DNA of 64,000 nucleotides from Basidiobolus meristosporus CBS 931.73 (lineage: Eukaryota; Fungi; Basidiobolomycota). The translations under genes were made by a program, and so were the position numbers. The stretch lies in assembly GCA_002104905.1 (NCBI GenBank), contig MCFE01000017.1, forward strand, positions 124,001 to 188,000. The letters run 5' to 3'. Each line of letters starts with the position of its first letter. Position 1 is the stretch's first letter. Under the pieces are notes generated by a model. The model saw only the letters and a program-made list of their open reading frames with translations, did not search any database and was not told where the DNA came from. This document shows, piece after piece, positions 1 through 64,000 of the stretch.

Positions 1-368
1 ATCCTACTATACCATACTCCCAACATATTGCCAACAGAGGTCTCCATAGTGGCTGTCAAGACATCATTTATCTTTTTGCTTTATAAGGCAATCACATGTA
101 TTGGCCAACTTGGTTTGCTCAAATAGATATAGACCACATTAAGACTATAAAAATGTCACATATATTCACCAGGAGGCCATTCAAACACCTCCAAGTTCAC
201 TACATTATTTGGTAGTAAAATTAGTAAAACACCATCAGGACCCTACTGTACAATTACACAGTGGGCTACAAATTCCAAGTCACTAGCATTGCAGCGGCCT
301 CATAGTGAAGTCCTGACTGTTGAACTGGGTTGGATTTGCCTGTGGGATCAAGTTATTTTATATGGGGG
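1..368 (+). mobile_element. 3' end of a second, diverged CACTA/EnSpm-like element (same family as 3602-9389), truncated by the window edge
   Basis: Bases 215-368 (aaaacaccatca...aattccaag...cctgactgttgaactgggttggatttgcctgtgggatcaagttattttatatgggg) are colinear with the right end of the 3602-9389 element (aaaacaccatca...aattccaag...cttgacggatgatctggattggatccacctgcgggaccaaattatttttcataggg). Confidence 0.7.
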
Positions 369-374
369 CCCATT

Positions 375-640
375 GACAAGATGGAAACAAGGATTCTTAG
401 ATGTAGTATATTGTATCTGAGGCATCTCAACACATTATGCACTAAAAAGTGCTATTTACAAATTATACAAAATTCCATTTTACAAGGATTTCATGGGTGA
501 CAGCAGAACACTGGATGCAGTTGGAGAGGGAACTAGCCATGTTAACTTCAGAAGTAGTAAACTAGTTAACAGATATACCATCAAAGAAGTGTTGTATATC
601 AGAAAGAGCCAAGAACTTAGTATTTGTTGAACTATTGAGC
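375..640 (+). pseudogene. Degenerate Ty1/copia protease-region fragment
   Basis: DNA aligns by eye with 1885-2125 (ggattct.agatg...catctcaacac...ttcatgggtgaca...gatgcagt.ggaga.ggaact...aaagaagt); frame is broken. Confidence 0.8.
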
Positions 641-686
641 TATTTGGTATCACCCCGCAGCAAAAGTCCACTTAGCAACTCTGAAC

Positions 687-1035
687 TGTTGTAAAAATTT
701 GTAACTCCACCTAAATATTCACCTGACTTAGTCACTTAGATCATTACCTTCAAATCCCAGAGAATACTGACCAAATTCTTGGTTGGGATTTACTTGGAAT
801 ATTTTCACCCAAATACCAGGTACCCAGAACATGAAAATTCTCAAAGTTGTCCAAACAGCCCTAAAATCTGCACAAATGCTTTTGGGACCTTCCTTAACCT
901 ACTCTAAGTGCTTACTATGGCAAGACCATGAAAAAGGATAAATACTACTTTTACATTCAATAAATCATCAAGTGATAACTACATAATCTACTTGTTCTCC
1001 AAATGACTTCCAATATCTCCAAGACTTTTACAACA
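687..1035 (+). repeat. 5' LTR of Ty1/copia element (349 bp)
   Basis: TGTTGTA...TACAACA termini; homologous to 10729-11075; followed directly by a copia-type PBS ggttatgtgccc (1036-1047). Confidence 0.9.
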
Positions 1036-4000
1036 GGTTATGTGCCCCAAGCTGTGACTCTCTGCAATGCTGACTACTGCTATTACTGGAATTTTTCCCT
1101 CTGCAGAAAAGTTGGATGGATCTAACTACCAAGTGTGGAAGGTGAGAATGAAGATGCTGCTTCACAAAAGAGGCCTTTGGGATATTGTCATAGAAGAAGA
1201 ATGCCCTCCTAAAATGTGGGAGAGGAAGCCTTAAAGTACCAGAAGAAAGAATAAAGTGCCTTCAACTACATTTGCCTTAATGTGAAAGACAAATTGCTAA
1301 TTCAATGCTCAACAGCAAAAACAGCAAAGAATGCCTGGAAGGCATTAGAAGACACCTACCAGTCATTTTCAGCTGATCAGAAAATGCATCTGAGACAAAA
1401 ATTCTTTACTACAGTGATGCTGCCAGGAGAAGAAATGAAAAATCTAATTAACAGAATTACCCTGCTGTTAGATGAGATGGAATCTGTGGATATACCAACT
1501 ACTGATGAGGATGTGATAGTTACCATCCTGAATAGCCTGACAGACAAGTTTCAAGGCCTTGTATCAGCCCTAGAGTCCAGAACTGAAGATTTGACCTTGA
1601 ATTATATATATGGAAGGCTCCTGGATGAACAATCAAGAAAATTAAGCACCAATAAGAAGGAAGAAGAAAATGCTTTAATTAGCAATGATAACCAATAAAG
1701 CAGGTACTCATGACCCTACAAAGGCAACAGCAGCCTGTTTTGCAACTACTGCAAAAAGAAAGGACACACATCAGACTGGTGCTTCAAAAAGAAAGATATT
1801 CAGCAGAAAAAGCCAGAATATGGAAATGCTGCAACAACTGAAGATAGACTATTCATATTTGCACTAAATATGACCACAAACAAGGATTCTCAGACGTGGT
1901 ATATTGACTCTGGAGCATCTCAACACTTTACACACCAAAAAGAACTTTTTACCCAATATCAAGAAATTACAATTAAGAAGGTTTTCATGGGTGACAATAG
2001 AATACTTGATGCAGTGGGAGAAGGAACTATCCAAGTAAACATAAGAAGCAGCAAAGGAAGCCATACACTGACCTTCAAAGAAGTACTCTATGTACCAGAA
2101 ATAGCCAAGAACCTACTATCTGTAAGCAAGGCCACAGCAGAAGGACTCAATTTCAGCTTTGACAATTCTGGATGCAAGATCACTGATCAAAATGGCACTC
2201 ATACTGCTTTGGGTATCACAGATCATAATCTATACAAGTTGACTAATATTCCATCATATTTGGAAGCCAATATTAGTAACTTACATGAAGAAACACCAAT
2301 GCTTTGGCACAGGAGATTTGGGCACATCAATTTTGATTATTTGCACAAAATGATCAAAGATCAGCTAATTCCTGGAGTAAAAATTAATCCCCCAGCTAAT
2401 ATGGAGCACTATAAAGCCTGCATATATGGGAAACAAGCCAGAAAACCGTTCAAGAGCTCTTGGTTAATCAAGACTATGAAAAATTAGATCTAATTCACTC
2501 AGATCTGTGTGGACCTATGCAAAATTTATCCTTAGGTGGGATGAAGTTTTTAATCAACTTTATTGATGATTATACAAGATACACATGGGTCTACTTCATG
2601 GAGAGAAAGGAAGAAGCTCTGTCTAAGCTCAGGGAGTTTAAAGCCGTGGTGGAGAGAGAAACTGGTTAAAAAATCAAGAAAATATGCACTGACAATGGTG
2701 GAGAATATACCTCAATACTATTCATCCACTTCTGCAAAATTAAAGGGATAAAGCAAGCAACTACTGTACCATACACCCTACAGCAAAATGGAGTAGCAGA
2801 ATGTGCTAACAGATCAATAATTGATATGGCCAGATCTATGGTCCATGATCAAAAATTATCCTATGTTTTTTGGGAGGAATGAGTTGCCACAGCTTTATAC
2901 CTTAAAATAGGAGTTATAACAGAATACTTTGTAATTCTACTCCATTTGAAGCATGGTATGGTCACAGACCAAGTGCAGAACATCTAAGAATATATGCGTG
3001 TACAGCATATTCCAAGATACTGCCCAGAAATCAGTCAAAACTTGAACCAAAAAGTGTAAAATGCATATTTTTGGGTTACTGCAGTGAGAGTAAAGCATGC
3101 AGACTCTACAACACCAAAGCAAAGAAGATAATCAAGTCCAGGGATGTGCTGTTTGAAGAAAATTAAGAATTTTCACAAAAAATGACATCAGATGATGACA
3201 AAAATCTGATATCAAGTCCACATATTATCACAACTGAATCAGAGCAAAACAATGAAAATTTTTTCACTCCAGAGGACTCTACAGCTATGGTTCAGCCATA
3301 ATCAGTGCCCAGGAATATCTCAGAAGTGATCATTCCAGTATCAAATGCCAGGAGATCCAATCAGAGAAGAAATAGCCCAAACTACTATATGAATAATGGT
3401 ACAAACTTAGACTATGCCTATTCTGTCCATATTGATGAATCTCAGACTGTAAAAGAGGCCCTAAATAGCCCTCAGACAAAGTTTTGGAGATCTGCAATGA
3501 CTGAGGAATATCAGGCCCTGATGGAAAATCAAACTTGGGACTTAGTTAAATTACCAATCAACCAAAAATCAATTGGATGCAGATGGGTCTTCAAGACAAA
3601 ACCCTATGAAAAATTATTGAGATGATCCCATCAAAAGGCCATCACAAAGTTAGTTCCCTGTGACTGAGAGGTACTGATCTTGTCAGGACTCCATCCAGAA
3701 ACCATTGAAAAATAATTGCACCCCAGATTTCACAAAAAACTTTGTCAAAATTTTTCATCACAACAATGTATAAGTGGCTTTTGATTGGTTCCCTGCCAAT
3801 TTGCTCACTCTCTGATCCCAGACACTCTATTGCCTCCTATGTTTGTGTGAACTAATTGGCTATTGCCTCTTTTTCACACTCCTTACCTCCTGACTCAACC
3901 ATTTCTCTTACTTTTCATGCGTACAAATTGATTTATTTCAGTTGAAACTTCAGTTGTACCTCAATTGCCAATTGTATTGACCTATACAAGTCTCTATACC

Positions 4001-4180
4001 CTACACTAACATTAAGCCCAACCCCACACTCAACAAGTAACTCCATTAGAATCCACCACTCAATAAGTATTTATGCTGTAACACTCTGGTTCCACATCTT
4101 TGGTGGGAACCCAATGGCTTTATGCCACTGTTTATTCACTGGTTCCCACACATCCTGGTCTTCAGCTGGCACTGCAAGGT

Positions 4181-5999
4181 CTAGCTCCTCATCTGCCAGT
4201 CTTTGCAATAAATCCTTGCAATATTCCAGTGCGTTTTCTGAGCACTGCTCTTGAAGAAGTGCTGCAACCTCTTGGTGTGCCTATTAATGTTCCAAAACTC
4301 CACTGAAGGCATTGTGATAGTCTTTTGAGCTCTTGACATTGTAGCCTTGTCTGTCAGTGGGATCTCCACTCTGTCAATAATGGAGGCTGTGGAGGCTGTG
4401 GTAGACAAATTGCCTTTTTCAGCAAACTCATCTACCTTGCTGGAGTGTAGCTCAACTGGCTGCGCTTCCAACTCTTGTGAAAACAGCTGTTTTCTTGTTG
4501 GTAATTCTTCTTGGCTATGATGGGATTCAGTCTGTTCCTGGCTTGCGGCGTTAATTGGCAAGAACTGCAGTTTTTTTGCATGCCTCCCTGTCTCAGGCTT
4601 GTAATACATTTTTCCCTTTACCTTTTCCTTTATCACTGCCAGGTCTTTCACTGCTACTTTGTCTGAGTGCATCTTGCAAAGAACTACGTTTTCTCCTGGA
4701 TAAATTCTGCTCTGACTCATCTGTTTTGGCCTGCTTGTCCCTTGCTGGCACTCTTCTGGCAACCTGACGTTTCTTTTCAGCTTGTTTTGAGCTCTCAACC
4801 GTAGTTGTGATGGGCTCCTGTAAAAGTGGCTGGTTTTTATCACTGCCAGGTCCTTCACTGCTACTTTGACTGGGTGCTCTTTGAGTGGTACTACGCTTTT
4901 TCCTTGATAAATGTTGTACTGGTGCATCCATGTCTGCCTGCTTGTCCTTAATTGGCACTCTTCCAGCTGCCTGACATCTCTTTGACACTTGTCTGGAGCT
5001 TTTGGCCCTGCTTGTAACGGGCTCTTGAGGAAGCCACTGGTTTTTAGCCATGGCACCCTTGTTCTTCTGCCTTTGATAGTTTCTGCTATTCTTAAGATAC
5101 TTTCTTAGCATACCAATGCTGGCCCAAAATCTGTTTGCCCATTTGAATCCAGGATAATGCTCATGGAACAAGTCAAGTGCATTCTGCTTGGCCTTGAGTT
5201 CCTGATGGTCCCATGGTATGCTGGCCTTAAGGTGATGGCGTGCTAGACTTCTGACAGCCTCTTGTATATTAGCCCACTCTTCATTATTGCACTCAACAGC
5301 TTCATGGATCTTCAATGTCTTTAGATTTTTAGGCTTTGGTATAAACGCCACATTGTCTCCCTCCCATGCTGTGATAGGTTTTTCTGTGGGCTTCATCTTT
5401 GGGCACTGTTGTTGTGCTTCAAAGACTGTATGGTGTTCCTCTGCTGTTACATCAGGAAATGGCCCAGTTCTTGGCTGTGACATTGAGCTACATGAGTTCC
5501 TTCTTTGCAGCAAAGATACTGCTTTCTCTACCTGGGATATTGATTGCTCTACACATATTATCCGCTAATCCTGTGTCTGGACTACTTCCTGATTTCTCTG
5601 GGCCTTTGCATCTATCTTATCAGCCACTGCACCTAATTGCTTCATTAATGCTTTGGTATGAGCTGTCAACATACTTGCTAATATGGGAGGTGGTGATGTT
5701 ATCATGGCCACTTGCTGATCTTCAACAGAGGGTACTGCATTTGCTATATTCTCATCTGCCTGAGCATAATGGTCAGCTTGTGGCTCCACAGAGGTTCTCA
5801 ATTGCCTACTTGACTGAGAGCCTGAGGAGTCTGCATTATTACCTTCAATGGGTACACTGTCCACAGGGCCTTTTTTGGATGTAGTCCTGCTTGTTGCACT
5901 GAATGTCAAAGCAAGCTGTTGTCCAACCATTCTTCTGTTGCCGTCAGCGGTGGGGTTTGGTTGAGAACCAGACAACTTTGCTTTATTTTTTGGCGGCAT
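4181..5999 (-). CDS. Transposon accessory protein(s), divergent from the transposase (ORFs 5565-5999, 4593-5513 and the distal part of 4181-5056; probably spliced or decayed)
   Basis: Long minus-strand ORFs inside the TIRs. Basic, low-complexity sequence around a helical W-rich core (EEWANIQEAVRSLARHHL...IPWDHQ...WASIGMLRKYLKN). Confidence 0.55.
4633..4997. repeat. Imperfect direct duplication with a 207-bp (69-codon) period inside the accessory ORF
   Basis: Anchors tcactgccagg at 4633 and 4840; gcctgcttgtcc at 4729 and 4936. Confidence 0.85.
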
Positions 6000-6380
6000 A
6001 TATATGGAAGTGAGTCAAACCAAAGGGGAAATAGTGTTACATATACGCGTGTATGTGGTGCCACAACTTTATTTATAATGGTTACTATGGCGGGTCATCA
6101 TTGAATCTTACATTCATGTAGGTGCAATGTCTCAAATACAAGACTGTCTTAAGTTCACATGAGTATTGACCAAAAAGTGGTATAATAGCATTACATTGAA
6201 GAAGTTCAAACTGTTTGCCCCATGGACAAGACTACTTTGACTTAATGCCGTAAGAGAAGAGAAAAAAGACCATGTGGCTATTGTGGCAAGCCTCTCAGCA
6301 ATGAAGCACGCAGACAGCATAGGAAGTATTACAAGGATCATGGCCAGTGTTTTGCAACCCAAGTCATATTTGACCATTCA

Positions 6381-8456
6381 TTGGTCACTACTGTACCAAC
6401 ATTATCTTGCCAGCCAGTTGATACTTCTATATCGGCACCTGGCCGTCTTTGTCACCTTGCGCAAACTGAGTCAGGTGAGTTTGTGATGCCTTTAGGCTCA
6501 CCTCAGCCTTCTGAATATGGCACACAGAGTGATAGCTCTGACAAAGAAGATTCACTGATGGATTTTGAGCCTATCTCCCCTAACAACAGTACCACGTATG
6601 AGCCTGGTCAAATCTCTATATGCAATAAGACAACACCCATTGAGACAAATGCCAAGGATACTTTATGGAGCCAAGTGAGCCCAGTAATCCATCTACTGGT
6701 GAATGATGTGATGTTGTGGCTAGAGAAGTGGTGTGTTTCCACAAATATCAGTAATGGGGGCTTTGAGGATTTATTACTACTTCTTGCCAAAATCATACTG
6801 GGATGCAACTTACCATGTACATGGTACAAGTGGACAACTGTCATGTGGCTTGCAACATATGATCCAGAGACTGTCCTGATTCCAGCATGTGTTAACAGTT
6901 GCATGGCATTCACATCCAAAAATGCTACCATTGCAACATGTCCAAATTGTCAGGAATCCACCACCATTGAGGGAAAACATTGTTCACACTCTGGATATAT
7001 TCCGGTCATACCCCGTCTAAGGAAGCTGATGCAGTCTGACAAATATTGCAAAGCTATACAGTACCGCACTCAGTATCAATCAAGCGCAAACATATCTGAT
7101 ATATTTGATGGCAAACATTACAAACAGCTAAGAAGCAAGGGCTACTTTGAAGGTATGTATGACCATGCCTTTGCTTTAGCACTTGATGGATTCTCATTAA
7201 ACAAGTACTCTACTAGCAAATCCTGCTGGCCACTGATTCTCATCAATCTGAATCTGCCACCCATCTTACGGTATCAGAGCAATAATCTGATGGTAGTCTC
7301 ACTGGTATCTGGGCCTAAATCACTGTCCAACCTGGATAGCTACCTGTATCCATTGCTGAATGAATTTCATATGCTTTCCAGCAGGATAATGGTAAATGGT
7401 TGTCATGTAAAAGCGCATATTATTATCTTCATTGGAGATACCCCAGCAATCAGCAAGATAGCAGGTTTTTCCAGGCACAATGGGTAGAATTGCTGTCAAA
7501 TGTGTGAGACCCAGGGGATTTACTCCATAACTCACACACATTATTATTATCCATACACCAGCACTAAGAACATCATCTTTCCACAGAGACAATGTACAGA
7601 AGTAAGCATGCAATTGCAGCAAAGTTGGCAAGCTATAAGCCATTGGCTGGTATATGGAATCAACTGGAAACTGGAGATACTTAAGATAGAGGGTATCTGT
7701 TGGAACAAAAGCTTTCCACTGGGAGCAATGCATTTGCTTTTCAACAATATCCCTATACTGATGACCAAGTTGTACATGGGGCATTTCAAGCTAAATGAGC
7801 CCTTCAAGATACCGGAGATATTTGAAAAAATTGGCAAGATATTACAGAGTATCCGCTACCCTAAGTACTTCTCACAGGCTCCAATTAATATTCATACACA
7901 TATGCAACAATACAAATGCAAAGACTGGATGAACTGGATATGTATTTATTCAAGTGGTGTTCTGAAGCCATTCCTACCAAGAGTACATTGGAAGCATTGG
8001 GTGTCATTTGTGGATATTGTAGGAATATTTATCCAGAAGCAGATCACCAATGCCAGCATGACACATCTACAGCTGTTGTGTGAGGAGTTTGTGACAGGAT
8101 TTGAGCGGCTATACTACAAACATAAAGCTGAATGTGTAGATCTCTGCCGCTACTGTATCCATTCTCTACTCCATGTTGCACGGTGTGTGGAGAATATTGG
8201 GCCTTGCTTCACCTTTTGGGAGTTTCCTATGGAGCGGATGAGTGGGGAGATAGGAAGACAAGTCAAGTTGCAGGTACTACCATATCCCAATCTTATCAAG
8301 AATATTACCTTCAAGTCCATCATGGATGTGATGAGTTGGCACATGGAGGACAGCCAGAAAGAGTTGGAAAATACTGAGGACAAATGTGCACATGGAGACA
8401 CCTATGCCTATGGCATTAAGAAGCTAAGCAGCCTCAATGCGTGGGTAATCAGTTAA
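6381..8456 (+). pseudogene. Tnp2/Transposase_21-family transposase with DUF4218-like C-terminal region; one in-frame TAG at 7485-7487
   Basis: Motifs PACVNSCMAF, CPNC, DIFDGKHY, LALDGF, SCWPLILINLNLPP, GDTPAISK, MHLL, HSLLH...IGPCFTFWEFPMER. ORFs 6381-7487 and 7500-8456 are in the same frame. Confidence 0.9.
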
Positions 8457-10728
8457 GTAATGCAAAGTTGGGTTGGGTGCAACAAGCAACTAATTTTTAT
8501 CAGGAAAACTCCACCAAGATATGCTGGATTTCTCATGGTCACAAGCCAACTTCTACACCATTCAGTATGGAATTCACACAAACAAAAGCCAGAGTGCACC
8601 TATAAGGGGGACTAGAATCCAGCAGGGAGAAGGAATATATTGGCTAAATACCAAGAAGTTCTTTGCCAATATTCAGGAGGTATTCATGGCAGAAGTGGCA
8701 ACAACCAAGCATATGTTTGCAAGATGTATATGCTACCAGCAGTACAAGGTATATGGCAACTTTGTAAGTATCACACTAAAAAGCCATAAAGTTGAGGTGA
8801 TAGAAATATGTCAATTGTGGCAGGTGTGCATGTTTGTAGAGGTTAGTAAGCAAGAGGCCATAGTTTTTTTGATTTGAACTATAAGTGGAATACCCAAGGT
8901 AGTAGTGGGTAAGCAAATAAAGAAAGGTGATTCTACAGTGGAATATATGAATTGCCCAAGGGGAGGTAGAAAAAGGAAATACCATTTGGTAAATTGGTAA
9001 GGTAGCATATACAGAACCAGCGGCAGGCTGTCATACTGCCAAGAAAAAGCCATCAGAGTCTTGCTGTGAGGCTGTCAAAATGCCGTCAAGTTTCTTGCCA
9101 TATAAGGCAATTGGAAGTCCTGGCCAACTGGATCCACTTAAAATAGTAATAGAGCGCTGAAAGACCACAACAATAACATGCAAATATTGTCACAGCACCA
9201 ATCAAAAATTGTCAAGTTTTATCCCTTTATTTGGCTGTAAAATTTGCAAAACACCATCATGATCTTGTTATAAGATTGTCAGGAGGGTCACTAATTCCAA
9301 GCTGCTGTTATTATGACGGTCTCTGAACAGGATCTTGACGGATGATCTGGATTGGATCCACCTGCGGGACCAAATTATTTTTCATAGGGAAAATACAAGA
9401 CTGATGGTACAATTGAAAGATATAAAGCAAGACTTGTGGCCAAAGGATACTCTCAAACAAAAAGACTTGACTATACTGAGACCTTTGCACTGGTAGCCAA
9501 GTTTAATTCTATCAGATTAATATTGGCTAATGAAGCCAAATATAAGTTTTTTATTCATCAAATGGATGTAAAAACTGCATTTTGAATAAAGAACTTGATG
9601 AGGATGTGTATATGGACCAGCCGGATGGGATTGCTGACCAAGATAACCCCATTTGGTCTGCAAGCTTAAAAAGTCACTATATGGTCTCAAACAATCACCA
9701 AGAGCCTGGAATTGCAAGATAGATTCTTATTTGGAATCTTTGAGTTTCAAAAGGAGTAATGCTGACTATAGTATATACTATAAGCCAGATAGAGCAAATC
9801 CAGTTCTATTGGCTCCAGCCTATCTAAGGAGTTGATGATGTCTGATCTAGGAGAACTCAGTTACTACTTAGGGATTAGGTTCTTCATAGACAGAAATACC
9901 CAGACTATCACCCTAAGCCAATCCAAGTATATTCAAGATATACTAAAGAAGTACCAAAAGGAAGACTGTAAACCAGCAGCTACCCCAATGGAGGAAAACC
10001 TTAACTTTATAAGAACTCAGCCAAATCAAGAGAGCTTAGTGCCGTCTGAAAGCCCTCACTTCCCTTATGAGTCTATATTTGGCAGTCTGATATATATCAT
10101 GCTTGGAACACATCCAGATATCTCATATTTAGTGGAGTTGTCAGCCATCACAATCAAAACTATGGATCCAATCATATTACAGCAGTTAAGTGAATTTTTG
10201 ATACCTATAAGGAACTGCTGATATCTGCTTAAGGTACATCTATAAGGACTCAAAACAAGATGCTGATTGGGGACAAAATTTAGAAGACACAAGATCCACC
10301 ACAGGATACACCTTTCTTTACTGTAGAGCAGGAATTTCATGGAATTCAAGAAAGCAACCAACTGTACCACTTTCTACCACAGAGGCTCACTATATGGCAG
10401 CCTGTGAAGCTACAAAAGAAGCAATGTGGTTAAGGAAGCTTTTTAGAGACTTAGGCTTATGTCAAAAAATGCCAATTACTTTATTACAAGATATTCAAGG
10501 ATTTATACAATTAGGTAGAGATCCAACTTTTCATGCTATTACCAAGCACATAAATATTAAACATCATTTCATATGTGAAGCTATGGAGAATAACTTGGCT
10601 AACTTAGTTTACTGTCCTTCAGATGAAATGATTGCAGACATATTTACCAAACCATTAGCTAGAGACATGTTTGAATATCTTAGGTCAAAATTAGGACTAG
10701 TCAGTATGAACATTTGGTTGAGTGCAAG

Positions 10729-11075
10729 TGTTGTAAAAATGTGTAATTCCACCTAAATATTCACCTAACTTAGTTACTTATAGCATTACCTACATGCTCT
10801 AGAGAATACTGACCAAATTCCATGTTGGGATTTACTTAGAATATATTCACCAATATATCAGGTACCAAAACATGAAAATTAGATAAGTTGTCCAAACAGC
10901 CCACACTTTTCACACATGTTCTTGGAACCTTTCTAAGCCTATTTTATGTGTTTTCTATGCCAAGACCATGTGAAAGCATAAATACAACTTTTACATTGAA
11001 TAAATCATTAAGTGAAAACCACATAATCTACTGGTTCTCCCAATTGCTTCCAATATATCCAAGACTCTTACAACA
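10729..11075 (+). repeat. 3' LTR of the copia element (347 bp)
   Basis: TGTTGTA...TACAACA; preceded by purine-rich ggttgagtgcaag after the RNase H end; homologous to 687-1035. Confidence 0.9.
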
Positions 11076-11164
11076 ACAGCAATCTCTTGACAAAAATTTC
11101 TCAAGTATTAACTGACAAGGAACTTGGACAGAATTCTCTAAAGTTTGAGGTTTGTGATCTACAC

Positions 11165-11514
11165 TGTTGTAAGAGTCTTGAAGACATTGGAAGTGATTAG
11201 GAGAACAAGTAGATTATGTGGTTTTCACTTAATGATTTATTCAATGTAAAAGTTGTATTTATGCTTTTACATGGTCACATAAGTAACTATGATAAGTGAC
11301 TATTTTGGTATAATTTCAAACCTACAGCACTAAAGAAAGTTCCAGGAAGCCGTGTGCATAGTTTGAGGGTGTTTGGGCAAGTTAGAAATAATGATAGCTT
11401 CCAGGCCAAGACTATTTTTAAGAATTTGCCAATATCTTGCAAACTAAGTCTTAGGTAAATAACTCATAACTTGGTAACAGGTGAAGTAGAATGTTACTTT
11501 ATATGGAGCATACA
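11165..11514 (-). repeat. Inverted solo LTR of a related copia family (about 350 bp)
   Basis: 11165-11276 is the reverse complement of 10964-11075 (about 8 mismatches in 112 by hand count). Weaker homology continues to about 11390. A TG start on the minus strand at 11514 gives LTR-like length; that boundary is uncertain. Confidence 0.7.
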
Positions 11515-11902
11515 GTTGGACTGTCGCACTTCTTTGAGTGGTGGCCAAGACATGGTCCTTGAATATTGCCAGACTCCTTGAAATCAGTGGTGGATAAAGA
11601 TCTATGAACACACCAATGAGTACGCAGTAAAAGTAATAGTAGATAAGGTTACGGTGGATCCTCAGTTGGCCAATTATCATCTGGGAGTGAGGCTTTTCGG
11701 CGGCCTCTCTTTGAGTGTTGGGTAAGATTTATTTCACGGATATTCGATCAATTTAAAAGATATGTTACAAGGACTGGAGGTTACGGCTTGGATAGCAGAT
11801 TGGCTGGTGGGTGCTGCATGAGTGCAGAACATTTAATACAGGTAGAGATGGGTGACAGCTGCTGACATGTGGGGTAGCTTAATCAGGACCTGTTGGACGC
11901 GT

Positions 11903-14483
11903 TTACTCGCTGAAAAACCAACTGTTCACCTTGGCTATTATATGGGATACGTTATACGTTACGTGGATCGGCATTTTGTTGATTTCCACCTCCACTTTGG
12001 ATTGGATGTCCAACTCCACCTCCCCACCTTGGTGAGCGCGTAGTTTCTTGGCCCCGTCCTCGGTGAAGGAGACAGGGAGCCGGGGTGTTCTCAGACTTCT
12101 ATTTGGGGGTATGTTGATCGGTGAGAACCAGGAGCCCTCCCGAAATCGAAGGTTGACCTCTCCGATTTTACTATCCTCCATGCTTAAGGTGGCATTCAAG
12201 ACACGTATTTTCAGTGGCAGGGTGTTGATGGGGTTGGTTATTTGGGTGGAAATGGAACCAAAGAACAGGTGGAACGCGGTGCCCTCGATTAGATTTCCGC
12301 TACGGCCAGGGATGGTAAAGGGGTGCACGTAATGTTGGAGAACCTGGTTCAACGGTTCTATCAAGCTGGACCTACTGTTACCTTGTACTCGAAGAGGTAT
12401 GTCCACACCTGTAAACCTTGAATATTAGTATTATTCCAAGTCGATCATGAACAAATATCGTACCTTGCAGGTGCTTGGAGAATAATTCACCGATTGTCTC
12501 GTTTAATGGGGCAGTATCCGGGTTGATCAGTTGTGAGTATACGACAATGTTATTATCCCCTGGAGAGATTTCGAGATCTGGGATCCACGCCTCGCCAATT
12601 TTGACTTCTTCATACATGAGGTCGAGTACGACTGGTCCAAGTCTGAGGAGAATACTGCTTTCGCTGTGTAGAGCTACTACCGATTCGAAGGTAAGCCCCT
12701 CAGAGCTGCTAGACATCTCCACGCTGGTGACATTAATTGGGGGATGTTGAAGAGAGGAAAGGCCCTTAACATCCACGAACTCTGTGAAGGAGTCCAACTC
12801 CAAATCAAGAAGCCCTATGGCTGTCTCGGCTGTGATGATGGTATGACCGGTAACTTGGAAAATGAGATTTTTGCTGGTGAAAAAGTCCTGCAGAACCTGA
12901 GAGTACTCGTCTTGGGCATCAGGAAGAGCAACTAGTTGAACGTCCGATAGCTCTGCCTTCATGGAAGTGAAATCCTCCTCGGCAGTAGTCAGTATAGCGG
13001 AAGATGGAACGTCCAGCGCAGCGAATGGCACGCATGCTTCAAACCTGTACACGCACACCTGGGATGTCTGTCGGATACGAATAGGAAGCGTTTTGAATGT
13101 TGTTGGCAACTTCAGATTAGCATTTAGAACCCCATTTAGACCGAGCGTGTACTCCTGTCCGTCAAATTCAACACTCGGATCCGTGATTGACATTTCCGTG
13201 ATGTACACCGGCTCTGGAATTCCTTGAACTTCAACTTCAGTTTGAACATGCTGTAGAGCTTTATCCAGCCAGTGCGCGGAAGCTGATCCAAGTCCCCTAA
13301 CTTCCACATTTAGGACGTCCCCTTTGAAGTATTTGTTCAGAAATTCAGTCATGTGAGCAGCATCATCCGATATGGTGGATAAACTTCCGGAAAGAACCAA
13401 GTCATTATCCCCAGGAGTAAGAACTGGATCAGCACTGTTTCCCTCAGCAATGAGTAAATTTTCATAAAATAATCCAAAGGCTAAATTGCCGGGAAGTAGA
13501 GTGATGTTAGAGGGGTTCCAGAACGATAAGTCGGCTGTGAAACCAACGCCGTGATCGAAATTGTCGGAGTACAAGTTCAAAGAACGTAGCTGTATCTCCT
13601 TTGCACCATTAAACCCTAGAGCATATGAGATGGTTACGTAGTTAGTTTTCTATTTCAAATGCAAATTCTTTCCATCCGGTTTAGTATATTAACCTGTGAA
13701 CTGGATTTTCTTGTTAAGGGAATAATCCCTGAGAGTAGCCGCCTTTGAGTAAAAATTCATGAATCCTTGGATGTCCCATTCGAGAGAATCTTTGAGAATC
13801 GTATCGGCTACAAATCCCTCCAACAGTGCAGGTTCATATGTACGCAAGGTGGAATTGATAAAGAACTGGTTGTCTTGAGGAGAAAGCGTCATCGCAGGTA
13901 GTGCGATATTTCCAAGTAAATTTCCCAAATAATAAACGCTCAAGTCCGTTGGGTCCGAGGTGACCTTGACTTTGCCCAAGTTGTTGATAGTGGCATTGCC
14001 GACGATTGCAAAGGAAGAGCCGGAGTTCTCAACACGGACAGAATCGAAGCTGATCTCGGATTGTTCTATTGCGTTCCGTGTTGTAATCGGCGCGACAATT
14101 TTCAAAGAGAAAATGAAAAAGAACAGCTGAATGAGAAAGATTATGGCCACTATGATCACCCATTTTGTTGTAGAAGACAGCTCTCGCCACCATTTCTGCG
14201 TGATCTTGAAAATTTCCGGAGGTTGCTGAGGGGTAGAGCTTTGAGTTGGGGTAGAATCCGCTCCAGAATCGTTCGACCGTGTTTGTGCCGGGGCAGAATA
14301 CAAAGGGACATTATTTTTGGCCGCCAATAGGGGGGTACGCTCACTGATAGCGTGATGCTCTCTAAAGATCTCGTCTTCAATCTCCTGTTGCGATTTCCCC
14401 TGGTTATCGCCGTTTTCCTGGTGCTGATAACTTGGGCTTGAATCACCCGTTGGTTGGTCCGTGTTTGTTTGAAACTTCACCAT
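11903..14483 (-). CDS. Type II membrane protein with repeated DUF3712/LEA_2-like domains (Tag1-like); exons 14483-13694, 13615-12464, 12408-11903
   Basis: Acidic N-terminal tail with ERTPLL dileucine-like motif, one TM (WVIIVAIIFLIQLFFFIFSL), repeated beta-rich units with GFNG / GLSSL and LLLGPV motifs. GT-AG introns join the three ORFs in frame. Confidence 0.8.
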
Positions 14484-15331
14484 TATTTACTTAGCAAAGC
14501 TAGCAATTATTTATGACTTCAACTTTGACCAGTGCCTCCACTTGTAGAGATAGAAAATCCGATGTCAACCTGGCTTATGCGAAACAGGGAAGCCAGCTAC
14601 TATAGATGGTTAACCAAGCACGATAAACACGTAATCATCAGCAATTATTCGAACATTGGTTTGTCAACTTATCATTCAACCATCAGAATCAGTTCATGTG
14701 GTTTAAATGTGATGATCTAAAATACAAAGTTGCATGTTACAACCATAGATCAGAACAGATGCATACTGGCCCGGTGATGTGGCTTAAGCTACAACTTCAT
14801 GGGTAAGTCGGAATTCACATTGCTAGCCGCTGGCCGCTAGCCGATAGCTGGTGCTTCAATTTCATTGCGAACCAACTCATCTTCATCCCGTAGATAGGTG
14901 GATGCCCCTATTCTTATTGGTGGTGAGCACTGGAATATAAGTCGAGGCATTCAGCATAGCGAATGTTGTAACCTGAATCAGAGGTAGAAATGAGCATGAC
15001 TAATGCTTAATATCCGTAAGCAAGATAGGGCTAATGTTGACAGCTTCCCCAAGTCCCTCTGATGGGTGACTCGCTTTATCACGTGGGTTCACCAGTTTCA
15101 AAGACAAATGAATGCGCGAGAAGATTGGGAATCCGATAAATACCTACTGCTTCAACCGTATCAAGAATGTGAAAACGAGCGTCATCTTGTAGATCTACAC
15201 CAATAAACATATGAATGGTATAATGGCACTGAGCATATGATACAAGATAATGTGGTTTTTGGGGAGAGTGAGCACGAGTGGAGGGTTAGTGGTGTGACGA
15301 CACAGTAAGGGGAATGAATTTACCTCAGCGT

Positions 15332-15340
15332 TATATAAAA
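15332..15340 (+). promoter_or_regulatory. TATA box upstream of citrate synthase
   Basis: TATATAAAA about 43 bp upstream of ATG 15383. Confidence 0.5.
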
Positions 15341-15382
15341 GATGATGAAACCAACAGATGTCAGTCATCAGTCTGTTCAGCC

Positions 15383-16976
15383 ATGCCTCTTCTCCGTAGC
15401 TCTCTTCTTCCCACTGTATTGAAGGTTACTCTACAGATATATATACTTGGTTTTATTGGGATTTTCCTTACTAAACAAATCCGAACTCGTTAGAAATCCA
15501 TTCGCCGTCAGCTTCCAATAGCTGCTTCCACCTGCTTCGTGCGCCACAAGTCCACCACAGTATAGTACCTTCCTTTACTCGACGTATGAATTGCTCTGCT
15601 AAGTGAAATTTCACAGATTTTGAAAGAAAGGCTTGCACAATTGGTCCCTGAAAAGCAAGAGGAGGTCAAAAAGATCAAGAAAGATCATGGTTCTAAAGTA
15701 CTAGGGAATGTAACTGTAGACATGGTACTATCTCTCTCATCTCTTGAATGCCTATACACATGATTTTCTAAGCCACTTTTCTCACTAGGTATATGGTGGT
15801 ATGCGTGGCATTAAAGGGCTTGTTTGGGAAGGCTCGTTGCTAGACCCGGAAGAGGGTATCCGTTTCCGTGGATTGACTATTCCTGATTGCCAACAGCAGC
15901 TTCCTTCAGCTCCTTCTGGGGAAGAACCTCTACCGGAAGGTCTTTTCTGGCTGCTGCTTACAGGAGAAGTTCCAACATCCGAGCAAGCTGCTTACCTGTC
16001 TTCTGAATGGGCCGCACGCTCGGAACTCCCAGCGTTTATTAAGGAGCTACTTGATAAAGCTCCCAAGACAATGCATCCCATGACCCAATTCTCGTTGGCA
16101 GTGACTGCACTCCAGAGCGAGAGTCAATTTGCCAAGGTCTACCACGAAGGTGTTCACAAAAGCAAATATTGGGAATACACATACGAGGACTCGATGAACC
16201 TCATTGCCAAGCTTCCAAATATTGCTGGTCGAATCTACCAAAACACTTTCAAGGATGGCAAAGTTCCGGCCATTAGCAAAAGCGCAGACTACGGTCAAAA
16301 CATAGCCACCATTCTAGGCTTTGGGGATAACAAACAATTTGTCGAGTTGATGCGACTTTATATGACCATTCATTCGGACCATGAGGGTGGCAATGTAAGT
16401 GCGCACGCGACCCATCTTGTTGGAAGTGCTCTGTCCGATCCGTATCTTTCCTTCGCTTCTGGACTTAATGGATTGGCAGGTCCGCTTCATGGTCTTGCAA
16501 ATCAAGAAGTACTGCGATGGATCATGAAGATGCGTGATGAGCTTGGAAGCGCCGAAGTCAGTGATGACACCATCAAAGAATATGTTTGGAAAACATTGAA
16601 GTCAGGGCAGGTTGTCCCCGGTTACGGGCATGCTGTCCTTCGTAAGACTGACCCTCGGTACACTTGCCAGCGAGAATTCGCCTTGAAGCATCTACCCAAT
16701 GACCCGCTGTTCAAGATGGTTAGCCAACTGTATAAAGTTGTACCCGATGTCCTCACAGAACACGGAAAAACAAAGAATCCTTGGCCTAACGTCGACGCAC
16801 ACAGCGGAGTTCTCCTTCAGCATTATGGCCTTGTTGAGCAGGACTTCTACACCGTTCTGTTCGGTGTTTCTCGCTCACTCGGAGTTCTTGCGCAGCTTAT
16901 CTGGGACCGCGCATTGGGTATGCCTATTGAGCGCCCTAAGAGTGTGACCAGTGCCGATTTCAAGCGTTTATCTTGA
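15383..16976 (+). CDS. CIT1: Mitochondrial citrate synthase (4 exons)
   Basis: [77 protein letters not shown]. Short 5' exons encode a presequence ([14 protein letters not shown]...). Confidence 0.97.
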
Positions 16977-17801
16977 TGACTTCAATACCAAATCATGTTC
17001 CCAGGGTTAGGTTGACATGGAATATGGCAATAGCAACTTTCCCATTGTATAAATTATTCACTTGATGCTACAATAAACGCGAACTTCTAAATCAAATTGA
17101 TCTCTAAGCCACATCACACTATATATCAGTCGTCGGCCAAATCTAGACAATTCACAGGGCTAAGCAATTAATATCAAGCAGTCCCTGTCCCTGCATGCAG
17201 GGGATCACCATTTCATGACAACAGGGAAACAAGCAGAAGTGATTAGGGCTGCGGCTGCCGGGCTGCCAACGACTCTGCATCAGCTTCCTAATCCCTAAAT
17301 GCTGCTGGTAATGAAGTATTTGTATATGGTTAATCGCCCTAGAATCCAGAAAAGCCACATTGTGTTTTGATAGCTGTGCGCTCTGATTGGAGAATCAGCT
17401 ACAAAAGTAGGTCACTAAATTTATTGCTACTGTGTATGTAGGACCCATTTCAATGTTGTGGTACTACTATTGTGCTTATTGCTTTGATTTGATGTGTGTT
17501 CCTTTCCTGTTCCTGTCTGCTCTTATTTTAATTGAATACATAATTGAGTCCCTCTTAACTTCTCCCGATCCTACCAATCATGACCCTTTCCCCCCTTTGC
17601 TTTATATTACTGCTTCTATATTCGTCACTTACTACTCCTCAGTATACAAATAAGGATCTGAGTAGAGCTCTCGCGGCCACTTTCTTTCTTTCCCCAAGCC
17701 AGTAAGTAGCATTCCACTCCTTCTTTAAAGCTTCTGTATTAATATCTCAAGTACCTGTCTCATTCAGCCTTTGTATTTTCTATTTTTACTGATAAATTAC
17801 T

Positions 17802-20182
17802 ATGCTCGCCAATACCTATAAGGTAACTGCTGTTGAGCACACTACAGCACCTCCGGCCTTACTAACTGGTTTCCCGTTCACCTTTGTAGGATATGAACGG
17901 AAATAAAGGCAGCATGTCCATCAAGTCTATTGGCTCCCTTTCCAATTTAGAACTGAGCTCATCTCTCTCCAACAAACAACCATCCATTCCCACCTTCACC
18001 GAAAATATCCTCTATGTACGCAGTATTCCCCAGACGGCGACTCTGGAAGATTTGAGAGCCATGTTTAAAACCACCCATCCTAGGAGGTAGTGATGGCAAC
18101 TGTTTATTATTGAAAATTCCCTCACATTGACTTTGCAACTGTAGCATTCGTTATCCATCAAATGCTACATCCTTGGTGGGATGCATCCTGGAGTTCAACA
18201 CACCCCGTGAAAGTAAGCACTTCTTTGTGACCCTTCAGCCAGCATATCGCCATGATTGCTAACTGTTTCCCATCAGCTGAGAGAGCATTTGCTACCATGA
18301 ATAATACGTACATGAAGGCGCACAAGGGTCTTATGGGCTTGACCTTCTTTGACCCCAATTCTGGCAGAACAGAGATAGAACCCCCCTGCCAAACCATCAT
18401 GATCAAACATGTAGCCCCTGAGGCGGATGATGTTTCGTTGTATAGCATGTTCCGTGAGATCGGTCACATTTACCTCTGCAAGCTTGGTATGGATGAAAAT
18501 GGTACATTCCGTGGATTTGGGTTGATTCAGTATTGGAATGTGGAGGACACCAATGCTGCTTATGAAAGATTGGTAGACAAGAATGAGCGATTTGTATGGC
18601 TTGGATGGATTTTAACTGTATTTTGATTACAGAGTGCCGCTGAATACAAAGGGTGCACAATGTAAGTATCAATACCGAACATTGGGAATCCAATCAGTTC
18701 ACTAATAGAAGACAATCCAGATCCCTTACTCAGTACGTACCAAGAGAGAAAAAATCCGGCAAAACTCCCAGCAGCTCCATCAGAATGGGTAGCATGTCGG
18801 GTAGCATCCGTGGTCGCCCCGGCCTAAATGCGGATCTTTTCAAGCCACCCACGCCCTCTCTTTCAAGCTCCGACTCGATGGAATTTGCCAACTATTTCAG
18901 TAACATGAGTGTTTCCCAACAAAGCGACTCGAGCGCTTCCTCGCCTAGCTCACAAATGGAATATAGGGATCCAATGGCTGCCATGGCTGCCGGATTGGAT
19001 CCATGCAACCTGCACATCAAGAACCTCGATCCATCTATCATGAGCTCCGATCTCTTTTACGAATTCCGCCACTTTGGAAACATCATGAGCGCTCGCGTGA
19101 TGATGAACGAAACTACTTTGAAATCAAAGGGATTCGGATTCGTTAGTTTCCGCAGCGTTGAAGATGCGTCTAAGGCGCTGGCTGAAATGAACGGACGAGT
19201 CATTCGCTCCAAACCCATCGTTGTGTGCATTGCCGAACCCAGGAACATTCGTGAGGCTAGACCTGCAGCTACATTTGGTGTGGCTTCATCCACGTCGGGC
19301 AAGATTGAGGAGAGTGATGGTGGATTTAGCAACGGCAATGGCCTTACTTTGAACCCCGCTCTGTTGGCTTCATTCTCCACTCAAACAAGAAACGAGATTC
19401 TGGGAACTAGACTTACAACTCAACTACGTTATCTTCCTTCCATCTCGGAGCATGAGATTAGCAAAATCAGTGAAGTTATCTTGAAGATGAAGATTGATGA
19501 CATCATCCTGCTGCTCTCTTTCCCCAACGCATTGGAAGAAAAGGTAATGAATTCATAGGATGTTGATGTTGAGCCGTTGTGCTTACGCCCCATTCGTAGG
19601 CATTGGAAATTCGTACATCCTTGGGTAGCGGTGCTTTTGAGGAAGATCCTCAAACTCCCAGTCTTGAAACCGAGAAGCAGCAACTCAACGATTTGATCTC
19701 GGCTATTCAACGGGAAAGGGCATCTGACATCACGGAGCTACTACTTGGCTTACCTAAAAGCGAGAGGGCTAAGCTTCTACAAAACCCCGACTACTTGGCA
19801 AGCAAGGTCAACGAGGCAAAGAAGGCATTCGGTATGACAGACAGTCAGCCACGTTCGGCCACCACCTCACCCACCCAAAAATTCCCACTGAGCCCTGAAG
19901 CAGAGAAACTTGTTTCCCACCTGGACACTAAGCCAGAGGCCGAAAGAAAACAGGAAATCGGCACCAAGCTCTTTCCATTGGTTAAAGTACGTGAAAGCGA
20001 AGTGGTTTTGACCCGGTATCTCGTGGAAGATTAATAACTTTTGCTTCCTCAATTAGGGTTTAGGCGTAAGTGACGCAAGAAAACTTACTGTCCGTCTATT
20101 AGATTCGGTGGGAACACGCGAGCTTGTTTATTTAGTAAACGAGCCCGCCAAGTTGTCAGAGAAGGTGCAATCTCTCCAGTAG
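17802..20182 (+). CDS. rrm4: Three-RRM plus three MLLE(PABC)-like domain RNA-binding protein, Rrm4-like (multi-exon)
   Basis: RRM1 ILYVRSIP, RRM2 IMIKHV...FRGFGLIQY, RRM3 DPCNLHIKNLDP...SKGFGFVSF. C-terminal repeats RNEILGTRL, RASDITELLLGL...LASKVNEA, RKQEIGTKLFPLVK|GLGVSDARKLTVRLLD. Start exon inferred. Confidence 0.75.
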
Positions 20183-21601
20183 CACACCAGTACCCGACTA
20201 CTCAGTTATTTCCTATCAATTTAATACAAATCTTTACTGTTTCTCGTGTAATTGTTTTTACCACGTGTCACACGTCTTTAAGTTACTCAGGTGCTAATCT
20301 CGTTAGTCAACTTCCCCCCCCCATACTAGCGTCCATCACAAAAGCGAAATAAAATGGAATTCAACCCAGAAGTTCGGCGGAACCAATACCAGCATGAACG
20401 ATGATGCAGAATGAATGGAGAATTCGATTTACCGACGAGAGTGACCATCGTTCCGAATTCACCCAGTCCGATATGCACGGCTGCATTACCAAATTCGGAC
20501 ATATGATTCAAATGCATGGAGATTCTGGATAGGGTTAGTATGGGAAACCACGAACGCTTGGATAAACTTCAATCGCGCATATTTCCGATGGTTTAATCTA
20601 AATCACTAATCAAGCCCATGATCATCAATACATCAGCACAATTAAGGTTAGGTCAGATTCGGCCGTGGAACTTCCACAGTAAAATCGAGGCGAGCATTTC
20701 AGGCAATTTTCATAACAAACTGGAAGGTTGGAGGAATTTGCGAGCAGCAGACGATACGCCCGATTGGAAACATGGAATATCCATCTTTCCTTGGAATTTC
20801 GCTTATAAGGAAACCATCCAAAGTTGCATATCTTGGAAAAGGAAGGGTTGCTTATTCCCTCAACCTAATTACCACAATTGATCATATTAGTTTAGCCACT
20901 TGTGATGATTAGATTTGATATGACGCGTTAGCTTCGAAACAAGACACAAGCTGGTTTGTTTGCCCAGGGAAGGATCAACAGAAGCAAACATCTGCAGAGG
21001 ACTGGGCTGGCTACATGTACCGCATTACATGACTCAGCCACGAGAGTCATCATGCTCGTCATTGTTACGCACATCCGCGAGGCTGAAGGGCAAATCCGGC
21101 GATCAGAGATATGATCGTGGTCAAAGGAAATGGGGGCCTTCTAGCCAATCACGCAGCGCCTAAAAAGTCGAGAACCGAATTGTTTGTTTACACAAAGCAG
21201 TGTTTGATGAATGCACATTCTTTACTCAATCATGCAGTCCCAGAAACCCCGATCATATATAGTTACCAACCATGTCGCGGATTACTATTGTTGTATGAGT
21301 ACCAGCTGGTAAGTCGGTTCTGTCGAAATTGTCGATTTTTTGATGTAATCTCACGATCTATTGTCGTTACCTGAAGTATCCATCCACCTGAGCATCCACT
21401 TAAAAAGCGGTTGATCATTTTCCCTCTCATCCGATTGATTTACGATAGTAATCAAACGCAGATAAAAAAACTTTAGGCTCCATCTGCGTATTTAATAGCA
21501 ATTCTTCCCATTCGTACCTTCCATTTCCTTTCGTTTTTTGCCATCTCTTTTCGGTCCCATTTATTATTTAGACGCTAATATTCCTCTCTTGACATAGAAG
21601 A

Positions 21602-23227
21602 ATGGGTAAAGGAAAAAGAGCAAATCTCGAGTTCTTAAAAAACTCTCCTATCACCGAGGAAAACATTAATCCTAGTAAAGAGCTTCTCACTCCTCCTCTG
21701 CTGAAGGAACCTGTCAACTCTCCTTTTGTTCCAACCACCAATGCCACTTCAGCCGCTCAACAGCCTGCCGAGTCGGGGAATGAGGATCTTGAGAACGTCC
21801 CTCTCTTTATTTTGATTTCCACCTACTTCGGCTACATCGTCCTAATAATGTTCGGACATATCCGGGACTTCTTCGGTAAAAGATTCAAGAGCGCCGAATA
21901 TGCACCCTTTAACTTCCAGAACGGCTTTGCTCCTGTACTCTCCGACTTTGAATCCTTCTACCGTCGCCGCCTTTACCGCCGTATCAGTGACTGCTTCAAC
22001 CGCCCTATTACTGGTGTTCCCGGCCGCACTCTTACTCTTATTGAGCGTGTCAGCCACGACTTCAACAGGACTTTCAAATACACTGGTCAAACCCGTACCT
22101 TGCTGAACCTTTCTTCCTACAACTACCTGGGCTTTGCTCAAAGTGAAGGAGCTTGCGCCAACGCAGTTGAGGAGTCTATTCGCAAATACGGTATTTCGTT
22201 GGCCAGCAGTCGCATGGAGGTCGGCACCACTCAACTCCATCAAGAAGCTGAAGCTGAGGTTGCTCGATTCGTTGGAAAGGAAGACTCCATCATTATTAGT
22301 ATGGGTTTTGCTACAAACTCCACCACTCTTCCTTGTTTGGTTTCCAAGGGCAGTTTGATCATCTCCGACGAGTTCAACCACTCTTCAATTGTCAGCGGTG
22401 CTAGACTCTCTGGAGCCGCCATCAAGATCTTCAAGCACAACAACATGGAGAGTCTGGAGCAAGTTCTTCGCGAGTCCATCTCCCAAGGCCAGCCCCGTAC
22501 CCACCGTCCCTGGAAGAAGATTGTTGTGATCGTTGAGGGACTTTACAGTATGGAGGGCAACATTGTTCGTCTCCCCGAGATCATCCAGCTGAAGAAGAAA
22601 TACAAGTTCTACCTGTATGTTGATGAGGCCCACTCCATTGGTGCCCTCGGATCCAGAGGCCGTGGTGTGTGCGACTTCTGGGGTATCGATCCCTCAGAGG
22701 TTGATATCTTGATGGGCACATTTACCAAGAGTTTTGGCGCTGCTGGTGGCTACATTGCTGCCGACAAGAGTTTGATTGATTATCTGCGCTTGAAGTGTCA
22801 TGCTTCAGTTTATGCCGAGCCCATGTCAGTCCCCGTTTTGCAGCAAGTCATCACCTCGATGAAGATTATCATGGGTGAGGATGGCACTGACGATGGTAAA
22901 CGTCGACTTCAGACTTTGGCTTTCAACAGCCGCTACTTCGCCACCAAACTCCGGGAAAAGGGATTCATCGTGTACGGTCACGAAGAATCACCCGTGGTCC
23001 CCCTTATGCTGTTCAACCCAGCTAAGATCCCAGCCTTCTCTCGCGAGTGCCTAAAGCGAGGTATTGCCGTCGTGGTGGTAGCTTATCCCGCCACACCAAT
23101 CGTCAGTGGTCGAGTGCGCTTCTGTTTATCCTCTGCACACACCAAGGAGGATTTAGACTGGGCACTGGAGCAAATTGACGAAATTGGCGACAGAATGCTC
23201 CTTAAAGTGAACAAGAATCACGCTTAA
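21602..23227 (+). CDS. LCB2: Serine palmitoyltransferase subunit 2 (intronless)
   Basis: 541-aa ORF; LNLSSYNYLGF, YVDEAHSIGA, PLP-lysine motif GTFTKSFG, RVRFCLSSAHT. Confidence 0.97.
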   Translation: MGKGKRANLEFLKNSPITEENINPSKELLTPPLLKEPVNSPFVPTTNATSAAQQPAESGNEDLENVPLFILISTYFGYIVLIMFGHIRDFFGKRFKSAEYAPFNFQNGFAPVLSDFESFYRRRLYRRISDCFNRPITGVPGRTLTLIERVSHDFNRTFKYTGQTRTLLNLSSYNYLGFAQSEGACANAVEESIRKYGISLASSRMEVGTTQLHQEAEAEVARFVGKEDSIIISMGFATNSTTLPCLVSKGSLIISDEFNHSSIVSGARLSGAAIKIFKHNNMESLEQVLRESISQGQPRTHRPWKKIVVIVEGLYSMEGNIVRLPEIIQLKKKYKFYLYVDEAHSIGALGSRGRGVCDFWGIDPSEVDILMGTFTKSFGAAGGYIAADKSLIDYLRLKCHASVYAEPMSVPVLQQVITSMKIIMGEDGTDDGKRRLQTLAFNSRYFATKLREKGFIVYGHEESPVVPLMLFNPAKIPAFSRECLKRGIAVVVVAYPATPIVSGRVRFCLSSAHTKEDLDWALEQIDEIGDRMLLKVNKNHA

Positions 23228-23690
23228 TTCTAATCCACCCACGTATTATAGACCTATTACGTTCGCTGCCATGTTCACCACCATCACCCAATTCCTCGTA
23301 ATGTTTCCCATCCCCTCTTCATGCTTTCAACTGTATTTTTTCCTCTTCAATACACGTGTAATTTCTCTTAGTAACTATCCGGACGGATACTCGATTCTAA
23401 ATGTTTTATAATAGTAAATTGTTTCCTGATACATCGGGAAAACCTACGCTACATTTATCGTCCTTCGAAAAGACCAATCCACGCTCACCGATCAGCCCTT
23501 GGGTTGTTGTTGGTAGTAAACATAAATGAGTGTTGATATTTCACAAAAAAGGGAGTCCCGGGACGGAACGGCGCACCTGGAATTCTCACGATGCACGGGA
23601 CCTGGATACGATTGGACTGCTATCCAACAGGTGTCCAATGATCCATGAGTTTGTCCCGAAGAAAACCCAGCCGTGTATCGATTGATCTCG

Positions 23691-24917
23691 TCATTCAAAC
23701 AATGATGGGATTCGTGGTGGATCCTCGAATAAACATGGCGATGTGGCATTGCACTGGTTTTTCGGGGCGACCTTGCCCTCCCCAGTGTACCATACCCCAT
23801 TTTTCCAGTGGTACCCATCTTTGTACCAATTCCCATTTTTGTACCAGTACCCATCTTTGTAAGCAAACCCGTTGTCAACAAGATAGCCATCCGACGTGAG
23901 CTTCAGATTGGCGACGTTGACCAAGTGCCGTAGGTTTGCTGGCAATGAGGTGACGTTGACTTTGGGTGGTTGAATAGAGGCTCGCGAGGTATTCCAGGCA
24001 GCGGGGTAAATATTGATGCCACCCATGGCTTGATTTTTGATGTAACTGGCCAAGTTGGTGAACGCCGTGTACTGAGGGGCTCGTTTCGAGCCTGAGACCT
24101 GCAGGCTCTTTGAAGTTTGTGCGGGTGGCTTGTCGAGGGGCCTTGCGTCGGTGGTGATATGCTTCACGATTGCCTTTAGCTCCTCCACATCCTTGGTGGC
24201 TTTTTGTAAATCTTCTACCGCTTGTTTGGTTACCCGGTTGTTCAGCCGGAGTTTCCTGACCTCCTGACGAAGTGTGGTGATGGACTGTAGTAACCTTGAA
24301 GAGGAGACCTCCTCTTCGCTCGGGGCTCTCGGTTTAGCACGAGCAGTTCTGGGATATTGCGAGCCTCTCATGTATGGATTCATGTCCGGGTAATTACCAA
24401 CCCTCCTACGGTAATATGGGGGGTACATTTGATCGTAGTGCGGGCCGTCATCTTGTATGTACTGTGCGATATCTTCCTGTGGCTGAGGATCCACGTAGCG
24501 GTAGATTGGTTTCTCTGGACGATAGCTATTGTATTGATCTGCAGCAAAGTCGCCACCGTTGTCATAATAATAGGTGGTGGATTGGGGCTCCGACTCCCTG
24601 TACGGATATGTGTCTTTATCGTAATCCAGCAGCTGCTTTGCGTCGCCAAGGTTCAACCTCCCTCTGGGATCGACGTATGCTTTCGATGGAAAACTAGCGG
24701 ACAAGTATCTCTGTAGAGTCTTGCCCTGGGTTGGCTCCCCCAGATCCTCCCCCTCCACTGGGTCCTCTACCACCCTCTGCTTGGAATTCTGCAGATTGGT
24801 TTGTAGCATCCTGACGAACTCCAAAGCCTGATCAATTTCGTCGTCCTCCGCATTTTTTTTGGCGTGGACTTGATTACAACTGGCCAACAAGACAAGGACG
24901 AAAATAGATAAATACAT
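23691..24917 (-). CDS. Secreted hypothetical protein with Tyr/Pro-rich region, coiled coil and C-terminal Trp/Tyr hexapeptide repeats
   Basis: 408-aa ORF; signal peptide MYLSIFVLVLLASCNQVHA; NGFAYK-DGYWYK-NGNWYK-DGYHWK-NGVWY. Confidence 0.8.
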   Translation of the reverse strand: MYLSIFVLVLLASCNQVHAKKNAEDDEIDQALEFVRMLQTNLQNSKQRVVEDPVEGEDLGEPTQGKTLQRYLSASFPSKAYVDPRGRLNLGDAKQLLDYDKDTYPYRESEPQSTTYYYDNGGDFAADQYNSYRPEKPIYRYVDPQPQEDIAQYIQDDGPHYDQMYPPYYRRRVGNYPDMNPYMRGSQYPRTARAKPRAPSEEEVSSSRLLQSITTLRQEVRKLRLNNRVTKQAVEDLQKATKDVEELKAIVKHITTDARPLDKPPAQTSKSLQVSGSKRAPQYTAFTNLASYIKNQAMGGINIYPAAWNTSRASIQPPKVNVTSLPANLRHLVNVANLKLTSDGYLVDNGFAYKDGYWYKNGNWYKDGYHWKNGVWYTGEGKVAPKNQCNATSPCLFEDPPRIPSLFE

Positions 24918-25191
24918 AGATGGAATCGGTTGTACTTTCCAGGGTAGAGTGACTCACCAAGGTTTTTATGTCGTCCTTGGATGAAACTCCAACGTTACCA
25001 CGACGCCTTCGGACAGTTTCAGAGTTGGGATTCCGAGGCACCGGAGTTGGGAATTGTTGGGTGGTATGCATGAATCAAATTACATGAGAAGCGATGACGT
25101 TTGACCTCGCCGTGTAACCTATGTAGGTAGTATTTGGATATCAGGCGGTTGGGTGATTTTCGGCTGGATTATTCTTAGTCTTACTTGCAAA

Positions 25192-27282
25192 ATGGTTGAA
25201 ACTCGCCCGTATGGTGCTTGGGAAAGTCCCCTGTCCGCTTCTCTACTGGCTTCTGCCTCGTCAGCGATAGGTGATGTCCAGGTGGAGCCCACCACAAACA
25301 CCATTTACTGGGTCGAGTCCCGTCCCAAAGAGAAAGGACGTAACGTTTTGGTTTGTAAACAACTGGGCTCTACCGACAAAGCTACCGAAGTGACACCTTC
25401 AGAATACAGTGTTCGAACACGTAAGGGCTCAACTTGCCTTGGAGTCTTCCTTCCCCAACGAGGTCTAATGTGACAATTTTTAGGTGTGCACGAATATGGT
25501 GACGGTTCCTTTAGTGTGAAGGGCCAGACAGTGGTATTCTCAAACGATCACGATTTCCGCCTTTACAAGGTCTCAATGGATGACCCTGGTCGTTTCTTCC
25601 CCGTCACTCCGGAGAACAAAAAGCTCCGCTTCGCTAGCGCGGAGATCCACCCCAGCGGGAACTATTTGGTTTGTGTGCAGGAAAAGCATAGCGAGTCCGA
25701 TAGTCCTGACGAAGTCGTGAACACTCTGGTGTATGTCAGATTGGACCTTCCTGAAGGCCAATTCGAGATAGGCGAGTTGGCAAGTGGACACGACTTCTAT
25801 TCAACCCCGAGGTTTAATCCCAGCAACTTGAGTCAGATTGCGTACATCGCCTGGGATCATCCGAACATGGTTTGGGATCATACGCAGCTGAGTTTGCTGA
25901 CCATCGAAGAAAATGCTGGAAAGATCACCAAGAAAGAAGACAGGAAATTGGTGGGCGATGAAGAGAGTATTGTGCAACCAAGATTCTCGGCTGACGGGTC
26001 GCTGCATTTTGTATCGGACAAACCAGGATTCTGGAACCTCTTCGAATACGATATTCAACAAAGTAAGCCTAAGCTGGTGCTGAAGGAGCCTTTGGATCTT
26101 GAGTTTGGTGTTCCTGAATGGACATTTGGTTGCTCCAACTATGCGCATCTTCTATCGGATCCGTCAAAGATAGTGGCGACCTGCGCTAACCAAGGGACCT
26201 CTCAGCTTCAGTTCATTGACTCGAAGGCCCAAACGATGACTGAGCTGTCCACTCCATATACTGTGATATCCAAATTGCACACCTTGCACAGCCCCAGTGA
26301 CAAGCAAGATCTTGTTGTATTCACTGGAGGAAGCCCAAGCCAGGAGATGGAGCTCGTGGTGTACAGCATCTCCCAGCAGAAGGTGCTCCAAAAGTTGACT
26401 GAGAAAGAAACGCCCGAGGATGAACGGATCCCTGAATCCATCATCTCAACTCCCGAGGCGATTACCTTCCAATCAGGGAACAATCAAGTAGCTTATGGCT
26501 ATTACTATCCACCCAAGAATGACCGATTCAAAGCCCCTGAGGGTGAGCTGCCACCTCTCTTGACTCTTACCCACGGCGGCCCCACCTCACAGTCCTACGC
26601 CTACTTCAACCCAAAGATCCTCTACTGGACCTCTCGCGGGTTTGCTGTAGTAGATGTGAATTACAGTGGCAGCTCTGGCTACGGTAGAGAGTTCCGACAG
26701 AGGCTGCAAGGAAATTGGGGACTTGCCGACATCGAGGACTGTTGCAACGCAGCCAAGTACCTGGTCGATCGTGGCTCGGTTGATTCCAAGCGGTTGTCGA
26801 TTGCCGGTGGCTCTGCTGGTGGCTATACAACATTAGCTTGCCTTACCTTCCGTCCAGAAGTGTTCAGCGCCGGTGCCAGTCACTACGGAATTAGTGATCT
26901 GGAGCTCTTGGCACAGGACACCCACAAATTCGAGTCCAGATATATGGATCGACTCATCGGCCCCTATCCGGAAGCCAAACAGACCTACCACGACAGATCA
27001 CCCATCCACTATGTCAATGACATTCAGAACTCCCTGATATTCTTCCAGGGCTTGGAAGATAAGGTTGTTCCTCCGAACCAAGCTGAATTCATGGTGAATG
27101 CGCTGAAGAAAAACAAAGTGCCTGTTGCGTATGTTACTTTCGAGGGTGAGCAACACGGATTCAGAATGTCCGAAAACATTAAGCGCGCCAGCGAAGCACA
27201 ACTCTGGTTCCTGGGGCAAATATTCGGCTTCAGCCCAGCCGATACCATTGAGCCAGTGGAAATCCACAACTTCACTAAATAA
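25192..27282 (+). CDS. S9 family (prolyl oligopeptidase/acylaminoacyl) peptidase; exons 25192-25420, 25484-27282
   Basis: PYGAWESP, RTRVHEYG, HGGPT, GGSAGGY nucleophile elbow, QGLEDKVV, GEQHGFR. Confidence 0.95.
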
Positions 27283-27392
27283 GCTGTAATACCTTGGAAC
27301 GAATAAATTCCTCTTGATCACGACGTCGAATAGATGTTTGTTTATTGATTTGTTTTAACATAGCCTCAACAGCGCGTGAAGTCTAAACACAC

Positions 27393-28299
<907 letters not shown>

Positions 28300-28676
28300 G
28301 AGGGAGGGACAAACTATGGGTGATGTTATGCAAGCGCTAAAGGAAATCAGCAATAAACCCAACCCGTGCCCTCTCAGGTAAATCATTCGTAGGATGCAAA
28401 TCTGCTTAGAATGATTCAACATTTACGGGTAATTTGCATAACTCGGGGTATTACCCACCAGGAGTTGATCCTGATCCGATGTGGTTAATTACGTGGGGTG
28501 GTTACGTTAATGACTACTCATTGTTTAATCCTTGAAATTACGGTAAATACTTGGTGATGGAATTATGGGAAATCTAAGATACTAAAATCATATTGGATAG
28601 CGATATAATACATTCAGTGAAGTGCAGTCAGTCAACTCGAAACAACCTCAGCTTGGCAAACCTGTATATATGTACA

Positions 28677-29054
28677 TCAGTCGTCATTGGTCTTGTGGGA
28701 AGGTCTCCCAAGCATGCTATCACGTGTGCTCTCGGCGGCGGCGAGGATGGGATTAACCTGGGTTTCATCCACCCCATGATCCAGCAGCGCTTTCTTCAGG
28801 TTCTCCAGGACTGCATCGAAATGGTGATCCTGTAGCCCAAGGTGTCGGTGATTCATACTCATTATCTTTTTGTTTATGCCTGAACCATTCAATGCATAGG
28901 TGAGAAACCTGGTCTGCATGTATTTCAGAGCCTTTATGTCAATCCTTTTGAAAAACCGATTTATCCGGTCATCGGCGAGGTTGTACTGATAGAATGTTGC
29001 AACGACGGGGGTGAGTGAAGCCTCATCAAAAGTGGGCGGAGCTGAAGGCTTCAT
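28677..29054 (-). CDS. Group I truncated (2/2) haemoglobin, trHbN-like, intronless
   Basis: VATFY (B9-B10), RINRFF (CD1), ALKYMQTRFL (E7 Leu, E11 Gln), proximal His in MNHRHLGLQDHHFDAV. TATA on the minus strand at 29098-29104 favours the ATG at 29054. Confidence 0.9.
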   Translation of the reverse strand: MKPSAPPTFDEASLTPVVATFYQYNLADDRINRFFKRIDIKALKYMQTRFLTYALNGSGINKKIMSMNHRHLGLQDHHFDAVLENLKKALLDHGVDETQVNPILAAAESTRDSMLGRPSHKTNDD

Positions 29055-30334
29055 TGGTAAAAGATGAAAGTTGGCCATCACCATCCATCCCAGGCTCTTA
29101 TATAGGTCGTATTGGAGCCACGTTTGTATGCCAAATGCCCGAATATAGGCAACAAAGATACCTGCCTTCTTTAGATGGCGGTGATAGATTGTGTAATAAA
29201 CTACTGATTCAGCTCAGCACAATGAAGCGATCATCAGGCAACTCCCCGATAAACCACCAGTCTTGCTGTATATAGCTAACAATCCCACCGGAATTGGTCA
29301 TTTGCGCTCGATCAGCTGTTTCCTGACTTGGCATTCCCCAACCATTATCAAGCAGGGAATCAGGATAGTTTTCTCTTCCACGACCCATCAAGTCCAATGA
29401 ATCTGGAGCCGCGTTTGTATATGAAAATTCCCGAAGAACGAGTGTGCGTTGTTCTCTTTGGTCAAGATGTCAAATCTTCCCAACTGTATCGAATTGTACA
29501 ATGGTATCGGCCGATGATTGGCCGGGATCCTATTCTCGTGTAAGCAGCAACACCTTTCATTTTACATGCCTTGTTGGTGGTGTGCCACACTACCAGCTAG
29601 GAAGGTGGGTTGGGGATTCGGTATCAGATTCGACACTGTTATCTCGCATATGGTGCGACATCGGATTAATCGATTATTCGGCTGTAGTCAATCCATACGG
29701 GTCAGTTTAGGAGTGCCACTAGTCAGATGTGATTCTTTATTTGAAAGTGCTTTCAGGAGTTGAGGTGGACTTCACTATGGAGTCAAGGAATGAGTGAATC
29801 AGACATATCCAAGAGAAACCAATGTAGTCAGCGATGGTTGTAACGTTAACCAGGCTGGAAGGCAGTGCTGTAGAGGCCATAATGCCCGAACTCTCACGAA
29901 TTGTTATTGACTCGGTACAATTAAGGAGTAACACACCTTACATCCTTACATAGGGGGGGGGGTGTATTGTCATTCTTCCAACTTGCACAGATCATGCTGG
30001 TCCGATTTGGTGGTGCGCCTGGCTTCAATAGCTTAGACAGATCTGCCCCAAGTCTGTCTAATTCTAATTCATCGAGAGCAGGGATAGTCTCTGTATACGT
30101 AATGAATAGAAAGTCATTCAATAGGCGAGAGAGTGCTGCTTTGTATTGGCTCAGTGATTGCTCTTCAGACCGGTTTTTGTTGAATCAAGCCAGCATCTAT
30201 TTAAATTACCTTGGATCCTCTGAAATGTGCTATCAACTCTACCATAGTTTCTTCTCACCCCAAAGAAGTATAATTTACTACACTTTTTGGAGCATATCAT
30301 TGATCTGATCGAAGGTTGTCTATCTTCCGAAAGC

Positions 30335-31295
30335 ATGTCAAGGACATCGTTCATTTCAATCGCCAGCGTTGATAGTACGCGAATGCTCTATCTTTCAGAG
30401 AGCTGCAAAGACGTGTTAGGGTTCTCTGGACAGCAATGGGTAGGCCAGAGCGCAAATCATTGGTTTCATCCAGAGGACCGTGGTGGCCTTGGCCTTGTAA
30501 TTCAAACTTGTGCGGAGCTCCAGAAGATTGCAACTCTAATCTACACCCGAGTTCTCTCCGCGGATGGATACGTCCTCTTGGAAGCATCGTTCAATTATTG
30601 CTATGATATCATAGTATCATCGAACAGACTTCTAAAGGAGGATGATTACAACGCATTGTTTGGTACGTCGTTCAACATAGCACTTTCCATCATAGCCAGC
30701 TAACCAGAATACACCCTAATCTTTGCACATTGAAGACAGAACATGTCTAGCTGAGGATATCATCACTATCCTGAACGCCAAAGACATCCATGTATTGGTA
30801 AGCGCTATATGTTCACACTGGAGTGTCCTTCGTTGCTGACTCTATTCGGTTGTCGACCTTCAGGGAAACCCCAATATTTTCTGTTCTTCAAGAGAACTAC
30901 GACAGGTGCTCTCGCTGACCGATTCATTACCACCCAATTCACCACTTGAGCAACGGGTTTGTATAGTGGTGAACCATAACGTAGAAGATTACACCATCGA
31001 GTATTGCTCTGCCCTGGCTACCGAGATACTTGGCACCTCCCCGGAAGAACTAATAGGGACCTCTTTCTTTGAGTATGTGCAATACGGCAGTATGGCCGAG
31101 GTTCGGGAGGAGCTACGTGACATTGTTGCCGAACAATCGGTGGGGAACAAGATCGAGTTCACCTGGATCAGCAAGACTTTTCAGCAAGTGGAACTGGAAG
31201 CCATCATCACGCACACTGATGACGGGCTTATATTTATTTCGCGAATACTGGACCACAACGACTTCTTCCTTCCTATACTAGAGGCATTTCAATAA
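30335..31295 (+). CDS. Two-PAS-domain protein with no output domain; exons 30335-30662, 30736-30797, 30864-31295
   Basis: PAS1 RMLYLSESCKDVLGFSGQQWVGQSANHWFHPED; PAS2 IEYCSALATEILGTSPEELIGTSFFEYV. Introns join in frame. Confidence 0.85.
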
Positions 31296-32040
31296 CGAAA
31301 CCAGACAAAACCAACACTTAAACAATAAAATAAAAACTTGTATTTTCTGCTCTACACCACTCAGAGAGATTCATTAAATGAGCTGTGGAAGGGGCCAAGC
31401 ATGACGCTGTTTTGTGGGGACCTATTTATGGAAGGTGGGTGAAACAACCTCATGAACCAACTAACCCCACTTGCCCTTTTTTAACAATCTCGTATCGGCC
31501 CTCATATCGGTTCTTATTAATGGATGATTATTCCGTATAGTGCGAATTGAACAATTAACCAACAATGGGCTTCTTCGCATCACCGGGCATAATCGACAAT
31601 GGTTGCATGGAAGTTCGTCCCCGTTATATAGCCTGGGGCAGCCTATGATGTTGTGCTTCGCTTTGTAGTTGCTCCTGCTAATTCCTAACCTAATCTAAAC
31701 CCTAACCAATCCTTACTAACCCTCTAACCCCGGTCCTCATAGGAATTGATTTGGAGATAAAGGTATGCGGAAATGTCGCGGAAATCATGCGATTCCGATC
31801 CCAATCAGGAGTGGTCAGTCTAATTTGTTTGGTGAGCTCTCTAGGTCCTGTTCCCACAGTTCTTGTGACTTAAGGCAAAGGATTTCTCTCAACTTTTGCT
31901 GTGGAAGTGTAGCTGAGGGATTGCCGAGTTGAATAGAATTTGAGTGTGAAGCCCTCGGGATATTCCTGCTTGGTTACTCACGTAGACTCCACGACAGCCT
32001 CTTTAGGTCAAGCTCCCAATCGGGTTGAAACTTTCGTGAT

Positions 32041-34210
<2,170 letters not shown>

Positions 34211-34446
34211 GCGAACATGACTATTCAGACCATATAACATGTATATAGCAACTCTCGCTTCTCAGCGACATATCTCATTCATCGATTCGGTTGAAAATTT
34301 GCTTCTCTGCACAGCTTAATTGCTCGATCGAATAAACATCAATCTTGTACATTAATCAGTCAATGTGGATTCTGCTGACTAAAGAATCGGCCTTTATTTA
34401 CAGAATTGGATCGCGCTATTGCAGGCCAGCTTTCTAGATAGTACTT

Positions 34447-35842
34447 CTACTCCCATTGGTAGATTGATCCGTCCACCGATGCAGAAAGTAGCTTCGACAC
34501 CTTGGGATGATAGCTGATAGAGGTTACCACCTTGGTATGCTTGCGAAGAACAGCAGCGGAGCGTCCCTGTGAGAAAGGTTTAGGTTGATTTTGGCTCATG
34601 TAGTGGTGAATTTGTTGTAACGTTACCTCAAGCAAGTCCCAAATGTGGATTGTACCATCCTCAGACCCACTAACCACATAGGCATCGGTGTTGGTCAGGG
34701 TGCTCTGTATCTTGTAATCATGGTTCACGTGGCCCTTGAAGCTGGATTATGGCGTCATGTTAGTTTTCTTCGCCTGCAGCGGAATCCTATCAACAGTACT
34801 TACTCGTTCAATAAGGTGCCGCTTTCTTTGTCAAACAGTCGAATCACGTCATCTAGTGTACTTGCTAAGATGCAATTCTCGTCGTTTGAGAAGCAAACGG
34901 ATGTGACAGGTTCTTGGGAGCAACAATTGAGTCAGTTGAATGTTATGTCGTCCGACTCGATGATTGGAAGATTCTACATACGAGCTACAGTGTCCGTCCT
35001 CAATTCCCCTTTTCGTAAATCGTAAACACGTATGTTTCCATCAATTGACCTAATCTGCATTAGCTACGAGTCCCTGATGAATGATATGGAATGTCATAAC
35101 CTACCCGGTCACTATCTCATGGTTTTTGATTTGAAGTGAGGATACGGAATCTTTTGCTTCGTCTAGTATCTGAATAGGGTGTCGACCGGAAGATCTAAAT
35201 TGATGATAAGTACCGTAGTGGACTTGACATGGATCCTGTAACTATCCCATTTACCTACAATCCCACAAACGAACAGAAGCATCGTAGGAGCCTAAGAGCA
35301 GTTATTAAACAATTTTCTCAAGAGGCCATATTAACGTCTATACGTACCGCTAGCGATCACGGTAGCATCGAAATTGAAGTCAACACAGTTAATTCTCTAA
35401 GATATGGAGAGCATTTTAGTCAACATTCTCCCAAGATAGGTGATGCCCACTCTGCATTACGTGGAAATGACCGGAAAACTTGCGTATGATATGTCCTGTG
35501 GTAACATCCCATAGAAAAGCTGATTTATCCCCACCGCAAGAGGTGAATTTCGAGTTGTCTGAAGCTCTGCAAGTTTGAGACGTTAAGAATCGAATGGACA
35601 CGGACACCAGACGTAACCTAACTTGCTTACATAGAGATGTCTAACACTTCCCAACCATGGCCTTCGTATGTTTTGATGCACTTGCCAGAAGTTGGATTCC
35701 ACAGTTTGATCTGGCGATCCTGGCCTCCACTGAAACAGTACTCCCCCTGAATGTTGTACCTAATACAATGAACTGAACCACGATGCCCGATCAGCTCGAC
35801 GTCCACAGCTTTCGGGAGTACATTTCTTTTGGGCCCGGACAT
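34447..35842 (-). CDS. WDR83: WD40 protein WDR83/MORG1 (multi-exon)
   Basis: GHRGSVHCIRYN..GEYCFSGGQDRQIKLWNP, DNSKFTSCGGDKSAFLWDV, RVYDLRKG, FKGHVNHDYKI, VVSGSEDG. Confidence 0.9.
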
Positions 35843-36067
35843 GTGTGAACGGCTTAAACAAGATACGAGTTATGCCAGCTTAGAACAAGACTGAATGCAA
35901 TTATTATTAGAGTTCATCATCTACTTTGTTCAGAGACAATTTTTCGGATCAAATGAAAGATTTATATCGGAGTTTAATCGACTCGGTTAGATCTTTTGAT
36001 TTTATGTTTGTATTTACCCAAGATACTCCGATTGCAACAGCTTCACCTTCCCCAACTCCACTCACGC

Positions 36068-36709
36068 ATGCCTTTTACTCAACTGTCCCCTCGGCATATC
36101 TCTCAGTTGTTAAAGTTGCAGAGTATTAAACAGATCTTTGGCAGACTGCCAATACACACTTTGGAAAGGTCTGAAGTGGCGCAATCCTTGAAACCAAGAG
36201 TCAATCCTCAAACAACGCGATACATTTCTTGCTCACCATATACCTCCATAAGTCTTTACTCGCCCCGCCAACAATTCTCGACCCAACGTATCCTAAGTAG
36301 CCAAGCAAAAGAACGGCCTTTCGACACCAAGAACGACCCCACCGATAGCGAGACAGACGCCCCTTGTACCGGGGACTCCAAACATTCCAACAGGGCATTG
36401 TTTATTCCCTGGACAGAAGAAGAAATAGCAGCACTCAAAGAGCATGCCCCCCGATATCGGTACAACTGGAGCGAAGTAGCAAACCATATCCCAGAGAGGA
36501 GCGCTACCGCCTGTAAATACTATTGGAAAAAACTCAAAATGAAACCCTACGTAACAGGCCCCTGGACCCCAGCAGAGGACGAGATCTTGAAGAAACTCAT
36601 CGAAGAAGAGGGAACCATCAATCAGTGGCACAAATTCGCCAAGGTGCTTGGAAGAAGACCCCGAGACTGTTTATCTAGAGTCAAATATATATTTCACACA
36701 CAAATGTAA
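36068..36709 (+). CDS. Two-repeat Myb/SANT protein with a mitochondrial-presequence-like N-terminus
   Basis: WTEEEIAALKEH...NWSEVANHIPERSATACKYYW and GPWTPAEDEILKKL...QWHKFAKVLGRRPRDC. The N-terminal 75 or so aa are R/K/S/L-rich and almost free of acidic residues. Confidence 0.8.
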   Translation: MPFTQLSPRHISQLLKLQSIKQIFGRLPIHTLERSEVAQSLKPRVNPQTTRYISCSPYTSISLYSPRQQFSTQRILSSQAKERPFDTKNDPTDSETDAPCTGDSKHSNRALFIPWTEEEIAALKEHAPRYRYNWSEVANHIPERSATACKYYWKKLKMKPYVTGPWTPAEDEILKKLIEEEGTINQWHKFAKVLGRRPRDCLSRVKYIFHTQM

Positions 36710-37145
36710 TAAAAACTTCATCCACTCTATCTATCCACAGACACACTGAGGGATTGGGAATTTTCTTGGAATCAGCAATCGCCCACCATCCCAGCGTCAT
36801 GCCCACCCAATGGCCACAACAATCCGTAGATTCAGATTTCCTCATCTCATCAGTCGAATGGCGTTTCTTGCTCGTTGGATGATTCATTCTGAGGTGGTTT
36901 ATCTTCCAGTGAGTAATCCTTGATTATCTGCAATGGAACGCATTCCCCAATTTTCGAGAAACAAGATTGGTAGCGATACGTCCAGCTTCCATATAAGTAG
37001 ATTGTTTTGGGGAAGGGGATTACGGGGTGTAACGATGATTTAGTTTATCGTTGCTGTGAATTGAGTAACCATGAAATCGGGTTTGGACCGCACTCACGGA
37101 GAGCTATAAATACCCGTGGCGGACTCGAGCATCCTCATCATTACA

Positions 37146-37367
37146 ATGAACGGACCATACAATACAAAGAATCTTTGCCCAGCATGCCTGAACAAGGTCC
37201 AATGCGCTCTACATTCGCCTCAGGCCCAACCCAATCATTACAACGCCACTCCTCATTTTTCCCACAGCGAAAGGGATGCGATGGTAGAGCTATTCTTCGC
37301 CGTGCATGGCCATAACGCTCCCTCTACCGGCGGTGCCTCAACATATCGGAAATATCCACTTCAATGA
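37146..37367 (+). CDS. Small 73-aa protein with a CxxC-x5-C-x2-H motif
   Basis: TATAAATA at 37105-37112, ATG in acaATG context, MNGPYNTKNLCPACLNKVQCALH...; no recognised family. Confidence 0.4.
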   Translation: MNGPYNTKNLCPACLNKVQCALHSPQAQPNHYNATPHFSHSERDAMVELFFAVHGHNAPSTGGASTYRKYPLQ

Positions 37368-37863
37368 TGGAATGCTGGTCCAGTCCTATTAACCCGAAGC
37401 CTGCCATGACTGTGATAATTGGTTTCTTCCTTCCCACTCATGTATATTATTACCAGTGTTCATAGCCACCTGTAATTATTAATTTTGACCTAATCAGCAA
37501 ATATAAACCATCTAAATGTTGACTCTCCAACCATCGTACAGATTGTGGGGCTGCCCATGCTTGATTGGACTATTCCTCGAGATCCAGCTTATCTATTCCA
37601 TACACCCGCACCACCGTAACAACCGTAGCCTGTTTAGCCAAGAAAGCTACTCTGTATGATGTACAACGTAGCCAAGTTGAGGGTATGGGGTTGGTTTCAT
37701 GCTAATGTGGTTCGATGTTCTAGGGAGTTTCACTCAGTTTATTACGCTACGTATTTAAAGCTCTCTAGGAATTTATGTGGAAGATATGTCATGAAGATCC
37801 GGTCTGATTTATATATGTAAAAGGAGATTCAAAGAAGCAGTGAGAAAGGGGAAGGTAGCCTGC

Positions 37864-39022
37864 CTAATCGGTGCACCTGACGTGATCGTCATCGATTGTG
37901 GAGTAAAGGTGGCCTTCACCAACCAACCATTCGATAGCTTGACTAGAATACATCAGGGATAGGGATTAGTGCTTGCGTGGGGCCAAATAAACAACCATGG
38001 TCCGATATTTACCTAATTTCCGCTCTTCCGAACTGGCTTGATAGCTTTTGCGCGATGCTTTCTACATGAACACCTTCATTTGTATCAGGGAAAGATTTGA
38101 TGGCGTAAATGATCGCCTTATGAGAGGGTTTGAATTCATTGCCATAGACGGGTTCTGGTTGTTTGTATGCCTGATTTCCGTACTGTCCAGTTGGGTTGAA
38201 TGGATCTCCAGAGAAGCTGGGTTGGTAGCCTTGCTCGCCCTCATGCTTGACCTGTAAGCGATAGTGATTAGCAGGAGGAAATGAAGAAAAGCAAATGGTT
38301 AGATATGAGTAGATACATACACTAGGGTTCCGGGTGCGGAACAGGTGGACATATACGACTTCAAGAAAATGATGGGTAATTTCGTTGTAATCCTCAATAG
38401 GACGCATAGAGAATGCTACCACGTGTCTTTTGCTCGCGAATTGCTTGAACTGGCCTACTACCCTAACATATATCCCCTCTCTAGAAAATTCCTTAGTAAA
38501 TACATATGCACCTAAAGGGAAACTACTCCGAAATACAAGTCTGTTCACATACACTAATTGCGCACGCTTTTGTTGCTGAATCTCGTTGTCATCGTTCTCG
38601 AGCCAAGTACGAACATCGATCGAACCAGTACCATCCTCTACAATGTAAGAGACGTTCGTGGATTGCTCGGATTGGCGGCGGATTATACCAATAAATGTGA
38701 TCTACAAAAGAGCGATCGACTGTGAGCAATCTTGAAGATCAAGTAAGGACTTATTGAAAAGGCTACCTGGGACAATTCGTGCTCATCTACTTTAAAGGGC
38801 GCGTCCGCGTGTATCTGTGTCGCTTCGAGTAGTTGTTTGATGGACACTGGGGTGAGGTTTTGAGCAGCAGCACCACCGCGCTGCAATAAGAAGGTTTAGT
38901 AAAAAAAGAAAAGAATCCAACAAGTCGAGTAGTACCTTAGTTCCGGTGGGAGTAGAAGCAGATTCCCCGAAGGGAGAGCTCAAGAACCCACCTCCACCTT
39001 CGTAGCCGTTCTCGTAATGCAT
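37864..39022 (-). CDS. RFA2: Replication protein A 32-kDa subunit (multi-exon)
   Basis: GGGGFLSSPF, LTPVSIKQLLEA, YVRVVGQFKQF...VVAFSMRPIEDYNEITHHFLEV, winged helix EGVHVESI...AIEWLVGEGHLYSTIDDDH. Confidence 0.93.
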
Positions 39023-39181
39023 GGTAGTGTTTTTGATGAATCAAAGTAAACCTTACTAATTGATAACAAATTGCGTATTTATCATTCAAATTGCTTTTTG
39101 ATCTAAACAATTCAAAAACAAACAAAAGCCAATCCAACCATTGATGATGAAGGAAATATGGATCTAAACATGATAGAGTGA

Positions 39182-40301
39182 CTAGTAGTAGACTTTGAGG
39201 GAAGTTCTAATTGGCGCCCTACACAGAGGGCAATCCCGGATCTCCAGGGTGCATTGAGCACAAGTGTGGAAGTGGCCGCAGTCCTGAAGGATGGTATCCC
39301 GCTTCTTTGTTAGGCATATTATACACATCTCGGGGTCGTACTCACTGGATATAGTGCCTTTACGTGCTTTTACTATCTTTCGCAACATCATTCGCTCGCT
39401 CCATGATTTGTATTTCGACACTATGTAGGGATACGCTCTTCTACCAATCAAAAGCCCCAAAATGGCTGCGGAGGTCATGGATATCCACCAGAATATTCTG
39501 GCTGTGTTTGCCTGTCCATGTAGGAACTTTTTGAAGCTTTCTCGAGTCAAAATAAAGGGAAGCTTAGGATCATCCGGGGGAACCAAATCCAATATCATAT
39601 CGTTGGAGGAGCTCTGTGCTGATAACTGACCAAGAACTGTCAAAGAGCTTCCAACAGGGAGGATTTTGTGTGTAGTCTGAATACCAATGGGCTTTTCACC
39701 CTGAAGATACTCCATAGCAGACTGGCCAAAACTGTTAGCTAAAGTTGGCTGAAATTGAGTGTTGAGGGGCTCTAGGCTTAGTTTGCTTGCTAGCAGCTCT
39801 ACATCAAACTCTGGAACATTAATGGACAGCCCATGCGGGATCTTGTTGATAATTCGGAAGGACACCCCACGAATCGCATTGTCGATATTTTCACTTTCGG
39901 TAACCCTACAAAGACACAATTGCTGGTCAGGTTTTGTGAGCGAGATGCAGTGCTGGAGCGATTTTTGATTACCAACGTAAGAAAAGATTGTCCCAACGTG
40001 AAAATACCCTGTCAACCGTTGTCTGGATTCCACGCATCAGAACGCACTAGGTTAATTTCTGGAAAACAAATCTCGAGGAGGGTTCTCTTACCTCCTGGAT
40101 GACCCCGATAATCTTTCCTGAGCTATTTTCTACCTCTATTTTATCTTGCAACAAAGCTACCTTCCCTTCAATCCTGACATAATCTCCTGGCACTGCTTCT
40201 TCCAGCGGTTTGGCCGATACAATGGAGGCTATTCTATCCAAAGACACTCGATATCCATAGTAAAACAAAGCTGAAACAACTGAAGTCAAAGCTATATCCA
40301 T
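39182..40301 (-). CDS. MUL1: GIDE-domain RING E3 ligase, MUL1/MAPL/SP1-like (3 exons)
   Basis: N-terminal TM, YVRIEGKV...GVIQ, GEKPIGIQTTHKILPVGSSLTVLGQL, second TM (FWWISMTSAAILGLLI), RING CIIC...DCGH..TC..C...CPLCR. Confidence 0.8.
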
Positions 40302-40552
40302 GTGGCTATGACAGCTTGGAGAATACTGAGGGAAGGTTGAGGAAATGATTTGGCACGATTTTCGAGCTCATCAAAATTAGCCACCAATGCAATGACTGAT
40401 TCGGAGATATATTCTGTATCTTTGACCATAATGGAACCAGAAATTATCAAGAACTCCTTAGAAAAGCTTTGTACATTAAAAATTAAATGGAAGCGGGTAA
40501 GATAGTAAAGCAACAAAATCGAACTACACACAATATAAATATCATCCACATA

Positions 40553-43254
40553 TCAAGCCATTTCGAAGTAGCGCTTGGTCTCCCAATCAGTAATTGATTG
40601 CTCCCATAGTTTCCATTCCTGCAGCCTGGTGCTTCCGTAGTGATCCACGAATCCATCCCCAAGGACCTCTCTTGCAATGCTTCCATGCTCCAGCATCTTC
40701 TGGGTAGCTTCAAGCAGCGACTTTGGAAATTTCTCGGCTCTAGAATCGTTGACAATGACGCCCACGCTAGGGGGGATGGGGATGGCCTGTTTATTCTTTA
40801 TCCCCCACATACCGCAGCCGAGTAGAGCACCAAGTGCCAAATGCGGGTTCATATCAGCCCCTGAAATTCGCTAAAAACAAACATGACTAAGTGTCCGGAT
40901 GAAAAGTAGGCTCGACCGCAACTTACCACTTCCAAACGGGTGGATTCTGCGTCAGCTTGTGAACTGACAATCCTAACTGCGCTGTTTCTATTTTCAAATC
41001 CCCAGGATACTACTGCAGGGGTCCATGTGTTTTCACCAAGCCTTTTGTAGCTATAAAAGTGACCGAATGGTCAATGCGTTGCGACATGAGTATCCATACC
41101 GACTCGCACATACCTGTTCACATATGGGGCCAATATGGGCAAGATACTTGGCAGTCCGCGAAGTAGTCCAGCAACGAACCAATTCATCACCTGGCTCATA
41201 TCCTCCAAACCATCCCTCGGAGGCTCGCGCATCCCAACCTCATTGCGTCTGGAAAAGATATTTTTGGCTGATCGGATGTCCTTGAGAGATATATGCATTC
41301 GTGCTGAGCATCCAGGCATATTCTCCTTGGGTTTGGCCATGAATGAAGCCATTACTCCGTGGCGTATGCTTATCTGCTTTACAGCAACCTTGAAAAGCTG
41401 TGCTCGATCACCCATGGCTAATGCAGAGCCGTATTGCAGTGCGCCTTGGTAAAGACCTGGGCCTGAATTATACATCACAATATCAATTTAGTTGCAATCT
41501 TGGAGATCAAGTGTAAAGTGGTTGATGCATACCAATCTCGGTACAAAGGCTTTCCAAAGGACAATCAAAGTTTTGCAGCATCTGGAACAACTCGTTGAAG
41601 TAGACCTTCTTTTCATGCGATCCCTCCAGCGCTGTATTGAACAGGTCAGAAGTGAGGGGATCAGTCTTGAAATTCTTCTCTCGTAGTGTAAATGGTGTTT
41701 CTGTTCAACAATGAGAAAAATGACCGGTCCTGTAGAAGGGATTTCTCTACCGACCTTTGTAATTGTACCATTCATACTTGACGCCACATAACGGCTCGAA
41801 ACCCATCGAGTGATATTCGTGCACAACCTTGCCCAAGATCTGACGTGGACAAACGCTAACAGGCTGACCTTCCTTGGTGAAAAATCGAACGAGAAAAAAT
41901 GGGAGATTCTCCTCCCATGGAATCCGCCGAAAGGTGCCGATGTCTACTTTTGCGACAAGATAACTGTATCCTTTACGTTTTGAGGTTGGCTGAGTGTGTA
42001 GAAATAAGTGGGGAGTGGACAGAACGCAAACCTCCTATCTCGGGACCCAGCGAGGATGCTTCACGTTCGCTCCAGCCAAATATAGAGCCACTAAACCCTG
42101 CTCGGAAAAGTTAGGCTCAAGAAGTGATCGCGCGAGAAAACACTTATATCTCACCAAAGCCGTCGTAGAGCATAGACAGGAATTTTGTTTTCACCATGAT
42201 CTTTTCGCGTAAGACACCGTTGATATCAATTCCAGCGACCTTGACGCGTTCATCGCCCTTGAGGAGCTCGTTGACTCTTTGGACTTCCAACGGGTCATAA
42301 GAAACCGAAGACAGCAGTGGCTCAAACTAGCGGAACAAAAGCGGAACAGTTACAGCAAAATCCATTAGGCTAAACCAGCAATGCAGTTCAATCAAATCCA
42401 GTCACGAACCTCATCATATCTCGCAGGCTTCAGCCTTTTGGACATCGGGATTGGTGAAGAAACGGGTGGGTACTGGTGAGCATGAATAGATGGCGATACC
42501 GAATTAGGATGTTGATTAGGGTAATGGAATGCTGAGGGTTCAACTGGTAGCGGATCAGTTGACCCAGCCGCTTCATGATACGGTAGGTTTCGTGACATGT
42601 AGGATGAATGTAGATTCTGTAGCTTAACCTCACTATGCGAGGATTCACTTTTCCCTTGAGGCGTATGAGGAACTAAAAGTTTATGAGGAGTATGCGGTGA
42701 ATTTACAACGTGCGGTTCGTGCAAGGATGCTGAGTGATGCGTAATTTGCGATGCATGCGAACTTTCGGCCGCAGGAGAAGATTGCCCTCTACTCTCTTTT
42801 GCGGGACTCTCTGCACTTTCATCCTTCCCCTCTCTAAGCAACCTTGCTGAGTACCATTGCATATCGTCGTGAAACGGAAAAGGCGCGCCGTTGTAGCCGG
42901 GCTGAAGCGTTTCCTGGAAGGACGGGTTAATAAATGAGCCACGTTTCTCGGGTCGCTGAGTCTAGTCTGGTGGTTGTCCTGAAACACACGCATACCCTAT
43001 CCAAGCGCCTTATGGGAAGCTCGTACCTTAAATTTCTGCAGCAGGTTCTTCCACTTTATTTTGCACTCAAGCATAGTTCTATGGAAGCCAGCAACCTGCA
43101 GCCGCTCAGCCACTTTTTGCCACTGCTCATCGACTATTCGTTTTTTCGTGTAGAAGAAAAGGTCGTCAAGCTCTCTACGGATTTCAATCAATTTTTTGGT
43201 CTCAGGAGGCTTCCATATCCCGCGGCCAGCTTTTTCGCCGGTATTTAACAACAT
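40553..43254 (-). CDS. Trihelix (Myb/SANT-like) DNA-binding domain fused to a degenerate glutamine synthetase type I-like domain, 714 aa; exons 43254-43027, 42913-42410, 42326-42155, 42097-42032, 41970-41755, 41700-41533, 41462-41114, 41050-40927, 40870-40553
   Basis: Eight GT-AG introns of 54-113 nt give 2145 nt = 715 codons including the stop, with no internal stop. N-terminus WKPPETKKLIEIRRE...QWQKVAERL..GFHRTMLECKIKWKNLLQKFK|ETLQ...FPFHDDM. C-terminus KVAGIDINGVLREK, TFRRIPW, CPRQIL, ASFMAKP, SYKRL, SWGFENRNSAVR, RLEVRISGADMNPHLA, DWETKRYFEM. Confidence 0.85.
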
Positions 43255-43690
43255 TGGGGTGGAAAATACGCGGTTCTGCGCAGGAATTTCTTCACCTCTG
43301 CGTACTGAAGAATGACCAGGCGTAAATCACAATTGAAGAAAACTTCCCGAGTAATGGATTTAGGCCGCTTATAAAGCGGAGTGCCTTTGGATTGAAAGTA
43401 GGATTTCCTCAGTCTCGAATCGAATCCATCAACGATTTTTTTCCCTGCTCCAGTAGAGGTGCACACGGATAAGTTTTAATCAAATGCGTTACGCCAACCA
43501 TTCTGAGCATTTGCTTTTGGAAAATCTAGCTGAACAGAAACTTCCCGATTCCTTGACCCCGGCTGGATTAGGAAAATAAGTCACGAATGCACAGGCAGAT
43601 ACATAACCACAGATACAATCCAAATCAACCGAGGATTCAAGGACCACGATCAGCCAGGAAGGAATGCGCATCCATCACTCCAAGCAATCG

Positions 43691-43730
43691 CGAGGATAGG
43701 TGAAGATTGGTGAGGATTGGTGAGGATAGG
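43691..43730. repeat. Four tandem 10-bp units (tgaggattgg consensus) containing two CCAAT boxes on the minus strand, upstream of the trihelix-GS gene
   Basis: cgaggatagg tgaagattgg tgaggattgg tgaggatagg. Confidence 0.7.
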
Positions 43731-44197
43731 CAATAAACTTTTCCGCTGATTTCTGACATCCCGATCATAGCTGATATCGCGAAATCACTGGCATTGTGTG
43801 GCCCGATGTCATACCGGGATATTTACGCCTAAAACCTATGAATGGATCTCAATCACAGCTCAGATTGAAAATCAATGATGACGCATGCCAGGTGGCTGAA
43901 ATACGGTGTGGCTTAAATAAACTTACAACCATCGTTGCCCATCACCCATCATCCATCGCCCATCACCTATCGGCTATCTGTACCAAGATAGGAAGGGGGT
44001 CGTTTCTGGTTCACTAGCAAAGCCTAGAACGCGTTTAAATAATTAATTTAAGACATCTACCCAGTGCGTCAACACCGGGCTAGATGTGTCTACATGTCCC
44101 TTTCGCTTGAATCCTAGCTTTATTGGAATTCAATAGCGGTGGTAATCTATATACAGACTGATTTGTCACCCCTCTGAGTTTCGTCATCTCGTCTGGA

Positions 44198-45002
44198 TTA
44201 TTCCTTCAGTGCAAGATCGGGGTTCCGATCTAATATATCACACGTTTCCTCTCTAAACCTTGCTAAGCTGGCTCCGCTAAATGTTGCCGAAAGATCGGTA
44301 GATAAACAATCCTCCCACTGAAAGATCTCCTGAAATATGTTGGCTTTTGTTGGATCTTGATCCTTCGCGATACCGAGTGCCTCTTGCGTGCGCTCTAGTT
44401 TGTGTGTCTTTAGAAATCGGACAAAACTGTCCCTCAAGATGAAGTCCATTGAGCGGATGTTCTCGCAGTGTGTCTATTCGGTGAATTAGCGACTGTAGTA
44501 TGACTAGAGTGAGCTCAAGTAGCTTACAGGTTCAGCCTTGGCTGGAGGGGATGACTCCTTCTTTTTTGAAGCGCGAACGTCTTTCTTCTGAGCAGCAGTT
44601 TAGTAAAAGTTGTACTGTGTCTAGCATCATCGCACCACTACGTACGTGTTTTTTCGCTTTTTTCACTGGCTTCAGCAACTCTTCTATTTCTGAATCAAGC
44701 TAGGTTGAATTTTCGTATGAACAACACTGTGCACGCATGGATCACACAAACAGGCAAACCTCATTAGCGTAAGACACCGGCTGTCTTTTCTTACGCGTGC
44801 TGTACCGACTCTCTTCTTGTTGTAGCATCTTTGAGAAATTGAAGTTGGTCAATAAGCATTCACTGACTACGAACGCACCATTCCTTCATTTTACCTGGGC
44901 TAATTCGGTATCTTTATCCACGTCTGGGCTGCCCGATGAAGAATCTTTCAACGGTTTGGCTTTACTGTTAACTATTTCCTCGAACCCAGAGGCTTCTCTC
45001 AT
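44198..45002 (-). CDS. Hypothetical basic nuclear protein with a LisH-like C-terminal segment (5 exons)
   Basis: Manual splicing gives MREASGFEE...DTELAQ|MLQQEESRYSTRKKRQPVSYANE|LDSEIEELLKPVKKAKKH|KKDVRAS...AEP|THCENIRSMDFILRDSFVRFLKTHKLERTQEAL...; canonical GT-AG introns, all phase 0. Confidence 0.65.
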
Positions 45003-45460
45003 ACTTAAAAATGAAGCAAGTTATGAAGGAGCTAATCAGCTGGTGGTATGATTTATTGCTAGATCAATCATGGAATTCAGTAGCAACAGATGAGTAACCA
45101 TATATCATATGGCATATGATGGGATGCATTAAATTTCCACAAACCATGGATTGGCCAAACAGCACATCAATCAATTCGGGCCGAAATCAAAACAAAGTAG
45201 TCATCAAGCGCCGAAGCACATATCATTTAATATACCCAGGATTTCTCTGATGATCAAGCGGAGAAAAACGATACAGTGAACTTTGCAAGTGTATTGAGTG
45301 TTGAGGGGAGTTTAAAGCAGAAAGAATAGGGTGGTACTAAAATAACAAAGGCTCATGCCAAGAGCGCATATATATCAGTAAAGGCTAAAATGTTGATTGA
45401 TTACAACACCAGACACCCCTTCTTCTTCTTAGTCTTTGTAAGTAAAGCGGCACGAGTAGC

Positions 45461-46080
45461 ATGTTCGAACACCTCTCTAACTCCATCTCCGCCCTTGGCG
45501 GAGCACTCAAGGTACTTGTAAGCGCCAATCTTTTGAGCAACGTTCATTCCCTGAAACCATAGAATATTAGAATGATTTGATCCGACCCAGATCGATACTA
45601 CTGAACATACATCTTGAGAAGAGACGGGCGATTGGTTATTCTTTCTAAGATTCTCAATGGTACGTGGATCATTACGTAGATCCTTCTTACAACCAACAAG
45701 GATTATGGGCAGTCCCGCGCAGAAATGAAGGACCTCTGAAATCCACTATACGCAACATCAATATCTAATTACAAGCCATGTTGAGAGTGCATTCGCCCTT
45801 ACTTTTTCCTGCACGTTATCCAACGAGTCGGGGGAATCTACGGAGAAGCAGATCAAAATAACATGGGAGTCAGGGTAGGAGAGTGGTCGAAGACGGTCGT
45901 AATCCTCTTGGCCTGTATTACCAAGCATCAATTAATGTCTGTTCAGCGCATGTCCTCCAGAAGCCCGAAACAAGCCAACTTACCAGCTGTATCCCACAAG
46001 GCCAACTCTACGTGTTTTCCGTCTACTTCAACATCAGCTACGTAATTCTCAAAAACAGTGGGAACATACACCTGTGTAGG
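45461..46080 (+). pseudogene. Probable disrupted gene of unidentified family
   Basis: ATG exon ([17 protein letters not shown]) with a GT donor, then protein-like segments separated by GT-AG candidates but broken by frameshifts and TGA stops. Family not recognised. Confidence 0.3.
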
Positions 46081-47081
46081 TAAGAATAATCAGGAACAAA
46101 GTCTGGGTTGCTCATCGATACACCAAACCCCTTACCTCAGGGAAAGTTCCCTTGGAAAAGACAATTAGTAAGGAAGTCTTTCCACAGGCACCGTCACCAA
46201 CAATAACAAGTTTGCGACGAATCTCTGACATAATTAAGTTTCTAGAGTAAATAAAAAGGGTGGTGGAGGCTTAGTGCTAAGGGAAAGGCGTTTCGGTTAA
46301 CGTAAACGGGTGTAATACAAGAAACAAAGGGGGAAATACAAAGGCCCTTAGCGTAATAAAGAGGATGATAATGGAGGTCGAGTTGTGAGTGGAAGGTATT
46401 AAGGCAGACTAAAAAGTACAATAATGAGGAGCGTGTCTTGAGGTAAAGTAAGAATAATTCAGGTACGATGAAGAGCACGCAGGGAATAGGTGTAAAAAAG
46501 GTAGACAGGTGGGGGTTGAATACTTAGAAAGAGGGTAGCCTTTGTGAAGGGGTCGTTGTATTGTGCCAGGCTTATGGAAATTAATGACAGTTGTTGATTG
46601 GCCAACCGATGGGGGATGTTGTGTAGTTTATGGTAATAATCAAGTCTTATAGTACTACAAATAATACAGTTTAATTATGCTATAATAGGTAGATAGAACT
46701 TCTTTGAATGGTATGAATATTAATGAATTTCTAGATTTCTACATTTCCGTAATAATGGCTAAAGGCTCAATGAGGCTTGAGGCTAGAGGTTATTTTTACG
46801 ATCATCACATTGTCTCAGTATCTGGAAATGTTGAGTTAATTTAATCAAGTAGCTAACCAACTAGATTTGCTGACTCAACAATGGTGCTGAAATTTTTATT
46901 TCCGGTTTAATCTTGAAATTTGTTCATTACTCACCGCTTAGTTGTAGCAGGGCAGACTTTCTTCCTTTCTTCCGTGTCCATAATCTATATTTTAGACTCT
47001 CTTCCTCGACCTTCAAGCACTCCCTAGTTACTTCGACTCAGGCCTATTGCTGGTTCAATTTTTCTGCTTCTTTCAAGTGTC

Positions 47082-47863
47082 ATGGTCAAGATTTATCAGA
47101 ATACCTTTTCATATGAGTAAGTAGGTTTCCACCTCGGTTGGTTTGCTTAGTTAACTAATTTGCTTCAATTCTTTTGAAGGCATCCTTGGGATAATGTGTC
47201 TTTAGCTTTCTGGCTACGGTACCCAAATCCTTTTGCTTCTCATGTGTTGGGGGCGGATGTACTCGACAGGCATGTGGATTCCGAGGGCTGCTTACATACT
47301 ACTCGTATACTTTTGAAGAAAGGTGTTCTCCCAAGGTGGGGCTCAAAGGTAATTCATCCAAGACAGTTTATCCTTACCCTACAGAGTTAACCTTTCTTCC
47401 ACTCAGATTATGAAAAACAATGAGGCATTCATTATCGAAGAGTCGGTGATTAATCCACATACCAATACCATGACGACTTGCACGAAAAACCTCAACCACA
47501 CCCGAATCATGCAAGTCGAAGAGACTCAGACCTTCAAACCTCATCCCGACCATGCTCAGTGGTAGGTTAATTTTGCTATTGTTCAATAATAACCTTTACT
47601 TACCGCGTCTCATACGATAGGACCAAAGTCACTACCGAGGCACGCATTATCTCTAACCTTGGTTGGGGCTTGACCGGCAAGCTTGAAGGATTTGGAGTCA
47701 AGAAATTTGCTGATAACACTGTTAAGGTAAGCTTCGAGTAAAAATGAGTAAACATTGAGCGTGTCTAATCTAAATGTTTATATAACAGAGTCGTAAGGGG
47801 ATGTCGTATGTGCTGGAGATGATCCGTGAAAAGCAGTTGTTGCGTGGACGAATGTTCATGTGA
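47082..47863 (+). CDS. UPS1: PRELI/MSF1 family mitochondrial lipid-transfer protein (multi-exon)
   Basis: MVKIYQNTFSY, HPWDNVSLAFWLRYPNPFASHVLGADVLDR, IIEESVINP, KNLNHTRIMQVEE, LEGFGVKKF. Confidence 0.9.
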
Positions 47864-48197
47864 AGTACCACAGGTCCTATCGTCACTTGATAGAGAAACC
47901 AACACCTTTGCATCTACTCCCGTTCACTTATACATTCTCAATCACGCATTCTAAGCCACTAATTTTCAGTTCATATGTATACGGTACACACAGATTACCC
48001 GAGTTTCCCCACGAACATTAAGTTTTGTTATCCATTAAAAGCATTTCACCAAAAGCATTTCATTACCAACTTCGTGGCGAGTTTATTGGCCCTCATCCGA
48101 TTAGGCGTCTACCATCTAATCTGCATAGTGGGCTGTAATGTGAATTGTATATATTACAGCGGAAACACAGGGAAGGTTAACCGAAATGCGTAGAATG

Positions 48198-49799
48198 TTA
48201 TGATGATGAGGTGTCTTCGAAGAAAATCACCGTCACAGTAATGTCATCCCTTAGGTTGCGGGAGTATGGCGCTTCTGCTGATAGCATTTTGCTTAGCTCC
48301 TTTCTTGAGCTTCCGCCAAGTGCGTTGCGAATCAAGTGGGTGGCAGCATTGTCATCTACATAAGCCCATCTATCTGTATTAGGGTTGTTGGGAAGAGAGT
48401 CGGATTTTTGCTGCAGATATGTTCCAACCAGGGAAACGATCTCGTCATTGCTAAGCAAGTCAAACAAACCATCACTGGCAATCACCATAAACCTATCTTG
48501 TGACGTGAGCTGATGATGCAATACTTCCGGCGTTGCGGTGACATATGGCGGAGTACGATAATGTGCCGGTGGCATGCGCATCCGCGGAAAAAAGTGATCT
48601 TTCACCGCTAGTTGAGTACGAGCGCTCCATTTGTAACGCGAGTCACCTAAAGAATAATAACGCTAGTTAGTGTCTCCGCACCCATATCTATGCATACTAG
48701 AACACAAGCGAAACATACCAAATGCTCGGGTGGGGGCTACAAAGCGGAAGATGGTGAGTTAGTTACCGGATGAGTGAGCCAATGGGTTAATGGAAAAGCT
48801 ACCTAGTGAACCAAGGACTCGCCCCTTAGATATTATGGTGGATTCTTCTCCTGGGTGCTCAGCATAGAGTCTCTCTCTTTCCTTTTTGTTGGTGGTGTTT
48901 TGGTCGTTACTCATTTTAATCGGACTCCAATTGTGATTGCTGTCCAGGGACCCAATTACAGCGCGCGAATCACCAGTATTTGCGACGTAAATCCTCATGG
49001 CTTTGATGTCCACATACCCAACAATTGCGCAGCTGCCTGAGACAGCTGCGGGTAGACTGGCATGGATGGCCTTCTCCGTGTTGACTATCACTTCACCCAA
49101 TGAGCCCCAAACAATCTCCTGATCAAGGCTTTCGAAGGACTTGATCATGCTCTGGGTTACTAGTTCGGTAATGTCTTGGTCTACATCTGCTGCGACTTTC
49201 TCTATGTCGTGACGTACTTGCTGAACCAATCTACTGGCCAATTTTTGGGAGCAGTGCTTGCCGGCATGACCATCAAATATTCCAAAATACCACGCATCTG
49301 AAGAATCATTCGATAGCTCGGTATGATGATCCTCGATTGGTGAATTGGAGGGCAATTGACTCGTATCAAACCTAGGCATTTTTCTTGCTTCAGTTAGGTG
49401 GGTGGCCTCATATTTCCTCAACATCTGATTAACAACCGCGGTAGGCATTAGCCCTTCCTCTTCCAAGGGTTCCTCCTCTTCCCCCGCCTCCGATTCCGAA
49501 ACAGCAGGCTGTTCAAAAAGAGGTCGATATTTCCACTCGAGTTCCTTGAACAAGCGATCCTTTTGGTAGGTTAATAAGAGTGTATGATCTACGTTAACCT
49601 CTGAGCATTCGCCAAGCCTTAGATTTGGCATGCGACCTTGTGGATTTGTGAATGTAGAAGATGCAGGGGGAGTTTGAAGTTGGGTCGAAAGCGTTGGTAA
49701 TGAACGGCTACCAACACCTCGTATCAGGGGCCGTTTATGAATGTGGAATGAGCCAGGCGACTTTCTGAATGCTCTATTGTTGCGTAAAGTCAAAGCCAT
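48198..49799 (-). CDS. PTC5: Mitochondrial PP2C, pyruvate dehydrogenase phosphatase-like; exons 49799-48803, 48736-48719, 48646-48198
   Basis: SNSPIEDH, FGIFDGHAG, VANTGDSRAVIG, RVLGSL|APTRAF|GDSRYKW, PPYVTATPEV, IASDGLFD, RDDITVTVIFF; presequence-like N-terminus. Confidence 0.92.
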
Positions 49800-50148
49800 T
49801 CTCGAGCCAATGTAAAGGAGAAAATACCGAGAGTGCTTTATGGAGTACCCGACTTAATTTTATGTTTAGTAGGATTATGTTGAGGATGAAAGGAATGAGC
49901 CAAGGTGATTAGTGAAAAGAGCTTTAATGACGGAGTCGCAGTGAATGTTAGCTGCAAGGACTGGTTTTACCCTCAAATATGACACCCGTTCCTGCTGAAT
50001 AGGGAAATCAATAAAAACATTTTGTGCAACTATCAGTAGAGGCACGATTCTCGTGAACCCACAGCAATCTTGTGATCGACAAATTAAGCAGTTACATGGT
50101 ATATATACACAATAGTATTCCCATTGAAATATATACACCAGGAAGCTT

Positions 50149-51465
50149 CTAATTTTTGCGGGAATTCGTAGAAAATAGGGAGCCAACCTTGGATAAAAGG
50201 CTTCTACCAATCCTCTTCTGAGGCTCTACATAGAGCTGACAGGAGAAACTTTAGTTACGTCGTATCATTGATAGTTATTTTTGCATCTGACATTACCTCC
50301 ATGTTGACTGCCGCGCTAGGACACAGTCCCAGGGCACGTATACTTTTCGACATATCTCTACGGGAAAACACGCGATGAGGAAATTGCTGGACGAGAATGA
50401 ATGGAACATCGCTATCGGTGCGGTTCTACCAGAAGCGTTATTGCATGTTGAATAACAGGCTGATTTGACTCCATGGTTACCTTCTTAATGTACGATGTGA
50501 TTTCGCCTAACGTTTCGTTTGGGTCCAACTGTAAATCCAACAAGGAGCCGTCTAATAATCTAACAGTCAACTCACATTTACCCGGAAATCTGCTTACAAT
50601 TACTACGTATATAGAGGTTATTTAACAAGTAAATATTCTCCTACTCCAATGAGGTCTTCTCCAAAGCCTTCGGCTGTTCATATGATATGAATTGTTTGTC
50701 CTATCAAAGTGGCCCTTAGATTGCAGAGTTCGTCTAAATAGAATCTTCATACCTGATCTTGATTTGGGATATCAAATCCTATCCTTGTCTTTACGGGTGT
50801 GGGGTTTGCCGTATTTGTCAGGTTCCCTTCTAATGAGTGGGATTGTGGAAGGGACGGAAATAGACCCGCATTCAACTCAGGCAACGGTGAGCCATCCATA
50901 ATGCTATACATATCTGTAATGTTTTTTATTCGGCAATGGAGTGTTTCTTCATTCACGGCCCCAGCAATACTGTATAGTACACGTCCCGAACTGGAGGTTT
51001 GTTAATATAAGATGTCATACTGCCTGGGATTACCTATATACCTGACAACCAGCACATAAGGAAGTTGATTGATGGGAGCTTTTGAGCGTTAATAATGAGC
51101 CTCAATTTGTATCTCCATAGCACTGCTGACTTACATAACTGGCCTAACCACAGCGCCTCTGCACTTGAGGCAGGGACCTTGACAGATATCAAATTCTCGT
51201 TTACAGCATCATAAAGCTACAACAAGGTTTAGGGATTTCAGATCATGAAGGCGAGATAACATAAGAGTACGGCACCGACTCGGAGTCCAGACGCTGACTC
51301 ATGACCACGCTTTCTTCACTCTCATCTGCCAGGAATCAATTAGCAAGTTATACCGAAAAAACAAGGTATCTCCTTACCATATATAAACGCAAGCAACGGT
51401 TTATTCGTGCTTTCTGCTTCAAGTAACGCCTGTTTGCAAGTCCCACTAAACCAGTGTGTCTTCAT
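50149..51465 (-). CDS. UBX-domain protein with an N-terminal thioredoxin-like domain (UBXN4/Ubx7-like), multi-exon
   Basis: MKTHWFSGTCKQALLEAE, SAEALWLGQL|SPINQLPYVLVV, AGAVNEETLHCRI; UBX VRLLDGSLL...ETLGEITSYI, QFPHRVFS...ALGLCPSA. 3' end uncertain. Confidence 0.75.
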
Positions 51466-51775
51466 TTTCTAGAATTCGACGGACCAATTTTAAGAATTTA
51501 TATCACTACCCAGAATAGAGTAATGGGTTCAATGTTATAATATATATATATATCGTCGACCCTCGATTCTTGTATTTTTTGTGACTGAATGACACACATC
51601 ACCACATTTGGAAGGGCGAGAAATGGTGAGGTAATTGCCATTTAGATGAAGTGCTTAAGCCTGAATTATCAATACATTTACACGAGATATCATACTGCCT
51701 AGCATTATTTAAGCAAAAAAATTCCTGCCAAATATCTGGCCATATTAGATAAAGATTCCCACCACATTGGCATTC

Positions 51776-53485
51776 ATGTCGAAGCTGAATAGAGTTGCGA
51801 CATTTCCTTTGGTTGTGCCTATCAATACCGAGGGTACCCAATACCAAGGATTCATCAATGTACAGGTAGAGTCAAATCGCTTCATTAAGATGCATCGAGA
51901 AAACTGTCTCACAGTAGTCTTTCCATTGCTTAGAACAAAGAGTTTGCTTTCGAAATCCAATTACAAAGCCCACAAAATCTGAAAGAGGCCAAACTATTTG
52001 GTGATCCTGAGTTAAAAAGATTGTTGATTGACCAGGAAACGTCTATACGTAATGTAAGAGCATGCCAGGCGCAACATGTTTTCTGTGATTAATACTGAGA
52101 TTGAGCGAATATTGCTAAAACATGTAGAGGCTTGAGCAATGCAGCGACATAAATGCATTCTTTCTGGACTTGAAGCACCTTTTGGTATGCAGTGTATAAA
52201 AGTATGCTTTACTAAGCAGTAAAATATTCAACATTTTGGTTACTTTCGAGTAGGAGGATTTATTAGCACAAGAACCGGAGGAAAAGTTGCTTTCGACAGA
52301 GTATTACACTACTATACTTGCCGAAATCGATAGCATAGGATGGGACAAAGTCGAAAAGATAGATGCGGATTTCCAGAATGTCACCCTCAAAATATTGTAG
52401 GATGTCTTGCGCATTTTTATCAGCCCACGGTTCGATCGCATGGTTAACGTATATCCACAGAGACTCGGCAGGGAGAAGTCATTTTTTAATACTTTGCTTC
52501 CCGGGGAATTTCCCGGTGGAGCCACCAGAATGTATAGTAGAATTGCCCGGGTTGACTAATTTCAAGATCGAAAGAGGGGGTTTTCATCTGGAATCTATCA
52601 TTCAACAGTACACCACGGTACGTTTTCCCTTTCTACTGAAGTTACATGGCCCATGTCATTTCGAAGAAGTAACCATTCAGTGTATTTTATTATTAGCTTC
52701 TTGAAAAGTACGAAGAGGTGTGGAATATGCTGGACGATCTAGACCAAAACACATGGGTATTAGAGCCAGAAAAGCCAAGTAGAGATATCATGATGCGAAG
52801 AATCGCCTTGGGCAAGTGCTCGCGTCTGATCTTCCTCATCGAAAACTTTCTAAACGGTTAACCTATTAGGTAATCTGTGCTCTTTGCAAGTTGATCTTAA
52901 CCCTCAAGACCCGCACTCAATACCTCAATGCCAAATCTTTGGCGCTGAATCAGCCATCGCGCCTATCCGAAAATTGATGAATGAAAACCTGAGAAGCTGG
53001 TAAGTATGGATTCAAATCTCAACTATGCCGGTGCTCAACATCATCCATCTAGGGACCCTGAACTAACCACCAGAAAAAACCTTGAACGGCTACTTTCAAT
53101 CCAATTCCCATCTCGCCATACAGCGACCAAAAATGAGCTGAACGTTGAGTGTGGTATTTGTTATTCGTATCGTTTGGATGAAAGCATACCGGATCAACTA
53201 TGCACTAACGACAAATGCGGACAACCATTTCACAATCGCTGTTTGTATGAGGTAGTCCCAACATCTGGTTTGTCAAGATTTGTTGTTTGTGGTGTTTAAT
53301 GGTTAAATGATGAATAGTGGTTAAGGGCTGTTCCCTCCACCCGGCAGAGTTTCAATACGCTTTTCGGCCTATGTCCATACTGTAACGATGTAAGGCGGGT
53401 TTATTGCTCTTGTAGATACTTGGACTGAATATTTACTTGGTTCTCTCATTCATAGACTATAACTACCAAGGTGGTTGATATTTAA
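51776..53485 (+). CDS. FANCL: Fanconi anaemia E3 ligase FANCL (multi-exon)
   Basis: FPLVVP...YQGFI, IDSIGWDK, DSAGRSH, LDDLDQNTWVLEPEKP, RRIALG; RING ECGICY...PDQLCTNDKCGQPFHNRCLYE|WLRAVPSTRQSFNTLFGLCPYC. Confidence 0.93.
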
Positions 53486-54222
53486 GCTTGGCAAATGAAT
53501 GGATTTTTCGACACGAGAGCCCGGCATTTATGAACTTGATGAGGGTGACTACATGGGGTTATAATTGCCCGCCCACCGTGTCCGGTAATACCACAAATCT
53601 ATCGCAGCAAGGCTTTGCTTCAGCGTGAATTGCGAGTAGAAACAAGAATACGCAGAGTGCAGAAAACTTGGATGGAAGTTGCATGGCTCGTTCTTTTCGT
53701 AAAAGTAGGGTAAAGAAGTGAAGAATGGGTCAATTGCTTGAGTGAAAATAAACTTTAATATTAAAATCTTTGTCGGCCCTCCTGCATACACTCACAGGAT
53801 TTCGTTATTCTCTACCCCATGTAAAGCATTTCCCTACATCGATTGCACCGCTTCATATTCTTAAGCGTTCACACTGTAGGCAATTATTTATGTATATACC
53901 AGGCAGACGTACCTTGATCGGGCACGAGATTCATGGGTTACACCACTCGATCATCTGTTTGTTTCTACGCTTTGAGCATCTCTGGGATCCTGTGCTTTTA
54001 TGATTGGCCTTGGTTAATGATGGTGAATAAATGGTCAGACTGAGTTCCATAATATGCCATCAACCAAAATATTATGATCAAATATATTATCCTTTAATAT
54101 CATGACTGCTACTTTACATAGTAAATCTAGGTGAAAACTTTATGCGGTTACACTCACATTCTTGAGTCAGTATACAAGATTGTGTTGTGGTATATTTCTT
54201 ACCCTCCGCTCGGGACAATAGT

Positions 54223-57050
54223 ATGTCAAAGGATAAGAACCGCTACGACTCATTTGCACCCGAAAGATATGGTGCTAAGGCAAGATGGTTTGTAGACGGC
54301 AAGGACTACTTTTACGCTGTCTCAGAAGCCCTGCTACAGGCCAAAGAGACCATCTTCATAATGGATTGGTGGTTAAGTCCCGAAGTGGTACGTACATGTG
54401 AAGTAGTGCCTGCGTGTAAAAATTCCCTCGACACTAACAGGTATAGTTCTTCGCAACAGTACCTTCGCCGTCCCCCAAGTGAAAATCAGGAATTCCGTCT
54501 AGATCGCTTGCTTACAAAAAAGGCTAAGGAGGGAGTTATTATCAATATTATAGTGTACAAGGAGGTCTCCATGGCATTAACCATCAACTCGCACCACACG
54601 AAGTTCACCCTGCAAGCCTTACATCCAAATATTACAGTTCAACGACATCCTGACCATGGAGCAGGTGGAACTGTGTTTTGGGCGGTAAGTTCTCACTTCC
54701 ACAACCTCTCTTTGCACTAAACAGGGCTTTCTAATTCGCGAACGTTTGACTGCGACTTGTAGCATCACGAGGTACTTCGGGAGGCTCTCACCAAACCCTA
54801 AATTTGTGCTCACCCTGGAACCCTCTAGAAAGTCTGCTTGGTTGATAGTAAGATTGCATTTTTGGGCGGAATGGATTTGTGTTACGGGTACTCTTGCCAT
54901 GAGAAATATCCACACCAGTATTTATTGATCATATTCCATCAGCCGATATGACACCCATTCCCATCGACTTGCCGATTACCATTACGATCCGGCTGACAAT
55001 GTCTGGCCTGGACAGGATTATTCAAACCCCAGAGTGAAAGACTTCTCCGATGGTAATTCTGTGCTCAGTATCATTCTCGGCATTACAAAGGACTGATTTT
55101 GACCTTGCAGTGTCCCAGTACTATCAGGAGCTTATCAATCGCAAATGCGTCGCTAGGATGCCTTGGCATGATGTTGCGCTATGCGTGACCGGTCCACCCA
55201 TCGAAGACATTGAAAGCCATTTTGTGGATCGTTGGAACTTCATCAAGAAAGAGAAAGGAATGCACCGAAAAAACATGACGTTCCTGAGTTGCATGTACAA
55301 AGAAAGGAATTCCGGTTCAGAGGGGAGTTGCAAAGTTCAAGTGCTTAGAAGCTGTGGGCAATGGAGCGGCGGTACTGAGACAGAAGTAGGTGTCTGGATG
55401 AGCATAGAGGAGCTGCAACCTAATCATTTCATCGTAGCAATCCATATATACTGCTTATGTCGAAAATATCCGAAACGCAAGGCACTTCATCTACATTGAG
55501 AACCAGTTCTTTGGTAAACCGATCTACTGGATACCTTTCTTACGTTTGGGCTCATAAATATTCCATAGTCTCCTCTGCAGCAGACAGCGCCAACAACGAG
55601 GTTAAAAACAAGATCGCACAGGTAGTTCCTCAGTTTGACATTGATCCTGTGGAGTGAACTCTTGATGAAGCTACTTGACTATAGGCACTAGTCGAGCGAA
55701 TTATCCGTGCACGTCAAGAAAATACGAAATTCCGAGTTATCGTTGTCATGCCGCTATTGCCCGCATTCGAAAGAGAGGTGAACGCCTCCGACGCAAACAC
55801 CATCCGACTGGTGATGGACTGGCAGTACCGAACTATCGGACGTGGTGGATCATCTATCCTCGAGCGATTACAGGCTGCGGGAATCAACGCTTCGGATTAC
55901 ATCTCATTCTACGGATTACGCAGTCACGACATGATCAAGAATCCGTATAGCGAATCCTCCTGCGAGGAAACATCCAGGCGGTTCGATTGCCTGTCACCTG
56001 GTAGCAGTGATGATTCCGAAAATAGCTTCACCACTCCAAACTATGTAACCAGACACGAAGTGATCCCTCCAAGCCCTCACAGCAACGTGATCGTAATCCA
56101 CGATGTATATTTACCATTTGCATTTCCTCAGAGCGTCCAAGAGAAGCAAGATGTTGACCCACAAACATCCAACATAGTAACCAACTATGCGTACAGAGAA
56201 GGTGACTTTGTCACCGAGCTTACTTACGTACACAGCAAACTTATGATTGTCGATGATCGTATTGTAATATGTGGTTCAGGTAAGCACTAGGGGCTTTATC
56301 TGGAAGGGCTCACCACTCAATACTCCCGTCCCATTCTTAGCCAACATCAATGATCGTTCAATGAGAGGAAACAGAGATTCAGAAATCGCAGTAATTATTG
56401 AAGATCAAGAAAAGGTTCCTTCAATGATGAATGGACAGCAGGTACATTTACTTCTGTGCGTATCCCAAGCCTCAGTGCCAGTCGTATTAACAGACATATA
56501 GTATGAAGCATCCAAGTTCGCCTACGAATTACGATGTTCGATTTTCAAAGAACATCTAGGACTCTTGGAAGATGGAGTAGATGAAAGCCTACAGAGCCAG
56601 TATCCAGAATCAAGCCCTTTGGCACCCTTACCGGATCAGAGCTCCACTTGCCTGCACTCCTTGAGAAGTCGAATCCACCGCCATTTACACAACAGGCCCA
56701 GTCCACCTCGTCTTCCCGATGTTACAGACCCCTTGTCTGATAGATTCTTCAATGATGTGTGGGACAAAACCGCATCAACGAATACTGCCATTTACAGACT
56801 TGTGTTCAGATGTATTCCTGACGACATGGTAACAAATTGGACTCAGTATGCGGGGTTCGTACCCGATACTAAGCTAGTCCAGACTGGTCACTGCGCACTT
56901 CGGACCAAATCAAATGAGGAAATCAAACTCATCTTGAGCTCTATTCGCGGAAACCTGGTCTCCTTCCCAACCAAATTCCTGCAAGAGGAGACTCTGAATG
57001 CTAGCGCTCTATCGAGGGAGGCTTTCGCTCCTCTAGGAATTTTCACCTGA
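54223..57050 (+). CDS. PLD1: Phospholipase D (two HKD motifs), apparently without PX/PH domains; multi-exon including a 9-nt exon at 54763-54771
   Basis: [29 protein letters not shown]|HHE|[48 protein letters not shown]. Confidence 0.93.
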
Positions 57051-57096
57051 ATAAATGGTTTTGAGGTTTATTGGAAAGAACTTTCAAGAAGGGCAT

Positions 57097-58451
57097 CTAT
57101 TGCTCTTCGAACTGTTTCTGGAAAGATTCAGCAAAATCCGCCAAGGATTGCTCAAACGACATCTCAACCATCTCTTGCGGGTACCGATTGTGTGAATGAG
57201 GCTGGCTGGTCCTGATTAGAGGATCAGCCTCGGAGGTGATCAACCGTAGTGGTAGCGCTTCTTTGGCTGTATGAAGGTAGTGATTAGCAATAGTGAGGTA
57301 TTGCACAAGATAGCCATACATACCAGTCAGAATTTCCGCCCACTCGAAAAGAATTGGCTCAGTGATACTGTGGAATGGGTTGAAGTCAAGAACCCAGACT
57401 TTCTTGGTGCGTTTGTTTACATACACATCAAACACGTCTAGAGACAGAAATCTTAGCAGTGAGTCATTTTGGAGTGGCTAGATGCTATGAGAGGCTTACA
57501 GTTTTGGCTTTCAAAGTTTTCTTGAACCTCGTTCTCAAAGAAATTCCAGATCCATTCCTCAATATCATCTTTCAGTTCTGCTAGGAATTCGTAATACTCG
57601 GCATGTCGCTGTGAAATAGCTAAATTCCCAAGAATAAGTGCTCACTCCATAGAGGATGATAGATAGCATTTTACCTATTAGCTCTCCATCTTTGACAAAG
57701 CACCGAAACTCCATAGCAGGATGTAAGTTGTACCACTTCCTCAAAACTAGTTCGTACTCCTCAGGCCCAAGAGAAGGCTCGTGTTCTGGCTTGGGTTCGT
57801 TGTCTACGCAATGTTCAAAGGCATGACATAGATCATGGACAACAAAATCCGAACTTTTGAGGAGCAAAAATACGTCATATGGTGAGGTACATTTCAAAGT
57901 TCTCGAAGCAGAAATCCAAGCCGCATCCTACAATGTGGTGTTAAGCCACAGATACCTGACCACCGTTACAAGAAACCTACTTTGGGTGAGCTCCAGTTGA
58001 GTTTTGGAAAGACCGCGCCGTCCAAATAATCTATTATACAACGGATCCGTTCCTCTAACAAAGGAAAAGAAATATCATTTTCGAGGACGCTGCAATCATC
58101 GTTCTTGGAATCTTCTTCCTGATCGGCTTCTTCATCAGAATAATCACTTAAGGGATCCTCTCCATCAAGGTACGTAATATCACTATTAGCCCATATCGAT
58201 AAGTTATCGTTGTTACGAGAAGATACAAAGTAGGCATCCACTTACCCACCTCCAGGAATATACAAAGCTCCATCAGAGAGTAGATATTTAACGAATCCCT
58301 CAGGCAGAGGTTTTATTACGCGGGTCTTCAAAGTGTGGCGTATAAATTTTGGATACCAACTGGAGAAACTACAGCGGATTATCTGCTCCTTGGTCAACTC
58401 GGGAAACTCGAGCGTAACGACTTCTGCTTCACCTTCAGGTTGGGGATTCAT
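57097..58451 (-). CDS. CDC123: Cell division cycle protein 123 (D123), multi-exon
   Basis: CSFSSWYPKF, VFPKLNWSSPK, DVFLLLKSSDFVVHDL, LVLRKW, MEFRCFVK, FDVY..VWVLDFNPF...TEPILFEW. Confidence 0.95.
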
Positions 58452-60172
58452 CGGTTGGATATCTCAGTATCTAACAGCAACCTCGCTACTAATTCGCACC
58501 TTGAGCATAACTATAACAATATAGAAAAAAAAGGATACTGCCCGATCAAGCACCAATTTCTGATGTATATTTTCAAGTAATCAAGCAATTGATTTTCTTG
58601 TCAGTACCCTCACTCTATCCTACCACTTCCACGATTGTACTATTGAAATATGATGTTAACACTGGTATTGAACTACACGATTAATGGTCACAATTCAGTA
58701 TGGTCTTTGTTTCCATTATTGATCTCCAATGGATAGCCATGATGATAAAGCGTTTGACAGGAAATCACCCATGTGAACAGAACGATATAAAGGTGCCTTT
58801 TCACGAACAACTATATACTATATTATTGGAGGCCTTGGATTATTATTTCCAAGATACACATTGCCATATTTGGGGTATGAAAGACAGTGATGAGTTACTC
58901 CAGCGTCTAAGGGGATTAATTTGACTGAGGCTTCTACTAATTATAATCGAGCTATGTGAATATCTTCTCAGATTAAGCTCCAGCTGATTGTAGATTTCCA
59001 AGACTTGGAAATTGGTTTTAGGCAATATACTATTAAGTAATTGCAGAGCTATTTGTGACATGAAATACAGTATGATTGAAATATTCCATATCTAGCCCAG
59101 CTGCTTCATTTTAAAAAAATAAAAGCATTTTGGTCTGACAACCACTAATGTCATGAAATCTAGGTTGGTTCCTGTCTTTATTCTGCCACAAGGTTTACTA
59201 TTTAACATGCTTTGCAATTGCTTGCAGATGGTTTTGTCTCATATTTGACTATTTGTTTGCATATACTTGGGTGTCATTTGGTGTTGACACATCTATATAT
59301 ATACTGTTATCATCCCTCATATGATCCACGTATGCTTCACTTCTGGCTTTTGATTTGTATTTCATCTCTTAATGGATCTTGTTGCAATATTACCCACGAA
59401 GGGCTTAGCAATCAAGTCCCGATTAGGAATAAGTCTCAGCCAAGCAACATAGTATTTATTACCCAACTCAAGGTACCGTTAGGACAACTCAGCCCCAAAC
59501 CCCAGACCAACCCTCTTGGCCCTTGACTCCCTGAACACCTGACTTGTCCTTAATAAACCAATACGTAACAATCTAAGCTGTTACCTACTTAAAGAGTACG
59601 GAGCTAGATGTAAGAATATCTCTTCAAAGATTAGGATGGTGACTTCGTAGAAATATATTTAAAATAATATTCGTTTCTACTGCTCTTCCTGCTTCTAACC
59701 AAACTTTAACTTTATTTGATTGTTTGATTGGTATTTATACCTTATTATGAGTCTGGTGACTTGTCTTGTTTGCTTTTCCCTGGCTACTAAGTCGTCTTTA
59801 TATGCCTTGATGTCACTTAACATCGAGTGACTCCTTACTCTGCAACATGTTACGCTCGCAGAGGGAAATCCTGGTTAAGCAGTATATCTTTTGGGATTCC
59901 GGAGAGGGTAGAGTTGATCCAGGTTGCAAGGAAGAAGATACTTTATTTGTGTACAAGCCTGTCTGCAATCGTTATTCATGGTGCGCCTTTTATACTGTGT
60001 GTGCTAATTAGGTTTAGTGATAAATTGGTGCTAGATAGGGTTTTGGTCAGAGTAACTCTATTTGGGTGCAGATCGGCATGATTGGCCTTATATCCGTACA
60101 GATGGTTGTCTTTTGCGGAGTGCCTACCACTTATCCTAGTCGTTTACTTTACCCTGTGACAAAAAAAGCAAT

Positions 60173-60245
60173 GGCCTCGTAGCTCAGTGGATAGAGCGTC
60201 CGCCTCCTAAGCGGAAGGTCCCAGGTTCGACCCCTGGCTTGGTCG
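60173..60245 (+). tRNA. tRNA-Arg(CCT), acceptor stem with two mismatches
   Basis: D arm GCTC-AGTGGATA-GAGC, anticodon arm TCCGC-CTCCTAA-GCGGA, T arm CCAGG-TTCGACC-CCTGG; acceptor GGCCTCG/CTTGGTC. Confidence 0.8.
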
Positions 60246-60849
60246 ATATTTATTGGTTACCCCAACATGGGTTGCCCTTCAAACGTAACAATATTAGTAC
60301 ATTGTTGGAGACCAACACTATGGTCAGCTTGACCGCCTCATCTTCAATATAGATTGATGGTCGCATGTGTGTTCTGGATTGCTTAGCAGAACTGCCGAAG
60401 TATGTATAAGCAGTATTGTTAATTTTTAGAGCATTATACCAGACATACACTACCCAATAGACGGATTGCGATAGTGGTGGCTTTGTTGTGTAGAGTATTT
60501 AATATAGTAAAAGTTTATGTTAACCCACAATTTGAATAGTTGATAGAAGAGTCTCTACAGTTGAGAGCTATTCACAGAACATCAATATAGAAGGTTGGAT
60601 CACAGAATGATGTATGAACAATATACGATGTTGACTCAATAGTAGATTCTGAAAGCTGACATCTCGGTAAACCAAATTCAGCAATGATATCTTGGTGGAT
60701 ATGGTCAAATTATATACCACAATGCCAGAAACAAATAAAAAGTAAATGGAACCTAGAACAACATTATTTTTAGTTGTAAATGTAAACTCATGTTGTGTGA
60801 TGGGAATAAAAGCTGGGTGGCATGTCGAAGTATGGGCATCAACCATCAA

Positions 60850-62400
60850 TCATGATCATCTCTAACCTAAGCGGATCATCCTTCGACGGAGTTCTAGGCG
60901 CAAAGAAAGCTTCGGTTCAGGAATGTAAGGAGCTTTTTGATAGATATAGAAGGATTCACTAGCACTGATTACAATATACCAGGTACAGCATCTGAAAGAG
61001 CGAACAGGATCCAAAATAGCAACCTTGTCAGACTAGTAGAAGCATATTATACCTTTGGCTATATATGCTCCAAAATCGATCCTTTGAATTTATGGCATCA
61101 GAGCAAAGCCAAATCTTCAATCGCTAACCATAACCGTTTCCAGGCGTGATCATCACTGATTGGGCTGGACGACCCAAACACAGAGTGTTACCTTGAAGGT
61201 AAAATCGACTTCACAGAATTGTTGGCATATACTAACGATACCATAGGGATTTTGGAGATGAATAGATTAATGACCATCTGGAAAACACTGGAGTAGACCT
61301 CAACCTCTGCGTAAAATCGGCATACAATCGGTCGCAATTACCAAAGATATTGTACTGAAAGAGAAAACTCAATATCGAACCACGGTTGACACAAATGCAT
61401 GAAGTAAAGAATAGCAGAGGCCATGGCTATTGGCTCTCTCCTTCTTGAAGGATACAGTGCACGGGTTTGTGGTCAGGATGTGGGCCGCGGTGTATTTATT
61501 CCCAGACATGCTATCCTTAACTGCCAAAGGACCAATGCCAAATACACTCCGCTCAATACTTTATCTCTCGATCAAGGAAAGCTTGAATTGGTAGATAGCC
61601 TACTTGGAGAATTGACAGTGATGAGCTACGAATACGACATGTCATTGGAAACACCGAATAGATTAAACATGTGGGAAGCGCAACTTGGTGACTTTTTCAA
61701 CTCAGTACAACAAGCTATTGATAGTTTCATCTCTGGGGGAGAAGAGAAATAGCTACGACAGTCTGGACTAGTGCTTATACTTCCGCATGGCTACGAAGAA
61801 GCGGGTCCTGAACATACCTCTTGCCGTATGGAACGTCTCCTTGAGCTCTCTAGTGATCGGTTCAATGTCACTGATGCAAATATCAGCAACGATGTCAATT
61901 GGCATGTTGTCCACGTTCTATATCGTCAAATGAGGTGCAATTTCCGAAAACTTTTAATTGTGGTAGGCCCTGGAAAACTAGCACGTATACCTAGAGCAGT
62001 CTCGGATTTAGACGACTTCGCACCGGGTACTTCTTTCCAACCAGTGATACCTGACACCGAGGCTAACGGGTTATTGTTTCTCCGAGTGATATTTGTATCG
62101 GGGAAATTGTACTACAAATTACTGGAGGAAAGATCCAAGAGGGGTCTGAATGACTAGATAGCTTTGATCAGAGTGGAGGAATATTCCCCATTCCCTAAGG
62201 AGGATTTGGAAGTGGAAATAGCAAAATAATCCATGGCGTCTGTATGGTGTCAACAGGAGACTCAAAATGGGGGAGCATGGTTCCTTATGGAATCAAGATT
62301 CAACCAAATCCTACCAGCCCAACATCAGCTCGAATATGTTGGAAGAGCCACCTGTGCTGCTCCGGCGAATGGCATCATTATCTTGCCGTCAGATTAACAT
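60850..62400 (+). pseudogene. DHTKD1: 2-oxoadipate/2-oxoglutarate dehydrogenase E1 (DHTKD1-like) pseudogene with a large internal deletion
   Basis: N-terminal NSNLVRLVEAY...KIDPL, then a jump to AEAMAIGSLL..GQDVGRG, WEAQLGDFFN, GGEEK*LRQSGLVLILPHGYE.AGPEH, SGKLYYKL, IRVEE.SPFP. Several stops and frameshifts; the ThDP-binding domain is not seen. Confidence 0.88.
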
Positions 62401-63089
62401 CGATTACTGGCCCAACAAACCTTCTTCATTGGTACATTTCACTAAACTGTTGAGATTTCCGTTCTAGCTATCAATATAATGTTTATGCATGTATTTGGCT
62501 AGTGCAACCAACGTTGCTCTTATAAGCACTTTTTTGCATGCATTATGGCCCATCAATTCACGATGCTCCTGAACCGATTGGTAAAACAATCCGACACTCA
62601 TGCAGTTATCGTGGCATTTTGACTACAAAATTAGAAAGTAGTTCTGGGTCCGCAACACGTTAAATATTAGTGCATCTAGAATGATAATTGGGGTGACATA
62701 TTAACTCCACTGTCTACCAGTGCGATGTCAAATATCAGCTAATTTTATGCTTAACTATATTGGACTTTGATAGATCAAGCCCTGGGCCTTGGTTCTTCTG
62801 GATTTGGACAGACAATTTCAAGGCACAAGGTATAAGGGGAAGAAGCGAGTTTCATAATGCACCAAGTACCGCAAAAACCTTTTTATGAAATCTCTACGCG
62901 GTTTGATTGATAATAATGATGATTAAGAATCACGACCGCTTGCTCCATATTTGCCTACTCACTTCCGTTCAGACGATTATAAAAGAACTAAGGCAGACAA
63001 TGCTTGACACCATCTCAAAGATCTACAGGAATAGATCATTCATCTGAATTCTAGCAGGCTAGCTGGTTGCGTATATTCTCTTCGACACT

Positions 63090-64000
63090 ATGGTCTACTC
63101 AAAGCTTTCTCTATCCGTATTTGCATTATTGGCGTTGGTCCCGTACTCGTTGGGGCACATGGAAATGGTTCAGCCGGCTCCTCGCCAGTCTCGCTATAAT
63201 CCCACCTATAAAGGGACTCCGGATTATGACATGACTTCTCCCTTGGAACCAGGCCGCTGGCCATACCCTTGCCGTGGCTATGGAAAAGGTGGAGTTGTAG
63301 AGACCATCAAAGCTGGAAGTAATATTCCAGTGAAAATTGGTGGAGGTGCCCCTCACGATGGTGGTCACTGCCAGTTTGCGCTCTCATACGATGACAAAAC
63401 CTTTGTTGTTCTCAAGGACGTCTTCGATGATTGCTTAATAGCATCTCGCGATTATAGCGTTACAATCCCTGCGGGCGCACCTAGTGGCAGAGCCACTTTT
63501 GCTTGGGCCTGGATTAATAAGACTGGGAATCGCGAGTATTACATGAATTGTGCTGATATTGAAATCCAGGGGGGCTCGAGTGGTTCACTCACTGGACCCA
63601 AACTCTTGGTTGCCAATCTCCCAGGCTATGTCACAATTCCTGAATTTTCTCATGGTGGATATAGCGGTAAGGATTTGTTCCCAAAGAGACCAACAGTCAA
63701 GGTTACAGGGAACGGGAGTAGCGAGACTAAGCCTGAACCCTCCAAACCTACTGTTGCACCTAAGCCCACCCCTTCTACCAAGCCTATGCCCTCTGCTAAA
63801 CCAACAGCTACCCCCAAACCCGAGCCAAGTAAAAAGCCCGCCAAGCCTTCAAAACCAGGCAATAAATCTGGTGAATGCTCGGGCTTTGAGACCAAATGTG
63901 TCAACCCAGGAAAATCACGCGATTTCAAGGTTTGCACCAATGGTCACGAATACACCCAACGTTGTGCACCTGGAACTGTGTGCAGAGGAGGCATAAATCA
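63090..64000 (+). CDS. Secreted AA11-like lytic polysaccharide monooxygenase with a Pro/Lys/Thr linker and a CBM19-like Cys module (5' partial gene, runs off the window; absent from the ORF track)
   Basis: Signal MVYSKLSLSVFALLALVPYSLG followed by His1 (HMEM..PAPR), YPCRG, APHDGGHCQFALS, FAWAWINKTGNREYYMNCADI, then C..FETKC...FKVCTNG....RCAPGTVC. TATAAAA at 62978. Confidence 0.88.
   Translation, partial: MVYSKLSLSVFALLALVPYSLGHMEMVQPAPRQSRYNPTYKGTPDYDMTSPLEPGRWPYPCRGYGKGGVVETIKAGSNIPVKIGGGAPHDGGHCQFALSYDDKTFVVLKDVFDDCLIASRDYSVTIPAGAPSGRATFAWAWINKTGNREYYMNCADIEIQGGSSGSLTGPKLLVANLPGYVTIPEFSHGGYSGKDLFPKRPTVKVTGNGSSETKPEPSKPTVAPKPTPSTKPMPSAKPTATPKPEPSKKPAKPSKPGNKSGECSGFETKCVNPGKSRDFKVCTNGHEYTQRCAPGTVCRGGIN

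What the first reader, a model, noticed from the sequence alone, without database searches (positions are those of the whole stretch)
40553..43254. Trihelix DNA-binding domain fused to a glutamine-synthetase-fold domain: candidate metabolite-sensing transcription factor
Seen: fragments the ORF track lists separately splice through eight canonical introns (54-113 nt) into one 714-aa ORF. Exon 1 and the start of exon 2 form a trihelix/GT-1 Myb-SANT-like domain, including the family's (W/F)P(Y/F)xDxM tail, which appears only if the 43026-42914 intron is removed. A 150-aa S/P/H-rich linker with an NLS-like SKRLKP follows, then an in-frame phase-0 intron (RYDE|FEPL) joins it to a complete GS-I-like domain; no separate start was evident for the GS part. 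Established: GS moonlights as a regulator (B. subtilis GS with TnrA/GlnR), and GS-like fusions such as fungal FluG and plant NodGS pair it with an amidohydrolase, not a DNA-binding domain. Inference: a one-component regulator in which a GS fold senses glutamate, glutamine, nucleotide or a polyamine and may oligomerise the DNA-binding domain. I do not know a described protein with this architecture.
Basis: partly seen in the sequence, partly recalled or inferred. Interest (0 to 1): 0.92.

Follow-up and report, generated by a model that had tools for sequence, protein, structure and literature searches.

The report
Trihelix DNA-binding domain fused to dead glutamine-synthetase fold
The fungus Basidiobolus has an expressed gene that joins a plant-type (trihelix) DNA-binding domain to a complete glutamine-synthetase-like domain lacking key catalytic residues; it looks like a gene regulator built from a retired enzyme, but its function is untested.

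Summary
Eight GT..AG introns (113, 83, 57, 61, 54, 70, 63, 56 nt) join nine minus-strand exons (43254-40553) into a 714-aa ORF. It is identical to the deposited Basidiobolus meristosporus CBS 931.73 model P0151. Residues 13-95 match Myb_DNA-bind_4 and Arabidopsis GT-1. Residues 105-244 are predicted disordered, S/P/H-rich, with one conserved KRLK. Residues 245-714 form a complete GS-I fold.

One cDNA-like contig in a public run lacks all eight introns, including the in-frame RYDE|FEPL junction, and starts about 60 nt before the first ATG. That contig also runs into the next gene, so an extra GS-only isoform from Met233 is not excluded.

The same fused, intact ORF exists in the syntenic B. ranarum orthologue and in a B. 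meristosporus paralogue, which the annotators split into two genes. Synonymous sites are saturated, yet dN is low in all three parts. No other GS homologue found carries a DNA-binding domain.

The GS domain has K, Q and R at three metal-ligand positions that are invariant or nearly so in 96 homologues. It sits on a long stem branch. I read it as a probable pseudoenzyme used for ligand binding and/or oligomerisation, which is an inference.

The scan already held notes on this stretch (s1-202371) and on a possible paralogue (s1-202253).

The parts
43255..43320 (-). 5' UTR; the cDNA-like contig ends at about 43313-43320; no upstream ATG
43027..43254 (-). exon 1 (aa 1-76): start codon and helices 1-3 of the trihelix domain (W14, W45, W68; CKIKWKNLL motif)
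42914..43026 (-). intron 1, 113 nt, GT..AG, removed in the RNA contig
42410..42913 (-). exon 2 (aa 77-244): tail of the trihelix domain (to aa 95, window 42857), then the disordered S/P/H-rich linker
42428..42439 (-). KRLK (aa 235-238), the only K(K/R)x(K/R) NLS-like motif, identical in all three copies; Met233 lies two codons upstream
42327..42409 (-). intron 2, 83 nt, phase 0, the fusion junction (RYDE|FEPL); removed in the RNA contig; donor and acceptor conserved in the orthologue (207 nt) and paralogue (279 nt)
40553..42326 (-). exons 3-9 with introns 3-8: complete GS-I-like domain (aa 245-714; beta-grasp about 271-354, Gln-synt_C 363-710) and stop codon 40555-40553
41777..41779 (-). codon K388, at the position of metal ligand E129 (E in 96 of 96 homologues)
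41446..41448 (-). codon Q457, at the position of metal ligand E220 (E in 96 of 96 homologues)
41299..41301 (-). codon R506, at the position of metal ligand H269 (H in 94 of 96 homologues)
42069..42071 (-). codon S311, in the FGWD loop of the beta-grasp domain (D in 82 of 96 homologues; candidate D50 equivalent, mapping uncertain)

Best explanation
This is a real, expressed, Basidiobolus-specific gene for one 714-aa polypeptide. It has an N-terminal trihelix (GT-1-type Myb/SANT-like) DNA-binding domain. A roughly 140-aa disordered S/P/H-rich linker follows, ending in a conserved KRLK nuclear-localisation-like motif. The C-terminus is a complete GS-I-type glutamine-synthetase-like domain of the gamma-glutamyl-amine-ligase-like fungal subfamily.

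The likely origin (inferred) is that an upstream trihelix gene came to splice into the very start of a neighbouring stand-alone GS-like gene. The spacer between them became phase-0 intron 2.

The GS-like domain then lost two of the three n2 metal ligands (E129K, H269R), one n1 ligand (E220Q) and a conserved loop Asp. It kept the substrate and phosphate-binding arginines and H271.

The most likely working (inferred, not shown) is a nuclear DNA-binding regulator. Its GS-like domain would no longer ligate but would provide ligand binding (an anionic nitrogen metabolite or nucleotide) and/or GS-type ring oligomerisation, so that several trihelix domains act together.

My confidence that the fused polypeptide is the main functional product is about 0.88. 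My confidence that the GS domain is catalytically dead is about 0.7. My confidence that it acts as a regulator through sensing and/or oligomerisation is about 0.55.
For: Shown here:
- The spliced ORF equals the deposited model P0151.
- Run X3 holds one intron-free contig of 3556 nt at word depth 231.6. All eight junctions are exactly as modelled. Its 5' end is about 60 nt upstream of the first ATG, and no contig covers intron 2. The DNA run X1 keeps the introns.
- The 5' UTR has no uATG.
- Intact fused ORFs of 713 and 714 aa, with all eight intron positions and GT..AG kept, occur in the syntenic B. ranarum orthologue L001 and the paralogue L002.
- dS is saturated while dN is 0.04-0.06 (trihelix), 0.17-0.29 (linker) and 0.07-0.095 (GS).
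- Read-through of intron 2 gives three unrelated tails, so there is no conserved stop for a trihelix-only protein.
- The independent B. ranarum annotation also splices linker to GS.
- The trihelix is supported by PF13837 at 54.3 bits against a cut-off of 27, by GT-1 2jmw at 4e-9 with the three Trp and CxxKWxNL aligned, and by Atlas model TM 0.78-0.81 to plant GT-1/GT-3b.
- The GS fold has pLDDT above 90 over 251-712 and TM by target 0.88-0.91 to whole GS-I chains.
- Active-site columns are K/Q/R where 96, 96 and 94 of 96 homologues have E/E/H (also visible against 11zs).
- The Basidiobolus stem branch is 1.04 against 0.17-0.35 for other fungal lineages, with short branches inside the clade.
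- Exon 3 begins 26 aa before the RVKVAG strand, where stand-alone homologues have their own N-termini (23-27 aa).
Against: The RNA evidence is one assembled contig, not reads. That same contig runs on through a 250-nt spacer into the downstream RING-finger gene, so contig continuity alone does not prove a single mRNA.

A GS-only isoform starting at conserved Met233 is invisible to this evidence. An intron-2-retaining tip could have been clipped by the assembler.

JGI split the paralogue into a 251-aa trihelix gene and a 460-aa GS gene.

The N-terminal domain is modelled with low confidence (pLDDT 50-62).

No experiment shows DNA binding, ligand binding, oligomerisation, nuclear localisation or loss of activity. 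Residue numbering (E129 and the rest) rests on motif alignment and textbook knowledge of enteric GS, not on a direct alignment to that structure. The D50 equivalence is uncertain.
Confidence: 0.6

Rival explanations
1. There are two products rather than a fusion. One is a trihelix-only protein made by intron-2 retention or an alternative acceptor. The other is a GS-like protein translated from Met233 on a transcript that starts inside exon 2. The 714-aa ORF would then be a minor or artefactual reading.
For: JGI annotated the paralogue this way (P0245 ends ...TRFEE+ILFKVHT; P0152 has 460 aa). Met233 is conserved. The RNA contig demonstrably merges neighbouring genes.
Against: No contig in the RNA run covers intron 2. 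The read-through tails and stops are not conserved among the three copies. P0152 starts at a Met that is Val or Ile in the other two copies, and it removes residues conserved with homologues. Exons 1-2 are under strong purifying selection yet have no conserved stop outside the fused frame. GS homology begins at exon 3, so the 12 residues after Met233 are not needed as an ancestral leader. A separate annotation of B. ranarum joins linker and GS.
Confidence: 0.1
2. The fusion is real, but the GS-like domain is only an oligomerisation or structural scaffold, as lengsin is a GS-I-derived structural protein. It would multimerise the trihelix domains and sense nothing.
For: Three metal ligands are lost. 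The full GS-I fold, which normally builds rings, is kept at high confidence. From my own knowledge, lengsin is a catalytically inactive GS-I relative that forms dodecamers.
Against: The pocket arginines (R321, R339, R344, R359 equivalents), H271, E131, E212 and E357 are all kept in three anciently diverged copies. That suggests the pocket still binds something. A scaffold-only role would not need them.
Confidence: 0.2
3. The fusion is real and the GS-like domain is still a ligase with altered chemistry, with K and R replacing the n2 metal. The trihelix domain would tether it to chromatin or DNA, for example to gamma-glutamylate an amine locally.
For: Most substrate-binding residues and three metal ligands are retained. 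Relatives are ligases for diverse amines: IpuC, GlnA4, PuuA and 1-naphthylamine GS. Enzyme-trihelix fusions exist, such as the plant RNase J cluster with PF13837.
Against: E129 and E220 are invariant in all 96 homologues and H269 in 94, including every characterised relative. By established GS mechanism, both metal sites are needed for phosphoryl transfer.
Confidence: 0.1

Closest known systems
Plant trihelix (GT-factor) transcription factors, e.g. Arabidopsis GT-1 (PDB 2jmw/2ebi), GT-3b
   Same: The N-terminal domain matches PF13837 above threshold and aligns to the GT-1 DNA-binding domain with the three Trp and the CxxKWxNLLxxFK helix-3 motif. The predicted fold matches GT-1 and GT-3b.
   Different: This is a fungal protein. 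It has no GT-1 C-terminal ubiquitin-like or coiled-coil parts and carries a 470-aa GS-like domain instead. Its DNA target is unknown.
Stand-alone eukaryotic GS-I-like proteins (Dictyostelium 'type-1 glutamine synthetase 2' P0C7B6; unnamed 450-530-aa proteins of Mortierellomycota, Mucoromycota, Zoopagales, Kickxellales, Glomeromycota)
   Same: These are the nearest relatives of the C-terminal domain, at 44-49% identity. The Basidiobolus trio nests inside the fungal clade, so descent looks vertical.
   Different: They have no N-terminal DNA-binding domain. All keep E129, E220 and H269. The Basidiobolus branch is three to six times longer.
Bacterial gamma-glutamyl-amine ligases (PuuA, GlnA3/GlnA4, IpuC, GmaS, 1-naphthylamine GS) and GS-I proper
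   Same: They share the same two-domain fold (TM by target 0.81-0.91), the same Arg/His substrate pocket, and W or F at the flap position in place of E327.
   Different: Those are active enzymes with all six metal ligands. This domain has K, Q and R at three of them.
FluG (Aspergillus) and NodGS (plants): GS-I-like fusions
   Same: A eukaryotic GS-I-like domain is fused to another domain and linked to signalling or development rather than bulk nitrogen assimilation (own knowledge).
   Different: Their partner is an amidohydrolase. Here residues 1-250 have no hit except Myb/SANT families.
Lengsin (vertebrate lens GS-I-like pseudoenzyme)
   Same: A eukaryotic GS-I-derived protein that has lost catalytic residues and been re-used for a non-enzymatic role (own knowledge).
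   Different: It has no DNA-binding domain and a structural role. Relationship to this clade was not tested here.
B. subtilis GS with TnrA/GlnR, and bacterial 'trigger enzymes' with built-in DNA-binding domains (PutA, BirA)
   Same: In concept, a GS or enzyme fold couples metabolite state to transcription. PDB neighbours include GS-GlnR peptide complexes.
   Different: In Bacillus the enzyme and the transcription factor are separate, active proteins acting in trans. PutA and BirA are active enzymes. Here the link is covalent, eukaryotic, and the enzyme part looks dead. Yeast Gal3, an inactive galactokinase paralogue acting as a sensor in trans, is the nearest eukaryotic analogy (own knowledge).

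Membership tests
Trihelix / GT-factor DNA-binding domain (Pfam Myb_DNA-bind_4, PF13837) | Profile match above Pfam's gathering score over the whole domain | tested here: met
   54.3 bits against a cut-off of 27, E 1.9e-14, residues 13-95, profile 3-87 of 89
Trihelix / GT-factor DNA-binding domain (Pfam Myb_DNA-bind_4, PF13837) | Three regularly spaced Trp, one per helix, and the helix-3 CxxKWxNL motif | tested here: met
   W14, W45 and W68 and CKIKWKNLLQKFK align to Arabidopsis GT-1 2jmw, E 4e-9; identical in all three copies
Trihelix / GT-factor DNA-binding domain (Pfam Myb_DNA-bind_4, PF13837) | Three-helix-bundle fold like GT-1 | tested here: inconclusive
   The Atlas model of residues 1-105 matches GT-1 and GT-3b clusters at TM 0.78-0.81. 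My AF2 model gives helices 19-54, 57-79 and 91-108 at only pLDDT 50-62.
Trihelix / GT-factor DNA-binding domain (Pfam Myb_DNA-bind_4, PF13837) | Sequence-specific DNA binding | not testable with these tools
   Needs DAP-seq, PBM or EMSA
GS-I-type glutamine synthetase / gamma-glutamyl-amine ligase | Complete Gln-synt_C catalytic domain plus N-terminal beta-grasp domain | tested here: met
   PF00120 covers 363-710, profile 2-344 of 344, E 3.4e-67. The model of 251-712 has pLDDT above 90. TM by target is 0.88-0.91 to whole GS-I chains.
GS-I-type glutamine synthetase / gamma-glutamyl-amine ligase | Six metal ligands (E129, E131, E212, E220, H269, E357; enteric GS numbering) | tested here: not met
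   K388, Q457 and R506 replace E129, E220 and H269. Among 96 homologues these columns are E 96, E 96 and H 94. E131, E212 and E357 are kept.
GS-I-type glutamine synthetase / gamma-glutamyl-amine ligase | Conserved Asp of the beta-grasp loop (candidate D50, deprotonates the amine) | tested here: not met
   S/G/G in the three Basidiobolus copies against D in 82 of 96 homologues. The equivalence to D50 is by motif only.
GS-I-type glutamine synthetase / gamma-glutamyl-amine ligase | Substrate and phosphate-binding residues H271, R321, R339, R344, R359 | tested here: met
   All are retained in the three copies
GS-I-type glutamine synthetase / gamma-glutamyl-amine ligase | ATP-dependent ligase activity; ring oligomer | not testable with these tools
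   Needs an enzyme assay and SEC-MALS or cryo-EM
FluG / NodGS-type fusion | N-terminal amidohydrolase domain joined to a GS-I-like domain | tested here: not met
   No amidohydrolase hit. Residues 1-250 give only Myb/SANT families.
One-polypeptide regulator (DNA-binding domain plus enzyme-derived sensor domain) | Both domains in one translated polypeptide | tested here: met
   Spliced RNA contig; conserved fused ORF at three loci. The caveat is contig-level RNA evidence only.
One-polypeptide regulator (DNA-binding domain plus enzyme-derived sensor domain) | Ligand-dependent change in DNA binding or transcription | not testable with these tools
   Needs binding assays and ChIP or RNA-seq under changed nitrogen supply

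The most novel reading that the evidence does not exclude
This is a eukaryotic one-component metabolite-sensing transcription factor. A ring-forming pseudo-glutamine-synthetase has lysine and arginine in place of the n2 metal. It binds a nitrogen-status ligand (glutamate, glutamine, nucleotide or polyamine) without turning it over, and thereby switches the DNA binding of up to a dozen tethered trihelix domains. That would be a covalent, eukaryotic counterpart of the Bacillus GS-TnrA/GlnR circuit.
Probability: 0.3. Interest if true: 0.8.

Novelty: new variant of a known kind. Interest (0 to 1): 0.62.

Why it matters
Transcription factors with a built-in enzyme-derived sensor are common in bacteria and rare in eukaryotes. 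Here the birth of one can be read step by step:
- Stand-alone, catalytically intact GS-like genes occur in all sampled neighbouring fungal lineages.
- A fusion through a new phase-0 intron occurs in Basidiobolus only.
- There was a burst of change that removed metal ligands, followed by long conservation in two paralogues and two species.

If the GS-like domain senses a nitrogen metabolite, this would be a simple, testable eukaryotic link between nitrogen status and transcription. It would also be a clean case of an enzyme turning into a regulatory domain.

There is a practical point too. The paralogue is probably mis-annotated as two genes, and the B. ranarum model lacks exon 1.

Tried and rejected
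- RNA runs: a search with the whole gene listed none. A second search with one part listed runs labelled 'DNA?', and X3 among them behaves as cDNA. X4 and X5 held nothing. Read-level data could not be obtained, and read laying allows only one call. The paralogue's splicing and any internal start site therefore stay untested.
- Fusions elsewhere: I looked among GS homologues with N-terminal extensions (P0147, P0061, P0092, P0126, P0066, P0029, P0006). None has a DNA-binding domain.
- Relatives of the trihelix-plus-linker half: only the paralogue's split model P0245 was found.
- Met233 as the ancestral GS start with an old intron after it: Podila has no early intron, and homologues' N-termini line up with the start of exon 3. 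I rejected that idea. The Thamnocephalis gene model was too messy to use.
- Assembly chimera: rejected. A 9.3-kb DNA contig of run X1 and two other loci have the same arrangement.
- Literature: no paper links trihelix or Myb_DNA-bind_4 with a GS domain or with Basidiobolus GS. The lengsin/pseudoenzyme search gave nothing specific.
Full report
**Observation.**
On the minus strand, nine exons from 43254 to 40553 are separated by eight GT..AG introns of 113, 83, 57, 61, 54, 70, 63 and 56 nt. They give a 2145-nt CDS and a 714-aa product. This product is identical to P0151, the deposited model named 'glutamine synthetase/guanido kinase [Basidiobolus meristosporus CBS 931.73]'. P0151 already carries the precomputed Pfam domains PF13837 and PF00120. 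My literature searches found no paper that discusses it.

**Domains.**
- Exon 1 alone matches Myb_DNA-bind_4 at 1.2e-13. In the spliced protein the match covers residues 13-95 and profile positions 3-87 of 89, at 54.3 bits against a cut-off of 27.
- Residues 13-79 align to the solved Arabidopsis GT-1 DNA-binding domain (2jmw, E 4e-9). W14, W45, W68 and the CxxKWxNLLxxFK motif are in register.
- The ESM Atlas model of residues 1-105 matches plant GT-1 and GT-3b clusters at TM 0.78-0.81. My own AF2 model gives three helices there, but only at pLDDT 50-62 because the alignment is shallow.
- Residues 105-244 are predicted disordered, with pLDDT about 33. Residues 96-244 are 41% S+P+H and hold seven S/T-P sites. 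KRLK at 235-238 is the only K(K/R)x(K/R) motif in the protein.
- Residues 251-712 are modelled at pLDDT mostly above 90 as a full GS-I fold, with the beta-grasp domain and the catalytic domain.
- Gln-synt_C covers 363-710. Foldseek gives TM by target of 0.88-0.91 to whole GS-I chains.
- The nearest reviewed proteins are Dictyostelium type-1 GS 2 (33% identity), IpuC, GlnA4 and PuuA.

**Is it one transcript?**
The first search listed no RNA run. A second search listed runs of guessed kind 'DNA?'. When laid on 40100-43800, run X3 gave one contig of 3556 nt at word depth 231.6.
- That contig skips exactly the eight modelled introns (CT..AC on the plus strand).
- It ends about 60 nt upstream of the ATG at 43254.
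- It leaves intron 2 uncovered.
- Run X1, from the source sample, keeps all introns.

X3 therefore behaves as cDNA. It differs from the window at two bases. One is synonymous (Leu265) and one lies in the 3' UTR. The 5' UTR has no upstream ATG, so a transcript starting there would be translated into the fusion.

The caveat is real. The same contig continues through the 250-nt spacer into the downstream RING-finger gene, so the assembler merges overlapping transcripts. Continuity alone does not prove one mRNA. What is directly shown is that exon 2's end is spliced in frame to exon 3. A transcript starting inside exon 2 and translated from Met233 cannot be excluded as an additional isoform.

**Comparative evidence closes most of that gap.**
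- The exhaustive search with exon 7 found only one close cluster, represented by P0001. P0001 is a 620-aa B. ranarum model that starts at the Met inside exon 2 and already joins linker to GS.
- Its locus L001 is collinear with the window over about 12 kb. It holds the missed exon 1 upstream.
- B. meristosporus has a paralogous locus, L002. There JGI called a 251-aa Myb_DNA-bind_4 gene and a 460-aa GS gene side by side.
- Projecting the window's exon boundaries onto both loci gives intact fused ORFs of 713 and 714 aa. All eight introns sit at the same positions with GT..AG. Intron 2 is 207 and 279 nt long and still phase 0.
- Synonymous sites are saturated in all pairs. dN is 0.04-0.06 in the trihelix, 0.17-0.29 in the linker and 0.07-0.095 in the GS part. 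Between the window copy and B. ranarum, dN/dS is 0.023 overall and 0.118 in the linker.
- Reading through intron 2 gives three unrelated short tails. Exons 1-2, which are strongly constrained, thus have no conserved stop except the one at the end of the GS domain.
- The split paralogue models look like prediction artefacts. P0245 uses the same donor and an internal acceptor to reach a stop. P0152 starts at a Met that is Val or Ile in the other copies, and it differs at intron 4.

I put the fused polypeptide as the main functional product at about 0.88.

**Distribution and origin.**
All other homologues retrieved are 404-533-aa GS-only proteins. They come from Mortierellomycota, Mucoromycota, Glomeromycota, Zoopagales, Kickxellales, Dikarya and Dictyostelia. 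Homologues with N-terminal extensions carry no DNA-binding domain. The trihelix-plus-linker half finds only the paralogue.

In a tree, the three Basidiobolus sequences form a clade inside the fungal group. The window copy is sister to B. ranarum (support 97) and the paralogue lies outside them. The fusion therefore predates both the duplication and the species split. The clade's stem is 1.04 substitutions per site, against 0.17-0.35 for other fungal lineages, and its internal branches are short.

Exon 3 begins 26 residues before the first GS strand. That is where stand-alone homologues have their own N-termini, and Podila has no early intron. My inference is that the former spacer between a trihelix gene and a GS-like gene became intron 2.

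**Catalytic state.**
I aligned the three Basidiobolus proteins with 96 homologues and read the columns of the classical GS motifs.
- The position of E129 is K (E in 96 of 96 homologues).
- The position of E220 is Q (E in 96 of 96).
- The position of H269 is R (H in 94 of 96).
- The Asp of the FGWD loop is S or G (D in 82 of 96).
- E131, E212, E357, H271, R321, R339, R344 and R359 are kept.

The same differences are visible against the Brucella GS-like structure 11zs. The numbering is the enteric GS convention applied by motif (established knowledge). The D50 equivalence is uncertain.

Losing two of three n2 ligands and one n1 ligand argues against ATP-dependent ligation. The kept arginine and histidine pocket, with K and R where the metal sat, argues that an anionic ligand may still bind.

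**Mechanism.**
The following are shown:
- The domain content.
- In-frame splicing of intron 2.
- Conservation of the fused ORF.
- The replaced ligands.

The following are inferred:
- A nuclear regulator that binds DNA through the trihelix domain.
- A GS-like domain that provides ligand sensing and/or ring oligomerisation.
- A phosphorylatable linker.

The rivals are two separate products (0.1), a scaffold-only GS domain (0.2) and a still-active chromatin-tethered ligase (0.1).

**Comparison and novelty.**
This protein is a member of the trihelix domain family by sequence. By fold it is a member of the GS-I-like family, but it fails the metal-ligand criterion for an active enzyme.
- It is not a FluG/NodGS-type fusion, because it has no amidohydrolase.
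- It resembles lengsin as a GS-I pseudoenzyme.
- In concept it resembles Bacillus GS-TnrA/GlnR, PutA/BirA-type regulators and yeast Gal3.
- Trihelix-enzyme fusions exist elsewhere, such as the plant RNase J cluster and a chordate P5CR cluster.
- None of my searches found a trihelix joined to a GS domain outside Basidiobolus.

I class it as a new variant of a known kind. It is lineage-restricted and functionally untested, and I score its interest at 0.62.

Noticed in passing
window 39182-40552 (minus strand): The cDNA-like contig of run X3 continues from the fusion gene's stop through a 250-nt spacer into the downstream GIDE/RING-finger (MUL1-like) gene. Its length of 3556 nt fits both genes together. 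Either the UTRs overlap or there is read-through transcription.
   Followed up: partly
L002:4844-7726 (B. meristosporus MCFE01000078.1) and L001:5602-8464 (B. ranarum JASJQH010006890.1): Public annotations look incomplete. The paralogue is split into P0245 (251 aa) and P0152 (460 aa). The B. ranarum model P0001 lacks exon 1. Both loci support intact fused ORFs of 714 and 713 aa.
   Followed up: yes
window 43456-43800 (plus strand): A low-depth cDNA contig (24.3) with a GT..AG intron at about 43457-43527 marks a divergently transcribed neighbour upstream of the fusion gene. The shared promoter region is only about 150-200 nt.
   Followed up: no
proteins P0002 (4424 aa), P0024 (2757 aa), P0106 (1356 aa): These giant proteins hold six, three and three tandem complete GS units (Gln-synt_N plus Gln-synt_C in P0002 and P0024). 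They turned up among hits to exon 7. Their source organisms are unknown.
   Followed up: partly
protein P0074 (1434 aa): An SH3/WW/RasGEF protein has a partial Gln-synt_C segment at its C-terminus. This is another non-enzymatic-looking reuse of a GS piece, or a chimeric gene model.
   Followed up: no
ESM Atlas clusters: Other Myb_DNA-bind_4-enzyme architectures exist. One is a plant RNase J cluster (RMMBL + RNase_J_C + PF13837). Another is a chordate cluster named pyrroline-5-carboxylate reductase, in which 96% of members carry PF13837.
   Followed up: no
window 40536 and 42264: The cDNA-like run (organism label B) differs from the window at two bases: T>A in the 3' UTR and G>A, which is synonymous at Leu265. 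This points to strain or allele differences rather than editing, but no matched DNA was available.
   Followed up: partly

Follow-up and report, generated by a model that had tools for sequence, protein, structure and literature searches.

A window of 64,000 nucleotides from the genome of Basidiobolus meristosporus CBS 931.73, to which all positions given here refer, carries on its minus strand the gene of the public protein P0151. This protein comprises 714 amino acids, and its C-terminal 470 residues constitute a glutamine synthetase (GS) domain that is encoded by seven exons and interrupted by six GT-AG introns between positions 40553 and 42326 (Table 1). In a homologous protein search the translations of the window exons gave an exact and contiguous match to P0151, and all six introns preserve the reading frame, as an earlier note on this DNA had proposed. 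The first GS exon has no ATG upstream of its conserved N-terminus and therefore depends on splicing to an upstream exon. A phase-0 intron joins it to a low-complexity linker exon, and this exon is in turn connected with a first exon that encodes a trihelix (Myb/SANT-like) domain.

Table 1. Exons, introns, motifs and replaced codons of the gene of P0151 (residue numbers such as E129 refer to Escherichia coli GlnA, Lys388 and the like to P0151)
Feature	Position in window	Strand	Remarks
First exon, trihelix / Myb_DNA-bind_4	43027..43254	-	ATG at 43254; Pfam PF13837
Intron, trihelix exon to linker exon	43026-42914	-	GT-AG, in frame
Linker exon	42410..42913	-	168 amino acids, low complexity; end is the conserved PMSKRLKPARYDE
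Intron, linker exon to GS exon 1	42409-42327	-	83 nt, phase 0, GT-AG
GS exon 1	42155..42326	-	Start of beta-grasp part; exact match to P0151 residues 245-301
DINGVLREK	42227-42201	-	GS exon 1
GS exon 2	42032..42097	-	IFGWSERE at 42083-42060; IFGWS at 42083-42069
Asp of FGWD to Ser	42071-42069	-	Codon in GS exon 2
GS exon 3	41755..41970	-	D64-equivalent and E129/E131 positions
D64-equivalent to Tyr	41962-41960	-	Codon in GS exon 3
GVKYEW	41785-41768	-	GS exon 3
E129 (n2 ligand) to Lys388	41779-41777	-	Codon within GVKYEW; E131 kept
GS exon 4	41533..41700	-	CTE; H210/E212 positions
Y179 (ammonium-pocket) loop	41647-41621	-	GS exon 4; dismantled
CTEI/GPGLYQ	41545-41534 and 41460-41446	-	Interrupted by intron
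H210 to Cys448	41545-41543	-	Codon in CTE motif; E212 kept
GS exon 5	41114..41462	-	E220, H269, H271 and S273 positions; Pfam Gln-synt_C 5.8e-20 and PDB alignments
E220 (n1 ligand) to Gln457	41448-41446	-	Codon in GS exon 5
GCSARMH	41313-41293	-	GS exon 5
H269 (n2 ligand) to Arg506	41301-41299	-	Codon within GCSARMH; H271, S273 kept
GS exon 6	40927..41050	-	SYKRL (R321), ENRNSAVR (R339, R344), TRLEV (R355, E357), all kept
GS exon 7	40553..40870	-	Stop TAA 40555-40553; R359 kept; C-terminal helix is the predicted two-fold interface
Six introns in GS domain	42154-42098, 42031-41971, 41754-41701, 41532-41463, 41113-41051, 40926-40871	-	GT-AG

Residues 13-95 of P0151 match PF13837 (Myb_DNA-bind_4) with 54.3 bits at a cutoff of 27. 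The corresponding exon shows 71/76 and 69/76 identities to two further loci, namely the syntenic B. ranarum orthologue (P0001, locus L001) and a B. meristosporus paralogue (P0152, locus L004), and both this exon and the end of the linker are conserved at all three loci. Judged from the sequences, the GS domain is thus located in frame behind a trihelix exon in each of them, with the junction between linker and GS exons based on comparative evidence together with the public gene model. The fusion is absent from two of the three public annotations, which are corrected here: the B. ranarum model begins inside the linker and misses the trihelix exon, and the paralogue in B. meristosporus is split into two genes. 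Literature searches for trihelix and GS in fungi and for Basidiobolus and GS yielded nothing relevant, and neither to our knowledge nor in the literature searched is there a GS-fold pseudoenzyme fused to a sequence-specific DNA-binding domain.

Fold and family of the GS domain

The window exons were searched individually whereas Pfam search, folding and the complex test were run on P0151. The whole protein matches Pfam PF00120 (Gln-synt_C) with 227.4 bits (cutoff 24) over profile positions 2-344 of 344; GS exons 1, 2 and 4 searched singly gave no meaningful Pfam match, and exon-wise NCBIfam matches lie far under the equivalog cutoffs and support the designation "GS-like" only. The AlphaFold model reaches a pLDDT of 86 and a pTM of 0.90, and in Foldseek it matches the GS-I structures 8tfc, 8s59, 8wwu (NpaA1) and 8x6z over full length (approximately 465-505 columns) with TM values of 0.80-0.86. 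According to this model the domain is a complete class-I GS fold, with beta-grasp N-domain and catalytic C-domain, that can be superposed on solved GS-I proteins. Its best solved matches by sequence as well as by structure are active GS-like gamma-glutamyl-amine ligases.

The closest fungal counterparts are GS-I-like proteins of 450-530 amino acids annotated as "type-1 glutamine synthetase 2" or "glutamine synthetase/guanido kinase", with representatives in Thamnocephalis (P0159), Mortierella, Rhizophagus, Mucor and Aspergillus. They share length and fold with the Basidiobolus domain and are 44-49% identical to it over the whole domain, but none of the relatives listed possesses a trihelix domain. 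In a quick IQ-TREE reconstruction the Basidiobolus sequences form a clade (SH-aLRT 100) inside the fungal radiation, with a long stem of 1.01 substitutions per site and short crown branches of 0.025-0.083. The tree tracks fungal phylogeny, and the Basidiobolus genes are therefore regarded as vertical descendants of the fungal GS-I-like family. No canonical Basidiobolus copy was found among the top 120 matches of a canonical query. The literature searched gave no function for the canonical family, and a paper on GLN of M. oryzae is not clearly concerned with it.

Replaced and retained active-site residues

The motifs GVKYEW, CTEIGPGLYQ, GCSARMH, IFGWS and DINGVLREK, which the earlier note had quoted as evidence of a pseudoenzyme, are all found on the minus strand at the positions given in Table 1. 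Alignment to E. coli GlnA confirms that half of the six canonical metal ligands have been substituted (E129K, E220Q and H269R), each by a single-nucleotide replacement, and in all three Basidiobolus copies the ligands E129, E131, E212, E220, H269 and E357 read K, E, E, Q, R and E. Ten active-site residues are kept (E131, E212, H271, S273, R321, R339, R344, R355, E357 and R359). The residues for binding of glutamate (E131, G265, R321, R359) and nucleotide (H271, S273, R339, R344, R355) are all retained, and these include the arginines of SYKRL, ENRNSAVR and RLEVR recognised before, the last motif being preserved across an intron.

Further replacements that had escaped the earlier note are found at H210 (Cys), at the D64-equivalent (Tyr), in the dismantled Y179 loop and in a change from G to A beside H269R. 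Two of its diagnostic residues have to be reinterpreted. The Asp of IFGWD, quoted there among the altered motifs, does not align with the catalytic D50 of GlnA and is instead an invariant Asp specific to the family (117/117 relatives and also PuuA), replaced by Ser in P0151 and by Gly in the two other copies. The aligned GlnA D50 column is Phe in the fungal GS-I-like family, where a D50-equivalent is unassignable. Likewise the exchange of D for N in the DxDG motif is not diagnostic since the paralogue has DIDG and active PuuA also has N.

In the canonical fungal relatives the columns of E129, E220 and H269 are occupied by E, E and H in 116-117 of 117 sequences; the three replacements occur in none of them nor in E. 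coli GlnA or PuuA, and H210, D64 and the Asp of FGWD are kept by all 117. Among the best 150 representatives from a library of 1.84 billion proteins only the B. ranarum orthologue deviates at the three columns. By these alignments the replacement is far beyond chance. Family-conserved columns are altered at 27-28 of 125 positions in the Basidiobolus copies versus a median of 1 among the 117 relatives, and the changes, which affect 8 of 38 invariant columns among others, are concentrated at the metal and amine sites.

Active GS-like gamma-glutamyl-amine ligases (PuuA, PauA7, GlnA3/GlnA4, GmaS 9qur/7cql, NpaA1 8wwu) resemble the Basidiobolus domain in having no D50 and in the Trp at the position of the E327 flap, as seen in PauA7. 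In contrast to the three ligands of Basidiobolus, however, they exhibit six metal ligands and bind two Mn or Mg ions. All six are conserved in active PauA7 and GlnA4 (PMC6529630, from which the ligand list was taken as well), in active NpaA1 (PMC11335346) and, by alignment, in E. coli PuuA.

Three loci from two species have these substitutions in common, and they are thus not private to one assembly; such a restriction had been named by the earlier note, together with a dN/dS near 1, as an observation that would speak against its reading. The proportion of synonymous differences is saturated (pS 0.78-0.86) versus a pN of 0.06-0.09, resulting in pN/pS of 0.08-0.10, and per-exon maximum-likelihood omega is 0.004-0.076 (0.004-0.022 in GS exon 1), far under 1. 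For the linker exon an omega of 0.087 was obtained from pN/pS. Substitution counts were summed over exons with split codons skipped; pN/pS and per-exon maximum likelihood were used because Jukes-Cantor dS is incomputable at pS above 0.75, and the absolute values of dS should not be relied on. The Lys and Arg replacements as well as the retained Arg residues persist through synonymous codon changes, and purifying selection acts strongly on the GS-domain protein. A decaying pseudogene would likewise be expected to lose catalytic residues, and an artefact of assembly or annotation might be suspected from the differing gene structures in two public annotations of related loci. Both are ruled out, with a practically negligible residual probability, by the same substitutions at three loci from two assemblies and by omega of at most 0.1 at saturated synonymous sites, to which the intact frame over seven exons with canonical splice sites and the confident predicted fold can be added.

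A probable regulatory role of the GS fold

We suggest, with a probability of roughly 65%, that the domain is a GS-derived pseudoenzyme that provides a DNA-binding protein with a module for sensing or for oligomerisation; in Basidiobolus an enzyme fold has probably been converted into a regulatory unit. It would have descended vertically from a GS-I-like family widespread in fungi, and along the stem leading to the genus it would have lost the n2 metal site (E129K, H269R), one n1 ligand (E220Q) and the amine pocket (Asp of FGWD, Y179 loop, D64, H210), with conservation of the residues responsible for holding the phosphates of the nucleotide and the backbone of glutamate. Two-metal, ATP-dependent gamma-glutamyl ligation would no longer be performed, and Lys388 together with Arg506 may fill the place of the n2 metal, adjoining the retained Glu357-equivalent. 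As non-catalytic part of a nuclear DNA-binding protein the GS fold would act as a sensor of a ligand such as nucleotide, glutamate or glutamine and/or build oligomers of the GS type in which several DNA-binding domains are displayed. The pseudoenzyme reading of the earlier note stands as far as shared substitutions, dN/dS, intact fold and loss of half of the ligands are concerned. It had treated the domain alone, but the domain makes up the C-terminal portion of a fusion with a trihelix and its likely function therefore changes.

It is conceivable, though in our view unlikely, that the protein has remained an enzyme but works by a changed chemistry, in which Lys388 and Arg506 replace the n2 metal at the ATP phosphates, a single n1 metal is bound by E131, E212 and Q457, and a new substrate enters a remodelled amine pocket. 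Gln can ligate metal, so an n1 site of this composition may persist, and Lys and Arg might handle phosphate, so that residual or altered catalysis could in principle occur. Both n2 ligands became cationic residues specifically, in all three copies, and among GS-like ligases with activity it is the amine pocket that varies (PMC6529630; PMC11335346). The ATP and glutamate residues, retained with three metal ligands under strong purifying selection, would be compatible with an enzyme as much as with a sensor. Against such an activity argue the conservation of all six ligands in every characterised active member and the near invariance of the E129, E220 and H269 columns in the canonical relatives, the additional loss of the family-invariant H210, D64 and Asp of FGWD, and the fusion to a DNA-binding domain. 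Moreover, the FGWD position varies between Ser and Gly among the copies, as expected where a site no longer matters.

A homodimer of P0151 was modelled with an ipSAE of 0.69 versus 0.00 for the best control, a score that may be owed to the predictor having seen GS assemblies already solved; it lies above a mark attained by 21 of 30 proteins whose solved structure is a same-chain pair and by 0 of 23 with a single chain in the solved structure. The runs concur in 98% or more of the contacts, the partner has a pLDDT of 83 or higher, and the interface is formed via the C-terminal helix and presumably resembles the inter-ring contact of GS-I. This model, and the vertebrate protein lengsin, a non-catalytic GS-I dodecamer, would fit a pure scaffold that assembles trihelix proteins into hexamers or dodecamers, with irrelevant ligand pockets and with Arg and Glu residues kept for structural reasons. 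We consider this quite improbable since phosphate and glutamate residues were selectively retained while adjoining metal and amine residues were lost, which is unexpected for a mere scaffold.

GS-fold pseudoenzymes are rare and lengsin is the textbook case, reportedly a vertebrate lens protein with class-I GS fold and a non-catalytic role. The likeness may be understood as a functional analogy between eukaryotic GS-I folds without activity; lengsin belongs to a metazoan lineage and is a structural protein of the lens that lacks a DNA-binding domain, unlike the trihelix-bearing Basidiobolus protein. FluG of Aspergillus and NodGS of plants are eukaryotic GS-I-like fusion proteins whose roles lie in development and not in assimilation, but their partner is an N-terminal amidohydrolase-type domain instead of a trihelix. 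In Bacillus and Paenibacillus, whose GS structures are among the Foldseek matches, the ligand state of GS-I controls a DNA-binding protein, GlnR or TnrA (e.g., PDB 7tfa, GS-Gln-GlnR peptide). There a working enzyme takes part in a non-covalent partnership, whereas in Basidiobolus an apparently inactive GS fold is covalently fused, and any parallel would be functional.

The preferred reading of a non-catalytic regulatory module can tentatively be specified as a one-component eukaryotic sensor of nitrogen or energy, in which a Lys/Arg pair has taken the place of the n2 metal, nucleotide and Glu or Gln are bound without turnover, and ligand state or ligand-dependent ring assembly switches the fused trihelix domain. 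If true, it would represent a covalent equivalent of the partnership between GS and GlnR/TnrA in bacteria, one that was independently invented in Basidiobolus. The loss of catalytic residues in this genus is clean, old and strongly maintained, and a canonical counterpart is present in nearly every other fungal lineage. It is therefore a tractable natural experiment on how an ATP-dependent ligase turns into a binding or scaffolding module, and on whether cationic side chains can replace a catalytic metal.

Gene model and trihelix fusion

Translated in three frames and examined for GT/AG sites, the glutamine synthetase (GS)-like domain resolves into seven minus-strand exons, the six introns between them being GT-AG, short (54–70 nt) and in phases 1, 1, 1, 1, 2 and 0. 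Searches run exon by exon align the pieces with profiles of the GS catalytic domain and with solved GS-like proteins. With a linker exon and a first exon added, the model has nine exons, whose translations are found without mismatch or gap in P0151 (714 aa, B. meristosporus CBS 931.73), publicly named "glutamine synthetase/guanido kinase", so that our exon model equals the public one. Pfam assigns Myb_DNA-bind_4 (54 bits, residues 13–95) and Gln-synt_C (227 bits, residues 363–710) to this protein.

Features of the fusion gene and its surroundings (window coordinates unless a sequence is named)
Feature	Position	Strand	Remark
RPA2-like (RPA_C) gene	37865-39027	-	
GIDE + RING (MUL1-like) E3 ligase gene	39182-40302	-	
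GS exon 7	40870-40553	-	
GS exon 6	41050-40927	-	
GS exon 5	41462-41114	-	
GS exon 4	41700-41533	-	
GS exon 3	41970-41755	-	
GS exon 2	42097-42032	-	
GS exon 1	42326-42155	-	
Linker exon, 168 codons	42913-42410	-	spliced to GS exon 1 by 83-nt phase-0 intron 42409-42327
First exon	43254-43027	-	begins with ATG; spliced to linker exon by 113-nt intron 43026-42914
Ras-family GTPase gene	45401-45917	-	
B. ranarum model discrepancy	L001 5602-5829 and 5950-6450		JASJQH010006890.1

The first exon, which encodes the trihelix domain, is shared with the B. ranarum orthologue (71 of 76 residues identical; L001 5602-5829) and with a B. meristosporus paralogue (69 of 76; L004 4844-5071). Conservation at all three loci extends to the last part of the linker exon and the first part of GS exon 1. 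No Met precedes the conserved N-terminal motif of GS exon 1 in either the window or B. ranarum, so that a GS gene standing by itself would be truncated. For this reason the B. ranarum model and the split models of the paralogue look, from sequence, like annotation errors. The former (KAK9728801.1, our P0001, 620 aa) takes as its start a Met inside the linker exon; since about 350 nt further upstream there is a conserved trihelix exon that has the same ATG, this model is probably 5'-truncated. The paralogous locus (L004 4844-7726, MCFE01000078.1) is annotated as two genes, encoding a 251-aa Myb_DNA-bind_4 protein and the 460-aa P0152 ("glutamate--ammonia ligase"). Its exon layout is that of the window, with GS exon 1 starting at 5950, ahead of the start given in the annotation (6001).

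The linker (168 aa) is Ser/Pro/His-rich and faster-evolving (101/168 identical between paralogues). Its final ~25 residues are conserved, include a basic KRLKP stretch and may represent a nuclear localisation signal or docking motif. All three neighbouring genes are syntenic with B. ranarum (GTPase upstream, the other two downstream); the paralogous locus shares the GTPase side only, as would fit an ancient duplication of the segment or of the whole genome.

Replaced residues of the active site

Classical numbering was obtained by adding the window exon translations as fragments to an alignment of E. coli GlnA, PuuA and fungal relatives. The earlier note had read replaced metal and catalytic motifs in 40553-42326, and this alignment and the exon-wise searches bear it out: E129 has become Lys388, E220 Gln457 and H269 Arg506. 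Kept are E131, E207, E212, G265, H271, S273, R321, R339, R344, R355, E357 and R359. Set against the six GS metal ligands (E129, E131, E212, E220, H269 and E357; PMC6529630), two of three ligands of metal site n2 and one of three of n1 are gone. Glutamate is contacted by E131, N264, G265, R321 and R359, and ADP by H271 and R344 (PMC6529630). Two other motif readings had to be corrected: the Asp of IFGWD does not align with D50, a column occupied by Phe in this family, and the D-to-N change in DxDG is not found in the paralogue but does occur in PuuA, an active enzyme.

A wider scan used 117 canonical relatives of 440–560 aa. In 125 columns at least 93% of these relatives agree; the Basidiobolus sequences depart from them at 27–28 (canonical median 1), and eight of 38 strictly invariant columns are replaced, namely C304S, D311S/G (the Asp of FGWD), D314E, D327Y (D64 of GlnA), H448C (H210), E457Q (E220), G505A and His to R506 (H269). 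Further changes are E388K and G285E, and the entire loop of Y179, which lines the ammonium pocket (PMC6529630), is rebuilt (G414, G417, Y418, S419, R422). It is thus the metal sites and the amine side of the catalytic pocket that have suffered the losses; none falls on the side for phosphate and glutamate. The domain is a member of the GS fold family that does not qualify as an active GS-type ligase by the defining test.

Copies, selection and ancestry

A phmmer search of the whole protein library with exon 5 gave a single near-identical match, P0001 (94% over the exon); the other matches listed have at most 52% identity and canonical HTExGPGxYE and GCSGHxH motifs. Among the exon 5 matches are two giant predicted proteins, P0002 (4424 aa) and P0024 (2757 aa), in which as many as six separate GS-like stretches occur, with the motif HHEVAPGQYE and canonical ligands; they could be tandem multi-GS polyproteins or gene-model artefacts. 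P0152 was found by word search. Lys388, Gln457, Arg506, Cys448 and Tyr327 are common to all three Basidiobolus copies.

In exon-by-exon codon alignments third-position identity is only 44–49% and second-position identity 94–97%. Summed over 462 codons, pS is 0.78–0.86 (saturated), pN 0.06–0.09 and pN/pS 0.08–0.10, and maximum-likelihood omega per exon is 0.004–0.076. Synonymous codon changes have left Lys388 (AAG/AAA/AAG), Arg506 (CGA/CGA/CGT) and the retained Arg residues in place; the FGWD position varies (Ser/Gly/Gly), as expected where a site no longer matters. The earlier note had named a dN/dS near 1, or substitutions confined to this assembly, as signs against its pseudoenzyme reading. 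The ratio is not near 1 and the substitutions recur in P0001 and P0152, so that neither sign counts against that reading, which is supported in part; a pseudogene or artefact is excluded.

A 42-sequence tree mostly tracks fungal phylogeny, which indicates vertical inheritance of the canonical fungal GS-I-like family, the parent of the Basidiobolus domain. The Basidiobolus clade (SH-aLRT 100) has a stem of 1.01 substitutions per site and crown branches of 0.025–0.083, pointing to rapid change early on and close conservation afterwards. Its topology (paralogue, (window copy, B. ranarum)), SH-aLRT 97, makes the duplication older than the divergence of the two species. Among the 120 best matches of a canonical zoopagomycete query there was no canonical Basidiobolus member, which suggests, short of proof, that the degenerate form replaced the canonical enzyme and was not added beside it. 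In this quick tree P0224, a "glutamine synthetase family protein" of Aurantibacter crassamenti (Bacteroidota) 45% identical to the Basidiobolus domain, falls within the fungal radiation on a long branch, a position that may be due to fungi-bacteria transfer or to long-branch misplacement.

Predicted fold and possible role

The AlphaFold model (45-sequence alignment) has pLDDT 86 and pTM 0.90, its low-confidence parts being exactly the rebuilt loops (model residues 61–80 and 171–180). As a whole it matches GS-I (8tfc, 8s59, 8oon) and NpaA1 (8wwu, 8wwv, 8x6z) in Foldseek with TM 0.80–0.86. These nearest solved structures include active gamma-glutamyl-amine ligases, which in contrast retain all metal ligands, as in NpaA1 (PMC11335346) and the active GS-like enzymes PauA7 and GlnA4 (PMC6529630).

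A two-copy model reached ipSAE 0.69 (best control 0.00), a mark attained by 21 of 30 proteins solved as one-chain pairs and 0 of 23 solved as single chains, with at least 98% contact agreement between runs and partner pLDDT of at least 83. The predicted interface is symmetric, via the C-terminal helix 698–714, and resembles the inter-ring contact of GS-I dodecamers. Since GS-type assemblies are already solved, the predictor may owe this pass to structures it has already seen, and the pass shows likeness and not binding.

We favour, at a probability of about 0.65, a GS-derived pseudoenzyme that has lost the canonical two-metal ligase chemistry and persists as a working module within a trihelix DNA-binding protein. 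Its main rival is an enzyme of altered chemistry, in which the conserved Lys and Arg stand in for the n2 metal; the intact phosphate and glutamate side would suit it, but we hold it to be improbable. A pure scaffold, to which the predicted pairing would be congenial and the conserved substrate-side residues would not, ranks as less likely still. In the favoured pseudoenzyme the GS module would bind a ligand, oligomerise, or both. Lengsin offers an analogous non-catalytic GS-I fold, and in bacterial GS-GlnR/TnrA a GS assembly controls a transcription factor, there unfused, whereas the Basidiobolus GS domain is fused. The gene would thus encode a GS-fold pseudoenzyme joined to a DNA-binding domain, a combination seen so far in Basidiobolus only.
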